NCBI GenBank assembly: GCA_016235455.1
Contig: JACRKZ010000070.1
Location: 1 to 54,745 of the forward strand
DNA length: 54,745 bases
Origin: Armatimonadota bacterium
GTDB lineage: Bacteria > Armatimonadota > UBA10988
Direction of reading: 5' to 3'
Below the pieces are notes generated by a model. That model saw nothing but the letters and a program-made list of their open reading frames with translations, ran no database searches and was not told the DNA's origin. The number at the start of each line of letters is the position of its first letter. Positions within the stretch are counted from its first letter, which is position 1. The translations under genes and the position numbers were made by a program. Of this stretch, positions 1 through 54,745 are shown piece after piece.

Positions 1-53
1 ACTGGACGAACTCCTGGCCAAGCATCGCTGGACCAGGAGTTCGTGTCAACCAG

Positions 54-1808
54 CTAGTAGTCGAGTTGCGTGAGGCGCGGCAGGCGGCTCTGGCCATGGC
101 CGTTCGTGCCGGCCACCAGGCCCAGCAGATGCTCGCAACCCGAGGTCATGGCTTGTGCCTGGGCGGCCAGTTCCTCGGCCGCCGAGGCCGATTCCTCGGC
201 GCTGGCGGCAGTGTCCTGCGAGCTGGCGTCGACCCGGCCCATGGCGCCGCGGACCTGGGAGATGCTGTCCGACTGCTCGCGCGATGCCGACGATACGCGC
301 TCGACCAAGCCCATGACCTCCTGGGCGATGCGGGCGTTCTCTTCCAGAGCGGTGGTCACACCGTGGGTCCGTTGGCTGGTCTCGGCGACGCGACCGTTGG
401 CCTCCTCGATGAGGTCGGCGGTCTGCTTGGCGGCGCTGGCGCTGCGTTGGGCCAGGCTGCGCACCTCCTCGGCGACGACAGCGAAGCCCTTACCGGCATC
501 GCCAGCGCGGGCCGCTTCCACGGCGGCATTCAGCGCCAGCAGGTTGGTCTGGAAGGCGATCTCATCGATGGTGCGGATGATGCGCGCCGTCTCGCCGCTG
601 GCGGCCACGGCGGCTTCCAGGCTCGCGCGCATCTGCCCCAACCGGTCACCGATCTGGTCGAACGTGGCATTGGCGTCCTCGCGCAGGAGCCGGGAGACCT
701 TGGCCGTGTCCTCGGCGTTGCGCCCCGCCAGATGGCCCATGCTCTCCAGCGCCGCGGTGGTCTCCTGGACACTGGCCGCGAGGTCGGACGCGCCCGAGGC
801 GCCGCTGGTCGCGGCGTTGGCCACCTGGCCGGCGGCCGAGTTGACCTGGTCGGCGCTCTCCTGGAGCGTGGCCACCGTGCCCAGGATGCCCGCCGACAGC
901 TTGCCCGCCGCCCGCATGGCGATGCCGCCTACGAGCACGACAATGAAGCCCACGAGCATCAGCACCAGTCCGCGCAGAGCGTTCACGCCAGCCATGGCCT
1001 GGGCCATGGGGTACAGCCCGACCATGCGCCAGTCCGTGCCCTCCACGGTGGCGCAGCAGGCCAGTTGGCGGGCGCCGCCGTAGCTGACCGTCGCCTTGCC
1101 TTCCTTGCTCGTACCCATCGCCCGGCCGAGTTCGGTCTTGCTCAGGTCTTCACGCAGTACGGCATCCGCTTGGGGATGCAGGAAGACGAGGAACTCCGGC
1201 GTGGTCACCATGGCGAAGCCGGTGCGGCCGAACTTGACCGGCTGCAGCGTCCGCTCATAGAAGGTGACCAGGCGAGCATAGCCGCCGGTCACGCCGTACA
1301 GCTTGCCCTTGTAGGAGAGCGGCGCCATGAACAGAACACTCGGCGTGCCGTCGGGCCCGGGCACCACCTTGCCATGGCCGATCTCGCCGGCCAGGGCGCG
1401 CTTGAGCAGATCCTCGTCGCTGGGCCGCGTGCCCTCGAGGTCGGCGGCGGCGGTGCCGTCCACGACGATTGTCCCCGTCGGATCGGTGGCGAACATGCCG
1501 GCCCACACCCCGTCCTTCTGCCAGCCGGCGATGCGGTCGACCGCCGCCGGACGCACCTTGGCGTCCTGCACGGCATCGCGCAACACCTTGCTCTGACCGT
1601 AGTCGGTGGTGTTCGAGAGGCGCACAGCCATCCAGTCCGCCAGGCCGCGCGCGGCAACGCGCACGACCGCGGCCGTGCCTTCCTCCTGCAACGACGCAAG
1701 CGAGCGGGACGCCCCCCGGAACAGCACGACCGCAGTCACCAACAGCGCGAGCACCAGCGGCACCACGGACAGGACCACCAGTCGCGCTCTCAGGCTCTTG
1801 CCACGCAT
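54..1808 (-). CDS. Methyl-accepting chemotaxis protein with periplasmic dCache-like sensor
   Basis: Two TM helices flank a Cache-like region (GRTGFAMV...HP, W..VG). The signalling hairpin [23 protein letters not shown] is present. GGAGA RBS precedes ATG 1808; the ORF is open to 1823. Confidence 0.95.
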
Positions 1809-1978
1809 CTTGTTCTCCATCAACCAGCACGGTTGCTTCTAGGTCAACTCGACATAGCCTGTTCTAGCTGTAGGCACCTCAGACAGACTAAGTGACGCGT
1901 GTGCAACGTGCACGACAGATGTCGTGCCGGAGGACAACGTATAGCTGCGCTCAACACCGCTCTGGAGGCTGTCGCGCG

Positions 1979-3277
1979 ATGAACCAGCGACTTTTCTACG
2001 AACTTGGCGGTCACCGACCAATTGTTGGGGAAGTTGACGTCGCGGTGTGCGGCGGCGGCCCCGCTGGCCTGGCGACGGCTGTCGCCGCCGCTAGACTCGG
2101 TGTTCGGACCGTGCTGCTGGAGGGCCAGGGCTGTCTCGGCGGCATCTGGACCAGCGGGCTGTTGTCGTTCATCCTCGATAGCGCAAACAAGCACGGAGTG
2201 CTGACCGAGTTCCTGCATCGTGTGGACCGGCTCGACGGGACCCGGCCGCCGGCCTGGGGCGGCATCACCTGTGATCCCGAGGCAGTGAAGCTGGCCGCCG
2301 AGCAATGGTGCGCCGAACTCGGCGTTCGCGTGCGGCTGCACACCCGCGTGGTCGCCGCCTGTCGTGACGACAGCGACCGCGTCCTGCGCTACGCCATCAC
2401 CGAGAGCAAGTCGGGCCGCGAGGCCTGGAGCGCGAAGGTCTTCGTCGACTGCACCGGCGACGGCGATCTCGCCGCGCAGGCCGGCTGCGGCTTCGACCTG
2501 GGCCGGCCGGGCAGCGGACAGACTCAGCCGTTGAGCCTCATTGCCCTGCTGGGCGGCGTGCCTCGTGCCGCCATCGAACCGTTCCTGCACCAGGATGGCG
2601 CCGCCTGGCGCTCAGACTCAGTGGCGCTGTGTGCGCTGCTGGCCAGGCGCGGGCTGCAGCCAAGCTACGGTTCACCCATCCTGATCCCGATCCACGACGG
2701 GCTGTACCTGCTGATGGCCAACCACCAGTACGGCGTGTCCGGCACCGACGCGGACCAACTCACCGAGGCGACCGTGGCGGCCCGCGCCGAGCTGTGGCGC
2801 ATCGTCAATGCGCTGCGGGCATCGGGCGAACCTTGGGCTGGCCTGCGGCTCGTGGCGACCGCCAGTCACATCGGCGTGCGCGAGGGCCGACGGATCCACG
2901 GACGGTATCTGGTCACCGCGAACGACCTGGCGGTTGGCGCGCGCCACGCCGACGCTGTCTGCCGCGTCACCTTTCCAGTGGACATCCACCCCACCGACGG
3001 CACCAGTGGCGGCAGCTACAGCAGTGAAGGGCTGGCGGCGCAGCCTTACGACATCCCGCTGCGCGCGCTGCTCGCCGCCGATGTGGACGGTCTGGTGATG
3101 GCGGGCCGCTGCATCAGCGGGGACTTCGCGGCCCATGCCAGCTACCGCGTCACGGGCAACGCAGTGCAGATGGGCGAGGCGGCCGGGACACTGGCCGCAG
3201 TGGCGGCGGCGCGAGGCGTGCCGCCGCACGAGGTGCCGTTCAAGGCCCTTCCGGGACATGAGGGCTGGGCCGGCTAG
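1979..3277 (+). CDS. FAD-dependent oxidoreductase (FAD_oxidored / PF12831-like)
   Basis: Rossmann motif DVAVCGGGPAG, plus DCTGDGD, REGRR and PYDIP..L motifs. GGAGG RBS before ATG 1979. Confidence 0.88.
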   Translation: MNQRLFYELGGHRPIVGEVDVAVCGGGPAGLATAVAAARLGVRTVLLEGQGCLGGIWTSGLLSFILDSANKHGVLTEFLHRVDRLDGTRPPAWGGITCDPEAVKLAAEQWCAELGVRVRLHTRVVAACRDDSDRVLRYAITESKSGREAWSAKVFVDCTGDGDLAAQAGCGFDLGRPGSGQTQPLSLIALLGGVPRAAIEPFLHQDGAAWRSDSVALCALLARRGLQPSYGSPILIPIHDGLYLLMANHQYGVSGTDADQLTEATVAARAELWRIVNALRASGEPWAGLRLVATASHIGVREGRRIHGRYLVTANDLAVGARHADAVCRVTFPVDIHPTDGTSGGSYSSEGLAAQPYDIPLRALLAADVDGLVMAGRCISGDFAAHASYRVTGNAVQMGEAAGTLAAVAAARGVPPHEVPFKALPGHEGWAG

Positions 3278-4407
3278 CGGGACAGGACGCCCTGGTCGAG
3301 CGTGGCGAAGAACGAGTTCCACACCTCGCGGTCCTGGTCGAGGTCGCCGGCGACGCCCAGGCGCACGACCAGCATGTCCCATTCGGGCACGACGAAGAGC
3401 TTGTTCTGGTTCAGCCCCGCCCCACAGTAGGTGCGGGCCGGCGCGCCGGGCCAGGCGCACCAGGTGCCGTCGCCACCATTGACCCACCAACCGAAGCCGT
3501 ACACCCCACGGCCATCGAGGTAGGCTTGCCGCCGACTGGTCTGGTTCGGCGGCAATTGCAACGGCACCTGGTTTCCTGTCGCCTGCGCAACCCACTCGGC
3601 CGGCAGAACCTGACGCTCCCCCCAACGACCCGCACGCAACCACAGCAACCCAAGCCGGGCCACGTCGCGGGCGTCCAGATATAGATGCGAGGCGGCATCG
3701 TTCACCACCACGCCGCTCATGTCACAGTGAACGGTGTCCCAGGTCCAGTCGCGCAGCCCGATGGGCTCCGCGATGCGCCGGCGGAACAGGTCGGCCAACG
3801 GCTCGCCCGCGGCCAAGGTCAGCACGAATCCAAGCATGCGCTGTGCGTCATCGCTGTAGGCGAAGCGCGCGCCGGGCTCAAAGAGGGGTGTGGTGGGAGA
3901 CAGCGGCGTCAGGCTGCCATCGAGCGGGTCGTCGACGCCGTAGGTGCCACCCTCGCCATCGTAGCCCGAGGTCATGGTGGCCAGCTGGCGCACGGTCATC
4001 CGCGGATACAGTAGCTCCAGGCCATGCGCCAGGTCGGCCGCCTTGCGGTCCAGCGACAGCCGGTTGTCGGCGATGAGCAGGCCCAGCAGACTGGAACTCA
4101 CCGACTTGGTGATCGACCATACATTGTGCTTGCGGTCGACGCTGGGGCCCTGATGGATGACACGACCGTGGCGCACCACCATCAACTCCCGCGTGCCACC
4201 CACCTCGGCGAGTTGCTGGTCCAGCCGCTCGATGGCCACCTGCAGCACCAACGGGTCAATGCCCTCGGCCGCCGGCTCGCTCCGCTCCCAGTCCAGGCCG
4301 GGTGTGCTCTGGCGGACCGGCTCGCTGTCGCCGCTGGCATAGGCCGGCGCGACCAGCACAAGGCTGGCCAGCACGAACAGCAAGGCGGCATTCCGACGAC
4401 GATGCAT
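3274..4407 (-). CDS. Secreted serine hydrolase, class C beta-lactamase/esterase family
   Basis: Signal peptide MHRRRNAALLFVLASLVLVAPAYA; SxxK (SITK); L.TMTSG; PG.RFAYS; YGFGWW. Confidence 0.88.
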   Translation of the reverse strand: MHRRRNAALLFVLASLVLVAPAYASGDSEPVRQSTPGLDWERSEPAAEGIDPLVLQVAIERLDQQLAEVGGTRELMVVRHGRVIHQGPSVDRKHNVWSITKSVSSSLLGLLIADNRLSLDRKAADLAHGLELLYPRMTVRQLATMTSGYDGEGGTYGVDDPLDGSLTPLSPTTPLFEPGARFAYSDDAQRMLGFVLTLAAGEPLADLFRRRIAEPIGLRDWTWDTVHCDMSGVVVNDAASHLYLDARDVARLGLLWLRAGRWGERQVLPAEWVAQATGNQVPLQLPPNQTSRRQAYLDGRGVYGFGWWVNGGDGTWCAWPGAPARTYCGAGLNQNKLFVVPEWDMLVVRLGVAGDLDQDREVWNSFFATLDQGVLSR

Positions 4408-4545
4408 CCAGGCGTCCCAGGCGGTCCTACGGGTTGTACCCACAATGTGACCAAAACATGACCACAAACCTGGAAAAACTTCGCGCCCGACTCGGCGAGG
4501 GTTCGCGCACCCCGGCAACGAATAGCAGCGGGGGCGGAGAAGGTG

Positions 4546-6840
4546 ATGCGCGGACTGCTGTTGTTGGCTCTGGTTCTCACGGGCCTGGGGTCGTCGGCCG
4601 TGGCGGACGGGGCCACGAGCTACCTCGCGCCGGGCGATTGCCAGCTGCAGGGACTCATCGGCCGGCGCCTCACGGCCAACCAGCTCCAGCGGCTGTGCCG
4701 GGTGGATCAGGCAGGCCTGGTCGGCGGATACGAGCACCGGCCCGGATCGCATCCCTGGATCGGCGAGCACGTGGGCAAGTTCCTCCACGCCGCGAGCCTG
4801 AGCCTGCGCAACCACGACAACCCCGCCCTGCGCAAGATCGCCGCCAATCTGGCCGCGACCCTGATCGCCAGCCAGGAGGCCGACGGTTACCTGGGCACCT
4901 ACGCACCGGCCAAGCACTGGTCGATGGACGGTGACTGCGGATGGGATGTCTGGTCTCACAAGTACAACCTGCTGGGTCTGTTGGCCTGGCACGAACTGAC
5001 CGGCGACGAGGCGGCTCTGCGCTGCTGCCGCCGGGTCGGCGACCTGCTAGTCAAGACATTCGGCACCGCGCCGGGCCAGATCAACATCGACGAGCGAAGC
5101 ACCCACATGGGCATGGCCTCCGGCTCGGTCCTGGAGCCCATGGTAGCACTGTATCGCGCTACGCACGACCGGCGCTATCTCGATTGGTGCTACGCGCTGG
5201 TCAGGCAATGGGACGCCGACCCCAAGGGTCCGCTCCTGGTGGCCAGCCTGAGCGCCGGCAAGCCGCTCTATGAGACGGCCAATGGCAAAGCGTACGAGAT
5301 GATGAGCTGCCTCGTGGGTCTGGCCGACCTGGCCCAGGCCGCGCGCGACGAGGGACAGGGCGCGCTCGCCGCCAGCTGGGAGCAGGTTATCGATCATGCG
5401 TGGCAGGACATCACCACCAGGCGGCTCTACCTGACTGGCACCGTCAGCCATGGTGAGCACTTCCAGGCCGACGGTAGATTCCCCAACACGGGCCCGGTCG
5501 GCGAGACTTGCGCCACGGTCACCATGATGCAACTGGGGCTGCGTGTGTTCCGCCGCACCGGCGATGCACGCGTCATGGATGTGCTGGAGCGCGCCGTCTA
5601 CGGCCACCTGTTCGGCGCGCAGGACGCCGACAGCGGCAACTTCAGCTACTACACGCCGCTGGAGGGCACCAAGCCCTATACGCCCGGCATCAACTGCTGC
5701 GTGTCGAGCGGGCCGCGCGGCATCGCCCTCATCCCCACCTACGCCGCCTCGGTCGATGCCGATGGCGGAGTCCGGCTTAACCTCTACGCCCCAGGCACCT
5801 ACGCGCCGGCGGGCAGCGGTCTGCGCCTCAAGATCGAGACTCGCTGGCCCTATGAGGGCAAGATCGCGGTCACCGTGCTGGCCGCGCCTGACAAGCCCCT
5901 ACCCTTGCGGCTGCGCGTGCCGCAGAGCTGTGGCAGCGGCCGGCTGACCGTGGCCGGCCGGACCGATGATCTCAAGCCGGGCTACGCCGAGCAGAGGCGC
6001 GCCTGGCGCGCGGGCGACCGGCTCACCCTCGACCTCGCCTTGCCGCTGCGCGCCGTGATGGGCGACGGCCCCAACGCCGGCTGGATGGCGCTCACTCGCG
6101 GGCCGCTGGTGCTGGCGCTGGACTCGTCACGCCTGACCGACGGCCAAGGTCCGCTCACCGCACTGACCGTCACCGACGAGGCGGCTGAGAAGCTGCCGGT
6201 GAAGGTGCAGATGCGGGTGCCGGACGATGGCGACTACGCCTTCGGCGCCGAGTTCGTGGTGCCCGGCAGGCGACATGCCGAAGGCGATCAGACCGCGCTC
6301 GATCTCCACCTGCTGGACTTCGCCCACGTCGGCAAGGCGCCGTTCCGGGTCTGGTTCCGTAGGCCGAGCGCGCCGCCGGCCGGCACGGCGTTGGAGGCCT
6401 GGTCGCGTGACGGCAACGTCGACGGCAGCATCGTCGACGGTGACCCGCAGACCTTCCGGGTGACCTTCGACGGCGCCAAGCAGGCCGAGGACTTCTTCGA
6501 GGTCAGCTGGACAGCCGCCAAGACCATCGGACGCGTCGTGTTCGTGCAGGGCAAGGTGTTCCACGACGGCGGCTGGTTCGACACCAGCGCGGGCAGGCCG
6601 AAGATTCTTGTGCGCGAAACCCCTGGCGGGCCCTGGCGCCAGGTGGCCACACTGGACGCCTATCCCGCAGCCACCGCCGCCGATGCCAAGGGGCTGGAGC
6701 TGGGACAGCGGTTCGAGGCCAGGCTGCCCGGGCCGGTCAAGGTGGTGGCACTGCGTGTGGTGGGCCGGCCGGCGTGCGGCGACAACCCCGCCCAGTCGTT
6801 CTCATCGTGCGCGGAACTCGGAGCGATGGCACCCGAGTGA
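4546..6840 (+). CDS. Secreted glycoside hydrolase family 127 (beta-L-arabinofuranosidase-like) with C-terminal discoidin/CBM-like domain
   Basis: Signal peptide; Q.ADGYLG; KAYEMMS; GEHF; ETC and NCC motifs match the Zn/Cys catalytic centre of HypBA1-type GH127; RGPLVLA. Confidence 0.88.
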   Translation: MRGLLLLALVLTGLGSSAVADGATSYLAPGDCQLQGLIGRRLTANQLQRLCRVDQAGLVGGYEHRPGSHPWIGEHVGKFLHAASLSLRNHDNPALRKIAANLAATLIASQEADGYLGTYAPAKHWSMDGDCGWDVWSHKYNLLGLLAWHELTGDEAALRCCRRVGDLLVKTFGTAPGQINIDERSTHMGMASGSVLEPMVALYRATHDRRYLDWCYALVRQWDADPKGPLLVASLSAGKPLYETANGKAYEMMSCLVGLADLAQAARDEGQGALAASWEQVIDHAWQDITTRRLYLTGTVSHGEHFQADGRFPNTGPVGETCATVTMMQLGLRVFRRTGDARVMDVLERAVYGHLFGAQDADSGNFSYYTPLEGTKPYTPGINCCVSSGPRGIALIPTYAASVDADGGVRLNLYAPGTYAPAGSGLRLKIETRWPYEGKIAVTVLAAPDKPLPLRLRVPQSCGSGRLTVAGRTDDLKPGYAEQRRAWRAGDRLTLDLALPLRAVMGDGPNAGWMALTRGPLVLALDSSRLTDGQGPLTALTVTDEAAEKLPVKVQMRVPDDGDYAFGAEFVVPGRRHAEGDQTALDLHLLDFAHVGKAPFRVWFRRPSAPPAGTALEAWSRDGNVDGSIVDGDPQTFRVTFDGAKQAEDFFEVSWTAAKTIGRVVFVQGKVFHDGGWFDTSAGRPKILVRETPGGPWRQVATLDAYPAATAADAKGLELGQRFEARLPGPVKVVALRVVGRPACGDNPAQSFSSCAELGAMAPE

Positions 6841-7061
6841 ACCGCGCGGCGCAGGCAACGCCAGCCTGACCACCGGACCCGCCACAGCCAGTCCAGATCC
6901 AGGTGCAGCCGGCTGAGCTGGTGTCGGCCCAGGCCGATAAGCGCTTGGCCATCGGCCCACTCCAGATGCAGCCCGGTGCACGCCAGCATCACGCTGGCGA
7001 AGGCCGCACTGGCCGCCACGCTCGCTCGCTCCTTCAGCTTGTGGGTCTTGCTCGCCGGCAT
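6660..7061 (-). pseudogene. Probable internally deleted DUF4405-like paralog
   Basis: Strong RBS GGAGGAGGG before ATG 7061. The N-terminal TM with TGL and LIGLGRHQLSRLH resembles the neighbouring gene, but the second TM is missing and the ORF runs about 180 nt into the GH127 3' end. Confidence 0.4.
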
Positions 7062-7150
7062 AACCACCCTCCTCCGTCAGGGCTCTGCAGGTATGGAGGG
7101 TGGTCCACTCGGCCTGGTTACCTGGATGACAAGGCTGTCATCCACACCGG

Positions 7151-7543
7151 TCAGTCGTCGTGTGGGCGCTCGCCGCGCTCGCCGCCGCGAGCACCGGGCG
7201 GTGGGCCGGACGGCGCGGTGGCGATGGCGGTCGCGCCCACAACGATCACCAGCAGCAGGGCCAGCAGCCATTCGACGCGGGGTTTGGCTTCGCTGACGCG
7301 CTTCCTGACGTGCGCGGTCAGCGGACGCCAGTTGAGGCGGATGTGGTTGACCGCGAAGGCGATGAACAGGAGCGCCAGGAACCAGTGCAGGTTGCCCACC
7401 TGGCCTTTGGCCAGCGGCAGTTCGCCTTCTTCGGCAGCGTCCATCAGCAAACCGCTGATGGCCAGGCACGTGCCCGCAATGAAGGCGCCCGTCGCCGTGA
7501 AGGCGCGCCCGTTGAACCGTCTCACCACCTGTTGCTCTGCCAT
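7151..7543 (-). CDS. DUF4405-like small membrane protein (two-His, cytochrome b-like hairpin)
   Basis: Three TM segments with the pattern SGL...LH(x13)H..LNW; GGAGGAG RBS. Confidence 0.7.
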   Translation of the reverse strand: MAEQQVVRRFNGRAFTATGAFIAGTCLAISGLLMDAAEEGELPLAKGQVGNLHWFLALLFIAFAVNHIRLNWRPLTAHVRKRVSEAKPRVEWLLALLLVIVVGATAIATAPSGPPPGARGGERGERPHDD

Positions 7544-7622
7544 GTGTCTCCTCCAACGTCAGCGACACAACCCGCCAACGAGAACAAGGAGTCACAGCGC
7601 GATGCGATGGTTACAGGCCTGG

Positions 7623-7973
7623 CTACTGCGTGGTGCGACGCGCCGGCGGCTGGAACATGACTCGCCGCTCGCCGGGGAAGCCGTAGCCATAGGGGCGGGC
7701 CGCGGCGACGGTACCGGCGTCGGACTGGTAGTAGACGCGGGCGCGTTCGGCGGCCTGGAGCTCGCCGCGCACCGCGGACAGCCGCTGCAACTTGCTGCTC
7801 TCAACCTGCGCGGCGCCGAAGGTGCGGAAGCAGACGTCGTAGGTGCGCTGTACACCCTCGGTACAGCTCGCGAACAGCGCCAGCGCCACCAACCCCTTGA
7901 GGCAGCGCCGCCAACTGAGCCCGTCAAGCACGTATCCATGGTGGTATCGACGCGGTGTCCGCATGACGTCCAT
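7623..7973 (-). CDS. divIC: Septum formation initiator, FtsB/DivIC-like
   Basis: Single TM, then a coiled coil, then SD.G...AAR.YGY..PGE, the typical DivIC C-terminal motif. It lies directly downstream of eno, a widespread synteny. Confidence 0.65.
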   Translation of the reverse strand: MDVMRTPRRYHHGYVLDGLSWRRCLKGLVALALFASCTEGVQRTYDVCFRTFGAAQVESSKLQRLSAVRGELQAAERARVYYQSDAGTVAAARPYGYGFPGERRVMFQPPARRTTQ

Positions 7974-8038
7974 TCCTACTCATACTCTTGGAACGTCCAG
8001 CGGTCAGGTTGTTACGGGCTGGCCCCACCCAAATGGCA

Positions 8039-8075
8039 AGAGCCGCGACTCGTGACTGGCACGAGTCGCGGCTCT
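8039..8075 (-). terminator. Intrinsic terminator-like hairpin downstream of eno
   Basis: Perfect 16-bp inverted repeat AGAGCCGCGACTCGTG / CACGAGTCGCGGCTCT with a 5-nt loop; only a weak T tail on the minus strand. Confidence 0.65.
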
Positions 8076-8106
8076 CGGGTCAACGCGAGCCTGGGCTCGC
8101 GGCCAC

Positions 8107-12143
<4,037 letters not shown>

Positions 12144-12226
12144 CGGAGTGTACGGACTCCCTTCCGAACCTTCGGTCGCCCCACTGGCCGTAGCTGGCTG
12201 GCCACGGCTGCGAAGCGCCTACCGCC

Positions 12227-12475
12227 TCAACCCTCACACCTGTCATACAGGGTGATCTGTCGCTCCCGGCTGACGTTGCTCGTCGGCACCAGGAGAATCT
12301 GGACCCGCGTCGTTCCTCGCCCCAGGTCGAACTCGACCTGGTCTCCGGCTGAAACCTCCAGCGAGGCCCGCGCCAGCTTGCCGTTGACCAATACCTTGCC
12401 GGCGTCACACGCCTCATTGGCCACGGTGCGTCGTGGTATCAATCCCGATACCTTCAACCATTTGTCCAGGCGCAT
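12227..12475 (-). CDS. yabO: S4-domain RNA-binding protein, YabO/RqcP (Hsp15-like)
   Basis: MRLDKWLKVSGLIPRRTVANEACDAGKV..NGK; 82 aa; follows mazG as in Firmicutes. Confidence 0.9.
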   Translation of the reverse strand: MRLDKWLKVSGLIPRRTVANEACDAGKVLVNGKLARASLEVSAGDQVEFDLGRGTTRVQILLVPTSNVSRERQITLYDRCEG

Positions 12476-12496
12476 GACCGATCCCGCCTCATCGCT

Positions 12497-13282
12497 CTAC
12501 CCGACCGCGCGTTCGGCGGCCTTGGCCTGGTCCCATAGCGCGTCCTGCGCGCTCAAGTCGAGCTCGGCCAGCTTGTGCGGCCCACCGGCCTCGACCTCCA
12601 TGGCGCGGAAGCGCCGCTCGAATTTGGCGTTGGCGCCGCGCAACGCGTCCTCGGCGCTGAGACCCAGCGCCCGGCCGACATTGACGACGACGAACATCAG
12701 GTCGCCGAACTCGGCCTCGATCTCGGCCGGGTCGCCCGCGGCCACGGCCTCGTCGAGTTCGGCCAACTCCTCGGCCACCTTGGCCAGCCGGCCCGACTGG
12801 TCAGGCCAGTCGAAACCGATCTTGGCGGCTTTGCGTTGGAGTTCCCAGGCCCGCACCAGAGCCGGCAGACCCTTCGGTACGCCGTCCAGCGTGCTGGCCA
12901 GTGCCTGTCCGCCGCGCTCGGCCCGTTTGGCCTGTTCCCAAACGTCCAGGACCTGCTCAGCATGCTGCACGCCCTCGGTGTCGCCGAAGACATGCGGGTG
13001 GCGCCGTACCATCTTCTCACAGATTCGGTTGCAGACATCATCAATGTCGAACCGACCTGCTTCGGCGCCCAGTTGCGCGTGGAAGACGATCTGCAACAGC
13101 AGGTCGCCCAGCTCGTCGGCCAGATGGTCGAGGTCGCCCGCGTCCAGCTGCTCAAGGGCCTCGTAGGTCTCTTCCAGCAGGTAGCGGCGCAGACTCTGGT
13201 GGGTCTGCTCGCGGTCCCAGGGGCATCCCCCGGGACCGCGCAGCTTACCCAGGATGTCGACCAGGCGGTCGAACGACTCCAC
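12497..13282 (-). CDS. mazG: Nucleoside triphosphate pyrophosphohydrolase MazG
   Basis: GCPWDREQT, EETYE, ELGDLL.Q, RRHPHVFG, and a second EExxE / EFGD repeat. Confidence 0.97.
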   Translation of the reverse strand: MESFDRLVDILGKLRGPGGCPWDREQTHQSLRRYLLEETYEALEQLDAGDLDHLADELGDLLLQIVFHAQLGAEAGRFDIDDVCNRICEKMVRRHPHVFGDTEGVQHAEQVLDVWEQAKRAERGGQALASTLDGVPKGLPALVRAWELQRKAAKIGFDWPDQSGRLAKVAEELAELDEAVAAGDPAEIEAEFGDLMFVVVNVGRALGLSAEDALRGANAKFERRFRAMEVEAGGPHKLAELDLSAQDALWDQAKAAERAVG

Positions 13283-13284
13283 GA

Positions 13285-14376
13285 TCAGTTGCCCTTGCCG
13301 CCCTTGTCGGCCGGCGCGGGGGCCGGCGCCGGAGCGCCCTTGGCCGGCGCGGGCAGGTCGTCAGTGCGCGTCGGGCCAGTCATCTCGGGGGCCTTCTCAA
13401 TGTTCTTCTGCACGTCGCCCGGCACATTGGCCGGTGCGCCCGGGGCGCCGCCGCCAGCGCTGAACATGGCTTCCAGCGAGGACTTGAAGCGCTCCTCGAG
13501 GACCACCACCTGGGCGCCCTTGCCGCACTCGGCGAGCACCTGCTCAGGCTTCTTGCCGTTGAGCGCGATGAACTGCTCCTTGACTTCTTCCTTGATCTTG
13601 GCGAAGTCGGCCTTCTCCGCGGCGTGGCGCGCCGTGAGCTTGACCACAATGTAGCTGTTCTGGATCTTGATCGGCGTCTGGCAGACCTGGTTTTCCTTGA
13701 GCTTGGCCAGCGCCTCGGACAGCGGCTTGACCGCGGGCGGCAGCGTGGCCAGGTCGATCTCCTCAACCAGACCGCCATTCTCCTTGGTCTGTTCGTCCAG
13801 CGAGTACTTGGCGACCAGGCTCTGGAAGACTTCCTGGCTGCTGTTGGCCTCGGCGATGACCTTGGCGGCGACATCGGCCGACGGCACAACGATCTGGCGG
13901 AAGGAGACGCGCTCGGGCTTATCGAACAGCTTGGTGCGGTTCTCGTTGAAGAACGCCTGCAGCTTGCCGTCGCTCAGGTCCAGGCCCTTGGCGCGCAGCT
14001 TGAACACCGCGAGGTCGGTCTGCAACTGCGCCAGGATCGTCTTGTCGTCCTGGCCGGTGGCCTTCATGTAGTCGCGCAACTGCTTCTCGTCGCCCTTGAA
14101 GCGGTCGGCCTTGAGCTTGTCGAAGCGCGCCTGCACCTCCTTGGGGTCGGGCAGGCAGCCTTCGGCCTTGGCGCGTTCGAGCACCATCTTGTTCAAGATC
14201 ATGTCGCGCAGGACCTGCAGGCCGGCCTTCTGCTCAAGCTCCTTGTGGAAATCAGCCCGCGTGATGTCCTGGCCGTTGACCCGGGCCACAACGCTCGAGC
14301 AGCCATTGAGCCCCAAGATCAAGCCTGCCGCCAGCACCAACGCCGCGGCTCGTTCCCATCGCTTTCGCACGTTCAT
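13285..14376 (-). CDS. prsA: PrsA-like parvulin foldase lipoprotein
   Basis: Lipobox LNGC, VARVNG..IT, and a parvulin core (F..LVAKYSLD..TKENGG). Confidence 0.85.
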   Translation of the reverse strand: MNVRKRWERAAALVLAAGLILGLNGCSSVVARVNGQDITRADFHKELEQKAGLQVLRDMILNKMVLERAKAEGCLPDPKEVQARFDKLKADRFKGDEKQLRDYMKATGQDDKTILAQLQTDLAVFKLRAKGLDLSDGKLQAFFNENRTKLFDKPERVSFRQIVVPSADVAAKVIAEANSSQEVFQSLVAKYSLDEQTKENGGLVEEIDLATLPPAVKPLSEALAKLKENQVCQTPIKIQNSYIVVKLTARHAAEKADFAKIKEEVKEQFIALNGKKPEQVLAECGKGAQVVVLEERFKSSLEAMFSAGGGAPGAPANVPGDVQKNIEKAPEMTGPTRTDDLPAPAKGAPAPAPAPADKGGKGN

Positions 14377-14432
14377 GTCTCCTCGTTGGCCTCTGCCACT
14401 TCGGCCGGCCGGCCACCCGGGTGGCCCGGTCG

Positions 14433-16205
14433 CTAGCCCGCGGGCATGTCAAGGCCCGGTTGATAGCCTCGCACCTGATTGCGGCCGCCGTGCTTGGCGG
14501 CATACAAAGCCAGATCCGCCATACCCACCAGACCATCGAGTGTGTCCGTGTGGTCAGGGTAGCTGGCGTGGCCGACACTCACCGTGATGCGCAGCGGCTC
14601 GGCCCGGCCGGCGTCGAAGGCAAAGGCCTGCGTCGCTTCGCGAATGCGCTCGCCAGCCATCTGCGCGCCCTCGTCGTCGGTTTCCACGAGCAGCGCGACG
14701 AACTCCTCGCCGCCATAGCGAGCGATGACATCGTCCTTGCGTCCGTAGCGCCGCAGCAGTCCGGCCAGCCCGACCAGCACCTGGTCGCCCATCTGATGGC
14801 CGTAGGTATCGTTGATGCTCTTGAAGTGGTCGATGTCGATCATCATGACCGAGAGCGGCCGCTTGTAGCGCACGCAGCGACTGATTTCAGCGTCCACCTG
14901 CTCCTCAAAGTAGTTGCGGCGGAACAGCTTGGTCAACGGGTCAGTGACCGCCAAGCGCTGCAACGTTTCATAGAGCCGCGCGTTTTCGATGGAAACCGCG
15001 GCCTGGCTGGCCAGTAGCGCCAGGTTGTCGCGGTCACGCGGCGTGAAGATGGCGTGGTTGATCTTGTTGTTGACGTTCAGCACGCCCACCACCTCGGTGC
15101 CGATCAGCAGTGGCACGGAGAGCAACGAGCGGTTGCTGTACTTGCGACTCTGCTCGCCGGCCCGCTGCGGCCGGAAGAAGCGGCTGTCCTGGGTGATATC
15201 CTCGATCAGCAGCGGCTCGCCGTGCTCGGCCACCCAGCCGGCCACCCCTTCGCCGGGCACGATCTTGGCGCCGGCGACGACTTCGTCGGGCAGGCCCATG
15301 GCGTGCAGGATGCGCAGTGACTGCTTGTCGTCGTCGAACAGCATGAGCGAGGCCATGCCGCAATGCAACAATGTGCAGGAGCTGTCCACGATCTTGGACA
15401 GCAGCCGGTCGCGCTCGAGCGAACTGCTGAGCTCGCGGCTGATGTCGCACAGCACCGACAGCTCTTCGACGCGCTGCTGCAGATCCTCATAGACCCGCAC
15501 GCCGCGCAACTGACCGGCGGCATGGTCGGCGAAGGCCTGCAAACGGTCGACCTCGGCCTCGGTCACCGTCTGCTCGACGGGTCGCTCCACGCACAGCACG
15601 CCAAGGCAACCGCTGTCGCTCGATAGCGGCACGGCCACCAGCAGGCGGCCACGCGCATCGCTCTCGGGGTTCGGCGTGAAAAACTCGCAGGAGGAGGTGT
15701 CGGGCACGATCTGCTGCTGGCCGGTGGCGTAGACGCGGCCGGCGACGCCCTCGTCGACGCCCAGCACGAAGCTCTGGCGCACCGAGTGCCCGTGCGCGCG
15801 GGCCGCGGCCATGCGCAGGCAGGTGCCGGTCTCGTCCGGCTCGAGGATGGTGCCCTTCTCCGCGCCGAACAGCTCCATGGCGCGATCCAGCACCGCCTGG
15901 CGCAGGTCGGCCGTAGTGGCGCCTCCGCTGACCAACAGCGTCAGGTCGAGCACGAACTGCTTGGGCACGCCACGCGCCGTCAGCGCATCCACGCTGGAGC
16001 CCATGCCGCGCTGCGTCGCGTCGTACTCGGTGAAGTCGTCCTGCAGTTCACGCGCGGCGCGCGCGGTTTCCTGATAGATGTCAGCCCGGCCCTCACTCAC
16101 GGACAGGAGTCGCTCCTGCTCGCGTTGGGTATCGACATCCTTGGGGAAACGGCCACCGAATGTGTCCTGAGTGTCCTTATTCTGCATGTTGGGTTCGTCG
16201 GACAT
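14433..16205 (-). CDS. GAF-GAF-GGDEF diguanylate cyclase
   Basis: Two GAF domains (GEGVAG..A, VPL..GVL); DPLT; DIDHFK.INDTYGH..GD; RxxD I-site (RKDD) followed by GGEEF. Confidence 0.95.
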   Translation of the reverse strand: MSDEPNMQNKDTQDTFGGRFPKDVDTQREQERLLSVSEGRADIYQETARAARELQDDFTEYDATQRGMGSSVDALTARGVPKQFVLDLTLLVSGGATTADLRQAVLDRAMELFGAEKGTILEPDETGTCLRMAAARAHGHSVRQSFVLGVDEGVAGRVYATGQQQIVPDTSSCEFFTPNPESDARGRLLVAVPLSSDSGCLGVLCVERPVEQTVTEAEVDRLQAFADHAAGQLRGVRVYEDLQQRVEELSVLCDISRELSSSLERDRLLSKIVDSSCTLLHCGMASLMLFDDDKQSLRILHAMGLPDEVVAGAKIVPGEGVAGWVAEHGEPLLIEDITQDSRFFRPQRAGEQSRKYSNRSLLSVPLLIGTEVVGVLNVNNKINHAIFTPRDRDNLALLASQAAVSIENARLYETLQRLAVTDPLTKLFRRNYFEEQVDAEISRCVRYKRPLSVMMIDIDHFKSINDTYGHQMGDQVLVGLAGLLRRYGRKDDVIARYGGEEFVALLVETDDEGAQMAGERIREATQAFAFDAGRAEPLRITVSVGHASYPDHTDTLDGLVGMADLALYAAKHGGRNQVRGYQPGLDMPAG

Positions 16206-16358
16206 GGGGTCGGCCTCCCCCGGCGAGCCATCCTACCACACGGCCGGTCATGTGGCAACGCACTACGAGGCGCCCAACGCAACACGGCGGTCGCGATTCT
16301 CGCCCCTTGCGCGGTGGGTGCCGAAGCGCTTACGATCCGTCGCACAGGCGGATGCGGC

Positions 16359-17255
16359 ATGGCGGTTCTGGTCATCGGAAACACCTACAGCGGCGGCGGG
16401 CGGGGGCATCAGCGCGTGGCCGAGATCGCCCGCCAGCTCGGCGCGGACACCGAACTGGCGCGATGGTCAGGCCATGCCCAGGAGCTGGCCACGAACCTCG
16501 CCTCCGGCTACGAGGTGGTGGTGGCCGCGGGCGGCGACGGCACCGTCCACGAGGTGGTCAACGGACTCATGGCGGTGCCCAGCGACCAACGCCCTGCGCT
16601 GGGCCTGGCGCCGCTGGGCACCGGCAACGACATTGCCCGCAACCTGGGCTTGACCCAGCCGCACCAGGCAGTCGAGGCCATCACGGCGGGCCACACGCAG
16701 GGCCTCGATCTGTTCCGCGTCGAGTGCCACGACGAGTACGGCCGACCGAAGCTGGTGTGGGGCGTGCTCAACTGCGGCATCGGCTACGGCGCCGAGGTCG
16801 TGCGCCGCACCTCGCAACGCATGAAGCGCGTGGCCGGGCCGGCGCTGGCCTACTTGTGGGGCACGCTCAGCACCTTGGCCACCTGGGACAGTCCCTCGAT
16901 GACGCTCACGGGCGACTTCGGCCGACGCCGCGGGCGCGCTTTCTTCGTCTCGATGTGCAACGGCGAGTGGGAGTGCGGCGCCTCGTTGCGCATCGCGCCC
17001 GGCGCGCTCATGACCGACGGCGTGTCGCACCTGGTGGTCGTTCGCCACGCGCCGCGGCCCATGCTGGCGCTGCGGCTGCCGTTGTTGGGCTCCGGCCGGC
17101 ATATCCACCTGCCGCAGGTCACCTATGTCGAGACCAACACGCTGGGCGTCGCCTGCGAACGGCCGGTGGGTCTGCAATCCGATGGCGACGTGGTCGGCTA
17201 CACGCCCTGCGCCGTGCGGCTGGTACCCGCGGCGCTGCGGGTGCTGGCGCCATGA
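16359..17255 (+). CDS. Diacylglycerol/lipid kinase family (YegS/BmrU-like)
   Basis: N..SGGG, GGDGTVHEVVNG, PLGTGND, DGD motifs. Confidence 0.93.
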   Translation: MAVLVIGNTYSGGGRGHQRVAEIARQLGADTELARWSGHAQELATNLASGYEVVVAAGGDGTVHEVVNGLMAVPSDQRPALGLAPLGTGNDIARNLGLTQPHQAVEAITAGHTQGLDLFRVECHDEYGRPKLVWGVLNCGIGYGAEVVRRTSQRMKRVAGPALAYLWGTLSTLATWDSPSMTLTGDFGRRRGRAFFVSMCNGEWECGASLRIAPGALMTDGVSHLVVVRHAPRPMLALRLPLLGSGRHIHLPQVTYVETNTLGVACERPVGLQSDGDVVGYTPCAVRLVPAALRVLAP

Positions 17256-17866
17256 GTCCGCGCTGCCCGCAATGCGGTGCCGGTCCCGGACCCATCGAGT
17301 TGCCTGTGTGCCCCCGCTGCGGCACCCGTCTGGCCGCGCCGCCAGCGGCGGCCCCCGTCGCCGAGCCGGCAGCGCAGGCGGAGCCGACCAGCGAGAGCCG
17401 CGCCACGCTGGCGGCACGCTACTTCACGCCGGCCGTCGCCTATCGGCCCTCGCTGCTGGGCTACCTGGTAGAGCTGGGCGCACCCTACCTGATTCCCGCC
17501 GCCACCTACGCGCTGACGCTGACCGCGGATGGCAGCAATGCGCCGAGCTGGCTGTGGCTGCGCTGGGCGAGCACCGCGCTGGCCGTGGTCGTCTGCCTGA
17601 CCGTGGCCGTGGCCAGGCGCCCGGGCCGGCTGGCCATCGTGCTCGACGCGCGCGGCGTGCGGTCGACGCGTGGTCGCCACGGCTGGCCTGAGCTGCTGTC
17701 CGTGAGCCTGGCGCACAACCCGCGCGGCTCGCGCGTGGAGGCCCTGCACCTGGCCTGGCGCGATGGCTCGCGCACCGCCATCCCGCGCCAATTGGCCGCC
17801 ACCGCCCGGCTCAGTTCGCTGCCCAACCTGGCCGCGTTGCTGGACGAGGTGCGCCGCGCGCCTTGA
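17252..17866 (+). CDS. Hypothetical membrane protein with N-terminal zinc ribbon
   Basis: ATGA overlap with the kinase stop; CPQC...CPRCG; two TM segments; PH-like C-terminus. Confidence 0.6.
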   Translation: MSPRCPQCGAGPGPIELPVCPRCGTRLAAPPAAAPVAEPAAQAEPTSESRATLAARYFTPAVAYRPSLLGYLVELGAPYLIPAATYALTLTADGSNAPSWLWLRWASTALAVVVCLTVAVARRPGRLAIVLDARGVRSTRGRHGWPELLSVSLAHNPRGSRVEALHLAWRDGSRTAIPRQLAATARLSSLPNLAALLDEVRRAP

Positions 17867-17918
17867 CCGCGACCCTGCCGTGCCTTACCTTTGGGCAGGC
17901 GTGAGGGTGTCGATAGCT

Positions 17919-18245
17919 GTGAGACATTGGCTCTATCTGGCCTTGGCCATCGGTTTCGAGGTCTGTGGCACGCTCTCCATGAGACTGTCCAACGGCTTCC
18001 AGAATCTGCGTTGGTCAGCCGCCATGGTGCTGCTCTATCTGGTGTGCTTCGGCTTCCTGGCCATGGCGGTGAAGGTCATTCCCGTCAGCGCCGCCTACGC
18101 CATCTGGTCCGGCCTGGGCACCGCGCTGGTGGTGCTGGTGGGCATCGTCCAGTTCCACGAGTCCGCCCACCCGCTCAAGCTGCTGTCCATTGCCCTCATC
18201 GTGGTCGGCGTGGTCGGCTTGAGGTTGGTCGGCAGCGAGCACTAG
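17919..18245 (+). CDS. SMR family efflux transporter (EmrE/QacE-like), copy 1
   Basis: WLYL.LAI.FEV.GT with conserved Glu14; AYAIWSGLG; four TMs. The start is a GTG at 17901, 17907 or 17919. Confidence 0.92.
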   Translation: MRHWLYLALAIGFEVCGTLSMRLSNGFQNLRWSAAMVLLYLVCFGFLAMAVKVIPVSAAYAIWSGLGTALVVLVGIVQFHESAHPLKLLSIALIVVGVVGLRLVGSEH

Positions 18246-18264
18246 TCGCACTCCGGGAGCAAGG

Positions 18265-18615
18265 TTGACGCTGATGATGTTCGGCATCGCGCAGCATTGG
18301 TTGTACCTGGGCCTGGCCATCGGCCTGGGGGTCTGCGGCACGCTATGCATGAAGGAATCCCACGGCTTCAGGCAGCACCGCTGGTCGGCCGCCATGGTCA
18401 TCTTCTACCTGCTGGGCTTCTCCTGCCTGGCCATGACCGTCAAGGTCATCCCCATCGGCACCACCTACGCCATCTGGTCAGGCATGGGCACGGCGATGAT
18501 CGCCCTGGTCGGCATCTTCCACTACCATGAGCCCGCACCGCCCCTGAAGATCCTCTCCATCGCGCTGATCATCATCGGTGTCGTGGGCCTCAATCTGGTC
18601 GGCAGCAGTCACTGA
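18265..18615 (+). CDS. SMR family transporter, copy 2 (Glu14 replaced by Gly)
   Basis: Paralog of copy 1 with YAIWSGMG; GGAG RBS before TTG. Confidence 0.9.
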   Translation: MTLMMFGIAQHWLYLGLAIGLGVCGTLCMKESHGFRQHRWSAAMVIFYLLGFSCLAMTVKVIPIGTTYAIWSGMGTAMIALVGIFHYHEPAPPLKILSIALIIIGVVGLNLVGSSH

Positions 18616-18664
18616 GCGCCGCGAGCCCCGACAGCACTCAGTGACGTGCCTCTGACCGACGCGG

Positions 18665-19792
18665 CTACGGCTTGACGGGCGCGAACCGCACGCACACCGG
18701 CGCGGGCACCTTCACCGGCTGGCCCTGCTGCGTGAGCTTGCCGGTCGCCGCATCCACGCTGAACACCACCAGGTCGTCGGTGTCCTGGTTGGCCGCGATG
18801 AGCCATCGCGCCGACGGGTCCAGGGCGAAGTTGCGCGGCGTGCGGCCGCCGGTGCTCTGGTGCTGCACCAGCGTCAGCCGGCCTGTATCCTGCGCCACGG
18901 CGTAGACCGCTATGCTGTCATGCCCGCGGTTGGAGCCGTACAGGAACTTGCCGCTGGGGTCGAGGTGTATGTCGGCGCAGGTGCTGCTGCCCTGCCAGTC
19001 GGCGGGCAGCGTCGGCACATGCTCCACCTCGGTCAGCGCACCGGTGACGGCGTCATAGGCGAAGCAGGTGATGGTCGAATCCAACTCGTTGATGACGTAG
19101 GCAAACCGGCCGTTGGGCGCGAAAGCCATGTGGCGCGGCCCGGCACCTGGGTGCACCGCGGCGAAGGCGGGCGCGTTGGGCACCAGCTTGCCCTGCTCGT
19201 CCGGCCGGTAGATCATGATCTTGTCGATGCCCAGGTCGCAGACGTAGACCCGGCCGCCGGTGGGATCGAACGTCGCCGAGTGCGCGTGGACCTTCTCCTG
19301 CCGCTTGGGGTTGGGCCCCTTGCCCTCGTGCTGCACGAGATCCGCCGCCTCGAGCACCTCACCGTTGGAGCCGAGCGGCAGGCTGACGACACTGCCGCTG
19401 CCGTAGTTGGCGGCGACCACCAGCCGGCCGCTGGGCGCCACGGCCACGTGGCAAGGGCCAGAGCCCTTGGCCGAGGCCTGGCTCAGCAGCGTCAAGGCGC
19501 CGGTGGCCGGATCGACGGCAAAGGCGCTGACGCTGCCCTGCGGCTTGCTCCAGTCCTCATTGGCGGCATAGAGCCGAGTGCCGTCGGCATTGGTGGCCAC
19601 AAATGACGGACTCGCCACCTTGCCGCGATAGCCGGTATCCGTAAGCGTGCCGTTGCCCGCGTCGAAGCGATAGACGTAGACGCCCTCGCTGCCGCGCTGG
19701 CTGTAGGTACCGATGTAGACGAGCATGGAATCCTTCCCTGCCGGCTGAGCGACGGTCATCCCCGCCACCAGCCACAATGACCAGAGCGCCAT
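18665..19792 (-). CDS. pgl: 6-phosphogluconolactonase-like beta-propeller lactonase with probable signal peptide
   Basis: YIGTY, ANYGSG, RQE..HAHS, GAGPRH, SNRGHDSI, PRNF, ANQD; GGAGGAG RBS. Confidence 0.9.
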   Translation of the reverse strand: MALWSLWLVAGMTVAQPAGKDSMLVYIGTYSQRGSEGVYVYRFDAGNGTLTDTGYRGKVASPSFVATNADGTRLYAANEDWSKPQGSVSAFAVDPATGALTLLSQASAKGSGPCHVAVAPSGRLVVAANYGSGSVVSLPLGSNGEVLEAADLVQHEGKGPNPKRQEKVHAHSATFDPTGGRVYVCDLGIDKIMIYRPDEQGKLVPNAPAFAAVHPGAGPRHMAFAPNGRFAYVINELDSTITCFAYDAVTGALTEVEHVPTLPADWQGSSTCADIHLDPSGKFLYGSNRGHDSIAVYAVAQDTGRLTLVQHQSTGGRTPRNFALDPSARWLIAANQDTDDLVVFSVDAATGKLTQQGQPVKVPAPVCVRFAPVKP

Positions 19793-19841
19793 GGCACTCC
19801 TCCCGCACCGCACTTCGCCGGGCCGCGGGCAACACCTGCGG

Positions 19842-19870
19842 TTGACAGCGAAGGCTCCCTGGATAACCCT
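19842..19870 (+). promoter_or_regulatory. Possible sigma70 promoter for the ferredoxin-atp operon
   Basis: Perfect TTGACA at 19842-19847, but the -10 element (TAACCC/AACCCT) is poor. Confidence 0.3.
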
Positions 19871-19892
19871 ATCGTTCGACAAGGAGCGGTAG

Positions 19893-20207
19893 ATGCCGAT
19901 CGTGCGTTTCGAGGGTTCGGACAAATCGATCGAGGTGGGCAAGGGATCCAACCTGCGCCGCGCCCTGCTTCTGGCCGGCATGAGCCCGCACCAAGCCGTC
20001 TACCGGGCCATGAACTGCCAGGGCATGGGCCTGTGCGGCACCTGCTGGGTGCGCGTGGCCCAAGGCGAGGAGAACCTCTCGCCGCCCACCAAGATGGAGC
20101 AGTACAACATCCGTCGGCCGCTGGCCCACGGCCACCGGCTGTCGTGCCAGACGCGCGTCTACGGCGACTGCGTCATCGCGCTGCAGAAGCCGCCAACCAA
20201 GGATTGA
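19893..20207 (+). CDS. 2Fe-2S ferredoxin
   Basis: NCQGMGLCGTC...RLSCQ gives four Cys ligands; AAGGAG RBS. Confidence 0.92.
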   Translation: MPIVRFEGSDKSIEVGKGSNLRRALLLAGMSPHQAVYRAMNCQGMGLCGTCWVRVAQGEENLSPPTKMEQYNIRRPLAHGHRLSCQTRVYGDCVIALQKPPTKD

Positions 20208-20223
20208 CGCCGCTCTCGGGCAG

Positions 20224-20445
20224 GTGAACCGCGTGTTTGACCGTGAGGCAGTTCGGGCGCTGGGCCAGTTTGGCGCCTTGGGCTTCACCCTGGCGGCTGG
20301 CGTGATGCTGTTCGCCGCCGCGGGCATGTGGGTCGACCGGCGATTCGACTGCGCCCCGGTCGGCGTTGCGGTCCTCGGTCTGCTGGGCGCCGTGCTCTCG
20401 CTGGTCAAGCTGGTGCGTGACGTGCAGCGCCAGACCGATCACTGA
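20224..20445 (+). CDS. atpZ: AtpZ/ATPase gene-1 family membrane protein
   Basis: Two TMs with a G.WVDRRF...P motif; first gene of the atp cluster. Confidence 0.8.
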   Translation: MNRVFDREAVRALGQFGALGFTLAAGVMLFAAAGMWVDRRFDCAPVGVAVLGLLGAVLSLVKLVRDVQRQTDH

Positions 20446-20474
20446 GTCCACCCCGCCAAGGATTGCCCATCATC

Positions 20475-20909
20475 ATGCGTCCCCTCGATGAGGATTTCGT
20501 CAAGCGCGTCCGTGAGACGTCCCTGGTCCTGGCCGGGGTGGGTTTCCTGACGCTGGCCTCGATGCACGCCGCCTTGCCGGCGCTGGCCAGCTACGCCGCT
20601 GGCGTCGCACTGTCGCTGCTGGTCTGGTATTCGGCTGAGCAAGCCGGCAGGCGACTCGGCGCCGAGATGGTTTCTCGCCGCGAGAAACTCCTCTTCGGCG
20701 GGCTCTATCTGGCCAAGTACGGACTTGCCGCTCTGGTCATCTGGAGTCTGCGGCGTGCGGACCTTGTGGACGGACTCGCGTTCACTGGGGGCTTTTCAAT
20801 CCCGCTGCTAACCGTTATGCTCAAGGCCTTTGGTTGGCAGACGTTGAGCCACGAGGTCGATCCCGTGCCGTTCTACTCACGATCTCGCCGTCCACGGAAG
20901 GTTGGTTGA
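20475..20909 (+). CDS. atpI: ATP synthase protein I
   Basis: Four-TM protein with L.KY motif, immediately before atpB. Confidence 0.7.
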   Translation: MRPLDEDFVKRVRETSLVLAGVGFLTLASMHAALPALASYAAGVALSLLVWYSAEQAGRRLGAEMVSRREKLLFGGLYLAKYGLAALVIWSLRRADLVDGLAFTGGFSIPLLTVMLKAFGWQTLSHEVDPVPFYSRSRRPRKVG

Positions 20910-20913
20910 GCCA

Positions 20914-22071
20914 ATGATGCGCAGGGCTCGCGCCATCGACCGCGCGGTCGTCAGTTGGTTGGTGTGTGGTTTGCTGGGGCTGGCCTCCGCCAGTCTGGCC
21001 CAGCAGGCTGTCCCCGCGCCCGCCGCCCAGCCGGAAGCCCCGGTGGCAGCGCCCGTCGCGGCGCCGCCCGCCGTGCCCGCCGCTCAACCGCTCGAAGCAC
21101 CCGCCCCGGCCCATGAAGCCGCTCCCGCCCATGCCGCAGCCGAACCGCACGCGGCCGGCGCCGCCACGGCTCACGGCGAAGGCGCCCCGGCCGGCGGCCA
21201 CGGTGGTGGTGGCGAAGAAGAGAGCCCCCTGGCTGTCGAGCACGGCTCGTGGTTCTATCCGCTGTCTCACGCCATCAACCTGGCCATCGACCCCAGCGGC
21301 GAGACGAAGTTCATCAGCGGCTACACCTTCGTCACGTTCGTGGTGGTGGCGCTGCTGGTCTGGTTGGCCGCCACGGCCACCGCGGGCATCCGCGCCGGCC
21401 GTGAGGACGCGCTGGTCGCGCCGCGCGGTCTGCAGAACCTGTTTGAGATGCTGGTCGAGGGCTTGGCCAACTTCTTCGGCTCCATCATCGGGCCGCACGG
21501 CAAGCCCTACACGCCCCTGGTCATCACGTTCTTCCTGTTCATCCTGTGCAACAACTGGATTGCCCTGATCCCGGGCTTCGTGGCGCCGACCTCGTCGCTG
21601 AACCTGACCATCGCCGTCGCGGCGGTGGCCTTCTTCAGCGTGCAGTACTTCGCCATCCAGGCCAACGGTGTGAAGAACTACCTGCTGCACTTCGCCGGTC
21701 AGCCCAAGGACCCGCTGGGCTGGGTGATGGCCCTGCTGATGTTCCCCCTGGAGATTGTCGGCGAGCTGGTCAAGCCGCTCAGCCTCAGCCTCCGTTTGTG
21801 CGGCAACATCTTCGGTGAAGACACCGTGGTGCTGCAGATCATGGGCCTGTGGCTGTCCGTCGCCGGGTGGAAGATCGTTCATCACACCCTGGAAGCACCG
21901 GGCCAATGGTGGGCGGCGCTGCTGCCCATGCACCTGCCCATGCAGATGTTTTCGATTTTCGGAGGGCTGATCCAAGCGCTGGTGTTCAGCATGCTGGTCA
22001 GCGTGTACATCTCGTTGTTGACCTCGCACCATGACGAGGAACACGACCATAAAGAGGCCGCTCATTCCTGA
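20914..22071 (+). CDS. atpB: ATP synthase Fo subunit a with N-terminal signal/linker extension
   Basis: PRGLQNL.E, NNW..LIPG...PT, essential Arg in [20 protein letters not shown]. Confidence 0.97.
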
Positions 22072-22094
22072 GAGCGGCGAGGAGGCCACTGGAA

Positions 22095-22382
22095 ATGCTG
22101 TACGGTTTCGGATTGGCGCTGGCGGTTGGCCTGGGTCTGCCCATCGCCGCGGCGTTCGCGTCGCAGGCGCAGGGCAAGGCGGCTGCTGCCGCGCTTGAGA
22201 GCATTGCGCGACAGCCTGAGGCGTCGGGCAAGATTCAGACGGCCATGATCATCGCCCTGGCGCTGATCGAGTCGTTGGTCATCTACTGCTTGCTCGCCTT
22301 CTTCATGCTGAACGGCAAGCTGGTCAAGGTCGACGCGATTGCCGCGCCGGCTCCGGCGGCGGTGGGCACCCCCGCGCAGTAG
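22095..22382 (+). CDS. atpE: ATP synthase Fo subunit c
   Basis: ARQPE loop; carboxylate in ALIESLVIY; GAGGAGG RBS. Confidence 0.97.
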
Positions 22383-22400
22383 GCTCGACTCAGACTATGG

Positions 22401-22421
22401 CCCCAGGCCTCGTGCCTGGGG
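22401..22421 (+). other. Intercistronic hairpin between atpE and atpF
   Basis: 8-bp stem CCCCAGGC / GCCTGGGG; possible mRNA stability or attenuation element. Confidence 0.45.
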
Positions 22422-22484
22422 GTCGTGGCTCGGCGTGGCCGCTGGTTGCGTTGAGCTTCGGGTTGAGCCAAAGGGGCTAGTCCC

Positions 22485-22976
22485 ATGTTGCAGACCCTGG
22501 GAATCCATCCATCCCAGCTCCTGATCAACATCGTTTCGTTCCTGATCCTCTTCTTCTTGCTGAAGAAGGTGCTCTTCGCGCCCATCAACGGCGTGCTGGA
22601 GGACCGTGCTGAACGCATCAAGGCGGACCGGGATGAGGCGGTGCGGTTGCGAGACGAGGCAGCGGCCAATCAAGCCATGCTGGAGCAGCGCCTGGGCAAT
22701 ATCGAAGCCGAGGCGCGAGACCGCATGCAGGCCGCCGAACGCGACGCCCGCGCGGTCCGCGAGCAGTTGCTCGAGGAAGCGCGCGGCGAGCGCGACAAGG
22801 TCGTGCAGGCCGGCATTGCCGAATTGCGCCGTGAGCGCGAGAAGCTGCTGACCGAAGTACGCGACCTGGTGGCCGATCTGTCGATGGCGGCGGCCGCCAA
22901 GATCGTCGAGCGGGAGCTGGATATCAACGCGCATCGCGCGTTGATCGACGACATCGTGGAACACGGTGTGAAATGA
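22485..22976 (+). CDS. atpF: ATP synthase subunit b
   Basis: N-terminal TM (FLILFFLLKKVLFAPI...LE.R...I) followed by a long coiled coil. Confidence 0.95.
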   Translation: MLQTLGIHPSQLLINIVSFLILFFLLKKVLFAPINGVLEDRAERIKADRDEAVRLRDEAAANQAMLEQRLGNIEAEARDRMQAAERDARAVREQLLEEARGERDKVVQAGIAELRREREKLLTEVRDLVADLSMAAAAKIVERELDINAHRALIDDIVEHGVK

Positions 22977-23635
22977 CCTTCGTAGGCCGCAAAGCCCGAC
23001 GCTACGCCAGGGCGCTGTACTCCCTGGCCCGCGAGCAGCAGTCGCAGGAGGCCTTGGTAGCCGAGCTGACCGAGGTCAGCGAACGTTTCGCCAAGGTGCC
23101 GGAACTGGGCCAGGTCCTGGCCCACCGGCGCATCCCCGCCGACCACAAGCTGGCCCTGTTGGACCATGCCCTGGCCCCGGCACAAGCCGAGGGCGACGAG
23201 GGCGAGGTTCCGCCGGCTGGCTTGCCGCTCACGCGCCATTTCCTTCGGCTGCTGGTGCGCAATGGGCGCATCGCGCTGTTGGCGGAAGTGGTGCAGGCGC
23301 TGCGCGACATGCTGGATATCGAGCTGGGCGTGATGCGTGCCGTCGTGACGACGGCCGTACCACTGCTCAAGGGCGAGCGGGAGATGGTCATCGCCAAGCT
23401 CCAGAGCCACACCGGCGCCAATCGGGTCGAGATCGACTGCGTGGTGAACAAGAAGGTGGTGGCGGGGGTGCTCATCCACGTCGGTGACCATGTCATCGAC
23501 GCCACGGTGCGCACCTATCTGGACACAATGCGCGAGCGGCTCAAGCAGATCAAAGTCGGCGAGTTCGCCGATGCGGGATTCCTTTCGGTGTCTGCGGATG
23601 GTGCTGACAACACCGGCCCCAGCACGAAGCAGTGA
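22973..23635 (+). CDS. atpH: ATP synthase subunit delta
   Basis: ARRYARALY, FL.LLV.NGR, G.LI.VGD.VIDAT. Confidence 0.95.
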   Translation: MTFVGRKARRYARALYSLAREQQSQEALVAELTEVSERFAKVPELGQVLAHRRIPADHKLALLDHALAPAQAEGDEGEVPPAGLPLTRHFLRLLVRNGRIALLAEVVQALRDMLDIELGVMRAVVTTAVPLLKGEREMVIAKLQSHTGANRVEIDCVVNKKVVAGVLIHVGDHVIDATVRTYLDTMRERLKQIKVGEFADAGFLSVSADGADNTGPSTKQ

Positions 23636-23653
23636 CGTCGGAGACAAGAGGAC

Positions 23654-25375
23654 ATGGCACGCACCGATGAGCTTTCAGCAGTCCTGCGCAAGGAGCTGGA
23701 AAGCTACTCCAAAGATATAAGGATGGTTGGTGTCGGCACCGTGATGGAAGTCGGTGACGGCATCTGCCGGATCTACGGGCTCGAAGAGGCAATGGCCGGA
23801 GAGCTCGTGGAGTTCCCGGACGCCCGGGACCCCCAGGGCAACGCCGTCCGCGGTATCGTGCTGAACCTCGAAGAGGACAGCGTGGGCGTAGTCCTCATGG
23901 GCTCCGACCGGCTGATCGAGGAAGGCAGCGAGTGCCGCACCACCGGGGAGATCTTCCAGGTGCCCGTGGGCCGCGCCTTGCTCGGTCGCGTGGTGTCACC
24001 GCTGGGTGACCCGCGTGATGGCAAGGGCCCGCTCGTCGAGAGCGAGCTGGCCGGCATGCGCCGGGTCGAGGTCAAGGCGCCGGGCGTCATCGAGCGTGAG
24101 CCGGTGACCGAGCCGCTGAAGACCGGCATCAAGGCCATCGACACGATGATCCCCGTGGGTCGCGGCCAGCGCGAGCTGGTCATCGGCGACCGCCAGACCG
24201 GCAAGTCCGCGCTGTGCATCGACACGATCATCAACCAGAAGTACACGCACGACACGGACACTCCGGTCTACTGCATCTACGTGGCCATCGGCCAGCGCCA
24301 GGGCACCCTGAAGAAGGTCGTGGCCGAGCTGGAGAAGCATGGCGCGATGGACTACACCATCGTCATCGACGCCTGCGCCGCCACGCCGCCGCCGTTGCAG
24401 TACATCGCGCCCTACGCCGGTTGTGCCATGGGCGAGTTCTTCCGCGACAACGGCATGCACGCGCTGATCATCTACGATGACCTGAGCAAGCACGCGGTGG
24501 CCTACCGCACCGTGTCGCTGCTGCTGCGTCGCCCGCCGGGCCGCGAAGCCTTCCCCGGTGACGTCTTCAACCTGCACTCGCGTCTGCTCGAGCGCGCCGC
24601 CAAGATGCGCTCGGACTGGATCATCGTGGCCAAGGACGCGGCCGCGGGGACGGTCACGGGCGTGGACGGTCAGGTCTACCTCGGGCCGCGCGGCAAGCAC
24701 ACCGCGACCGACAAGCTCAAGGAGCTGGGCGACGGCTATGAGCTGCGCCGCGTGTCGGGTGGTGGTTCGCTGACGGCGTTGCCCATCATCGAGACGCAGG
24801 CCAACGACATCTCGGCCTACATCCCGACCAACGTCATCTCCATCACCGACGGCCAGATCTTCCTGGAGCCGGACCTCTTCTACGCAGGCATTCGCCCGGC
24901 CATCAACGTGGGCCTGTCGGTGTCGCGCGTGGGCGGTGCCGCCCAGACCAAGGCCGTCAAGTCGGTGGCGCGCACGCTCAAGCTGGACATGGCGCGTTAC
25001 AACGAGCTCGCCGCCTTCGCCAAGTTCGCCAGCGACCTGGATGCCTCCACCCAGCGCACGCTGAACCGTGGCGAGCACCTGGTGGAACTGCTCAAGCAGC
25101 CGCAGTACCAGCCGCTGATCGAGGCCGACGAGGTCTACATCGTCTACGCCGGCACGAGTGGCCTGCTGGACGACGTGCCGCTGCTGCTGGTGGCCGAGTT
25201 CGAGAAGGAACTGCTGGCGCAGATGTCGGAGCGCTACCCTGAGCTGGGTCGAGAGATCATGGCCAAGGGCGCGCTGACCGAGGACTCCACCAAGGCCATG
25301 CAGGCGGCGGTCGCGGAGTTCAAGGCGGCCTTCGCCAAGGCGCACGGCTTCGGTGCCGAGGCCGCGGCAGAGTAA
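23654..25375 (+). CDS. atpA: ATP synthase subunit alpha
   Basis: [40 protein letters not shown]. Confidence 0.99.
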
Positions 25376-25386
25376 ACGAGGCAAGC

Positions 25387-26280
25387 ATGGCCAGCCTACG
25401 CGACATTCGGCGCAAGATCGGCACCGTCAAGAACATCCGCAAGATCACCACGGCCATGAAGATGGTGGCCGCGGCGAAGTTGCGGCGTGCTCAGGACCGG
25501 GTGGCCGCGGCGCGGCCGTATGCCGACAAGATGAAGGAACTGATCACTCGGGTGGCGCCGCTGGTGCCGCCCGAGGTGGTCGTCCGCCATCGGCTGCTGC
25601 AGTCGCGCGAAGCGGCGACCATCGGCGTGGTGGTCATCACGTCCGACCGCGGCATGTGCGGCAGCTACAACAACAACATCATCCGCAAGGCGCTCGAGTT
25701 CCTCAACGCCAAGCGCGCCGAGGGTGTGCAGGTCGAACTGATCACCATCGGCCGGCGGGCGACCAACTCATTGCGCTCGCGCGGCTGGCCGGCCGACCAG
25801 AGCTTCGGCATGCTGGATGTCAATCCGCCGCCGGCGGACGTGCAGGCCGTGCTGCGGGCCATCGTCGGGCTCTACACCCGTGACATAGAGCCGGTGTCCG
25901 AGGTCTACGTGGCCTACGCCGAGTTCATCAACGCCGTCACCCAGGTGCCCCGCGTGGACCGCTTCCTGCCCATCGAGGCGGGCGCCATGCCCGGCGAGGC
26001 GGCCGGCGGCACGCAGCTCGACTTTGAGTTCGAGCCGGACCCGGAGCGGCTGCTGGACGTGCTGCTGCCGCGCTTTGTGGACAACCGGGTCTACCAGTAC
26101 CTGCTGGAGGCGACCGCCAGCGAGTATGGCGCGCGGATGACCGCCATGAGCACGGCGAGCGACAACGCGGGTGAGATGATCGACACGCTGACGCTGCACT
26201 ACAACCGCGCGCGGCAGGATGCGATTACCAAGGAATTGATGGATATCGTCGGCGGCGCAACCGCGCTGGCGTCCGACTAG
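25387..26280 (+). CDS. atpG: ATP synthase subunit gamma
   Basis: [35 protein letters not shown]. Confidence 0.99.
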
Positions 26281-27704
<1,424 letters not shown>

Positions 27705-27705
<1 letters not shown>

Positions 27706-28127
27706 TGCTCATGCCCGGCACATTCACTCTCGAGATTGTCACGCCCGAGCGCCTGGTCTTCCAAGGCGAGGTGACGACGTTGCAGGCGCCTGGCCTTGAC
27801 GGCCTGTTCGGCGTGCTGCACAATCGCGCCCCGCTGTTGGCGGGCCTCGGGCCGGGCGCGGTGACCTACACCACCGAAGAGGGCGAAACCAAGTACCTGG
27901 CCATCTCGGGCGGGTTCTTTGAGGTGGCTCAGAACAAGGCCGTGCTGCTGGCCGATACGGCGCAGTTCGGCGAGGAGATCAGCCCCGAGCAGGCCGCTGC
28001 CGAGCTGACCGCCGCAAAGGCGCTGATGCTCACCGCGTCCGCCGGACCCACCGAGCAGGCCGAGCGCCAAGCCGCCGCGCAGACCGCACAGGCCCGCGTC
28101 GCCGTGGCCACCAAGGTACGCCGCTAA
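27705..28127 (+). CDS. atpC: ATP synthase subunit epsilon
   Basis: LEIVTPER, G.FGVL..., ISGGFFEV. Confidence 0.96.
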
Positions 28128-28139
28128 CCAACGTTCCAC

Positions 28140-28175
28140 GCCGGCCAGCGCAGCCCAGTCGCTCCGCTGGCCGGC
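28140..28175 (+). terminator. Hairpin after atpC
   Basis: 11-bp stem GCCGGCCAGCG / CGCTGGCCGGC; no U tract. Confidence 0.5.
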
Positions 28176-28237
28176 CAGACGAAACCCCGGACCCGATTCG
28201 GTCGTCAGTTCTCCTGTGTCAGCGCGGAGGCTGCTGT

Positions 28238-30727
28238 ATGGGTTGGCGTCGTGTCTTGCTTAGTGCCGTCGTCACCTTAGTGGCATGGCCATCGCTGGCA
28301 GTCGACCTGCCTGCCGGTCCCTTCTGTCTCGACTTCGAGCTCAGCCGCACCCAGGACGATGCCTGGTGCGAACTGACGCTCGGCGCCGGCCCCAGTGCCG
28401 GCCGTGTCGGTCTCTCCGCCCGGCGCGCGAGCATAGCCTCGTCCGCCGCCGGCTACCCCACCTCATCGGCCGATGGCAACGCGTTGCCGCCCAAGGGCAC
28501 CAAGGCGACCTACCGGCTGGTTCGCTCCGACGACTTCCTCTCGGTGGAGCGCGATGGCGCCGTCCTGGTCCAGGGCTATGTCGGCTGCCGCTCGGCAGCA
28601 TCCCTCGATGCCAGGGTCAAGGGCTGTACCGTGCGCCTGGCTGACCCGCAGCCCACGGAGGCGGTCTACTTCGAGGACGACTTCCTGCGCACCGACCAGG
28701 ACGATGGCGGCTGGCAACCGCTGCGCGGCAAATGGCGCGTGGGCGAGTATCGCGACAAGCTGGTCGCCGCCCTGAACCTGGCGCCGCAAGCCACGTGGTA
28801 CGAGTGCGCGGACAGCGGGCTGGCCGTCACGGGCAGCTCATGGTGGCACGATCTGAAGCTTTCGGCCGACCTTCGCAGCGATGCGCCCGCTGGTCTGGCC
28901 TTCGCCGTCCAGGGCACGCGCTACGGCCTGTTGCGGCTGCGCGGCGGCCAGGTGGAACTGCTGCTGGTCAGCGGCGACCGCGAGACGCCGCTCGCCAGCG
29001 CCGCCTTCAAGCCCGAGCCAGGCCGATGGGTGCGGCTGGCCGTGGTCAGCAGCCGAGGCCGAGCGTTGGCCACCATCAACGGCCGTACCGTGCTCAATGC
29101 CGCTGCGCCCACGCTGGGCACCGGGCAGGTAGGCGCATGGTGCGCCGGGCCCGCGCAGTTCGACAACTTCCGCGCCGAAGAGCAGCAACTGGCCTGGGAT
29201 CCGCTGGCCAAGGGTTTGCCCGATGTCGGCCTGTGGCGCACCAATTCCCCCACCCGCTCGCGCCTGGCGCCGTTTGACTCCGGGCTGGCCTCGGCGACGG
29301 CCGTGCTGGCGCGTGACGGCCGCGGCGCGCTGACCATGACGGCCACGCAGCCGCTCGCGCTCGAGGTGTCGCGACAAGGCGCGCAACGGCGCTACGCCTT
29401 CCGCTCCGGCGTCACGGTCGTGGCTGAGGGCGACCTGGTCGCCAAGCCCGACGCGCGCTATGCCTTGAGCCTGCGCCGGCGCGGTCCGCAGTTCGAGGCG
29501 CTGATCGACGGGGCTCGGGTCGGCCTTACGGCGCAGGCCGGTGCACCGCCGTCCGAGGCCGGGGTCACACCCGGCGGCGTGCTGAGCGATGTGCTCGTGC
29601 GCGTGGTGCCCGATGAGCCCGACGCCCTGGTCAGCCGCGCGGACCTGGATCCGCTGCGCGAGGACTGGGTCGGTCGGGACGAGAGTCTGCGCACCGTGCC
29701 CGATGTCTGGCGGCCGGAGAGCGGCAACTGGCGAACGCACGACAGCCGTCTGGTGGGCCGGGCCGACGCGCAACCGGCGCGCATCTGGTATCGCGACGCG
29801 CTGCCCGCGGACACGGGTCTATCGGTCACCATCGAGGAGCTCTCGCCCGGCGCCAGCCTGATGCTCATTGTCGGCGGCGGGCCCGGCCTGCGGCTGGTGG
29901 TCAGCGCCGGCGAGGCGGTGCTGACACGCGACGGTGTCGACGTGGCCAAGACCGGCCTCGCCCAGCCGCCTGGCAACGCACGGCTGTGGCGCGACGAGGC
30001 CTGGGTGCTGGCCGATGTGGATGGCCAACGGCTGGCCTGGCGTGATCCCAAGCCCACGGGTGGGGGCCAGCTCATGCTCCGCTTGTCGGCCGGTGGCAGC
30101 GTTGTGCTGTCCGATGTGCGCGTGACGGCCCAGAACGGCTTTGCCTCATCCTTTGGCGCGGTGGATACGCTGTGGCGCGAGACGGGCGACTGGCAGTGGA
30201 CCAGCGGCATGGCCTGCATTGCCTGGAGCTACTGGTTGACCGGTGACGGGCGTCAGGCCCCGGCTTGGCTGTGGCGTCGCGAGGCGCTGGGTCACGATGT
30301 GACTGTGGCCTTTGAGGTCAGCGAACACACCGACGGCTACGACCAGGGCGATACCGACCATCGGCATTTCCCGTACAACGACGTCAGCCTGATGCTCGAC
30401 GGCGACGGCCAGAACGCCGACAGTGGCTACCGGTTTGTGATCGGCGAGAACCACGGTCATGGCGTGAGGCTGCTGCGCCGAGGGCAGTCGGTCGCGTTCG
30501 ACGACGGGCTGCGCATCGTCATGGGCGGACACTGCAACAGCCCACGGGCCATCCGCACGCTGGCCACCCGCAACGGCGCGCGCATCACGTTGACCTGCAA
30601 CGGTCGTCAGGTTATCAGCTGGGACGATCCGCAGCCGCTGGCCGGCGGCGGCGTAGTGGGCCTTGGCGTGAAAGACTGCCGAGCGAACTTCCATGACCTG
30701 GTGGCGCTGCGCTATCGTCAGCCGTAG
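28238..30727 (+). CDS. Large secreted hypothetical protein with repeated LamG/DUF1080-like beta-sandwich domains
   Basis: GGAGG RBS; signal peptide; repeated W.P..G.W starts, G.VG...FDNF and F.DL ends; coding-like GC3 bias. Confidence 0.7.
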   Translation: MGWRRVLLSAVVTLVAWPSLAVDLPAGPFCLDFELSRTQDDAWCELTLGAGPSAGRVGLSARRASIASSAAGYPTSSADGNALPPKGTKATYRLVRSDDFLSVERDGAVLVQGYVGCRSAASLDARVKGCTVRLADPQPTEAVYFEDDFLRTDQDDGGWQPLRGKWRVGEYRDKLVAALNLAPQATWYECADSGLAVTGSSWWHDLKLSADLRSDAPAGLAFAVQGTRYGLLRLRGGQVELLLVSGDRETPLASAAFKPEPGRWVRLAVVSSRGRALATINGRTVLNAAAPTLGTGQVGAWCAGPAQFDNFRAEEQQLAWDPLAKGLPDVGLWRTNSPTRSRLAPFDSGLASATAVLARDGRGALTMTATQPLALEVSRQGAQRRYAFRSGVTVVAEGDLVAKPDARYALSLRRRGPQFEALIDGARVGLTAQAGAPPSEAGVTPGGVLSDVLVRVVPDEPDALVSRADLDPLREDWVGRDESLRTVPDVWRPESGNWRTHDSRLVGRADAQPARIWYRDALPADTGLSVTIEELSPGASLMLIVGGGPGLRLVVSAGEAVLTRDGVDVAKTGLAQPPGNARLWRDEAWVLADVDGQRLAWRDPKPTGGGQLMLRLSAGGSVVLSDVRVTAQNGFASSFGAVDTLWRETGDWQWTSGMACIAWSYWLTGDGRQAPAWLWRREALGHDVTVAFEVSEHTDGYDQGDTDHRHFPYNDVSLMLDGDGQNADSGYRFVIGENHGHGVRLLRRGQSVAFDDGLRIVMGGHCNSPRAIRTLATRNGARITLTCNGRQVISWDDPQPLAGGGVVGLGVKDCRANFHDLVALRYRQP

Positions 30728-31295
30728 GCTCTGGCGGCTTGCCGCGCTCGCGCTGTTGCTGGCGGGCTGCGGCGAGTACCGCCATGAGCGGCTGTCGCTG
30801 GTACCCGTGGGCCAGGTGAGCGCGACCGAGTTGCGCTTCTTGCGTCGCGATCTGGCGGCGTTCTACGGCGTGCGCTGCGCGATCCGCACCGAGCGCCTGG
30901 CCGTGCCGACCGGCGCGGCCCAGGTGGACGCGGACGCGCTCCTCAACGCGCTGGAAGCCCTGCCCACGGAGCGGGGCGAACGGCTGCTGGCCGTGTGTTC
31001 GGGCGACGGCGGGCAGCCAGGCACAAGCTTCGTGTTCGGCCTGGCGCGCAGGCGGGGTCGCTGCGGCGTGATCTTCACCGGTCGCCTGCGCACCGACGTG
31101 GACCAGCGCGGCTACGAGCGGCGGCTGGCCATCGAGGCGCACCACGAGTTGGGGCACGTCTATGGCCTGGGCCATTGCCCCAACGACGGTTGCGCGATGT
31201 GCTTTTCACCTGGCCTGATCGACGTCGACGCCAAACGCCCCAGCTACTGCGAGCACTGCCGCGAGTTGCTGGAGCGCTGGCGTCGAGAACGCTAG
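30693..31295 (+). CDS. Archaemetzincin-like zinc metalloprotease, predicted lipoprotein
   Basis: FVFGLA, HELGHVYGLGHC, CAM, D.K..YC..C; lipobox LLAGC. The start codon is uncertain. Confidence 0.8.
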   Translation: MTWWRCAIVSRRLWRLAALALLLAGCGEYRHERLSLVPVGQVSATELRFLRRDLAAFYGVRCAIRTERLAVPTGAAQVDADALLNALEALPTERGERLLAVCSGDGGQPGTSFVFGLARRRGRCGVIFTGRLRTDVDQRGYERRLAIEAHHELGHVYGLGHCPNDGCAMCFSPGLIDVDAKRPSYCEHCRELLERWRRER

Positions 31296-32572
31296 ATGGT
31301 CGGCATCGTGTAGGGATCGCGGTAGGCGTAGGTCAGGCGCTTGGCGGCGTCGTCATCACCCACGATGGTCTCCTTGGCGGGATCCCAGGTGAGGGGCCGG
31401 CCCACGCGCATGGCGATGTTGCCCAGGTGGCAGACCGTGGCCGAGCGGTGGCCGATGGCCACGTCGCAGATGGGGTTCTTCCGCGACTTGATGCAGTTGA
31501 GCCAGTCGCCGTGGTGACTGGTGCTGGCGTAGAGCTTGACGTCGGCATCGGTCCAGGTGGTGGTGGCCAGTTCGGCCGGCGTCGTCTCGAGCTTGCCGCG
31601 GTTCACGAAGATCGTACCGTTCTCGCCGACGAAGGTGATGCCACCGCGGTTCTTGTTCCCGCAGCGCACGACCGTGCCGTCGGCATAGGTGTAGGTGACG
31701 TTCGATTCCTGGGGCACTTCCCAGGCCTGCCCGTCCTTGTAGGTGGGCGTGCCCTCGATCTTGACCGGGCCGCTGTCGTCCATGCCCAGCGCCCACTGCA
31801 CGATGTCGAGGTGGTGGGCGCCCCAATTGGTCATCTGACCGCCCGAGAAGGCCCAGAAGAAGCGGAAGTTGTAGTGCACGTGGCGCGGGTTGTAGGGCCT
31901 GAACGGCGCCGGGCCGACCCACATGTCGTAGTTGAGCTCGGCCGGCACCGGCGCGGCAGGCTCGTCCTTGCCGCCGTAGTTCACGCCCGGAATGCCGACC
32001 AGGATCTCTTTGATCTTGCCGATCTTCTTGTTGCGGATAAGCTCACAGGCCAGCCGGAACTTGGCATCCGAGCGCTGCTGACTGCCGGTCTGAACCACGC
32101 GGCCGTACTTGCGCGCGGCGTTGACCATGGCGCGACCTTCGGCCACCGTAAGCGTCAGCGGCTTCTCGCAGTAGACGTCCTTGCCGGCCATGCAGGCGTG
32201 GATGGTGGCCAGCGCGTGCCAGTGGTCGGGCGTGCTGATCAGCACGGCGTCCACGTCCTTGCGGTCGAGCAGCCGGCGGTAGTCCTGGTAGACTTCGGCC
32301 TTGCCCCCAGCCTTCTCCACCGCTGCCGCCCCGTCGCCCGCGCGCTTCAGGTCGACATCCGCCACGGCCACGATGTCCTTGAGGTGCGGACCCATGTTGC
32401 CGCGGCCCTGGCCGCCACAGCCGATGACCCCGAAGCGCAGCCGCTCCGAAGCCGGCGCGGTACCTGCCTGGCCAAAGGCAGCGCGAGTGCCCAAGGCACC
32501 GCTGGTGATGAGAGTCGGCCACGCGCTCAGGGCGGCGGCACGCTTGAGGAAGTCGCGACGTGTGGTCTCCAT
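31292..32572 (-). CDS. Tat-exported Gfo/Idh/MocA oxidoreductase
   Basis: Tat motif TRRDFLK; IGCGGQG; TPDHWH; CEKP; GSQQRS; NWGAHHLD. Confidence 0.93.
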   Translation of the reverse strand: METTRRDFLKRAAALSAWPTLITSGALGTRAAFGQAGTAPASERLRFGVIGCGGQGRGNMGPHLKDIVAVADVDLKRAGDGAAAVEKAGGKAEVYQDYRRLLDRKDVDAVLISTPDHWHALATIHACMAGKDVYCEKPLTLTVAEGRAMVNAARKYGRVVQTGSQQRSDAKFRLACELIRNKKIGKIKEILVGIPGVNYGGKDEPAAPVPAELNYDMWVGPAPFRPYNPRHVHYNFRFFWAFSGGQMTNWGAHHLDIVQWALGMDDSGPVKIEGTPTYKDGQAWEVPQESNVTYTYADGTVVRCGNKNRGGITFVGENGTIFVNRGKLETTPAELATTTWTDADVKLYASTSHHGDWLNCIKSRKNPICDVAIGHRSATVCHLGNIAMRVGRPLTWDPAKETIVGDDDAAKRLTYAYRDPYTMPTI

Positions 32573-32639
32573 CCGAACCTGCTCCCGTCGCTCAGGGTAC
32601 CCGATGCGACGTTACATAGACAACACCTGGACCGTTCAG

Positions 32640-32667
32640 ATAGCCAAGAAAGGCTATGGCCGAACCA
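32640..32667 (+). promoter_or_regulatory. Candidate sigma28-like promoter and inverted repeat upstream of fliJ
   Basis: Inverted repeat ATAGCC-N6-GGCTAT followed by TGGCCGAACCA. The same 11-mer lies upstream of cheA. Confidence 0.45.
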
Positions 32668-32713
32668 ACCGCCGGCCCGGCATACTCATAATCTGAGAGG
32701 GACGACCAGATCC

Positions 32714-33163
32714 ATGAAGCGGTTCGAGTTCCCACTGGAGAGCGTGCTGCGGTTGCGCCGGTTCGCCGAGGCCGAAGCCCGGCAGGCGCTGACCGAGGCG
32801 CTGACGGCCCGCAACCAGGCCGAGGCCGAGCTGCTCCGCACGCGCGAGCAGTCGGCGCGCCAGATGCGGCAGCTCACCGACGAACTCCCGACTCTCGCCG
32901 CGACCGAAGTGGTGGCTATCTGGCAGGAACTCGACCACCTGGAAGAACTGGCCCTAAAGCAAGCGGCGCACCTGGCCGATTGTGAAGCTGAAGTGCAGCG
33001 GCGGACCGAAGCCTACATCGAAGCGCAGCAGGAGCGCAAACCCCTGGAGCGCCTCAAGGAAGAGATGCACCGCGAGTATCTTCACGAGCAGGATTTGGCC
33101 GAGCAGGCGTTCAACGACGAACTGGCTGTCATCGGTCACTCCCGGAAGGGAGGAGAGGCATGA
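32714..33163 (+). CDS. fliJ: Flagellar export chaperone FliJ
   Basis: MKRFEFPLESVLRLR, coiled coil, ERK.LERLKE...EQ...DE. Confidence 0.9.
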   Translation: MKRFEFPLESVLRLRRFAEAEARQALTEALTARNQAEAELLRTREQSARQMRQLTDELPTLAATEVVAIWQELDHLEELALKQAAHLADCEAEVQRRTEAYIEAQQERKPLERLKEEMHREYLHEQDLAEQAFNDELAVIGHSRKGGEA

Positions 33164-36100
33164 TACCGCCGAGTCTGGGCCAGGCCATGGCCCGGATTGA
33201 GACCATCGAAGGGTTGCTGGACCGCTTGTCGGAAGCTACCCCCTCTAACCAGAGCGCGAACGGCACCTCGTTTGAGGCCATGCTGTCGGCGCAGCTCAAC
33301 GGCAGCACTGGCGCCACCGGCTCGGCCGCGGCCGCCGCGATGCAGTCGGCTGCGGCGCAAGGCACGGCTCTGGGACTGGGCGGCCAGAATGGCATGGCCC
33401 AGTCGGCTCTCTCCAAGGCACTCAGCGGTCTGGCCACGACCAGCGCGTCTGCCACCGGTGGCGATCTGGACCTGACTCCCGTGCCCGCCAACATCAAGCA
33501 GTTGGCCCTGGCCGCGGCGCAGCGCTACGGCGTCGACCCCGCCCTCGTGCTCTCGGTCATCAACACCGAATCCGACTTCAACCCCAACTGCACCTCGAGC
33601 GCGGGGGCCATGGGCCTCATGCAGCTCATGCCCGAGAACTGCACCGAGTATGCGGTCAGCAACCCGTACGACGCCGCCGAGAACATCGACGGCGGCGTGC
33701 GCCAGTTGCGCGACATGCTGACCAAGTACAACGGCGACGCGCGGCTGGCCTTGGCCGCCTACAACGCCGGGCCGACCGCGGTCAAGCGCTACGACGGCAT
33801 CCCGCCGTACAAAGAGACGCAGAACTACGTGCGGAAGGTGCTCGGCAGCCTGGCCTACTACCACGGCCAGGTGACTGGTCAGACCGTCGCACCGATGGCC
33901 GACGCCACGCTCGGCTCGAGCGCCACGCTGGCCGGCCTGGTGGGCACCGGCCTCAACGCCACGGGCGCCACGCCTGGCGTGTCGCCCCAACGCCGCATCG
34001 CCGCCGCCAGGCCTGAAGGCCAACCCGCCGCCGGCTCACCGGTCCCCGCCACCCCCATGGTGCCGCTCACGCCCATGGTGCAGACAACCCCCTTGCCGAC
34101 CACCGTTGCGCCGGTCACGACGCAGACTCCGGCGGGCAGCGCCACGGCGCCGCTCGGCCTCGGCGGCCTGACCACGCGCGCCGCCACGGCACCGCAGCCG
34201 CTGGCCACTGAGTCCGTCTCACTGCCGCCGTCGGCCAGTCAGGTGCAGCGAGCCGCTACGCCGGCCCCGGTCCAGCCCGAGTTGACGCCGCTGGCCGAAC
34301 CGACGCCCGGCAGCGCCGCGGCCCCCATGGCGCAGATGACGCCGATGGCGCCCGCGATGGCGATGCCCGCGCCGCCCCTGGCCTCGGAAACGAACGGATC
34401 GAACCTGCCTGCGCCAAGCGCGGCGGCCGCGTCGGTCATCACGCCGACGGCTTCCGCGGGCGGCGGCCAGACAGCCAGCACCAGTGACGCCTTCGCCACG
34501 GCCGTGACGGCCCCGGCCATGGTCCCGCTCGCCAGCGACGCGGCGCAGTCGCCGGCATGGTCCTCAGGCAGCGGGCAGCCCGCCGTGCGGTTCGTGGCCG
34601 ACGCGGGCTCGGCCACCGCGACGGCCGCCACCACGGCCGGAGCCACAGCCGACGCGGCCGCCACGGCGACGGCGAACGTCCCGGCGCCAACGCGGCTCCT
34701 CGATACAGCCGCCGACCAGCCGATTATGACCATGGATCTGGAGGTGGTCGGTGCGGCTCAGCCGCAGGCCCTGGGCCAGCCGCAGGCTCAGCCCGCCACC
34801 GTGGCCGACGACATGGCCCGCTGGCTGGCTGGCGGCGCGCAGCCAACGGCCACACCCGCGCCGACGGTGGCTCCTGCCGAGCCGTCGCCGAGCCAGGCCC
34901 AACCCATTCCCGTATCGCAGCCGCAGCCGCAGCCGCAGCCGGTGAGCATGGCGTCCGTTACGGTCGACACGGCGGTGCCCGGCGTACCGACCGCGCCGCC
35001 AGCGAGCGAGCTGTCGCCGTCCGCCGATCGGCCGGTGGAGGAAGCCCTCGACGCGAGCCAGCCGGCACGCCAGGCGGCCCCTCCGCGCCACGTCGAAGTC
35101 GGCCAGGCCGCGTCGTCGACGGCCGGCACGAGTGCGACGACCGTCCAGCCCACCCCATCTCGCACGAGCACGGCCACCGCAACGGCCGTGCCGTCGGACC
35201 CGGCGCCGGCGCCGGAGAGCATGACGGCGCACGTGGCGGAGACCTTTGGCGCTCGGGCCAGCGCCTCCGGGGCCATGCCGACCGGCGAGTTGGTGGGGCG
35301 CGTCGCGCGTCACCTGGCGCCCACGGCGACGACGCCCGCCGGACAGAGCGCCGAGGCCACGCTGGCCCAGATCGCCCAGACCGTCAGCGGCGTGGTGCGC
35401 GAGGTGCAGACCTTGCCGACCGACGAGCAGCCGGCTGAGGCCGAAGACGCCCAAGCGTCGGCGCGCACCGAGCAGGCCAGCCGGCCGCGGGCGCTTGCGC
35501 CCGACGTGCTGGCCGAGCGGCAGCGGCCCAGTGCCGCCGCCGAGCAGGCGTTGGCCACCAACGCGCCGGTGACCGCGGCGGTTGCCGCGGCGCAGCCGGG
35601 CAGCACCGGCGGCCAGTCGAGCCACAGCGGTCAGCGTCAGGTGAGCGCCGAGCCCACTCGCGCCGTGAGCGCGACGGATGGCACCAACGTGCCCACCTTC
35701 TCGCTGGCCGAGGCCTCGCGCACGGCGGCTCCGGCACAGGTCACGCAGGGCGGGACGGAAGTCGCCGCGCGCGACCTGAGCGACATGACCGCGCAGTTGG
35801 CCGGTCGCGCCAAGCTGGTCCGCACGCCGGGCCATGACGAGTTCACCGTCCGGCTCGAACTGCCCGAAGTGGGCCAGGTGGCCGTGCGCATCGTCCGCGA
35901 TGGCGGCGGCGTGTCGGTCAACCTGCAGACCGGCAGCGACAGCCTGCGCCGGGCCCTCCAGGACCAGATGCCGCACCTGGAGTCGGCGCTGCGCGAGCAG
36001 GGCGTGCAGATGAGCAGTTTCTCCGCGGGCGACCGCGGTGACCAGCGCCAGGACGCCTACCAGGCGTGGTTCGGCCAGCAGGCCGGCCAGGGCCAGCAGC

Positions 36101-36252
36101 AGCGGCGTGGCGAAGCGATGTACCAGCCCGGCACCAACGCCGGTGTGAACGTCGAGCCGACGGTGGACGCCGTGGGCCCGGCACAGTCGGTCGGCGGACA
36201 GCCGGTCCGCGACGATCTTGGTTCCGACCGCGGCTTCAGCCGCTGGGCGTAA
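33160..36252 (+). CDS. fliK: Fusion of soluble lytic transglycosylase (SLT/GH23) and flagellar hook-length control protein FliK
   Basis: SLT motifs TES.FNP, GAMGLMQLMP, AAYNAG, PPYKETQNYV; about 650 aa of Ala/Pro/Thr linker; FliK_C-like VRLELPEVGQVAVRI...LRRAL...L...L.EQG; located between fliJ and flgD. Confidence 0.85.
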   Translation: MIPPSLGQAMARIETIEGLLDRLSEATPSNQSANGTSFEAMLSAQLNGSTGATGSAAAAAMQSAAAQGTALGLGGQNGMAQSALSKALSGLATTSASATGGDLDLTPVPANIKQLALAAAQRYGVDPALVLSVINTESDFNPNCTSSAGAMGLMQLMPENCTEYAVSNPYDAAENIDGGVRQLRDMLTKYNGDARLALAAYNAGPTAVKRYDGIPPYKETQNYVRKVLGSLAYYHGQVTGQTVAPMADATLGSSATLAGLVGTGLNATGATPGVSPQRRIAAARPEGQPAAGSPVPATPMVPLTPMVQTTPLPTTVAPVTTQTPAGSATAPLGLGGLTTRAATAPQPLATESVSLPPSASQVQRAATPAPVQPELTPLAEPTPGSAAAPMAQMTPMAPAMAMPAPPLASETNGSNLPAPSAAAASVITPTASAGGGQTASTSDAFATAVTAPAMVPLASDAAQSPAWSSGSGQPAVRFVADAGSATATAATTAGATADAAATATANVPAPTRLLDTAADQPIMTMDLEVVGAAQPQALGQPQAQPATVADDMARWLAGGAQPTATPAPTVAPAEPSPSQAQPIPVSQPQPQPQPVSMASVTVDTAVPGVPTAPPASELSPSADRPVEEALDASQPARQAAPPRHVEVGQAASSTAGTSATTVQPTPSRTSTATATAVPSDPAPAPESMTAHVAETFGARASASGAMPTGELVGRVARHLAPTATTPAGQSAEATLAQIAQTVSGVVREVQTLPTDEQPAEAEDAQASARTEQASRPRALAPDVLAERQRPSAAAEQALATNAPVTAAVAAAQPGSTGGQSSHSGQRQVSAEPTRAVSATDGTNVPTFSLAEASRTAAPAQVTQGGTEVAARDLSDMTAQLAGRAKLVRTPGHDEFTVRLELPEVGQVAVRIVRDGGGVSVNLQTGSDSLRRALQDQMPHLESALREQGVQMSSFSAGDRGDQRQDAYQAWFGQQAGQGQQQRRGEAMYQPGTNAGVNVEPTVDAVGPAQSVGGQPVRDDLGSDRGFSRWA

Positions 36253-36269
36253 CGGAAAGGAGCAGAACC

Positions 36270-36671
36270 ATGGCGAGCATCAGCAGCGTCACCAACTATG
36301 ACCCCAGTCTGGGGCGAACCGGCGGCACGGCGAAGAAGGATCTGGACTCGGACACCTTCTTGCAGCTGCTTGTCGCGCAGCTGCGGTACCAGGACCCCAT
36401 GTCGGGGATGGACCAGCAGGCCTTCATGCAGCAGTTGTCCACCATGTCGAGCATGCAGCAGCAGCAGAGCATCAACGCCAATCTGTCGGACATGGTCAAG
36501 CAGAACCAGGTCACCCAAGCAACAGGCATGATTGGCCGTACAGTTAAGGGCACAGTGGACGATAAGGAGATAGAAGGGAAGGTCACCGCGGTGACCATCT
36601 CCAGCGACAAGGTAATGCTGAAGGTGGGCACGGACAGCGTGCCCTACAGCTCGGTCTATGAGGTAACCTAG
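36270..36671 (+). CDS. flgD: Flagellar hook cap FlgD
   Basis: LD.DTFLQLLVAQLRYQDP; QA.GMIGR.V; AAAGGAG RBS. Confidence 0.95.
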   Translation: MASISSVTNYDPSLGRTGGTAKKDLDSDTFLQLLVAQLRYQDPMSGMDQQAFMQQLSTMSSMQQQQSINANLSDMVKQNQVTQATGMIGRTVKGTVDDKEIEGKVTAVTISSDKVMLKVGTDSVPYSSVYEVT

Positions 36672-36697
36672 CGCTCGGACAGCATGGAGCCACCGGG

Positions 36698-37087
36698 ATG
36701 CGACTGGACAGGATAGACAAAGCCGGAGCCATTGCCGGCGCGACCGAGGCGCAAGCACCCCGCAAGACGGGTGCGGTCGCCTTTGAGGAAGCGCTGCGCA
36801 AGGCGACCGGCAGCGAGTCGACCACAGCCGCCCCAGGCCTCGATTTCTCCAAGCACGCCTTGCAGCGGCTGGAGCAGCGGGGCATCAAGCTCGATGACCA
36901 GTTGATGGAGCGCTTGACCGGCGCGGTGGACCGCGCCGCGACGAAGGGCTCGCGCACAACGCTGGTGCTGGTCGACCAGACCGCCTTCGTGGTTGGTGTC
37001 CCCAACCGCACGGTGGTGACGGTCGCCGACCAGGAGAACCTGCGCGAGAAGGTCTTCACCAACATCGACAGCATGGTCATCGCCTGA
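36698..37087 (+). CDS. Flagellar operon protein TIGR02530 family
   Basis: FSKHA.QRL..RGI, A..KG...LV, V.V.NRTVVT, VFTNIDS; typical position between flgD and flgE. Confidence 0.92.
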   Translation: MRLDRIDKAGAIAGATEAQAPRKTGAVAFEEALRKATGSESTTAAPGLDFSKHALQRLEQRGIKLDDQLMERLTGAVDRAATKGSRTTLVLVDQTAFVVGVPNRTVVTVADQENLREKVFTNIDSMVIA

Positions 37088-37107
37088 GGCGGGACCGAGC
37101 AACGCAG

Positions 37108-37235
37108 GCGCCCTGACGGGCGCGTCGGAACACAGTGATCAGCACTGGGGCTGGCCCTCTCGGAGGAAGCCCCCTCTGGCAACGCGGACCATGAGGTCCG
37201 TGGGTGGGAGTTCGTCCCATCCGAAACGGGAGGCA
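37108..37235 (+). ncRNA. Candidate structured cis-regulatory leader upstream of flgE
   Basis: Five consecutive hairpins, including GGGGCT-GGC-CCTC-TCG-GAGG-A-AGCCCC, GCGGACC/GGTCCGT and GGGTGGGA/TCCCATCC. Confidence 0.45.
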
Positions 37236-37238
37236 ACC

Positions 37239-38483
37239 ATGAGCCGGTTGTTTTCGACGGCCATCTCGAGCATGCAGACCCACTCCTTGGGCATCGACGT
37301 GGCAGGCAACAACATCGCCAACCTGAACACCACGGGCTACAAGGGTGTGCGCGCCACCTTCGAAACACTCTTCAGCCAGACACTGCGCCAGGCGCAAGCC
37401 CCGCAGAACGGCCTGGCCGGCAACGATCCCATGCAGGTGGGTGCCGGCGTGGGTCTGGCCAACACCATGACCAGCTTCGCCCGCGGCAGCCTGGAGCACA
37501 CGGGCGAGAACCTCGACCTGGCCATCGCCGGCCGTGGTTTCTTCGTTCTCTCCGGCCCCGGCGGCGAAGAGGCCTACACGCGTGACGGCGCCATGACGCT
37601 GGACGCCAACGGCCAGTTGACGCACGCCAGCTCCGGCCTGTCGGTGCAAGGCTTGTTGGCCGACCCGGCCACCAACCTGATCCCGGCCAACGCGCTGCCC
37701 ACCAACATCGTCATCCCGCCGGGCCTGACGCTGAACGCGCAGGGCACCGAGACGGTCAACATCGCGGGCAACCTCAACGCCAGCGCGGCTGTCGGCGATT
37801 CGACCGACATGCAGTACCGGTACTACGACAGCCTGGGCGTGGCGCATGTCATGACCGTCAGCTTCACCAAGACCGGCGCGGGTGCCTGGGGCTTCAGCGG
37901 CTATATCGATGTGCCGGCCAACAACGTGGGCAGCGGCACCCTGACCTTCTCTGCCACCGGCGATGTCAGCGCGGTGACGGGCAACACGTTCACCGTCACC
38001 TCGGCCAGCACGGGTGTCACCGCGGGCGCCACCGCTCCGCAGTCCATCCTGGCCAACCTGCAGCAGATGACGCAGTTCTCCTCCACGGCCGAGGTGCAGG
38101 CGACCAACCAGGACGGCTTCCCCCCGGGCGCGCTGAACGACGTCACCATCGACACGTCGGGCAACATCCAGGCGGTGTTCTCCAACGGCCAGTCGCGCCT
38201 CATCGCGCGCATGGCCGTGGCCAACTTCGCCAACCTCAACGGCCTGGTGCGGTCGGGCGACAACCTGTTCATCCAGTCGTCCAACACCGGTTCGCCGCAG
38301 ATCGTCAGCGCCGGCAGCGGCGGCACGGGTCAGATCCAGTCGCAGGCGTTGGAGCGCTCCAACGTGGACCTGGCCAGCGAACTGACCACGCTGCTCGTGC
38401 TGCAGCGCGGCTACTCGGCCGCCACGCGCATGGTGTCCACCGCGGACGACATGCTGCAGGAGGCGCTCAACCTCAAGCGCTAA
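37239..38483 (+). CDS. flgE: Flagellar hook protein FlgE
   Basis: GNNIANLNTTGYK, DLAI.G.GFF, YTRDG, YDSLG..H, LE.SNVDL..E; GGGAGG RBS. Confidence 0.96.
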   Translation: MSRLFSTAISSMQTHSLGIDVAGNNIANLNTTGYKGVRATFETLFSQTLRQAQAPQNGLAGNDPMQVGAGVGLANTMTSFARGSLEHTGENLDLAIAGRGFFVLSGPGGEEAYTRDGAMTLDANGQLTHASSGLSVQGLLADPATNLIPANALPTNIVIPPGLTLNAQGTETVNIAGNLNASAAVGDSTDMQYRYYDSLGVAHVMTVSFTKTGAGAWGFSGYIDVPANNVGSGTLTFSATGDVSAVTGNTFTVTSASTGVTAGATAPQSILANLQQMTQFSSTAEVQATNQDGFPPGALNDVTIDTSGNIQAVFSNGQSRLIARMAVANFANLNGLVRSGDNLFIQSSNTGSPQIVSAGSGGTGQIQSQALERSNVDLASELTTLLVLQRGYSAATRMVSTADDMLQEALNLKR

Positions 38484-38501
38484 GCCGCTAGATCTCGCTG
38501 A

Positions 38502-38580
38502 CGGCTGGCCCGCGGGCCAGCCGCGGCGGCCCAGCTTCCCGGCGCGGGGTCTAGGACCGCGCCGGGAGGCCCCTACGGGG
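38502..38580 (+). other. Tandem hairpins between flgE and flbD
   Basis: 22-bp perfect palindrome CGGCTGGCCCGCGGGCCAGCCG; 11-bp stem TCCCGGCGCGG/CCGCGCCGGGA; small stem over the flbD RBS. Confidence 0.45.
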
Positions 38581-38590
38581 AGGATGCCCA

Positions 38591-38839
38591 ATGGTCAAGG
38601 TACGCCGGCTCGACGGCTCGCGGTTCGTGCTCAATGCCGAACTCATCGAGACCCTGGAAGCCACGCCCGATACGGTGCTGCGCCTGACCAATGGCAAGGT
38701 CTATGTGGTCAAGGAGGGCGTCGACGAGGTGCTGGCCAGCGTCATCGCCTACAAGCGAGCGATGTTCACCCACCTGTTTGGCAACCCCGCCGAAGGCCCC
38801 GAGTGGCCGCCGGCGGATCCGGCCGCCGCGGAGTCGTGA
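38591..38839 (+). CDS. flbD: Flagellar protein FlbD/SwrD
   Basis: M..V.RLDG..FVLNAELIE..EATPDT...LTNG..YVV.E. Confidence 0.95.
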   Translation: MVKVRRLDGSRFVLNAELIETLEATPDTVLRLTNGKVYVVKEGVDEVLASVIAYKRAMFTHLFGNPAEGPEWPPADPAAAES

Positions 38840-39873
38840 TGCACACCATGCGCACAACCAGGTACTGGCTCGCGGCCCAGCTGACGCTGCTCGCCGCCGG
38901 CGCTGGCTTGGCGCTCGCACCCGAACCCGAGCAGGTGGCCGACCGCTTGCGTTTGCTCTGCGCCAGCCAGTCGCATCTCCTGGTCAGGCAGGCCGGTTCC
39001 TCGCCGCGTGGCCGCGCCATTCCGCTGGTCGTGGCATCGACGACGCCCAACGAACTGGCGGGCCAACTGCGCCTGCTCGTGCTCGCCCGCCAGCATGGCG
39101 ATGAGCCAGTACCCGCGCAGTCCGCCCTGCTGTGGCTCTCCGAGCAAGGCCAGCAGACGGCGGCGTTCCGACGCGTGGCGGTGATCCTGGTGCCGACCCT
39201 CAACGTCGATGGCGCGGTGCGCGGCACCCGCGAAAACGCGGCCGGGGTGGACCTCAACCGCGACTGGGTCGACCAGTCGCAGCCCGAGACCCAACTGGCG
39301 CTGCGCATCGCCGAGCGCTACCAGCCGCACGCCGTGGTCGACCTGCACACCTTTGCCGGCCGCACTCACGATGACGGCACCCGCGCCGATGCCGACTGGG
39401 TGGAATGCCACCGCACCGGCTCGGCGGAGCTGGACCGGCTCTCCTATGACCTTGGCAACGACCTGGTCGGCGAGTTGCGCGGACTGGGTGAGAACCTGGA
39501 CCTGCTGCAGAGCAGTGACGCCACGCGTCTGGCACATCGCTACTTCGCCGAGCGGCTGCACATGCTGTCCTGGCTGTTCGAGGTCGGCGACCACCGCACA
39601 GACCCCGAAGCCGTGCTGTTGTCTCGCTTGGTAACCATGCTCAGTGACCGCTACGACGACCTCAAGCCGCGCCTGGACGCGATGCGAGGCCTGCGCACCT
39701 GGCACCAGGCCGAGCCCCTGGTCGCGGTGGACGCGCCGGCCGCCGCGCCCTTGCCGGCGGCACCCCGGCCGCGCCGGCCGGCCGCCTTGCTGGGCTGGTA
39801 TGCCGCCGGCCTGGGCTTGCTGCTGGCCGCGCGTGGACGCATTGATGCCGAAGGTGACGATGATGTCAGCTGA
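38839..39873 (+). CDS. M14 family zinc carboxypeptidase, exported and C-terminally membrane anchored
   Basis: HGDE (HxxE), P.LN.DG, REN..GVDLNRDW, VDLH, FEV; N-terminal signal; Pro/Ala linker then a C-terminal TM; TGATG coupling to flbD. Confidence 0.85.
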   Translation: MHTMRTTRYWLAAQLTLLAAGAGLALAPEPEQVADRLRLLCASQSHLLVRQAGSSPRGRAIPLVVASTTPNELAGQLRLLVLARQHGDEPVPAQSALLWLSEQGQQTAAFRRVAVILVPTLNVDGAVRGTRENAAGVDLNRDWVDQSQPETQLALRIAERYQPHAVVDLHTFAGRTHDDGTRADADWVECHRTGSAELDRLSYDLGNDLVGELRGLGENLDLLQSSDATRLAHRYFAERLHMLSWLFEVGDHRTDPEAVLLSRLVTMLSDRYDDLKPRLDAMRGLRTWHQAEPLVAVDAPAAAPLPAAPRPRRPAALLGWYAAGLGLLLAARGRIDAEGDDDVS

Positions 39874-40630
39874 CACCAAGAAGCTGGTCTGGCTCGGCCT
39901 GGCGGGTTACCTGTGCGGCACAGCCGCCATGGCGGTGGCCTGGACCGTGGCGGCCCGACCGCATGGCCTGTTCCATCTGCCCGCCCTGCTCTCGGTGTTC
40001 CTGGCCGGCGCGGCCTTCACGCTCGTCGGCGCCAGGTCGGCCGACTGGCAGGTGCTGCGGTCCCGACCAGAAGCCGGAGGCGAGACCGAGGCCAAAGCGC
40101 GCCTGATCGCCTTGGCGGCCGTCGCTCGCGCCGAAGGCGCCCGCGGCTTGGAGCGCCAACTGCCCCACGCCACGCAGCCGCTCGAGCGGCAGGGGCTGAA
40201 CCTGCTGGTCGACGGCTGCGGGTCCGCCGAGTTGCAGGCGGCGCTGCAGGCGGCGGCCGACGCCGCCGGCGATGCCGACCACGGCCCGGCCCGGGTCTGG
40301 CGTCTGCTCAGCTCGTCGTTCGTCAATGCGGGCATCGTCGTCACGCTGATCGGCATGGTGCGCACGCTGCTGGGCAACGGGCCGGAAGGGCCGCCGCCCG
40401 AGGCTTTGGCCGGGGCGCTCACCGCGGCCGTCTACGGGATTGTGGTGGGGTTGGGCGTGCTCCATCCCCGCGTGGGCCGTGCCCGCGTGGCTGCTCGGGC
40501 AGCCGCGGCGCAACGGCGAGTCTGGATCGAGGGCCTGGTAGCCATCGCCGGCGGCATCCATCCGCGGCGACTGGCTGACCGCTGGAACATGGATTCCAGC
40601 GAGGCGCCACTATTGAGGCGCGTGGCCTGA
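39860..40630 (+). CDS. motA: Divergent MotA-like stator protein
   Basis: AR.EG...LE, GL.LLVDG, TLIGMV, AL...YG, EGL.AI..G..PR; four TMs; precedes fliL. Confidence 0.75.
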   Translation: MMSADTKKLVWLGLAGYLCGTAAMAVAWTVAARPHGLFHLPALLSVFLAGAAFTLVGARSADWQVLRSRPEAGGETEAKARLIALAAVARAEGARGLERQLPHATQPLERQGLNLLVDGCGSAELQAALQAAADAAGDADHGPARVWRLLSSSFVNAGIVVTLIGMVRTLLGNGPEGPPPEALAGALTAAVYGIVVGLGVLHPRVGRARVAARAAAAQRRVWIEGLVAIAGGIHPRRLADRWNMDSSEAPLLRRVA

Positions 40631-40659
40631 GCCGATTAAGGAACTGAGGAGCAATCACC

Positions 40660-41343
40660 ATGGCGCAGGAACCCCAGGGAGCAGCAGAAGCCGCGGCCGC
40701 GCCTGCCGCGGCGCCGGCCAAGAAGAAGTCGCCCTTGCCGATCGTCATCGCCACCGCCCTACTCGTGGGCCCGCTGGCTTTTGGCCTGTTCACCTTCAAG
40801 CAGGGCGCGGCGAGGAAGAAGGAGGCACTCGTCGAGAAGTGGGAGAAGACCGCTCCCAAGGTGCCGGCCAGCTTCGCCTTGGAAACGATCACGGTCAACA
40901 TGGCCGACGGTGACCGCTACTGCCGCTTCACGCCCGTGCTCTACTTCGAGTTCGATGTCGTCGACGCCAAGTTCTTCAAGAGCAAGGCGGCCTCGCTGAC
41001 ACCAGGCAGCGAAGAGAAGAAGAGCGGCGGTGAGGGCCATGGCGAAGGCGGGAAGAAGGCCGAGGCCAAGGACCCGACGGTGCCCAAGACCGAGCCCAGC
41101 AAGGCCGTCACGACCCTCGTCGAGGAGCTCCCGCAGTGCCTGGCCGAGCTGAAGGACTCGGCGATCAACCTCGTCTCCTCGCAGAACTTCGAGGAGCTGA
41201 GCAAGCTCAAAGGTAAGGAGCATCTGAAGAAGGAGTTGGCCGAACGCTTCACGGTGATCGTCGAGCAGGTGCTTGAAGAGGCCAAGCTCGAGACCAAGTT
41301 CGAGGTCAAGAAGGTGCTGTTCTCCGACTTCATCATGCAGTAG
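40660..41343 (+). CDS. fliL: Flagellar basal body protein FliL
   Basis: N-terminal TM, LETITVN.AD..RY, KD..I, GKE.LK.EL, V.FSDFIMQ. Confidence 0.9.
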   Translation: MAQEPQGAAEAAAAPAAAPAKKKSPLPIVIATALLVGPLAFGLFTFKQGAARKKEALVEKWEKTAPKVPASFALETITVNMADGDRYCRFTPVLYFEFDVVDAKFFKSKAASLTPGSEEKKSGGEGHGEGGKKAEAKDPTVPKTEPSKAVTTLVEELPQCLAELKDSAINLVSSQNFEELSKLKGKEHLKKELAERFTVIVEQVLEEAKLETKFEVKKVLFSDFIMQ

Positions 41344-41375
41344 GATCAAGGTCGAAGGTGCTCTGAGAGTGATTC

Positions 41376-41969
41376 ATGGCAGACGATGACAATCAGCTCC
41401 TGAGCAACGACGACCTCGACGCGCTGTTTGCCGGCGCTAGTGGCGGCGGTGACGAAGAAGAGCACAAGCCGGGCCCGCTGGCGTCGGCCGGTGAGCCCGT
41501 GCTGCTGGGTGGCGGCGGCGCCGACGATGACATCGTCGACGCCATGCAGCTCGATCAGGCCTCCATCGACGCGCTGTTCTCCGGCGGCATGCCCTCGTCT
41601 CCCCCGCCCGCACCCAAGTTGACGCCCCGCGCCACCGCTCCCGAAGTCAAGGCGCCACCTGCCACGGCCGCTCGGGCCGGCGCCGCGGCCCCGGCCGCGC
41701 CCGGCGCGCGACCGGGCAAGGCCACTCAGGTCGGCGACCTCGATCTGCTGGCCGAGGTGGTGCTCGTGCTCAGCGCCGAGATCGGCCGCACCGACATGAG
41801 CATCAGTGATGTGCTCAAGCTCCGGCCAGGCTCCATCGTCGAACTCGACAAGCTGGCCGGCGAACCGGTGGAGCTCTACGTCAACGACTGCTGCATCGCA
41901 CGCGGCGAAGTGGTCGTCGTCGACGACAGTTTCGGCATCCGCGTCACGGAGTTGGGTGACGGCCAATGA
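41376..41969 (+). CDS. fliN: Flagellar switch protein FliN (FliY-like N-terminal peptide, no CheC domain)
   Basis: LSNDDLDALF and LDQASIDALF peptides; C-terminal SpoA domain GSIVELDKLAGEPV...IARGEVVVV...FGIRVT. Confidence 0.88.
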   Translation: MADDDNQLLSNDDLDALFAGASGGGDEEEHKPGPLASAGEPVLLGGGGADDDIVDAMQLDQASIDALFSGGMPSSPPPAPKLTPRATAPEVKAPPATAARAGAAAPAAPGARPGKATQVGDLDLLAEVVLVLSAEIGRTDMSISDVLKLRPGSIVELDKLAGEPVELYVNDCCIARGEVVVVDDSFGIRVTELGDGQ

Positions 41970-42256
41970 GTGACGATCAAGGCTACCAGAACATCGGCGG
42001 CGTCAAAGTGACGCTGCGCGCGCGCCTCGGCTGCAGCCGGCTCAAGGTGCGCGAGGTCGAGGCTCTGCGCCCTGGCGCCGTGGTCACGCTCGACCGCCTG
42101 GCCGGCGAGCCGCTGGAGATGCTCTGCCGCGGCCACGTCATCGCCCGCGGCGAAGTGATGATCCAGGACGAGGCTTTCGCCCTGCGTCTCACCGAGATCG
42201 TGCAGCGCGGCAAGGCCGATGAGTTACGTCAACGTCGCATGCGCGGCAGGAAATGA
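41966..42256 (+). CDS. fliN: Second FliN/SpoA-domain protein
   Basis: GAVVTLDRLAGEPLE...IARGEV...FALRLTEI; ATGA coupling to the preceding gene. Confidence 0.82.
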   Translation: MSDDQGYQNIGGVKVTLRARLGCSRLKVREVEALRPGAVVTLDRLAGEPLEMLCRGHVIARGEVMIQDEAFALRLTEIVQRGKADELRQRRMRGRK

Positions 42257-42294
42257 CTAATCCGAGCCATTTATGGCTCGCCTCAGACCGCGTA

Positions 42295-42359
42295 GAGTTC
42301 CCCCATTGGCTCAACGGGCTTACGGCCGCTTAGTCCGTACCCGAGTGAGCCGGGGACTC
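42295..42359 (+). promoter_or_regulatory. Long hairpin sequestering the fliO ribosome-binding site
   Basis: Nested pairings GAGTTCCCC/GGGGACTC, GGCTCA/TGAGCC, CGGG/CCCG, TACGG/CCGTA. Confidence 0.45.
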
Positions 42360-42364
42360 CAACG

Positions 42365-42958
42365 ATGCGCAGAACCTCGTACACCGGACGCCACCTGACC
42401 TGGTGGATCAGCGCCCTGATCCTGGCCGTGGCGCCCGTGGTCGCCCAAAACGGGGGCGCCAAGGCGACCGCACCCGCATCCGCGGCTCCCGCGTCGCCGT
42501 CCGTGCCGGCGGCCGCGGCGACAGCCACGACGCCTGCGCCCGGCGTGGCCGCCAGTGCGCCGGTGCCCTCCTACGCGCCGCCCAGCGTGGGCCACTACGG
42601 CCCCTCTGGCCCGTGGATGATGGTGCGGACCCTGTTCGCGCTGGGCCTGGTCGTCGGACTCATCTACCTCACCGCCTGGGCCGCCAAGGCCAAGGGCGGC
42701 ATCACGGCGGCGCCCAGCGGCTACCGGCTGCGCGTCGTCGAAACCATCGCCCTGGCGCCCAACCGCAGCCTGCATCTGGTGGCGGTCGGCCAGCAGGTGT
42801 TGCTGCTCGGCGCCGGCACCGACGGCATGCGCACGCTGGCCACCTTCAGTGCCGAGGAACTGGGCTACGACCCAGACAGCGCCGTGCCGCCGGCGGAGAG
42901 CTTCATGGCCAAGCTGCAAGCCTACCGTGGCGGCGGCGGCGAGCAGGTGGGGAGGTGA
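42365..42958 (+). CDS. fliO: Flagellar biogenesis protein FliO
   Basis: TM followed by LRVVET.AL.PNRSL.LV.VG...LLLG; precedes fliP. Confidence 0.85.
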   Translation: MRRTSYTGRHLTWWISALILAVAPVVAQNGGAKATAPASAAPASPSVPAAAATATTPAPGVAASAPVPSYAPPSVGHYGPSGPWMMVRTLFALGLVVGLIYLTAWAAKAKGGITAAPSGYRLRVVETIALAPNRSLHLVAVGQQVLLLGAGTDGMRTLATFSAEELGYDPDSAVPPAESFMAKLQAYRGGGGEQVGR

Positions 42959-42963
42959 CCGCC

Positions 42964-43791
42964 ATGCGACGCCTGTGGCCGGTCCTGGGGCTTCTGGCGG
43001 CCTGCGGTGGTGCTTTGGCGCAGACCACGACCACCACAACCGCCGCGCCGGCCGCCGCCGCGGCCGCTGGTGCGGGCAACCCCGCCTCGGGCGGCGGCGC
43101 CGGCGGCGATGTCCTGCCGCTGCCGGGCGTGTCGGTGCAGTTGACCTCCCCGCAGTCACGCGCGGAGAACTACTCGTCGCTGCAGATCATGTTCCTGCTG
43201 ACCATGATCGCCATGGCGCCGACGATGCTGCTGATGCTGACATCGTTCACGCGCATCATCATCGTGCTCGGGTTCCTGCGGCAGGCGCTGGGCACCCACC
43301 AGGTGCCACCCAACCAAGTCGTCCTGGGGCTGGGCTTGTTCATGACCATGTTCATCATGGCGCCGGTCTTCAAGGACGTGCAGAAGACAGCCATCGAGCC
43401 CTACATGGCCAAGCAGATCGACTCCAAGACCTGCATCGACCGCGCGCTGATCCCGCTGCGTGGCTTCATGCTGCGCAACACCCGCCCCAACGATCTGGCG
43501 CTGTTCGTCGAGATGAGCCGCGAGCCGCGGCCGTCCAACGCGGCCGCCTGCCCCAGCTACGTGCTCATTCCCGCCTTCTGCCTGTCCGAGCTCAAGACTG
43601 CCTTCGAGATCGGCTTCCTGATCTACATTCCGTTCCTGGTCATCGATGTGGTGGTGGCCAGTGTGACCATGTCCATGGGCATGATGATGCTGCCGCCAGT
43701 GATCATCTCCATGCCCTTCAAGCTCTTGTTGTTCGTCATGGTTGACGGCTGGCACCTGGTGCTCAGCGGTCTGGCACGCAGCTTCGGCTAG
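42964..43791 (+). CDS. fliP: Flagellar export gate FliP
   Basis: TSFTRIIIV, PPNQV, PAF.LSELK.AF.IG, MGMMMLPP, DGW.L. Confidence 0.98.
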   Translation: MRRLWPVLGLLAACGGALAQTTTTTTAAPAAAAAAGAGNPASGGGAGGDVLPLPGVSVQLTSPQSRAENYSSLQIMFLLTMIAMAPTMLLMLTSFTRIIIVLGFLRQALGTHQVPPNQVVLGLGLFMTMFIMAPVFKDVQKTAIEPYMAKQIDSKTCIDRALIPLRGFMLRNTRPNDLALFVEMSREPRPSNAAACPSYVLIPAFCLSELKTAFEIGFLIYIPFLVIDVVVASVTMSMGMMMLPPVIISMPFKLLLFVMVDGWHLVLSGLARSFG

Positions 43792-43801
43792 GAGACACCT
43801 T

Positions 43802-44071
43802 GTGACCGACGCCACCATCATTGAGATCGGGCGCGACACGCTGGGCACCATCATGATGCTCATGACGCCGCCGCTGACCGTCGCCCTGCTCGTGGGCGTG
43901 CTGATCTCCGTCATTCAGGCCGCAACGCAGATCCAGGAAGCAACGCTGTCCATGGTCCCCAAGATCATCGCGGTGTTCATGGCCCTGGCGGCCTTCGGGC
44001 CGTGGATGTCTACGCTTTTCCTGACGTTCGCGCATCGGCTGTTTGGCGGCTTCCCGGACCTGGTCAGGTAG
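43802..44071 (+). CDS. fliQ: Flagellar export gate FliQ
   Basis: QAATQIQE.TL..VPK, GPWM; GGAG RBS with GTG start. Confidence 0.96.
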   Translation: MTDATIIEIGRDTLGTIMMLMTPPLTVALLVGVLISVIQAATQIQEATLSMVPKIIAVFMALAAFGPWMSTLFLTFAHRLFGGFPDLVR

Positions 44072-44077
44072 TCGGCC

Positions 44078-44863
44078 ATGCCCCCGGACCTGATGCACAT
44101 CACCGCGCAGTTGCTGACGGCCTTCTTGCTGCTGTTCGGCCGGGTCCTGGGTATGTTCGCCGCCTTTCCGATGTTCGGTGAGCGCAATGTGCCTTGGCAG
44201 GCGCGCATCGGCATCGCCTTCTTCATGACACTGCTGCTGCTGCCCACCACCACGGCGCATCAGCCGCTGCCCGCCACCGATCTGGTCATGCTCGGTCTCG
44301 GCTTCATCCGTGAACTGCTGGTCGGCCTGTCCATTGCCTACCTGGCGCGACTGCTGTTCGGCGCGTTCCAGTTCGCGGTGAATGCGCTCGACTTCCAGTC
44401 GGGCCTGAGCTTTGTGCAGGTCGTCAACCCGGGCTCCGACACCAGCCTGAGCGTCATGGGCCAGTTCCTCAACACGCTCATGATGCTCATGTTCCTCGAG
44501 CTCGATGGCCATCACCTGATCATCCGCGCGCTGGGCGCATCGCTGCGCGCGGCACCGTTGGGCTACGCCGCGCCGCCACTGCCCACCGCCGAGCTGGTGG
44601 CGCGCATGTTCAGTTCATTCGTGCAGTTCGGCCTGCAGTTGGTCATGCCGGCGGTCCTGCTGCTCACGCTGGTGGACATTGCCATGGGCATCGTCGGCCG
44701 CGTCGTGCCGCAGCTCAATGTGTTCATGGTGGCGCTACCCATCAAGATCATGGTCATGATCGTCACGCTCAGCCTCACTCTGCCGGTCATGTCCGACATC
44801 ATGACCCGCCTGCTCGGCATCATGGGCGAAGGCCTCAATGCCTACGTGGGGATGATGGGCTAA
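44078..44863 (+). CDS. fliR: Flagellar export gate FliR
   Basis: ELLVG, D.Q.GL, DGHH..I, R.VPQLNVF...PIK. Confidence 0.96.
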   Translation: MPPDLMHITAQLLTAFLLLFGRVLGMFAAFPMFGERNVPWQARIGIAFFMTLLLLPTTTAHQPLPATDLVMLGLGFIRELLVGLSIAYLARLLFGAFQFAVNALDFQSGLSFVQVVNPGSDTSLSVMGQFLNTLMMLMFLELDGHHLIIRALGASLRAAPLGYAAPPLPTAELVARMFSSFVQFGLQLVMPAVLLLTLVDIAMGIVGRVVPQLNVFMVALPIKIMVMIVTLSLTLPVMSDIMTRLLGIMGEGLNAYVGMMG

Positions 44864-45918
44864 TGGGCTTCCTGGACAACAAGACCGAGGCCGCAACCCC
44901 CAAACGGCGCGGCGATGCGCGCAAGAAGGGCCAGGTCGCGCGCAGCCGCGATATCGTCTCCGTGGTGGTGCTGATCGCCGGTTTCTGCGCCATCCGCTCC
45001 GCCGGCCCAGCCATCTGGTCGGCGTTCCGTGGCGATCTGCTGTGGTTCCTCGACCAGGCCATGTCCGGCGACCGCATGGACGCCATGACCTCCGCGCCCG
45101 TGCGCATCGGACACACGCTGGCCGTGGCCATGGCGCCGCTGAGCGTGGCGGTCATGCTCGGCGCACTGATCAGCAATGTGGCGCAGACGGGACCGATGCT
45201 GCTCTCGGACCCGCTCAAGATCGACTTCAACAAACTCAACCCGGTCACGGGCCTCAAGCGGGTCTTCTCCCAGCAGTCCATCGCCGAACTGGCCAAATCC
45301 GGCGCCAAGGTCGGCGTCGTCACCTGGGTCGTCTACAAGTGGTTCGTCGTCAAGTACCCCGATGTGCTGGCCACCTCGCAGATGGACATCACGCAGTCGG
45401 CGCAGTTCGCCAGTGCGCTGGTCGTGGCCCTGTTCTGGAAGACGATGAACGTGCTCATCGTCATCGCCCTCATCGACTTCGCCTGGCAGCGGTACTCGTT
45501 CGAGAACTCGCTCAAGATGAGCCGAGACGAGCTCAAGGACGAGATCAAGCAGATGGACGGCAACCCCGAGATCAAGGGCGCCATCCGCCGCCGGCAGCGC
45601 GAGATCGGGCGCAACCGCATGATCGCCGCGGTGCGTGACGCCGACGTGGTCATCACCAACCCCACCCATTACGCCGTGGCCCTCATGTACAAGCCCGAGA
45701 CCATGGATGCGCCCGTGGTTGTCGCGCTGGGCCAGCGCCTCACCGCGCTGCGCATCAAGGAAGAGGCCAAGGAGCACGGCGTACCCATCGTCGAGAACAA
45801 GCCGCTGGCTCGCGCGCTGTTCGCGGCCTGCAACGTGGGCTCGCTGGTGCCGGCCGAGCTGTACGCCGCCGTGGCCCAGGTGCTGGCCTACGTCTACCGC
45901 CTGGCCGGCAAGCGATAG
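44863..45918 (+). CDS. flhB: Flagellar export switch FlhB
   Basis: KTE.AT.KR...AR.KGQV..S, GNPEIK, autocleavage motif NPTHYAVAL, PLARAL. Confidence 0.98.
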   Translation: MGFLDNKTEAATPKRRGDARKKGQVARSRDIVSVVVLIAGFCAIRSAGPAIWSAFRGDLLWFLDQAMSGDRMDAMTSAPVRIGHTLAVAMAPLSVAVMLGALISNVAQTGPMLLSDPLKIDFNKLNPVTGLKRVFSQQSIAELAKSGAKVGVVTWVVYKWFVVKYPDVLATSQMDITQSAQFASALVVALFWKTMNVLIVIALIDFAWQRYSFENSLKMSRDELKDEIKQMDGNPEIKGAIRRRQREIGRNRMIAAVRDADVVITNPTHYAVALMYKPETMDAPVVVALGQRLTALRIKEEAKEHGVPIVENKPLARALFAACNVGSLVPAELYAAVAQVLAYVYRLAGKR

Positions 45919-45957
45919 CCAATCCTCGGGTACACTAACGGCGAGAGGTGACCCGCC

Positions 45958-46807
45958 GTGGACGAGATGCAGTTCCCCGACTGGCAGGAGTTGGTCCTGA
46001 CCGTCGCCACCGAGCGCTGCGACGAGGCGCTGGCTCGCTTGGCCATGATCGGCTACGAGCAGGCCTGGATCGACCAGCCGATTGAGCACCTGCGCACCCC
46101 CGACGGCTGGGTGCCCTCCCCGCGCGATCCCGCGCATGTCCTGATCCACCTTTACTGCGATCCCGACGACACCGCCGCGGTCGACACCGTGCGGCAAGCG
46201 TTGGGCGACCTGGTGGCCGCGGTCACCTCGGCCACGTTGGCCACGGAGAACTGGCTCGACCTGTGGCGTCACGGGCGCCAGGTGGTGCAACTGGCCGACG
46301 GCTGGAGCATCTGCCCGCCATGGCTGCTGGACGACGCTCCGGTGCGTGAGCGCGCCGTGGTCATCGATCCCGGTCTGGCCTTCGGCGCGGGGGACCACCC
46401 CACCACGCAAGACTGCGGCCGCCTCATCGTGGCCCTGACCCGCGCCGGTGACCGAGTGCTCGATCTGGGCGCGGGCTCCGGCGTGCTGAGTATCCTCGCG
46501 CTCAAACTGGGCGCCGAGTCGGCCGTGGCGGATCGACCAACTCACGGTACACGAGGCCGATGCCACGCAGACTCCGCTCGATGGCCCGTTTGACCTGATC
46601 ATGGCCAACATCGGGGCTGGGGAGCTGCGCCGAATCGCTTCGTTTTGCACGGGCCTCGCCAAGCCCGGCTCGCGCCTGATTCTCTCGGGCTTGGTGGACT
46701 GGGCCTCGGACGAAGTGACGGCCGGCTATACCGCGCTGGGCTGGACTCTTGTCGAGCGCGTGCAGGGCGCGACGGAGTGGGTGACGGTCGCCTTGTCTCT
46801 GGCTTAG
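45958..46807 (+). pseudogene. prmA: Ribosomal protein L11 methyltransferase, internally deleted and frameshifted
   Basis: IDPGLAFGAG.HPTT and VLDLGAGSGVLSI in the first frame. The reading continues in the +1 frame after about 46531 as IDQL...FDLIMANI...LILSG...EW. Confidence 0.8.
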
Positions 46808-46907
46808 AAAGCCGCTCTGGAAGCGGAGTTGCGGCAACCTCGCAGCGATATGTTGCGAAACTGTGGAGCCTAGGCGGGAGGAAGTGGCAAAAGCCCGACA
46901 CAGGCGC

Positions 46908-46937
46908 TTGACATGCCTGTTACAGATTACCTATACT
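46908..46937 (+). promoter_or_regulatory. Sigma70-type promoter for sigH
   Basis: TTGACA-N18-TATACT; the -35 is enclosed by the inverted repeat ACAGGC...GCCTGT. Confidence 0.7.
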
Positions 46938-47087
46938 CCGCGCTGGAAGGTAGGCCCTCTTCCACCGGGCGCGCGGGGCACGGTGGGTGGGGCGTCGGAA
47001 GATGAGGACTGAGGGTGTCCTCGTCGTCGTACGCCGAAGCACCGGTTGCGACATTCGACCGCTGACGAATGCTTGGGAGAATGCAGC

Positions 47088-47744
47088 ATGGTGGACACCA
47101 GCGTCGCTGTCTGGTCAGTACCCACCGCGCGTCCGCACGATCTGGACGATCTAGCGCTTGTCCGTCGTGCCCAAGGAGGCGACCGTGAGGGCGAGAGGGC
47201 TCTGCTGGACCGCTACCGCGGCCTGGTCAGAAGCACTGTCCAGCGGTATTTCCTCGTGGGCGCGGAGCGCGATGATCTGCTCCAAGTGGGGATGATTGGG
47301 CTCTGGCAGGCCATCAACGACTTTCGCGAGGATCGCAACAACAGCTTCAAGAGCTTCGCGCACATCTGCATCAAACGGCAGATCATCACGGCGGTCAAGG
47401 CCGCCACGCGCCAGAAGCAGTTGCCGCTGAACACCTCGCTCTCACTCGACACGCCGCTCAATTGGGAGTCGCCCGAACACACGCTCTCCGATGTCATACC
47501 ATGCGATTCCTCGGCCGATCCCGCCGACCAGATCATCTTCGACGAGACCCGCCGCCTCCTCGAATACCGGTTGCACACCTCGCTCTCGTCGTTTGAGCGC
47601 AGTGTGCTGCTGGCCTACAAGGAAGGTCGCTCGTACCGCCAGATGGCTGACGAACTGCGCTGCAGCGTCAAGTCGATCGACAATGCGCTGTCGCGCGTCA
47701 AGCGCAAGCTGGCTGAGAAGACAGCGGAGATTTGGCACGCCTGA
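47088..47744 (+). CDS. sigH: RNA polymerase sigma factor SigH family
   Basis: YFLVGAERDDLLQVGMIGL..AI.DF, SF.SFA..CI.RQIITAVK.ATRQK..PLN, KSIDNAL.RVKRKL. Confidence 0.93.
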   Translation: MVDTSVAVWSVPTARPHDLDDLALVRRAQGGDREGERALLDRYRGLVRSTVQRYFLVGAERDDLLQVGMIGLWQAINDFREDRNNSFKSFAHICIKRQIITAVKAATRQKQLPLNTSLSLDTPLNWESPEHTLSDVIPCDSSADPADQIIFDETRRLLEYRLHTSLSSFERSVLLAYKEGRSYRQMADELRCSVKSIDNALSRVKRKLAEKTAEIWHA

Positions 47745-47768
47745 GCCGGTGTGACACGCCATTCTAGC

Positions 47769-47805
47769 AGGCCGTCGGTGCGATGCACCGGCGGCCTTTG
47801 TGTTT
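47769..47805 (+). terminator. Intrinsic terminator between convergent sigH and cheB
   Basis: 13-bp stem AGGCCGTCGGTGC / GCACCGGCGGCCT (one G-T pair) followed by TTGTGTTT. Confidence 0.7.
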
Positions 47806-47818
47806 GGGCGGAGGCAGC

Positions 47819-48883
<1,065 letters not shown>

Positions 48884-49360
48884 CTACAGTTCCCATTCTT
48901 GACCGCGCGACCGGATCATGGTCCGACCGCCGTCGAGGTGCAAGTAGAGCGTGCGCGCAATGCTGCCGCCCACGTCCTCCTTGGCCACCCGGATGCCGTT
49001 CTTCTGGAGCATCTTGGTGGCGACCAGGTGATTCCGCTCGCCGATGCGGAACGTGCCGCTCTCGTCGAGCATGTGCGCCGAGCCGGCCAGTTTGGCGATG
49101 AGCCGGTCGCGTTGCGCGCCCAACTCGTAGACCGAGGTCAGCAGCATGGCGATGCCGGTGTCGGCGAACATGGCCGGCCGCTGCTGAGCCTTGGCCGGAT
49201 CAAGCTGCGACAATGGCAAGAGGCAATGCACCATACCCCCGACCCTGGCCACGGGGTCGAACACCGTGACACCGATGCACGAGCCCAGCGAGTAGGTCAC
49301 TATCACGTCATCCCAGCGGTTGGAGACCTGGAACTCCGAGATTCCTACGGTATGTACCAC
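48884..49360 (-). CDS. cheD: Chemoreceptor glutamine deamidase CheD
   Basis: LGSCIGV, GGMVH.LLP, FADTG, IGERN, EDVGG...R. Confidence 0.97.
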   Translation of the reverse strand: MVHTVGISEFQVSNRWDDVIVTYSLGSCIGVTVFDPVARVGGMVHCLLPLSQLDPAKAQQRPAMFADTGIAMLLTSVYELGAQRDRLIAKLAGSAHMLDESGTFRIGERNHLVATKMLQKNGIRVAKEDVGGSIARTLYLHLDGGRTMIRSRGQEWEL

Positions 49361-49402
49361 GTCGTAGACCCGTCCTGCCCGCCAGTAGCCAAGGCATTGT
49401 CA

Positions 49403-50209
49403 CTAGGCTGGTTTGATGTAGACCGACGGCCGCACGGGCTTGAACCCGCCCGTCAGGCCCGTGAGGCTCTCCGCATGACCGACCATGAGTATGCCACTCG
49501 GTCGCAAAAGGCGGAAGGCCTCGTCGAGGAAGCGCTGCCGCACCGTGTTGTCGAAGTAGATCATCACGTTGCGGCAAATGATCAGGTCCAGCGGCCCCTT
49601 GAGGGGATACGGTGTCTCGGCGAGGTTCATGCGGCGGAACGCGAGCAGTTGCTTGAGTTCGTCGCCGACCGCGAGCATGGTGCCCTTGGGCCGCTGGACC
49701 TTGGCAAAGTACTTCTGCCTCAGCTCAGGCGGCACGGGGTGGACCTTCTCGGGCTCATACTCGCCGACCTGCGCCTGTTCGAGCACCTGGGTATTGATGT
49801 CCGTGGCCAGGATCCGCGCGTCGACCGCACGGCCGGCCAGGGCCTCCTTCACCGTGATGGCGATGGTGTAAGGTTCCTCCCCGGTCGAACTCGCGGCGCA
49901 CCACAGCCGCAACCGGGTCCGGCCTTCGGCCAGCCAGGCGGTCAGGTAGCCGGTCATTTGCTCGAAGTGGTCGCGTTCCCGGTAGAAGCTGGTGGTGTTG
50001 GTCGAGATGGCATCGAGCAGGATCGTCAACTCGGTACCAGACTGGTCGTTGACCACATGCTGGTAGTAGTCGCTATGGTGCTCGAGGCCCAGGCTGCGCA
50101 TGCGTTTGCCCACACGCGCGGCCACCAACACCTCCTTGCCATCGCGCAGCAGGATGCCGCTGCGATCGTAGATGAGGTCCCGGAACCGTTCGAAGACAAC
50201 CCTATCCAT
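49403..50209 (-). CDS. cheR: Chemotaxis methyltransferase CheR
   Basis: TNTTSFYRE, WCAASSTGEEPYT, ATDI, CRNVMIYF, GHAES. Confidence 0.98.
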   Translation of the reverse strand: MDRVVFERFRDLIYDRSGILLRDGKEVLVAARVGKRMRSLGLEHHSDYYQHVVNDQSGTELTILLDAISTNTTSFYRERDHFEQMTGYLTAWLAEGRTRLRLWCAASSTGEEPYTIAITVKEALAGRAVDARILATDINTQVLEQAQVGEYEPEKVHPVPPELRQKYFAKVQRPKGTMLAVGDELKQLLAFRRMNLAETPYPLKGPLDLIICRNVMIYFDNTVRQRFLDEAFRLLRPSGILMVGHAESLTGLTGGFKPVRPSVYIKPA

Positions 50210-50217
50210 GTTCAACC

Positions 50218-50586
50218 TCAGGCGGACGCGCGCGCCAAGGTGTCGGTGACCTTGTCGATGAGCATCTGGGGCTCGAACGGCTTGATCACGTAGTTGTTGG
50301 CCCCAGCCTTGATGGCCTCCAGCACGCGGCTCTTTTCCGCTTCGGTCGTGACCATGATGATTGGCATCTTGCAGCCCATGGCACGGATTTCGCGGACGGC
50401 GTCGATGCCCTTGAGGTTGGGCATGTTCCAGTCCATGAGGACCAGGTCGAAATCATGCTCAACCACAGCCGCGACGGCCTCCTGGCCATCACCGGCCTGC
50501 ACCACGTCGGTGATGTCGGCCTTGGCCAGGGCGCCGATGACAATGCGCCTCATGACGCCCGAATCGTCGACAACAAGTGCTTTCAT
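50218..50586 (-). CDS. cheY: Chemotaxis response regulator CheY
   Basis: VVDDS, DWNMP, MVTTE, YVIKPF; single receiver domain. Confidence 0.95.
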   Translation of the reverse strand: MKALVVDDSGVMRRIVIGALAKADITDVVQAGDGQEAVAAVVEHDFDLVLMDWNMPNLKGIDAVREIRAMGCKMPIIMVTTEAEKSRVLEAIKAGANNYVIKPFEPQMLIDKVTDTLARASA

Positions 50587-50598
50587 CGAACCACCACC

Positions 50599-51111
50599 TC
50601 ACTGCTTCTCAAACTCAAACGTCACACGCAGCACGAAGTTGCCCAGGTCGCTGGTGAAGGGGATCTCCAGCCAGGCTGCCTGCGACGGATGCATGACCTG
50701 ATAGTCGGCGCCGGCGACGACGGTCGGCAGACCCAGGTCGATGGCCGGCGTATCGGAATTGATCAGCCGGGCCTTGGCGCCACCGGCGATGATATTGGCC
50801 ATCTCCGCGACGGTATCGGTCACGTCCTCGGTCACCTCCGTGGGCTCATCGCCCAACAGACGGCCCACGATGTTGAACACCGTGTTGACCGGGAACGACA
50901 GCGCCACGGTGCCGCGCGCCGGCCCGCTGAGGCCGATAATGGCCACCAGGCTGAGCGTCTCGCTGCCCTTGCTGGTCAGCGTGACGTCGCCGCGCTTGGC
51001 CTTGCTGCTGAGCATCGTCTGGAACAACTCGTTGACGCTCTCGATAAACGGGTTGATGTATTCCACCCGCATCGTGCGCGCAGCTGCCCCTGCGGTTGTC
51101 GAACTTGACAC
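50599..51111 (-). CDS. cheX: CheY-P phosphatase CheX
   Basis: EYINPF, IGLSG...G, ExxN motif EMANIIAG, LPTVV.G; GAGGAGG RBS. Confidence 0.93.
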   Translation of the reverse strand: MSSSTTAGAAARTMRVEYINPFIESVNELFQTMLSSKAKRGDVTLTSKGSETLSLVAIIGLSGPARGTVALSFPVNTVFNIVGRLLGDEPTEVTEDVTDTVAEMANIIAGGAKARLINSDTPAIDLGLPTVVAGADYQVMHPSQAAWLEIPFTSDLGNFVLRVTFEFEKQ

Positions 51112-51134
51112 GTCTGCCTCCTCGCTAGCGCCAC

Positions 51135-51659
51135 TCAGAAGTCTGACGCCACAGTGTCGACCGCGAGCAACTCGTTGACCGACAACACCTTATCCACGTC
51201 CAGCAACATCAGCACGCGTTCGGAAACCTTGCCCATGCCGAGAATGAAGCTCGTATCGATAGCCAGACCGAAGGCCGGCGGCGGCTCGATGGAGCCGGCG
51301 TCGATGTCGCGCACCTCGGACACGCGGTCCACCAGCACGCCCATCTGCATGACCCGGTCGCCTGCCTGGGCATCGACCACGATGATACACGTCTGCTCGG
51401 TATCTTCCACCGTGACCATGCCAAACTTGGCCCGCAGATCGACCACCGCGATGACCTTGCCGCGCAGGTTGATCACGCCGCGCACGAAGTCCGGCGTGCG
51501 TGGCACCGAGGTGATGTCCAGCAGGCCGATGATCTCGCGCACTTTGAGGATGGCCAGGCCATACTCTTCGGCGCCAAGCTGGAACGTCAGATACTTGCCA
51601 GCCAAGCTCTCACCCAGGCTGCCCGCGGTGGCCGCGCGCCCGGTTGCTTCGTTTGCCAT
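51135..51659 (-). CDS. cheW: Chemotaxis coupling protein CheW
   Basis: YLTF.L..EEYG, V.EII, GVINLRG.VI..VDLR, G.LVD.V.EV. Confidence 0.98.
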   Translation of the reverse strand: MANEATGRAATAGSLGESLAGKYLTFQLGAEEYGLAILKVREIIGLLDITSVPRTPDFVRGVINLRGKVIAVVDLRAKFGMVTVEDTEQTCIIVVDAQAGDRVMQMGVLVDRVSEVRDIDAGSIEPPPAFGLAIDTSFILGMGKVSERVLMLLDVDKVLSVNELLAVDTVASDF

Positions 51660-51727
51660 CTCAGGTTCTCCTCAGTAATCAGTCTCGCCGGCGCCCCAGC
51701 GCCGGCCGCGTCAATCTGGCCCCGGCC

Positions 51728-54235
51728 TCAGACCAGGTCCAGCGCCAGGCCGTTGCCCTCGGCCAGCTTCACCAAGCCGCTCACGTCCAGGATCAGGCCC
51801 ACCAGGCCGTCGGGCATGATGGCACCGCCACTGATGCCCAGCAGCCCGCGCATGGTTTCGCCCAGGCTCTTGATCACAATCTGTTGTTGGCCCAGCAACT
51901 CGTCGGCCAGCAGGCAGACGCGTCGGCCATCGTCGTCCACCACAATCGCCAGCGCCTCCGTGGCGTCCTCGATGGCGCCTGGGATGCCGAACAGCGACGA
52001 GAGCCGGAACAGCGGCACCAACTGGCCCTGCACATCGAGCATCTCGCCGCGGTCCAGCACGGACGACAGCGTCTGCGCCGACGGCCGGATGCTGGTCACG
52101 ATGGACAACGTCGGCAGCACGTAGCGCTCGTCACCAACCCGCACCACCATGCCGTCGATGACGGCGAGGGTCAGCGGTAGCCGGATGGTGAAGACGCTGC
52201 CCTTGCCCTTTTCGCTGCGAATGTCCACCGCGCCGCGCAAGGCCTCGATGTTCCGCTTGACGACATCCATGCCCACGCCGCGCCCGCTGACGTCGGTCAC
52301 CTGCTTGGCGGTGGAGAAGCCCGGCTCGAAGATGAGCGCATACGCCTCGCGGTCGCTCAGCGGCTCGCCTTCCTTAATGATGCCGCGCTCTATCGCCTTG
52401 GCAACAATGGCGTCCTTGTCCAGACCGCGGCCATCGTCGTGGATCTCGATGTGGATGTTGCCGCCCTTGTGGAAGGCACGCAGCTCGACACGCGCCACGG
52501 CGGGCTTGCCGGCCGCCAGGCGATCGTCGACCTCGGTCTCGATGCCATGGTCCACGGCGTTGCGCACCATATGCACCAGCGGGTCACCGATGCGCTCGAC
52601 CACGCTGCGGTCGAGCTCGGTGTCCTCACCGGTGGTGGCGAACTCCACCTGCTTGCCGGTCTTGACGCCGAGGTCGCGCACCAGGCGCGCCATCTTCTGG
52701 AACGTGGCGCGGACCGGAACCATGCGTAGCGACGTGCCTAGCTCCTGCAGTTCGCGCGTGATCTTGTCGAGCTGGCTGATCTGACGCTGCACCGAGGCCG
52801 AGCCCAGGCCGCGGATGTCGTCGGCCTGAGAGACCATCGACTCCGCGATGACCAGCTCGCCGATTGTGTCGATGAGCCGGTCCAGGCGGTCCGGATCGAC
52901 GCGGACGGTGTCGGTGGCCATGGACGGCGACTGCGCCTGTCGTCCACCGGCGGCGGACTTCTGTGCGCGCAGCGCGATGGCCACGTCCTTGGGCTTGGCG
53001 TCGCCGTCCTTGACGAGCTGCTCGCCCAGCTTCAGGTTGCCGGTCGACTGGCGCTGCAGGGCGCTGTCAACGGCGCCCTTGGTGACCAGCCCGGCCTGCA
53101 CCAGCAGGTCGCCGAGCTTGGCGCCGGCCGGCGCACCGCCAATCAGCTTGAGCCGCGGCACCACCTCGTCCAACTCGGGGAAGACGGCCAACATGCCATC
53201 GCCGTGCAGCGCGTCATGGACAGCCTGTACGAGCGCCTTGAGCAGGTCGACCGCTTCGAAGATGACGTCGACAACCATGCCCTCCAGCAGCAACGAGCCA
53301 CTGCGGGCGCGCTCCAGGACGTTCTCCGCTTCGTGAGACAGCCGGGTCACGTCGCGCAGCGCCAGGAAGCCGGCCACGCCCTTGATGGTGTGGAACGCGC
53401 GGAAGACGGCGTTGAGCGCTTCGTCGTGCGTCGGGTCGGTCTCCAGGGTCAGCAGGTTGACGTCGCAGGCCTCGAGGTGCTCGCGGGCCTCGGCGACGAA
53501 GTCACCCAGCAGCGACTCGTCGCCCTCAATCTTCTGCGGCTGCGCCGCGGCGGCGGCGACGGGCTGGTCGGCGTCCACCTCAGCCAGGGGCTCAACCTCG
53601 GCGACCGGTGTCGAGGGCCGCATCATGGCCACGTCGCGGGCCTGTCGACCATCGCGCACCACGGACTGCAGCGCTTCCACGGAGGCCATGATGCTGCGCA
53701 GCGCCGCGGCTTCGTCGGCGACCTCGGCCAGCACGATGGCTTCGAGCAGCGAGCCGGCCTCGGAGGCCACCTTGGCCACCTCGAACTCGGCCTCGGCTTC
53801 GGCCCAGTCGGCGATGCGCTCGAACTGCGTGTGCAACGAGGCGAGCGCCGGAAGATCGTCCGCTTCAACCAGAAGCAGCGCTTCGGCGATCTGGTCGAGC
53901 ACGGCGGTCATGTCCGCCGTGCCGGACTCCGGAGTCTCGTCGCAGGAGTCGGCCAGGTCGTGGGCCAGTTCGGCCAGCGTCTGCACGGGGTCGGCGACGT
54001 CGCCGAGCACCACGGCCTCGATTGTGCCCGCGGCGTCCAAGAGCCGGGCCCGCAGCGCCGAACTCTCGGGCAACCCCGAGGTCGCCTGCTGCAGGCGAGT
54101 ATGCAGGGCAGCCAGACCAGGAAGGTCCCCGACATCAGCGGCGTCCAGCGCGGCCACCAGCGAACCAAGCAGCGCTTCGGCGCCGCCGGCAGCACCGCTC
54201 AAGGCAGCGCCGCTCTCCATCGTCACATCACTCAC
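51728..54235 (-). CDS. cheA: Chemotaxis histidine kinase CheA with extra N-terminal helical repeats and MshEN-like insert
   Basis: Hpt FRAFHTIKG; dimerisation RLD.L...IGELVI; H.VRNAVDHG; DDGRG; GRGVGMDVV; CheW-like P5. GGGAGG RBS before GTG 54235; the ORF is open to 54262. Confidence 0.97.
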   Translation of the reverse strand: MSDVTMESGAALSGAAGGAEALLGSLVAALDAADVGDLPGLAALHTRLQQATSGLPESSALRARLLDAAGTIEAVVLGDVADPVQTLAELAHDLADSCDETPESGTADMTAVLDQIAEALLLVEADDLPALASLHTQFERIADWAEAEAEFEVAKVASEAGSLLEAIVLAEVADEAAALRSIMASVEALQSVVRDGRQARDVAMMRPSTPVAEVEPLAEVDADQPVAAAAAQPQKIEGDESLLGDFVAEAREHLEACDVNLLTLETDPTHDEALNAVFRAFHTIKGVAGFLALRDVTRLSHEAENVLERARSGSLLLEGMVVDVIFEAVDLLKALVQAVHDALHGDGMLAVFPELDEVVPRLKLIGGAPAGAKLGDLLVQAGLVTKGAVDSALQRQSTGNLKLGEQLVKDGDAKPKDVAIALRAQKSAAGGRQAQSPSMATDTVRVDPDRLDRLIDTIGELVIAESMVSQADDIRGLGSASVQRQISQLDKITRELQELGTSLRMVPVRATFQKMARLVRDLGVKTGKQVEFATTGEDTELDRSVVERIGDPLVHMVRNAVDHGIETEVDDRLAAGKPAVARVELRAFHKGGNIHIEIHDDGRGLDKDAIVAKAIERGIIKEGEPLSDREAYALIFEPGFSTAKQVTDVSGRGVGMDVVKRNIEALRGAVDIRSEKGKGSVFTIRLPLTLAVIDGMVVRVGDERYVLPTLSIVTSIRPSAQTLSSVLDRGEMLDVQGQLVPLFRLSSLFGIPGAIEDATEALAIVVDDDGRRVCLLADELLGQQQIVIKSLGETMRGLLGISGGAIMPDGLVGLILDVSGLVKLAEGNGLALDLV

Positions 54236-54268
54236 CGTGACCACCTCCCGCTCAGGTTCCACTTTCCA

Positions 54269-54296
54269 TGGTTCGGCCAGAAGTAAGCCGGCTTAA
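54269..54296 (-). promoter_or_regulatory. Candidate sigma28 (FliA/SigD) promoter for the che operon
   Basis: TTAAG-N14-GCCGAACC on the minus strand; the 12-bp palindrome TAAGCCGGCTTA overlaps the -35. Confidence 0.55.
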
Positions 54297-54636
54297 GCAC
54301 TATCGCCTGGAAACGTAAACAGTTCGTCACGTGCGACCCGCGGATTCGGGGCAGGCTTGACTCCGGCCGCGGCAGCAGCCATGCTCTACCCGCCCCTGGT
54401 GCAGGCCGTATCGCATTGGGCGCTAACCGAGCCCTGGGACGTAGGGAACCTTTGCGGCCCGCCAGCGTCTGGTTTATCGAACCCGCAGAGCGGGTAAGAC
54501 CGAATCGGTGTGAACCGCGCTGGCCATTGGGACCGCCGAGCTGTTCTGGACCTGCGGGAGCCGCCGAGGCGCGGTCGGCTGCCGACGCCCGATTTGGGTT
54601 CGAGGCATAGCAACCTTGAGCATGTGGGAGAGACAA

Positions 54637-54745
54637 ATGCGAACCAAGACGCGAAGCGCGTTCACGCTGATCGAGTTGCTGGTTGTCATCGCGATCATCG
54701 CTATCCTGGCGGCGATCCTGTTCCCGGTCTTCGCCAAGGCCCGTG
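54637..54745 (+). CDS. Prepilin-type N-terminal cleavage/methylation domain protein (DUF1559-like), runs off the window
   Basis: MRTKTRSAFTLIELLVVIAIIAILAAILFPVFAKAR; GGGAG RBS. Confidence 0.92.
   Translation, partial: MRTKTRSAFTLIELLVVIAIIAILAAILFPVFAKAR

What the first reader, a model, noticed from the sequence alone, without database searches (positions are those of the whole stretch)
33160..36252. Lytic transglycosylase fused to the hook-length ruler FliK
Seen: one uninterrupted 1030-codon frame. It has an intact GH23/SLT domain (catalytic Glu in TES at 33568, GLMQ, AYNAG), about 650 aa of low-complexity linker and a FliK C-terminal domain, in the canonical fliJ-fliK-flgD slot. There is no Sec signal. 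Established: FliK is exported N-terminus first through the flagellar T3SS during rod/hook growth, and the wall is normally opened by FlgJ or by separate SLTs such as SltF or CwlQ. Inference: a ruler that carries its own drill and delivers a muralytic domain exactly where the rod crosses the peptidoglycan. The long ruler may also imply an unusually long rod-hook.
Basis: partly seen in the sequence, partly recalled or inferred. Interest (0 to 1): 0.85.

Follow-up and report, generated by a model that had tools for sequence, protein, structure and literature searches.

The report
Cell-wall cutter fused to flagellar ruler
One real gene joins a peptidoglycan-cutting enzyme to the protein that measures flagellar hook length, so the wall cutter probably leaves the cell through the growing flagellum itself as part of the ruler.

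Summary
Window 33160-36252 (+) is one 1030-codon frame. It has an intact SLT/GH23 domain (residues 110-240, catalytic E137-S138), a disordered Ala/Pro/Thr-rich linker of about 630 residues, and a FliK C-terminal domain (about 869-975). It lies between fliJ and flgD.

It is not an assembly artefact. Intact fused frames occur in two other genera of the same family. Seventeen further metagenomic cluster representatives also carry both domains, 8 of them above Pfam's FliK cut-off.

In other families of the phylum, a signal-less SLT gene of about 200 aa lies directly upstream of fliK (19 of 37 informative loci). The fusion therefore joined two neighbouring genes, and it arose at least twice.

The N-terminus comes from the SLT gene. 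It has a helix and an FxxxL motif (FEAML, 38-42) placed as in early flagellar export substrates, and no Sec signal. The genome's only FlgJ is a rod-binding domain alone, and no glucosaminidase domain was found.

Best reading (inferred): the flagellar type III system exports the protein N-terminus first, and it both cuts wall and measures the hook. The closest precedents are B. subtilis CwlQ, bifunctional FlgJ, and phage tape-measure proteins carrying transglycosylase domains. I class it as a new variant of a known kind. My searches found no description of it in print.

The parts
32714..33163 (+). fliJ (about 149 aa). Its TGA overlaps the ATG of the fused gene (ATGA).
   Evidence: Pfam FliJ E 1.6e-11 on the C-terminal part of the long frame. 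ATG 32714 and the overlap were read.
33160..36252 (+). The fused SLT-FliK gene, 1030 codons plus stop.
   Evidence: It is the only Flg_hook match in the genome.
33160..33309 (+). N-terminal export-type region (residues 1-50): helix 4-25, then helix 38-49 holding FEAML (F38-L42, nt 33271-33285), a gate-recognition-motif-like FxxxL.
   Evidence: AF2 helices. F is present at this alignment column in 14 of 16 fused proteins. An FxxxPhi motif lies upstream of the SLT domain in 48 of 50 fused or stand-alone relatives, against 20.5 expected from shuffles. No hydrophobic leader.
33487..33879 (+). SLT / GH23 lytic transglycosylase domain (residues 110-240). The catalytic E137 codon is nt 33568-33570.
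   Evidence: Pfam. PDB sequence matches align E137-S138 with the ES of a Neisseria-type transglycosylase entry (5mpq). AF2 pLDDT is 85-96. Foldseek matches Slt, LtgA, MltC and MltE at probability 1.00. E137, S138, G152, Q155-P158 and Y201-G204 are invariant in 16 of 16 fused proteins.
33880..35763 (+). Disordered Ala/Pro/Thr/Ser-rich linker (residues 241-868), the presumed ruler segment.
   Evidence: Composition. AF2 gives no secondary structure and pLDDT below 50. It does not align among relatives and its length varies.
35764..36084 (+). FliK C-terminal (T3S4-type) domain, residues about 869-975.
   Evidence: Pfam Flg_hook 889-964. NCBIfam YscP needle-length determinant E 3e-5, below its cut-off. 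PDB sequence hits 2rrl (FliK C-domain, E 6e-4) and 5cuk ('ruler protein', E 0.015). AF2 alpha/beta fold, pLDDT 70-88.
36085..36252 (+). C-terminal tail ending in W-A, then the stop.
   Evidence: The terminal WA is present in 15 of 16 fused proteins.
36270..36671 (+). flgD (hook cap). The likely start is ATG 36270, with GGAAAGGAG upstream.
   Evidence: Pfam FlgD and FlgD_tudor. Start read.
36698..37087 (+). PF12611 'putative flagellar' protein.
37191..38483 (+). flgE (hook).
44863..45918 (+). flhB, the export-gate component that FliK_C acts on. NPTH is at residues 266-269.
   Evidence: Pfam Bac_export_2 E 1.4e-120. NPTH is invariant in 16 of 16 aligned FlhB.

Best explanation
This is a genuine gene fusion kept by selection. 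A CwlQ-like flagellar lytic transglycosylase was joined to FliK, the hook-length ruler. In sister lineages that transglycosylase is a separate, signal-less gene directly upstream of fliK.

Proposed mechanism (inferred):
1. The protein is an early (rod/hook-class) substrate of the flagellar type III export apparatus. It is recognised through the N-terminal helix and the FEAML motif inherited from the SLT gene.
2. It is threaded unfolded, N-terminus first, through the nascent rod or hook channel.
3. The SLT domain refolds at the distal end. It cuts glycan strands locally while the long disordered linker still occupies the channel, so it stays tethered.
4. The C-terminal FliK domain then reaches FlhB and flips export specificity once the structure has reached length.

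The enzyme would stand in for the hydrolase domain that this organism's single-domain FlgJ lacks.

Shown: the frame, both domains with their catalytic and fold features, the synteny, conservation of the fused state, and the absence of another FliK or a FlgJ hydrolase in the assembly.

Inferred: export route, enzymatic activity, timing relative to wall crossing, and the tethering.
For: (1) The ORF is real.
- Single frame.
- Logan contigs from three runs of one study tile it without indels. Pieces span 33000-34908, 33616-35553 and 34049-36400.

(2) The fused state is conserved.
- G004 has an 841-aa frame and G005 a 540-aa frame, each holding both SLT and FliK_C. Both are in other genera of the same family.
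- In G002 the two halves run off two contig ends.
- In G003 the FliK_C frame runs off a contig end.
- None of these four genomes shows a separate SLT gene before fliK.

(3) The fusion recurs in metagenomes.
- I scanned 30 of the 149 non-self hits in the top 150 of the 1.84-billion representative search. That set includes all 27 hits of 450 aa or more.
- 17 carry both SLT and Flg_hook at E <= 0.01. 8 are over Pfam's Flg_hook cut-off.
- P0002 (1008 aa) is a further case.

(4) The enzyme is under constraint. E137, S138, the GLMQLMP core and YNAG are invariant in 16 of 16 fused proteins.

(5) Ancestry.
- In 19 of 37 informative FliK loci from other families, a separate SLT gene lies just upstream on the same strand.
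- The same holds in 6 of 14 earlier loci and in 6 of 6 further f24 genomes.
- In 3 loci a single in-frame stop separates the two frames.

(6) More than one origin.
- 18 fused rows form one group (SH-aLRT 97). G139 nests among unfused f24 genomes and P0002 lies elsewhere.
- The AU test rejects one clade for all 20 fused rows, p 0.009.

(7) Export signal.
- There is no hydrophobic leader.
- The N-terminal helix and FxxxPhi are conserved.
- In Salmonella the gate recognition motif lies at FlgD 36-40 and FlgE 39-43, downstream of a hydrophobic N-terminal signal (PMC8983047, passages read).
- B. subtilis CwlQ has an N-terminal domain followed by SLT and no Sec or Tat signal. It is secreted in a FliF-dependent way and needs residues 2-35 (bioRxiv 10.1101/2021.01.13.426625, abstract and sections 6 and 8 read).

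(8) Logic. This is the genome's only Flg_hook match. No conserved second FxxxPhi or SD-preceded internal start follows the SLT domain. If FliK is to be exported at all, it has to take the SLT domain with it.

(9) Need. FlgJ is rod-binding only, no Glucosaminidase domain was found, and flgH and flgI are present, which implies a diderm rod that must cross the wall.
Against: - No experiment or expression data exist. No RNA run was available.
- 17 of 37 informative loci in the phylum have no SLT near fliK, so the coupling is not universal.
[quoted passage not shown] FlgJ's hydrolase activity is reported as enhancing but not required in Salmonella (PMC13584718, abstract and passages read). A dedicated 'drill' may therefore be dispensable.
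- FliK's classical role is at the hook stage, after the rod has crossed the wall. Whether this protein is exported early enough is unknown. That FliK is also exported at the rod stage is recalled from the literature, not checked here.
- A folded 130-residue helical domain must unfold and refold. The only precedents are FlgJ's hydrolase domain and CwlQ.
- The fused relatives were found by searching with the fused protein, so their share says nothing about frequency.
- 9 of the 17 have Flg_hook scores below Pfam's cut-off.
- The three covering runs are from one study and may include the sample the contig was assembled from.
- The assembly is 93% complete, so a missing second hydrolase or FliK cannot be excluded.
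Confidence: 0.6

Rival explanations
1. Neutral or convenience fusion. Loss of one stop codon joined two co-exported neighbours. The protein works as FliK and the SLT part acts just as the stand-alone enzyme would, perhaps after proteolytic separation. There is no gain from tethering and no special role at the rod tip.
For: In 3 unfused loci a single in-frame stop separates the genes, so fusion is a one-step event. Linker length and sequence are unconstrained. Unfused neighbours are the common state.
Against: The fused state has persisted through deep divergence. The window protein's highest identity to another fused row is 52% over 253 kept SLT+FliK_C columns; whole-protein identity to the 15 other fused proteins is 22-35%. 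It persists across at least three genera with the catalytic residues kept. It also arose more than once. A FliK-own N-terminal signal is no longer recognisable.
Confidence: 0.2
2. The SLT moiety serves a later or different wall-remodelling job than rod penetration. Examples are making room for stators or P-ring, or supporting high flagellar density, as CwlQ does for swarming.
For: CwlQ is secreted by the flagellum yet is dispensable for assembly (preprint sections 6 and 8). FliK export is best known at the hook stage.
Against: The genome shows no other flagellum-linked glycan-strand hydrolase: FlgJ is rod-binding only and no Glucosaminidase domain was found. An M14 peptidase in the operon could take on part of the wall remodelling.
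Confidence: 0.15
3. Two proteins come from one frame. An internal start yields a stand-alone FliK, and the full-length form is minor.
For: The long frame holds 28 Met codons. This cannot be excluded without proteomics.
Against: Only one internal ATG/GTG has even a weak GGAG upstream (residue 688), and it is far from the junction. No Met is conserved after the SLT domain among fused proteins, and no conserved FxxxPhi follows it, so such a product would lack the usual export signals.
Confidence: 0.04
4. Assembly or sequencing artefact (lost stop or frameshift) in a metagenome-assembled contig.
For: The contig is from a 185-contig assembly. One low-depth (2.66) contig of a diverged relative in a fourth run shows a 1-base deletion at 35193.
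Against: Contigs of three runs agree without indels. Fused frames are intact in G004 and G005 and in many independent metagenomic proteins.
Confidence: 0.01

Closest known systems
CwlQ (YjbJ) of Bacillus subtilis
   Same: It has a small N-terminal non-Sec domain followed by an SLT domain with a catalytic Glu. It is part of the flagellar regulon. Its secretion depends on the flagellar type III system and on the first about 35 residues (bioRxiv 10.1101/2021.01.13.426625, abstract and sections 6 and 8 read). The stand-alone SLTs upstream of fliK in this phylum, and residues 1-240 of the window protein, have the same layout.
   Different: CwlQ is a separate protein of 244 aa. It is not fused to FliK and is expressed from its own SigD promoter (section 6 read); that cwlQ lies away from fliK is recalled, not checked. 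Direct homology of the N-terminal regions to CwlQ was not tested, because no CwlQ sequence was available to me.
FliK, flagellar hook-length control protein (Salmonella type)
   Same: It has a C-terminal T3S4-type domain (Pfam Flg_hook; PDB 2rrl sequence hit), a disordered central ruler, a position between fliJ and flgD, and a single copy in the genome.
   Different: Here the N-terminal 240 residues are an enzyme with its own export-type leader. Total length is 1030 aa against 405 aa for Salmonella FliK (length taken from the construct list in PMC8983047).
Bifunctional FlgJ (beta/gamma-proteobacteria)
   Same: [quoted passage not shown]
   Different: In FlgJ the enzyme is a C-terminal glucosaminidase fused to the rod cap. 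Here it is an N-terminal GH23 transglycosylase fused to the ruler, and this genome's FlgJ is the single-domain class.
SltF (Rhodobacter sphaeroides), PleA (Caulobacter), BB0259 (Borrelia)
   Same: These are SLT-family enzymes dedicated to flagellar assembly in species with single-domain FlgJ (PMC13584718, passages). The NCBIfam BB0259 model hits the SLT domain at E 1.9e-22, far below its cut-off.
   Different: They are separate proteins. SltF's Sec-dependent export and its recruitment by binding FlgJ are recalled; the titles of de la Mora 2007 and 2012 were seen only in a reference list.
Phage tape-measure proteins with muralytic domains
   Same: A length-determining, largely extended protein carries a lytic transglycosylase or other peptidoglycan hydrolase motif and travels through a narrow tube. 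The best PDB sequence match of the window's SLT domain is a tape-measure protein (9b45 gp41, E 1e-18). Related papers are TM4 Tmp (PMC1796659, search listing only) and enterococcal phages (PMC10194240, search listing: title and highlights).
   Different: These are viral tail rulers that act from outside during infection. The likeness is in logic, plus a shared SLT domain, and does not extend to overall homology.

Membership tests
GH23 / SLT family lytic transglycosylase | SLT domain profile match over the curated cut-off | tested here: met
   PF01464 93.2 bits against a 21.3 cut-off, residues 116-222.
GH23 / SLT family lytic transglycosylase | Catalytic Glu in the E-S motif, plus the GLMQ and AYNAG motifs | tested here: met
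   E137-S138, GLMQLMP at 152, AYNAG at 200. They align to the ES of PDB transglycosylase entries and are invariant in 16 of 16 fused proteins.
GH23 / SLT family lytic transglycosylase | Lysozyme-like helical fold | tested here: met
   AF2 pLDDT 85-96 for residues 110-240. Foldseek matches Slt, LtgA, MltC, MltE and MltF at probability 1.00, E down to 4.5e-7.
GH23 / SLT family lytic transglycosylase | Forms 1,6-anhydroMurNAc products from peptidoglycan | not testable with these tools
   Needs an enzyme assay.
FliK / T3S4 ruler proteins | C-terminal Flg_hook (T3S4) domain over the curated cut-off | tested here: met
   PF02120 56.1 bits against a 29.8 cut-off, residues 889-964. PDB 2rrl E 6e-4.
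FliK / T3S4 ruler proteins | Extended or disordered region between the N-terminus and the C-domain | tested here: met
   Residues 242-868 have no predicted structure and pLDDT below 50, with low-complexity composition.
FliK / T3S4 ruler proteins | Flagellar gene context, and the sole copy in the genome | tested here: met
   fliJ upstream; flgD and flgE downstream. One Flg_hook match in the assembly.
FliK / T3S4 ruler proteins | Secreted by the flagellar T3SS; sets hook length; switches FlhB specificity | not testable with these tools
   Needs genetics and electron microscopy. FlhB with an intact NPTH site is present.
CwlQ-like flagellum-secreted SLT | N-terminal non-Sec, non-Tat region followed by an SLT domain | tested here: met
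   No hydrophobic leader. Helix 4-25 and helix 38-49 precede the SLT domain. The stand-alone relatives have the same layout.
CwlQ-like flagellum-secreted SLT | Sequence homology of the N-terminal region to B. subtilis CwlQ | not tested
   No CwlQ sequence was at hand. Matches covering residues 3-229 exist in a Hathewaya (Clostridia) genome.
CwlQ-like flagellum-secreted SLT | FliF/T3SS-dependent secretion | not testable with these tools
   A docking prediction of the N-terminus on FlhB_C gave no verdict (listed under Tried and rejected).
Early (rod/hook-class) flagellar export substrates | Gate recognition motif (FxxxPhi) about 30-45 residues from the N-terminus, downstream of small non-polar N-terminal residues | tested here: inconclusive
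   FEAML lies at 38-42 after MIPPSLGQAMA. F is at that alignment column in 14 of 16 fused proteins. The motif occurs in 48 of 50 relatives against 20.5 expected by shuffling, though the relatives are not independent. The FxxxPhi consensus itself is recalled (Evans et al. 2013). Positions 36-40 and 39-43 in FlgD and FlgE come from PMC8983047. Function was not tested.

The most novel reading that the evidence does not exclude
The ruler works as a leash. While the disordered linker still fills the export channel, the refolded SLT domain is held at the growing tip. Wall cutting is therefore confined in space to the reach of the linker and in time to one export event. The refolded N-domain, which cannot re-enter the channel and may bind peptidoglycan or the cap, would also give the ruler a fixed outer reference point. 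One molecule would then couple wall penetration and length measurement. The repeated fusion of the two neighbouring genes would reflect selection for this coupling.
Probability: 0.15. Interest if true: 0.85.

Novelty: new variant of a known kind. Interest (0 to 1): 0.62.

Why it matters
How bacteria with a single-domain FlgJ bring a wall-cutting enzyme to the rod tip is still argued. So is whether a dedicated enzyme is needed at all. The 2026 Salmonella FlgJ paper and the CwlQ work both question the classical picture.

This lineage covalently joins a CwlQ-like transglycosylase to the one protein that is known to be threaded repeatedly through the growing structure. About half of the sampled flagellated relatives keep the two genes side by side.

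That yields three things:
- a natural 'Rosetta-stone' argument that these small signal-less SLTs are flagellar export substrates that work with the rod/hook programme;
- a concrete construct for secretion and activity tests;
- a striking functional parallel with phage tape-measure proteins that carry transglycosylase domains.

Tried and rejected
(1) Word-indexed protein search.
- Whole protein: 17 hits including the query itself. Apart from the query, only SLT-domain matches appeared. P0002 later proved to be fused.
- C-terminal 181 residues: only the query itself came back, so this gave no information on relatives.

(2) ESM Atlas. The nearest clusters are FliK-like hypothetical proteins scoring 0.76-0.77, below the tool's trust level. 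No SLT+FliK cluster was listed. I used it only as a lead.

(3) tblastn of window flagellar proteins against the 80 genome-contig loci, and a home-made FliK_C HMM.
- Both were too insensitive outside the family.
- The HMM found FliK_C in none of the Melainabacteria or Clostridia loci.
- Pfam search of five of those genomes plus blastn showed that FliK is not next to the SLT in the three compared there: two Gastranaerophilales MAGs and Hathewaya limosa.
- The two Armatimonadia MAGs have a separate SLT. Their FliK frames run off contig starts, so adjacency is open.

(4) Complex prediction of residues 1-110 with FlhB 213-351. Result: 'no answer', scores 0.18 and 0.22 against a mark of 0.32. This is no evidence either way.

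(5) The look-up of sequencing runs. No RNA holder was listed, so nothing can be said on expression. All runs laid were contigs, not raw reads, so rare variants cannot be excluded.

(6) The idea that all fused forms share one origin was rejected by the tree and the AU test. Caveat: the group was defined after the tree had been seen.

(7) The idea that the long linker signals a long hook was dropped, because length varies 476-1030 aa among fused relatives.

(8) Taxonomy. The nearest named records by SLT identity are 'uncultured Armatimonadia bacterium' MAGs, and they group with a same-phylum genome in the tree. The phylum is probably Armatimonadota, but this was not verified.

Source names and accessions of the fused relatives, and any earlier notes, could not be seen.

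(10) InterPro/UniProt domain-architecture tables could not be queried. Supplements of papers were not opened.

(11) Literature. Searches (FliK with lytic transglycosylase, fusion, SLT domain, hook-length control) returned no paper describing an SLT-FliK fusion. Only listings were read for most of them.

Full report
OBSERVATION

Window 33160-36252 (+) is one ATG-to-TGA frame of 1030 codons. Pfam places an SLT domain at residues 116-222 (E 1e-26) and a FliK Flg_hook domain at 889-964 (E 3.4e-15). Both are well above the curated cut-offs.

NCBIfam's best hit for the enzyme part is the Borrelia flagellar-assembly transglycosylase model BB0259. It matches the domain only and scores far below its cut-off. 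The C-terminus weakly matches the YscP needle-length determinant.

GLMQLMP starts at 152 and AYNAG at 200.

The start codon has a strong Shine-Dalgarno-like GGAAGGGAGGAG just upstream and overlaps the fliJ stop as ATGA.

SURROUNDINGS

- A GFO/IDH/MocA oxidoreductase lies upstream on the other strand (31292-32572).
- fliJ then follows; its likely start is ATG 32714.
- After the fused gene come flgD (likely start 36270), a PF12611 protein and flgE.
- Next are an M14 carboxypeptidase-like gene and a membrane protein with no family match.
- The operon continues with fliL, two FliN-domain genes, fliP, fliQ, fliR and flhB.
- An F-type ATP synthase operon lies further upstream.

IS THE FRAME REAL?

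Logan contigs of three runs from one study tile the gene without any indel. Pieces bridge the SLT-linker and the linker-FliK_C junctions (33000-34908, 33616-35553, 34049-36400). These runs may include the source sample, so they are weak independent support. A fourth run from another study holds a diverged relative in short pieces. One of its low-depth contigs has a 1-base deletion at 35193.

The stronger evidence is comparative, from the five other genomes of the same family:
- G004 has one 841-aa open frame holding the N-terminal motif, the SLT domain and FliK_C.
- G005 has one 540-aa frame with both domains.
- G002 has the two halves running off two contig ends.
- G003 has a FliK_C frame running off a contig end.
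- G001 (80% complete) is uninformative.

None of these shows a separate SLT gene before fliK. All four informative genomes keep the order fliK, PF12611, flgE, M14, fliL.

HOW COMMON IS THE ARCHITECTURE?

The exhaustive phmmer search of 1.84 billion cluster representatives gave 53,439 hits at E <= 0.001, nearly all to the SLT domain. Of the 149 non-self proteins among the 150 listed, I scanned 30 with Pfam, including all 27 of 450 aa or more.

- 17 have an N-terminal SLT and a C-terminal Flg_hook at E <= 0.01.
- 8 of these are over the Flg_hook cut-off: P0019, P0020, P0021, P0022, P0025, P0026, P0041 and P0062.
- 9 are below it: P0038, P0047, P0048, P0052, P0135, P0149, P0077, P0086 and P0098.

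In the tree's aligned columns P0020 is identical to the G004 protein and P0025 to the G005 protein. P0002 (1008 aa, labelled a hypothetical protein by JGI) is a further case with a sub-threshold Flg_hook.

The architecture is therefore recurrent in uncultured bacteria but not frequent. Because I searched with a fused query, these numbers say nothing about its share.

Three literature searches found no paper describing it.

WHERE IT CAME FROM

A Pfam Flg_hook scan of 401 genomes of the phylum found FliK in 253 (222 over the cut-off).

I fetched 40 of those loci. I chose them to spread over about 20 families, before knowing their SLT status.
- 3 are cut by contig ends.
- 19 of the other 37 have a separate SLT gene of about 190-300 codons (stop-to-stop frame) directly upstream of fliK on the same strand.
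- 1 is fused (G139).
- 17 have no SLT within the upstream sequence held.

An earlier set of 14 loci, picked mostly for long FliK frames, gave 6 with the separate neighbour and 8 without. Six further genomes of G139's family all have separate, frame-shifted neighbours.

In three loci the FliK frame opens directly after the SLT stop in the same frame, so a single stop codon separates the genes.

The stand-alone SLTs have no hydrophobic leader. They begin with the same kind of helix (for example ...RIxEIxxRF...) followed by an FxxxL/M motif.

The window's first 240 residues are therefore the former SLT gene, leader included, and the rest is the former fliK.

TREE

I built a tree on the SLT domain plus FliK C-terminal columns (54 rows; quick IQ-TREE). 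It puts 18 fused rows in one group with SH-aLRT 97. That group holds the window, G002, G004, G005 and the metagenomic proteins. G139 nests among its unfused family members, and P0002 lies elsewhere on a long branch.

Holding all 20 fused rows together is rejected (AU p 0.009). The caveat is that the group was named after the tree had been seen.

The fusion therefore arose at least twice. In the main clade it has been kept through deep divergence. The window protein's highest identity to another fused row is 52% over 253 kept columns in the first tree.

CONSTRAINT ON THE PARTS

In the alignment of 16 fused proteins, E137, S138, G149-A150, G152, Q155-L156-M157-P158, Y201-N202-A203-G204 and P215-P216 are invariant. 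The linker is unalignable and varies greatly in length. 15 of the 16 end in W-A.

AlphaFold2 on that alignment gives four regions:
- an N-terminal helix at residues 4-25 (pLDDT 72-78);
- a second helix at 38-49 over FEAML;
- a confident SLT domain at 110-240 (pLDDT 85-96);
- no structure from 242 to 868, then an alpha/beta FliK_C at 870-975 (pLDDT 70-88).

Foldseek matches the SLT part to Slt, LtgA, MltC, MltF and MltE. By sequence, FliK_C hits the Salmonella FliK C-domain entry 2rrl (E 6e-4) and a 'ruler protein' entry 5cuk (E 0.015).

The best PDB sequence relative of the SLT domain is a phage tape-measure protein (9b45 gp41, E 1e-18).

EXPORT ROUTE (INFERRED)

There is no Sec-type leader. 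The maximum 15-residue hydropathy is 0.79 in the first 70 residues. The genome's other SLT, which starts like a lipoprotein, scores 2.43.

Early flagellar substrates carry two signals: a hydrophobic extreme N-terminus, and a gate recognition motif that docks on FlhB_C. The motif lies at FlgD 36-40 and FlgE 39-43 (Bryant et al. 2022, PMC8983047, passages read). The FxxxPhi consensus is recalled from Evans et al. 2013.

The window protein has MIPPSLGQAMA... at the N-terminus and FEAML at 38-42. F stands at that alignment column in 14 of 16 fused proteins. 48 of 50 fused or stand-alone relatives have an FxxxPhi before the SLT domain, against 20.5 expected from shuffles. These relatives are not independent.

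B. subtilis CwlQ is the experimental precedent. [quoted passage not shown] It is SigD-dependent, and its secretion depends on FliF and on residues 2-35 (Sanchez, Dunn and Kearns, bioRxiv 2021; abstract and sections 6 and 8 read).

The argument also runs on logic:
- This is the only FliK_C in the assembly.
- No conserved second motif follows the SLT domain.
- No SD-preceded internal start lies near the junction.
- So if FliK is exported, the SLT domain goes first.

NEED FOR AN ENZYME

The genome has flgH and flgI (L and P rings), so the rod must cross a wall beneath an outer membrane. Next to them is an FlgJ frame of about 131 aa with the rod-binding domain only. No Glucosaminidase domain was found in the 93%-complete assembly. 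Only two SLT domains were found, the fused one and the lipoprotein-like one.

This matches the 'single-domain FlgJ plus independent hydrolase' class exemplified by PleA and SltF (PMC13584718, discussion passage read).

WHAT SPEAKS AGAINST THE DRILL READING

- CwlQ is not required for flagellar assembly.
- FlgJ's hydrolase activity is reported as helpful but not required in Salmonella (PMC13584718).
- 17 of 37 informative loci in this phylum lack the neighbouring SLT.
- FliK's known job comes after the rod has crossed the wall.
- Nothing here shows expression, export or activity.

The rivals remain open. One is a neutral one-step fusion of co-exported neighbours. Another is a later wall-remodelling role. 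A third is separate products from one frame. The artefact reading is effectively excluded.

VERDICT

It is unsupported in its corollary about hook length.

I file this as a new variant of known kinds: a CwlQ-like flagellum-exported transglycosylase fused to FliK. Its logic parallels bifunctional FlgJ and phage tape-measure proteins with transglycosylase domains.

Interest is 0.62. The case would surprise and interest flagellar-assembly specialists and gives a directly testable construct. However, the mechanism is inferred, and delivery of an SLT by the flagellar export system already has a precedent.

Paper supplements were not consulted.

Noticed in passing
window 38584-39873 (+): An M14 zinc-carboxypeptidase-like gene sits inside the flagellar operon between flgE and fliL (Pfam E 1.7e-9). 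An internal Met gives a signal-peptide-like start, and there is a hydrophobic C-terminal stretch. tblastn shows the same flgE-M14-fliL order in G002, G003, G004 and G005. It could be a second wall-active enzyme linked to the flagellum.
   Followed up: partly
L146 (G085), L150 (G271), L158 (G245): In these unfused relatives the FliK open frame begins directly after the stop codon of the SLT gene in the same reading frame. One stop codon is all that separates the two proteins.
   Followed up: partly
L149 (G139), compared with L173-L178: One genome of another family (f24) has its own 709-aa fused SLT-FliK frame with an acidic, Ser-rich linker. Six other genomes of that family, one in the same genus, keep two overlapping separate frames. 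This is either an independent fusion or an error in that assembly.
   Followed up: partly
window residues 110-240 of the fused protein; PDB 9b45: The closest solved-structure sequence relative of the SLT domain is a phage tape-measure protein (gp41, E 1e-18), ahead of the bacterial Slt/LtgA enzymes.
   Followed up: no
L038, L049, L063, L080 (Gastranaerophilales MAGs): In four Melainabacteria loci the homologous SLT gene is directly followed by FlgE/rod-like genes (tblastn). This suggests the flagellar linkage of this SLT type reaches beyond the window's phylum, although there it is not next to fliK.
   Followed up: partly
window 39644-40630 (+): A 328-codon frame with hydrophobic segments and no Pfam match occupies the place where motA and motB usually lie, between flgE and fliL. 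It overlaps the end of the M14 frame, so its true start is probably internal.
   Followed up: no
window 36066-36671 (+): The flgD frame as listed starts at GTG 36066, which would overlap fliK by 187 nt. ATG 36270, with GGAAAGGAG upstream, is the more likely start.
   Followed up: yes
G028:C28 (L113), G229:C1 (L117), G094:C9 (L118): Some relatives have very long FliK open frames of 1468, 1828 and 1628 aa. The first two have a separate SLT gene upstream. Ruler length varies more than four-fold within the phylum.
   Followed up: no
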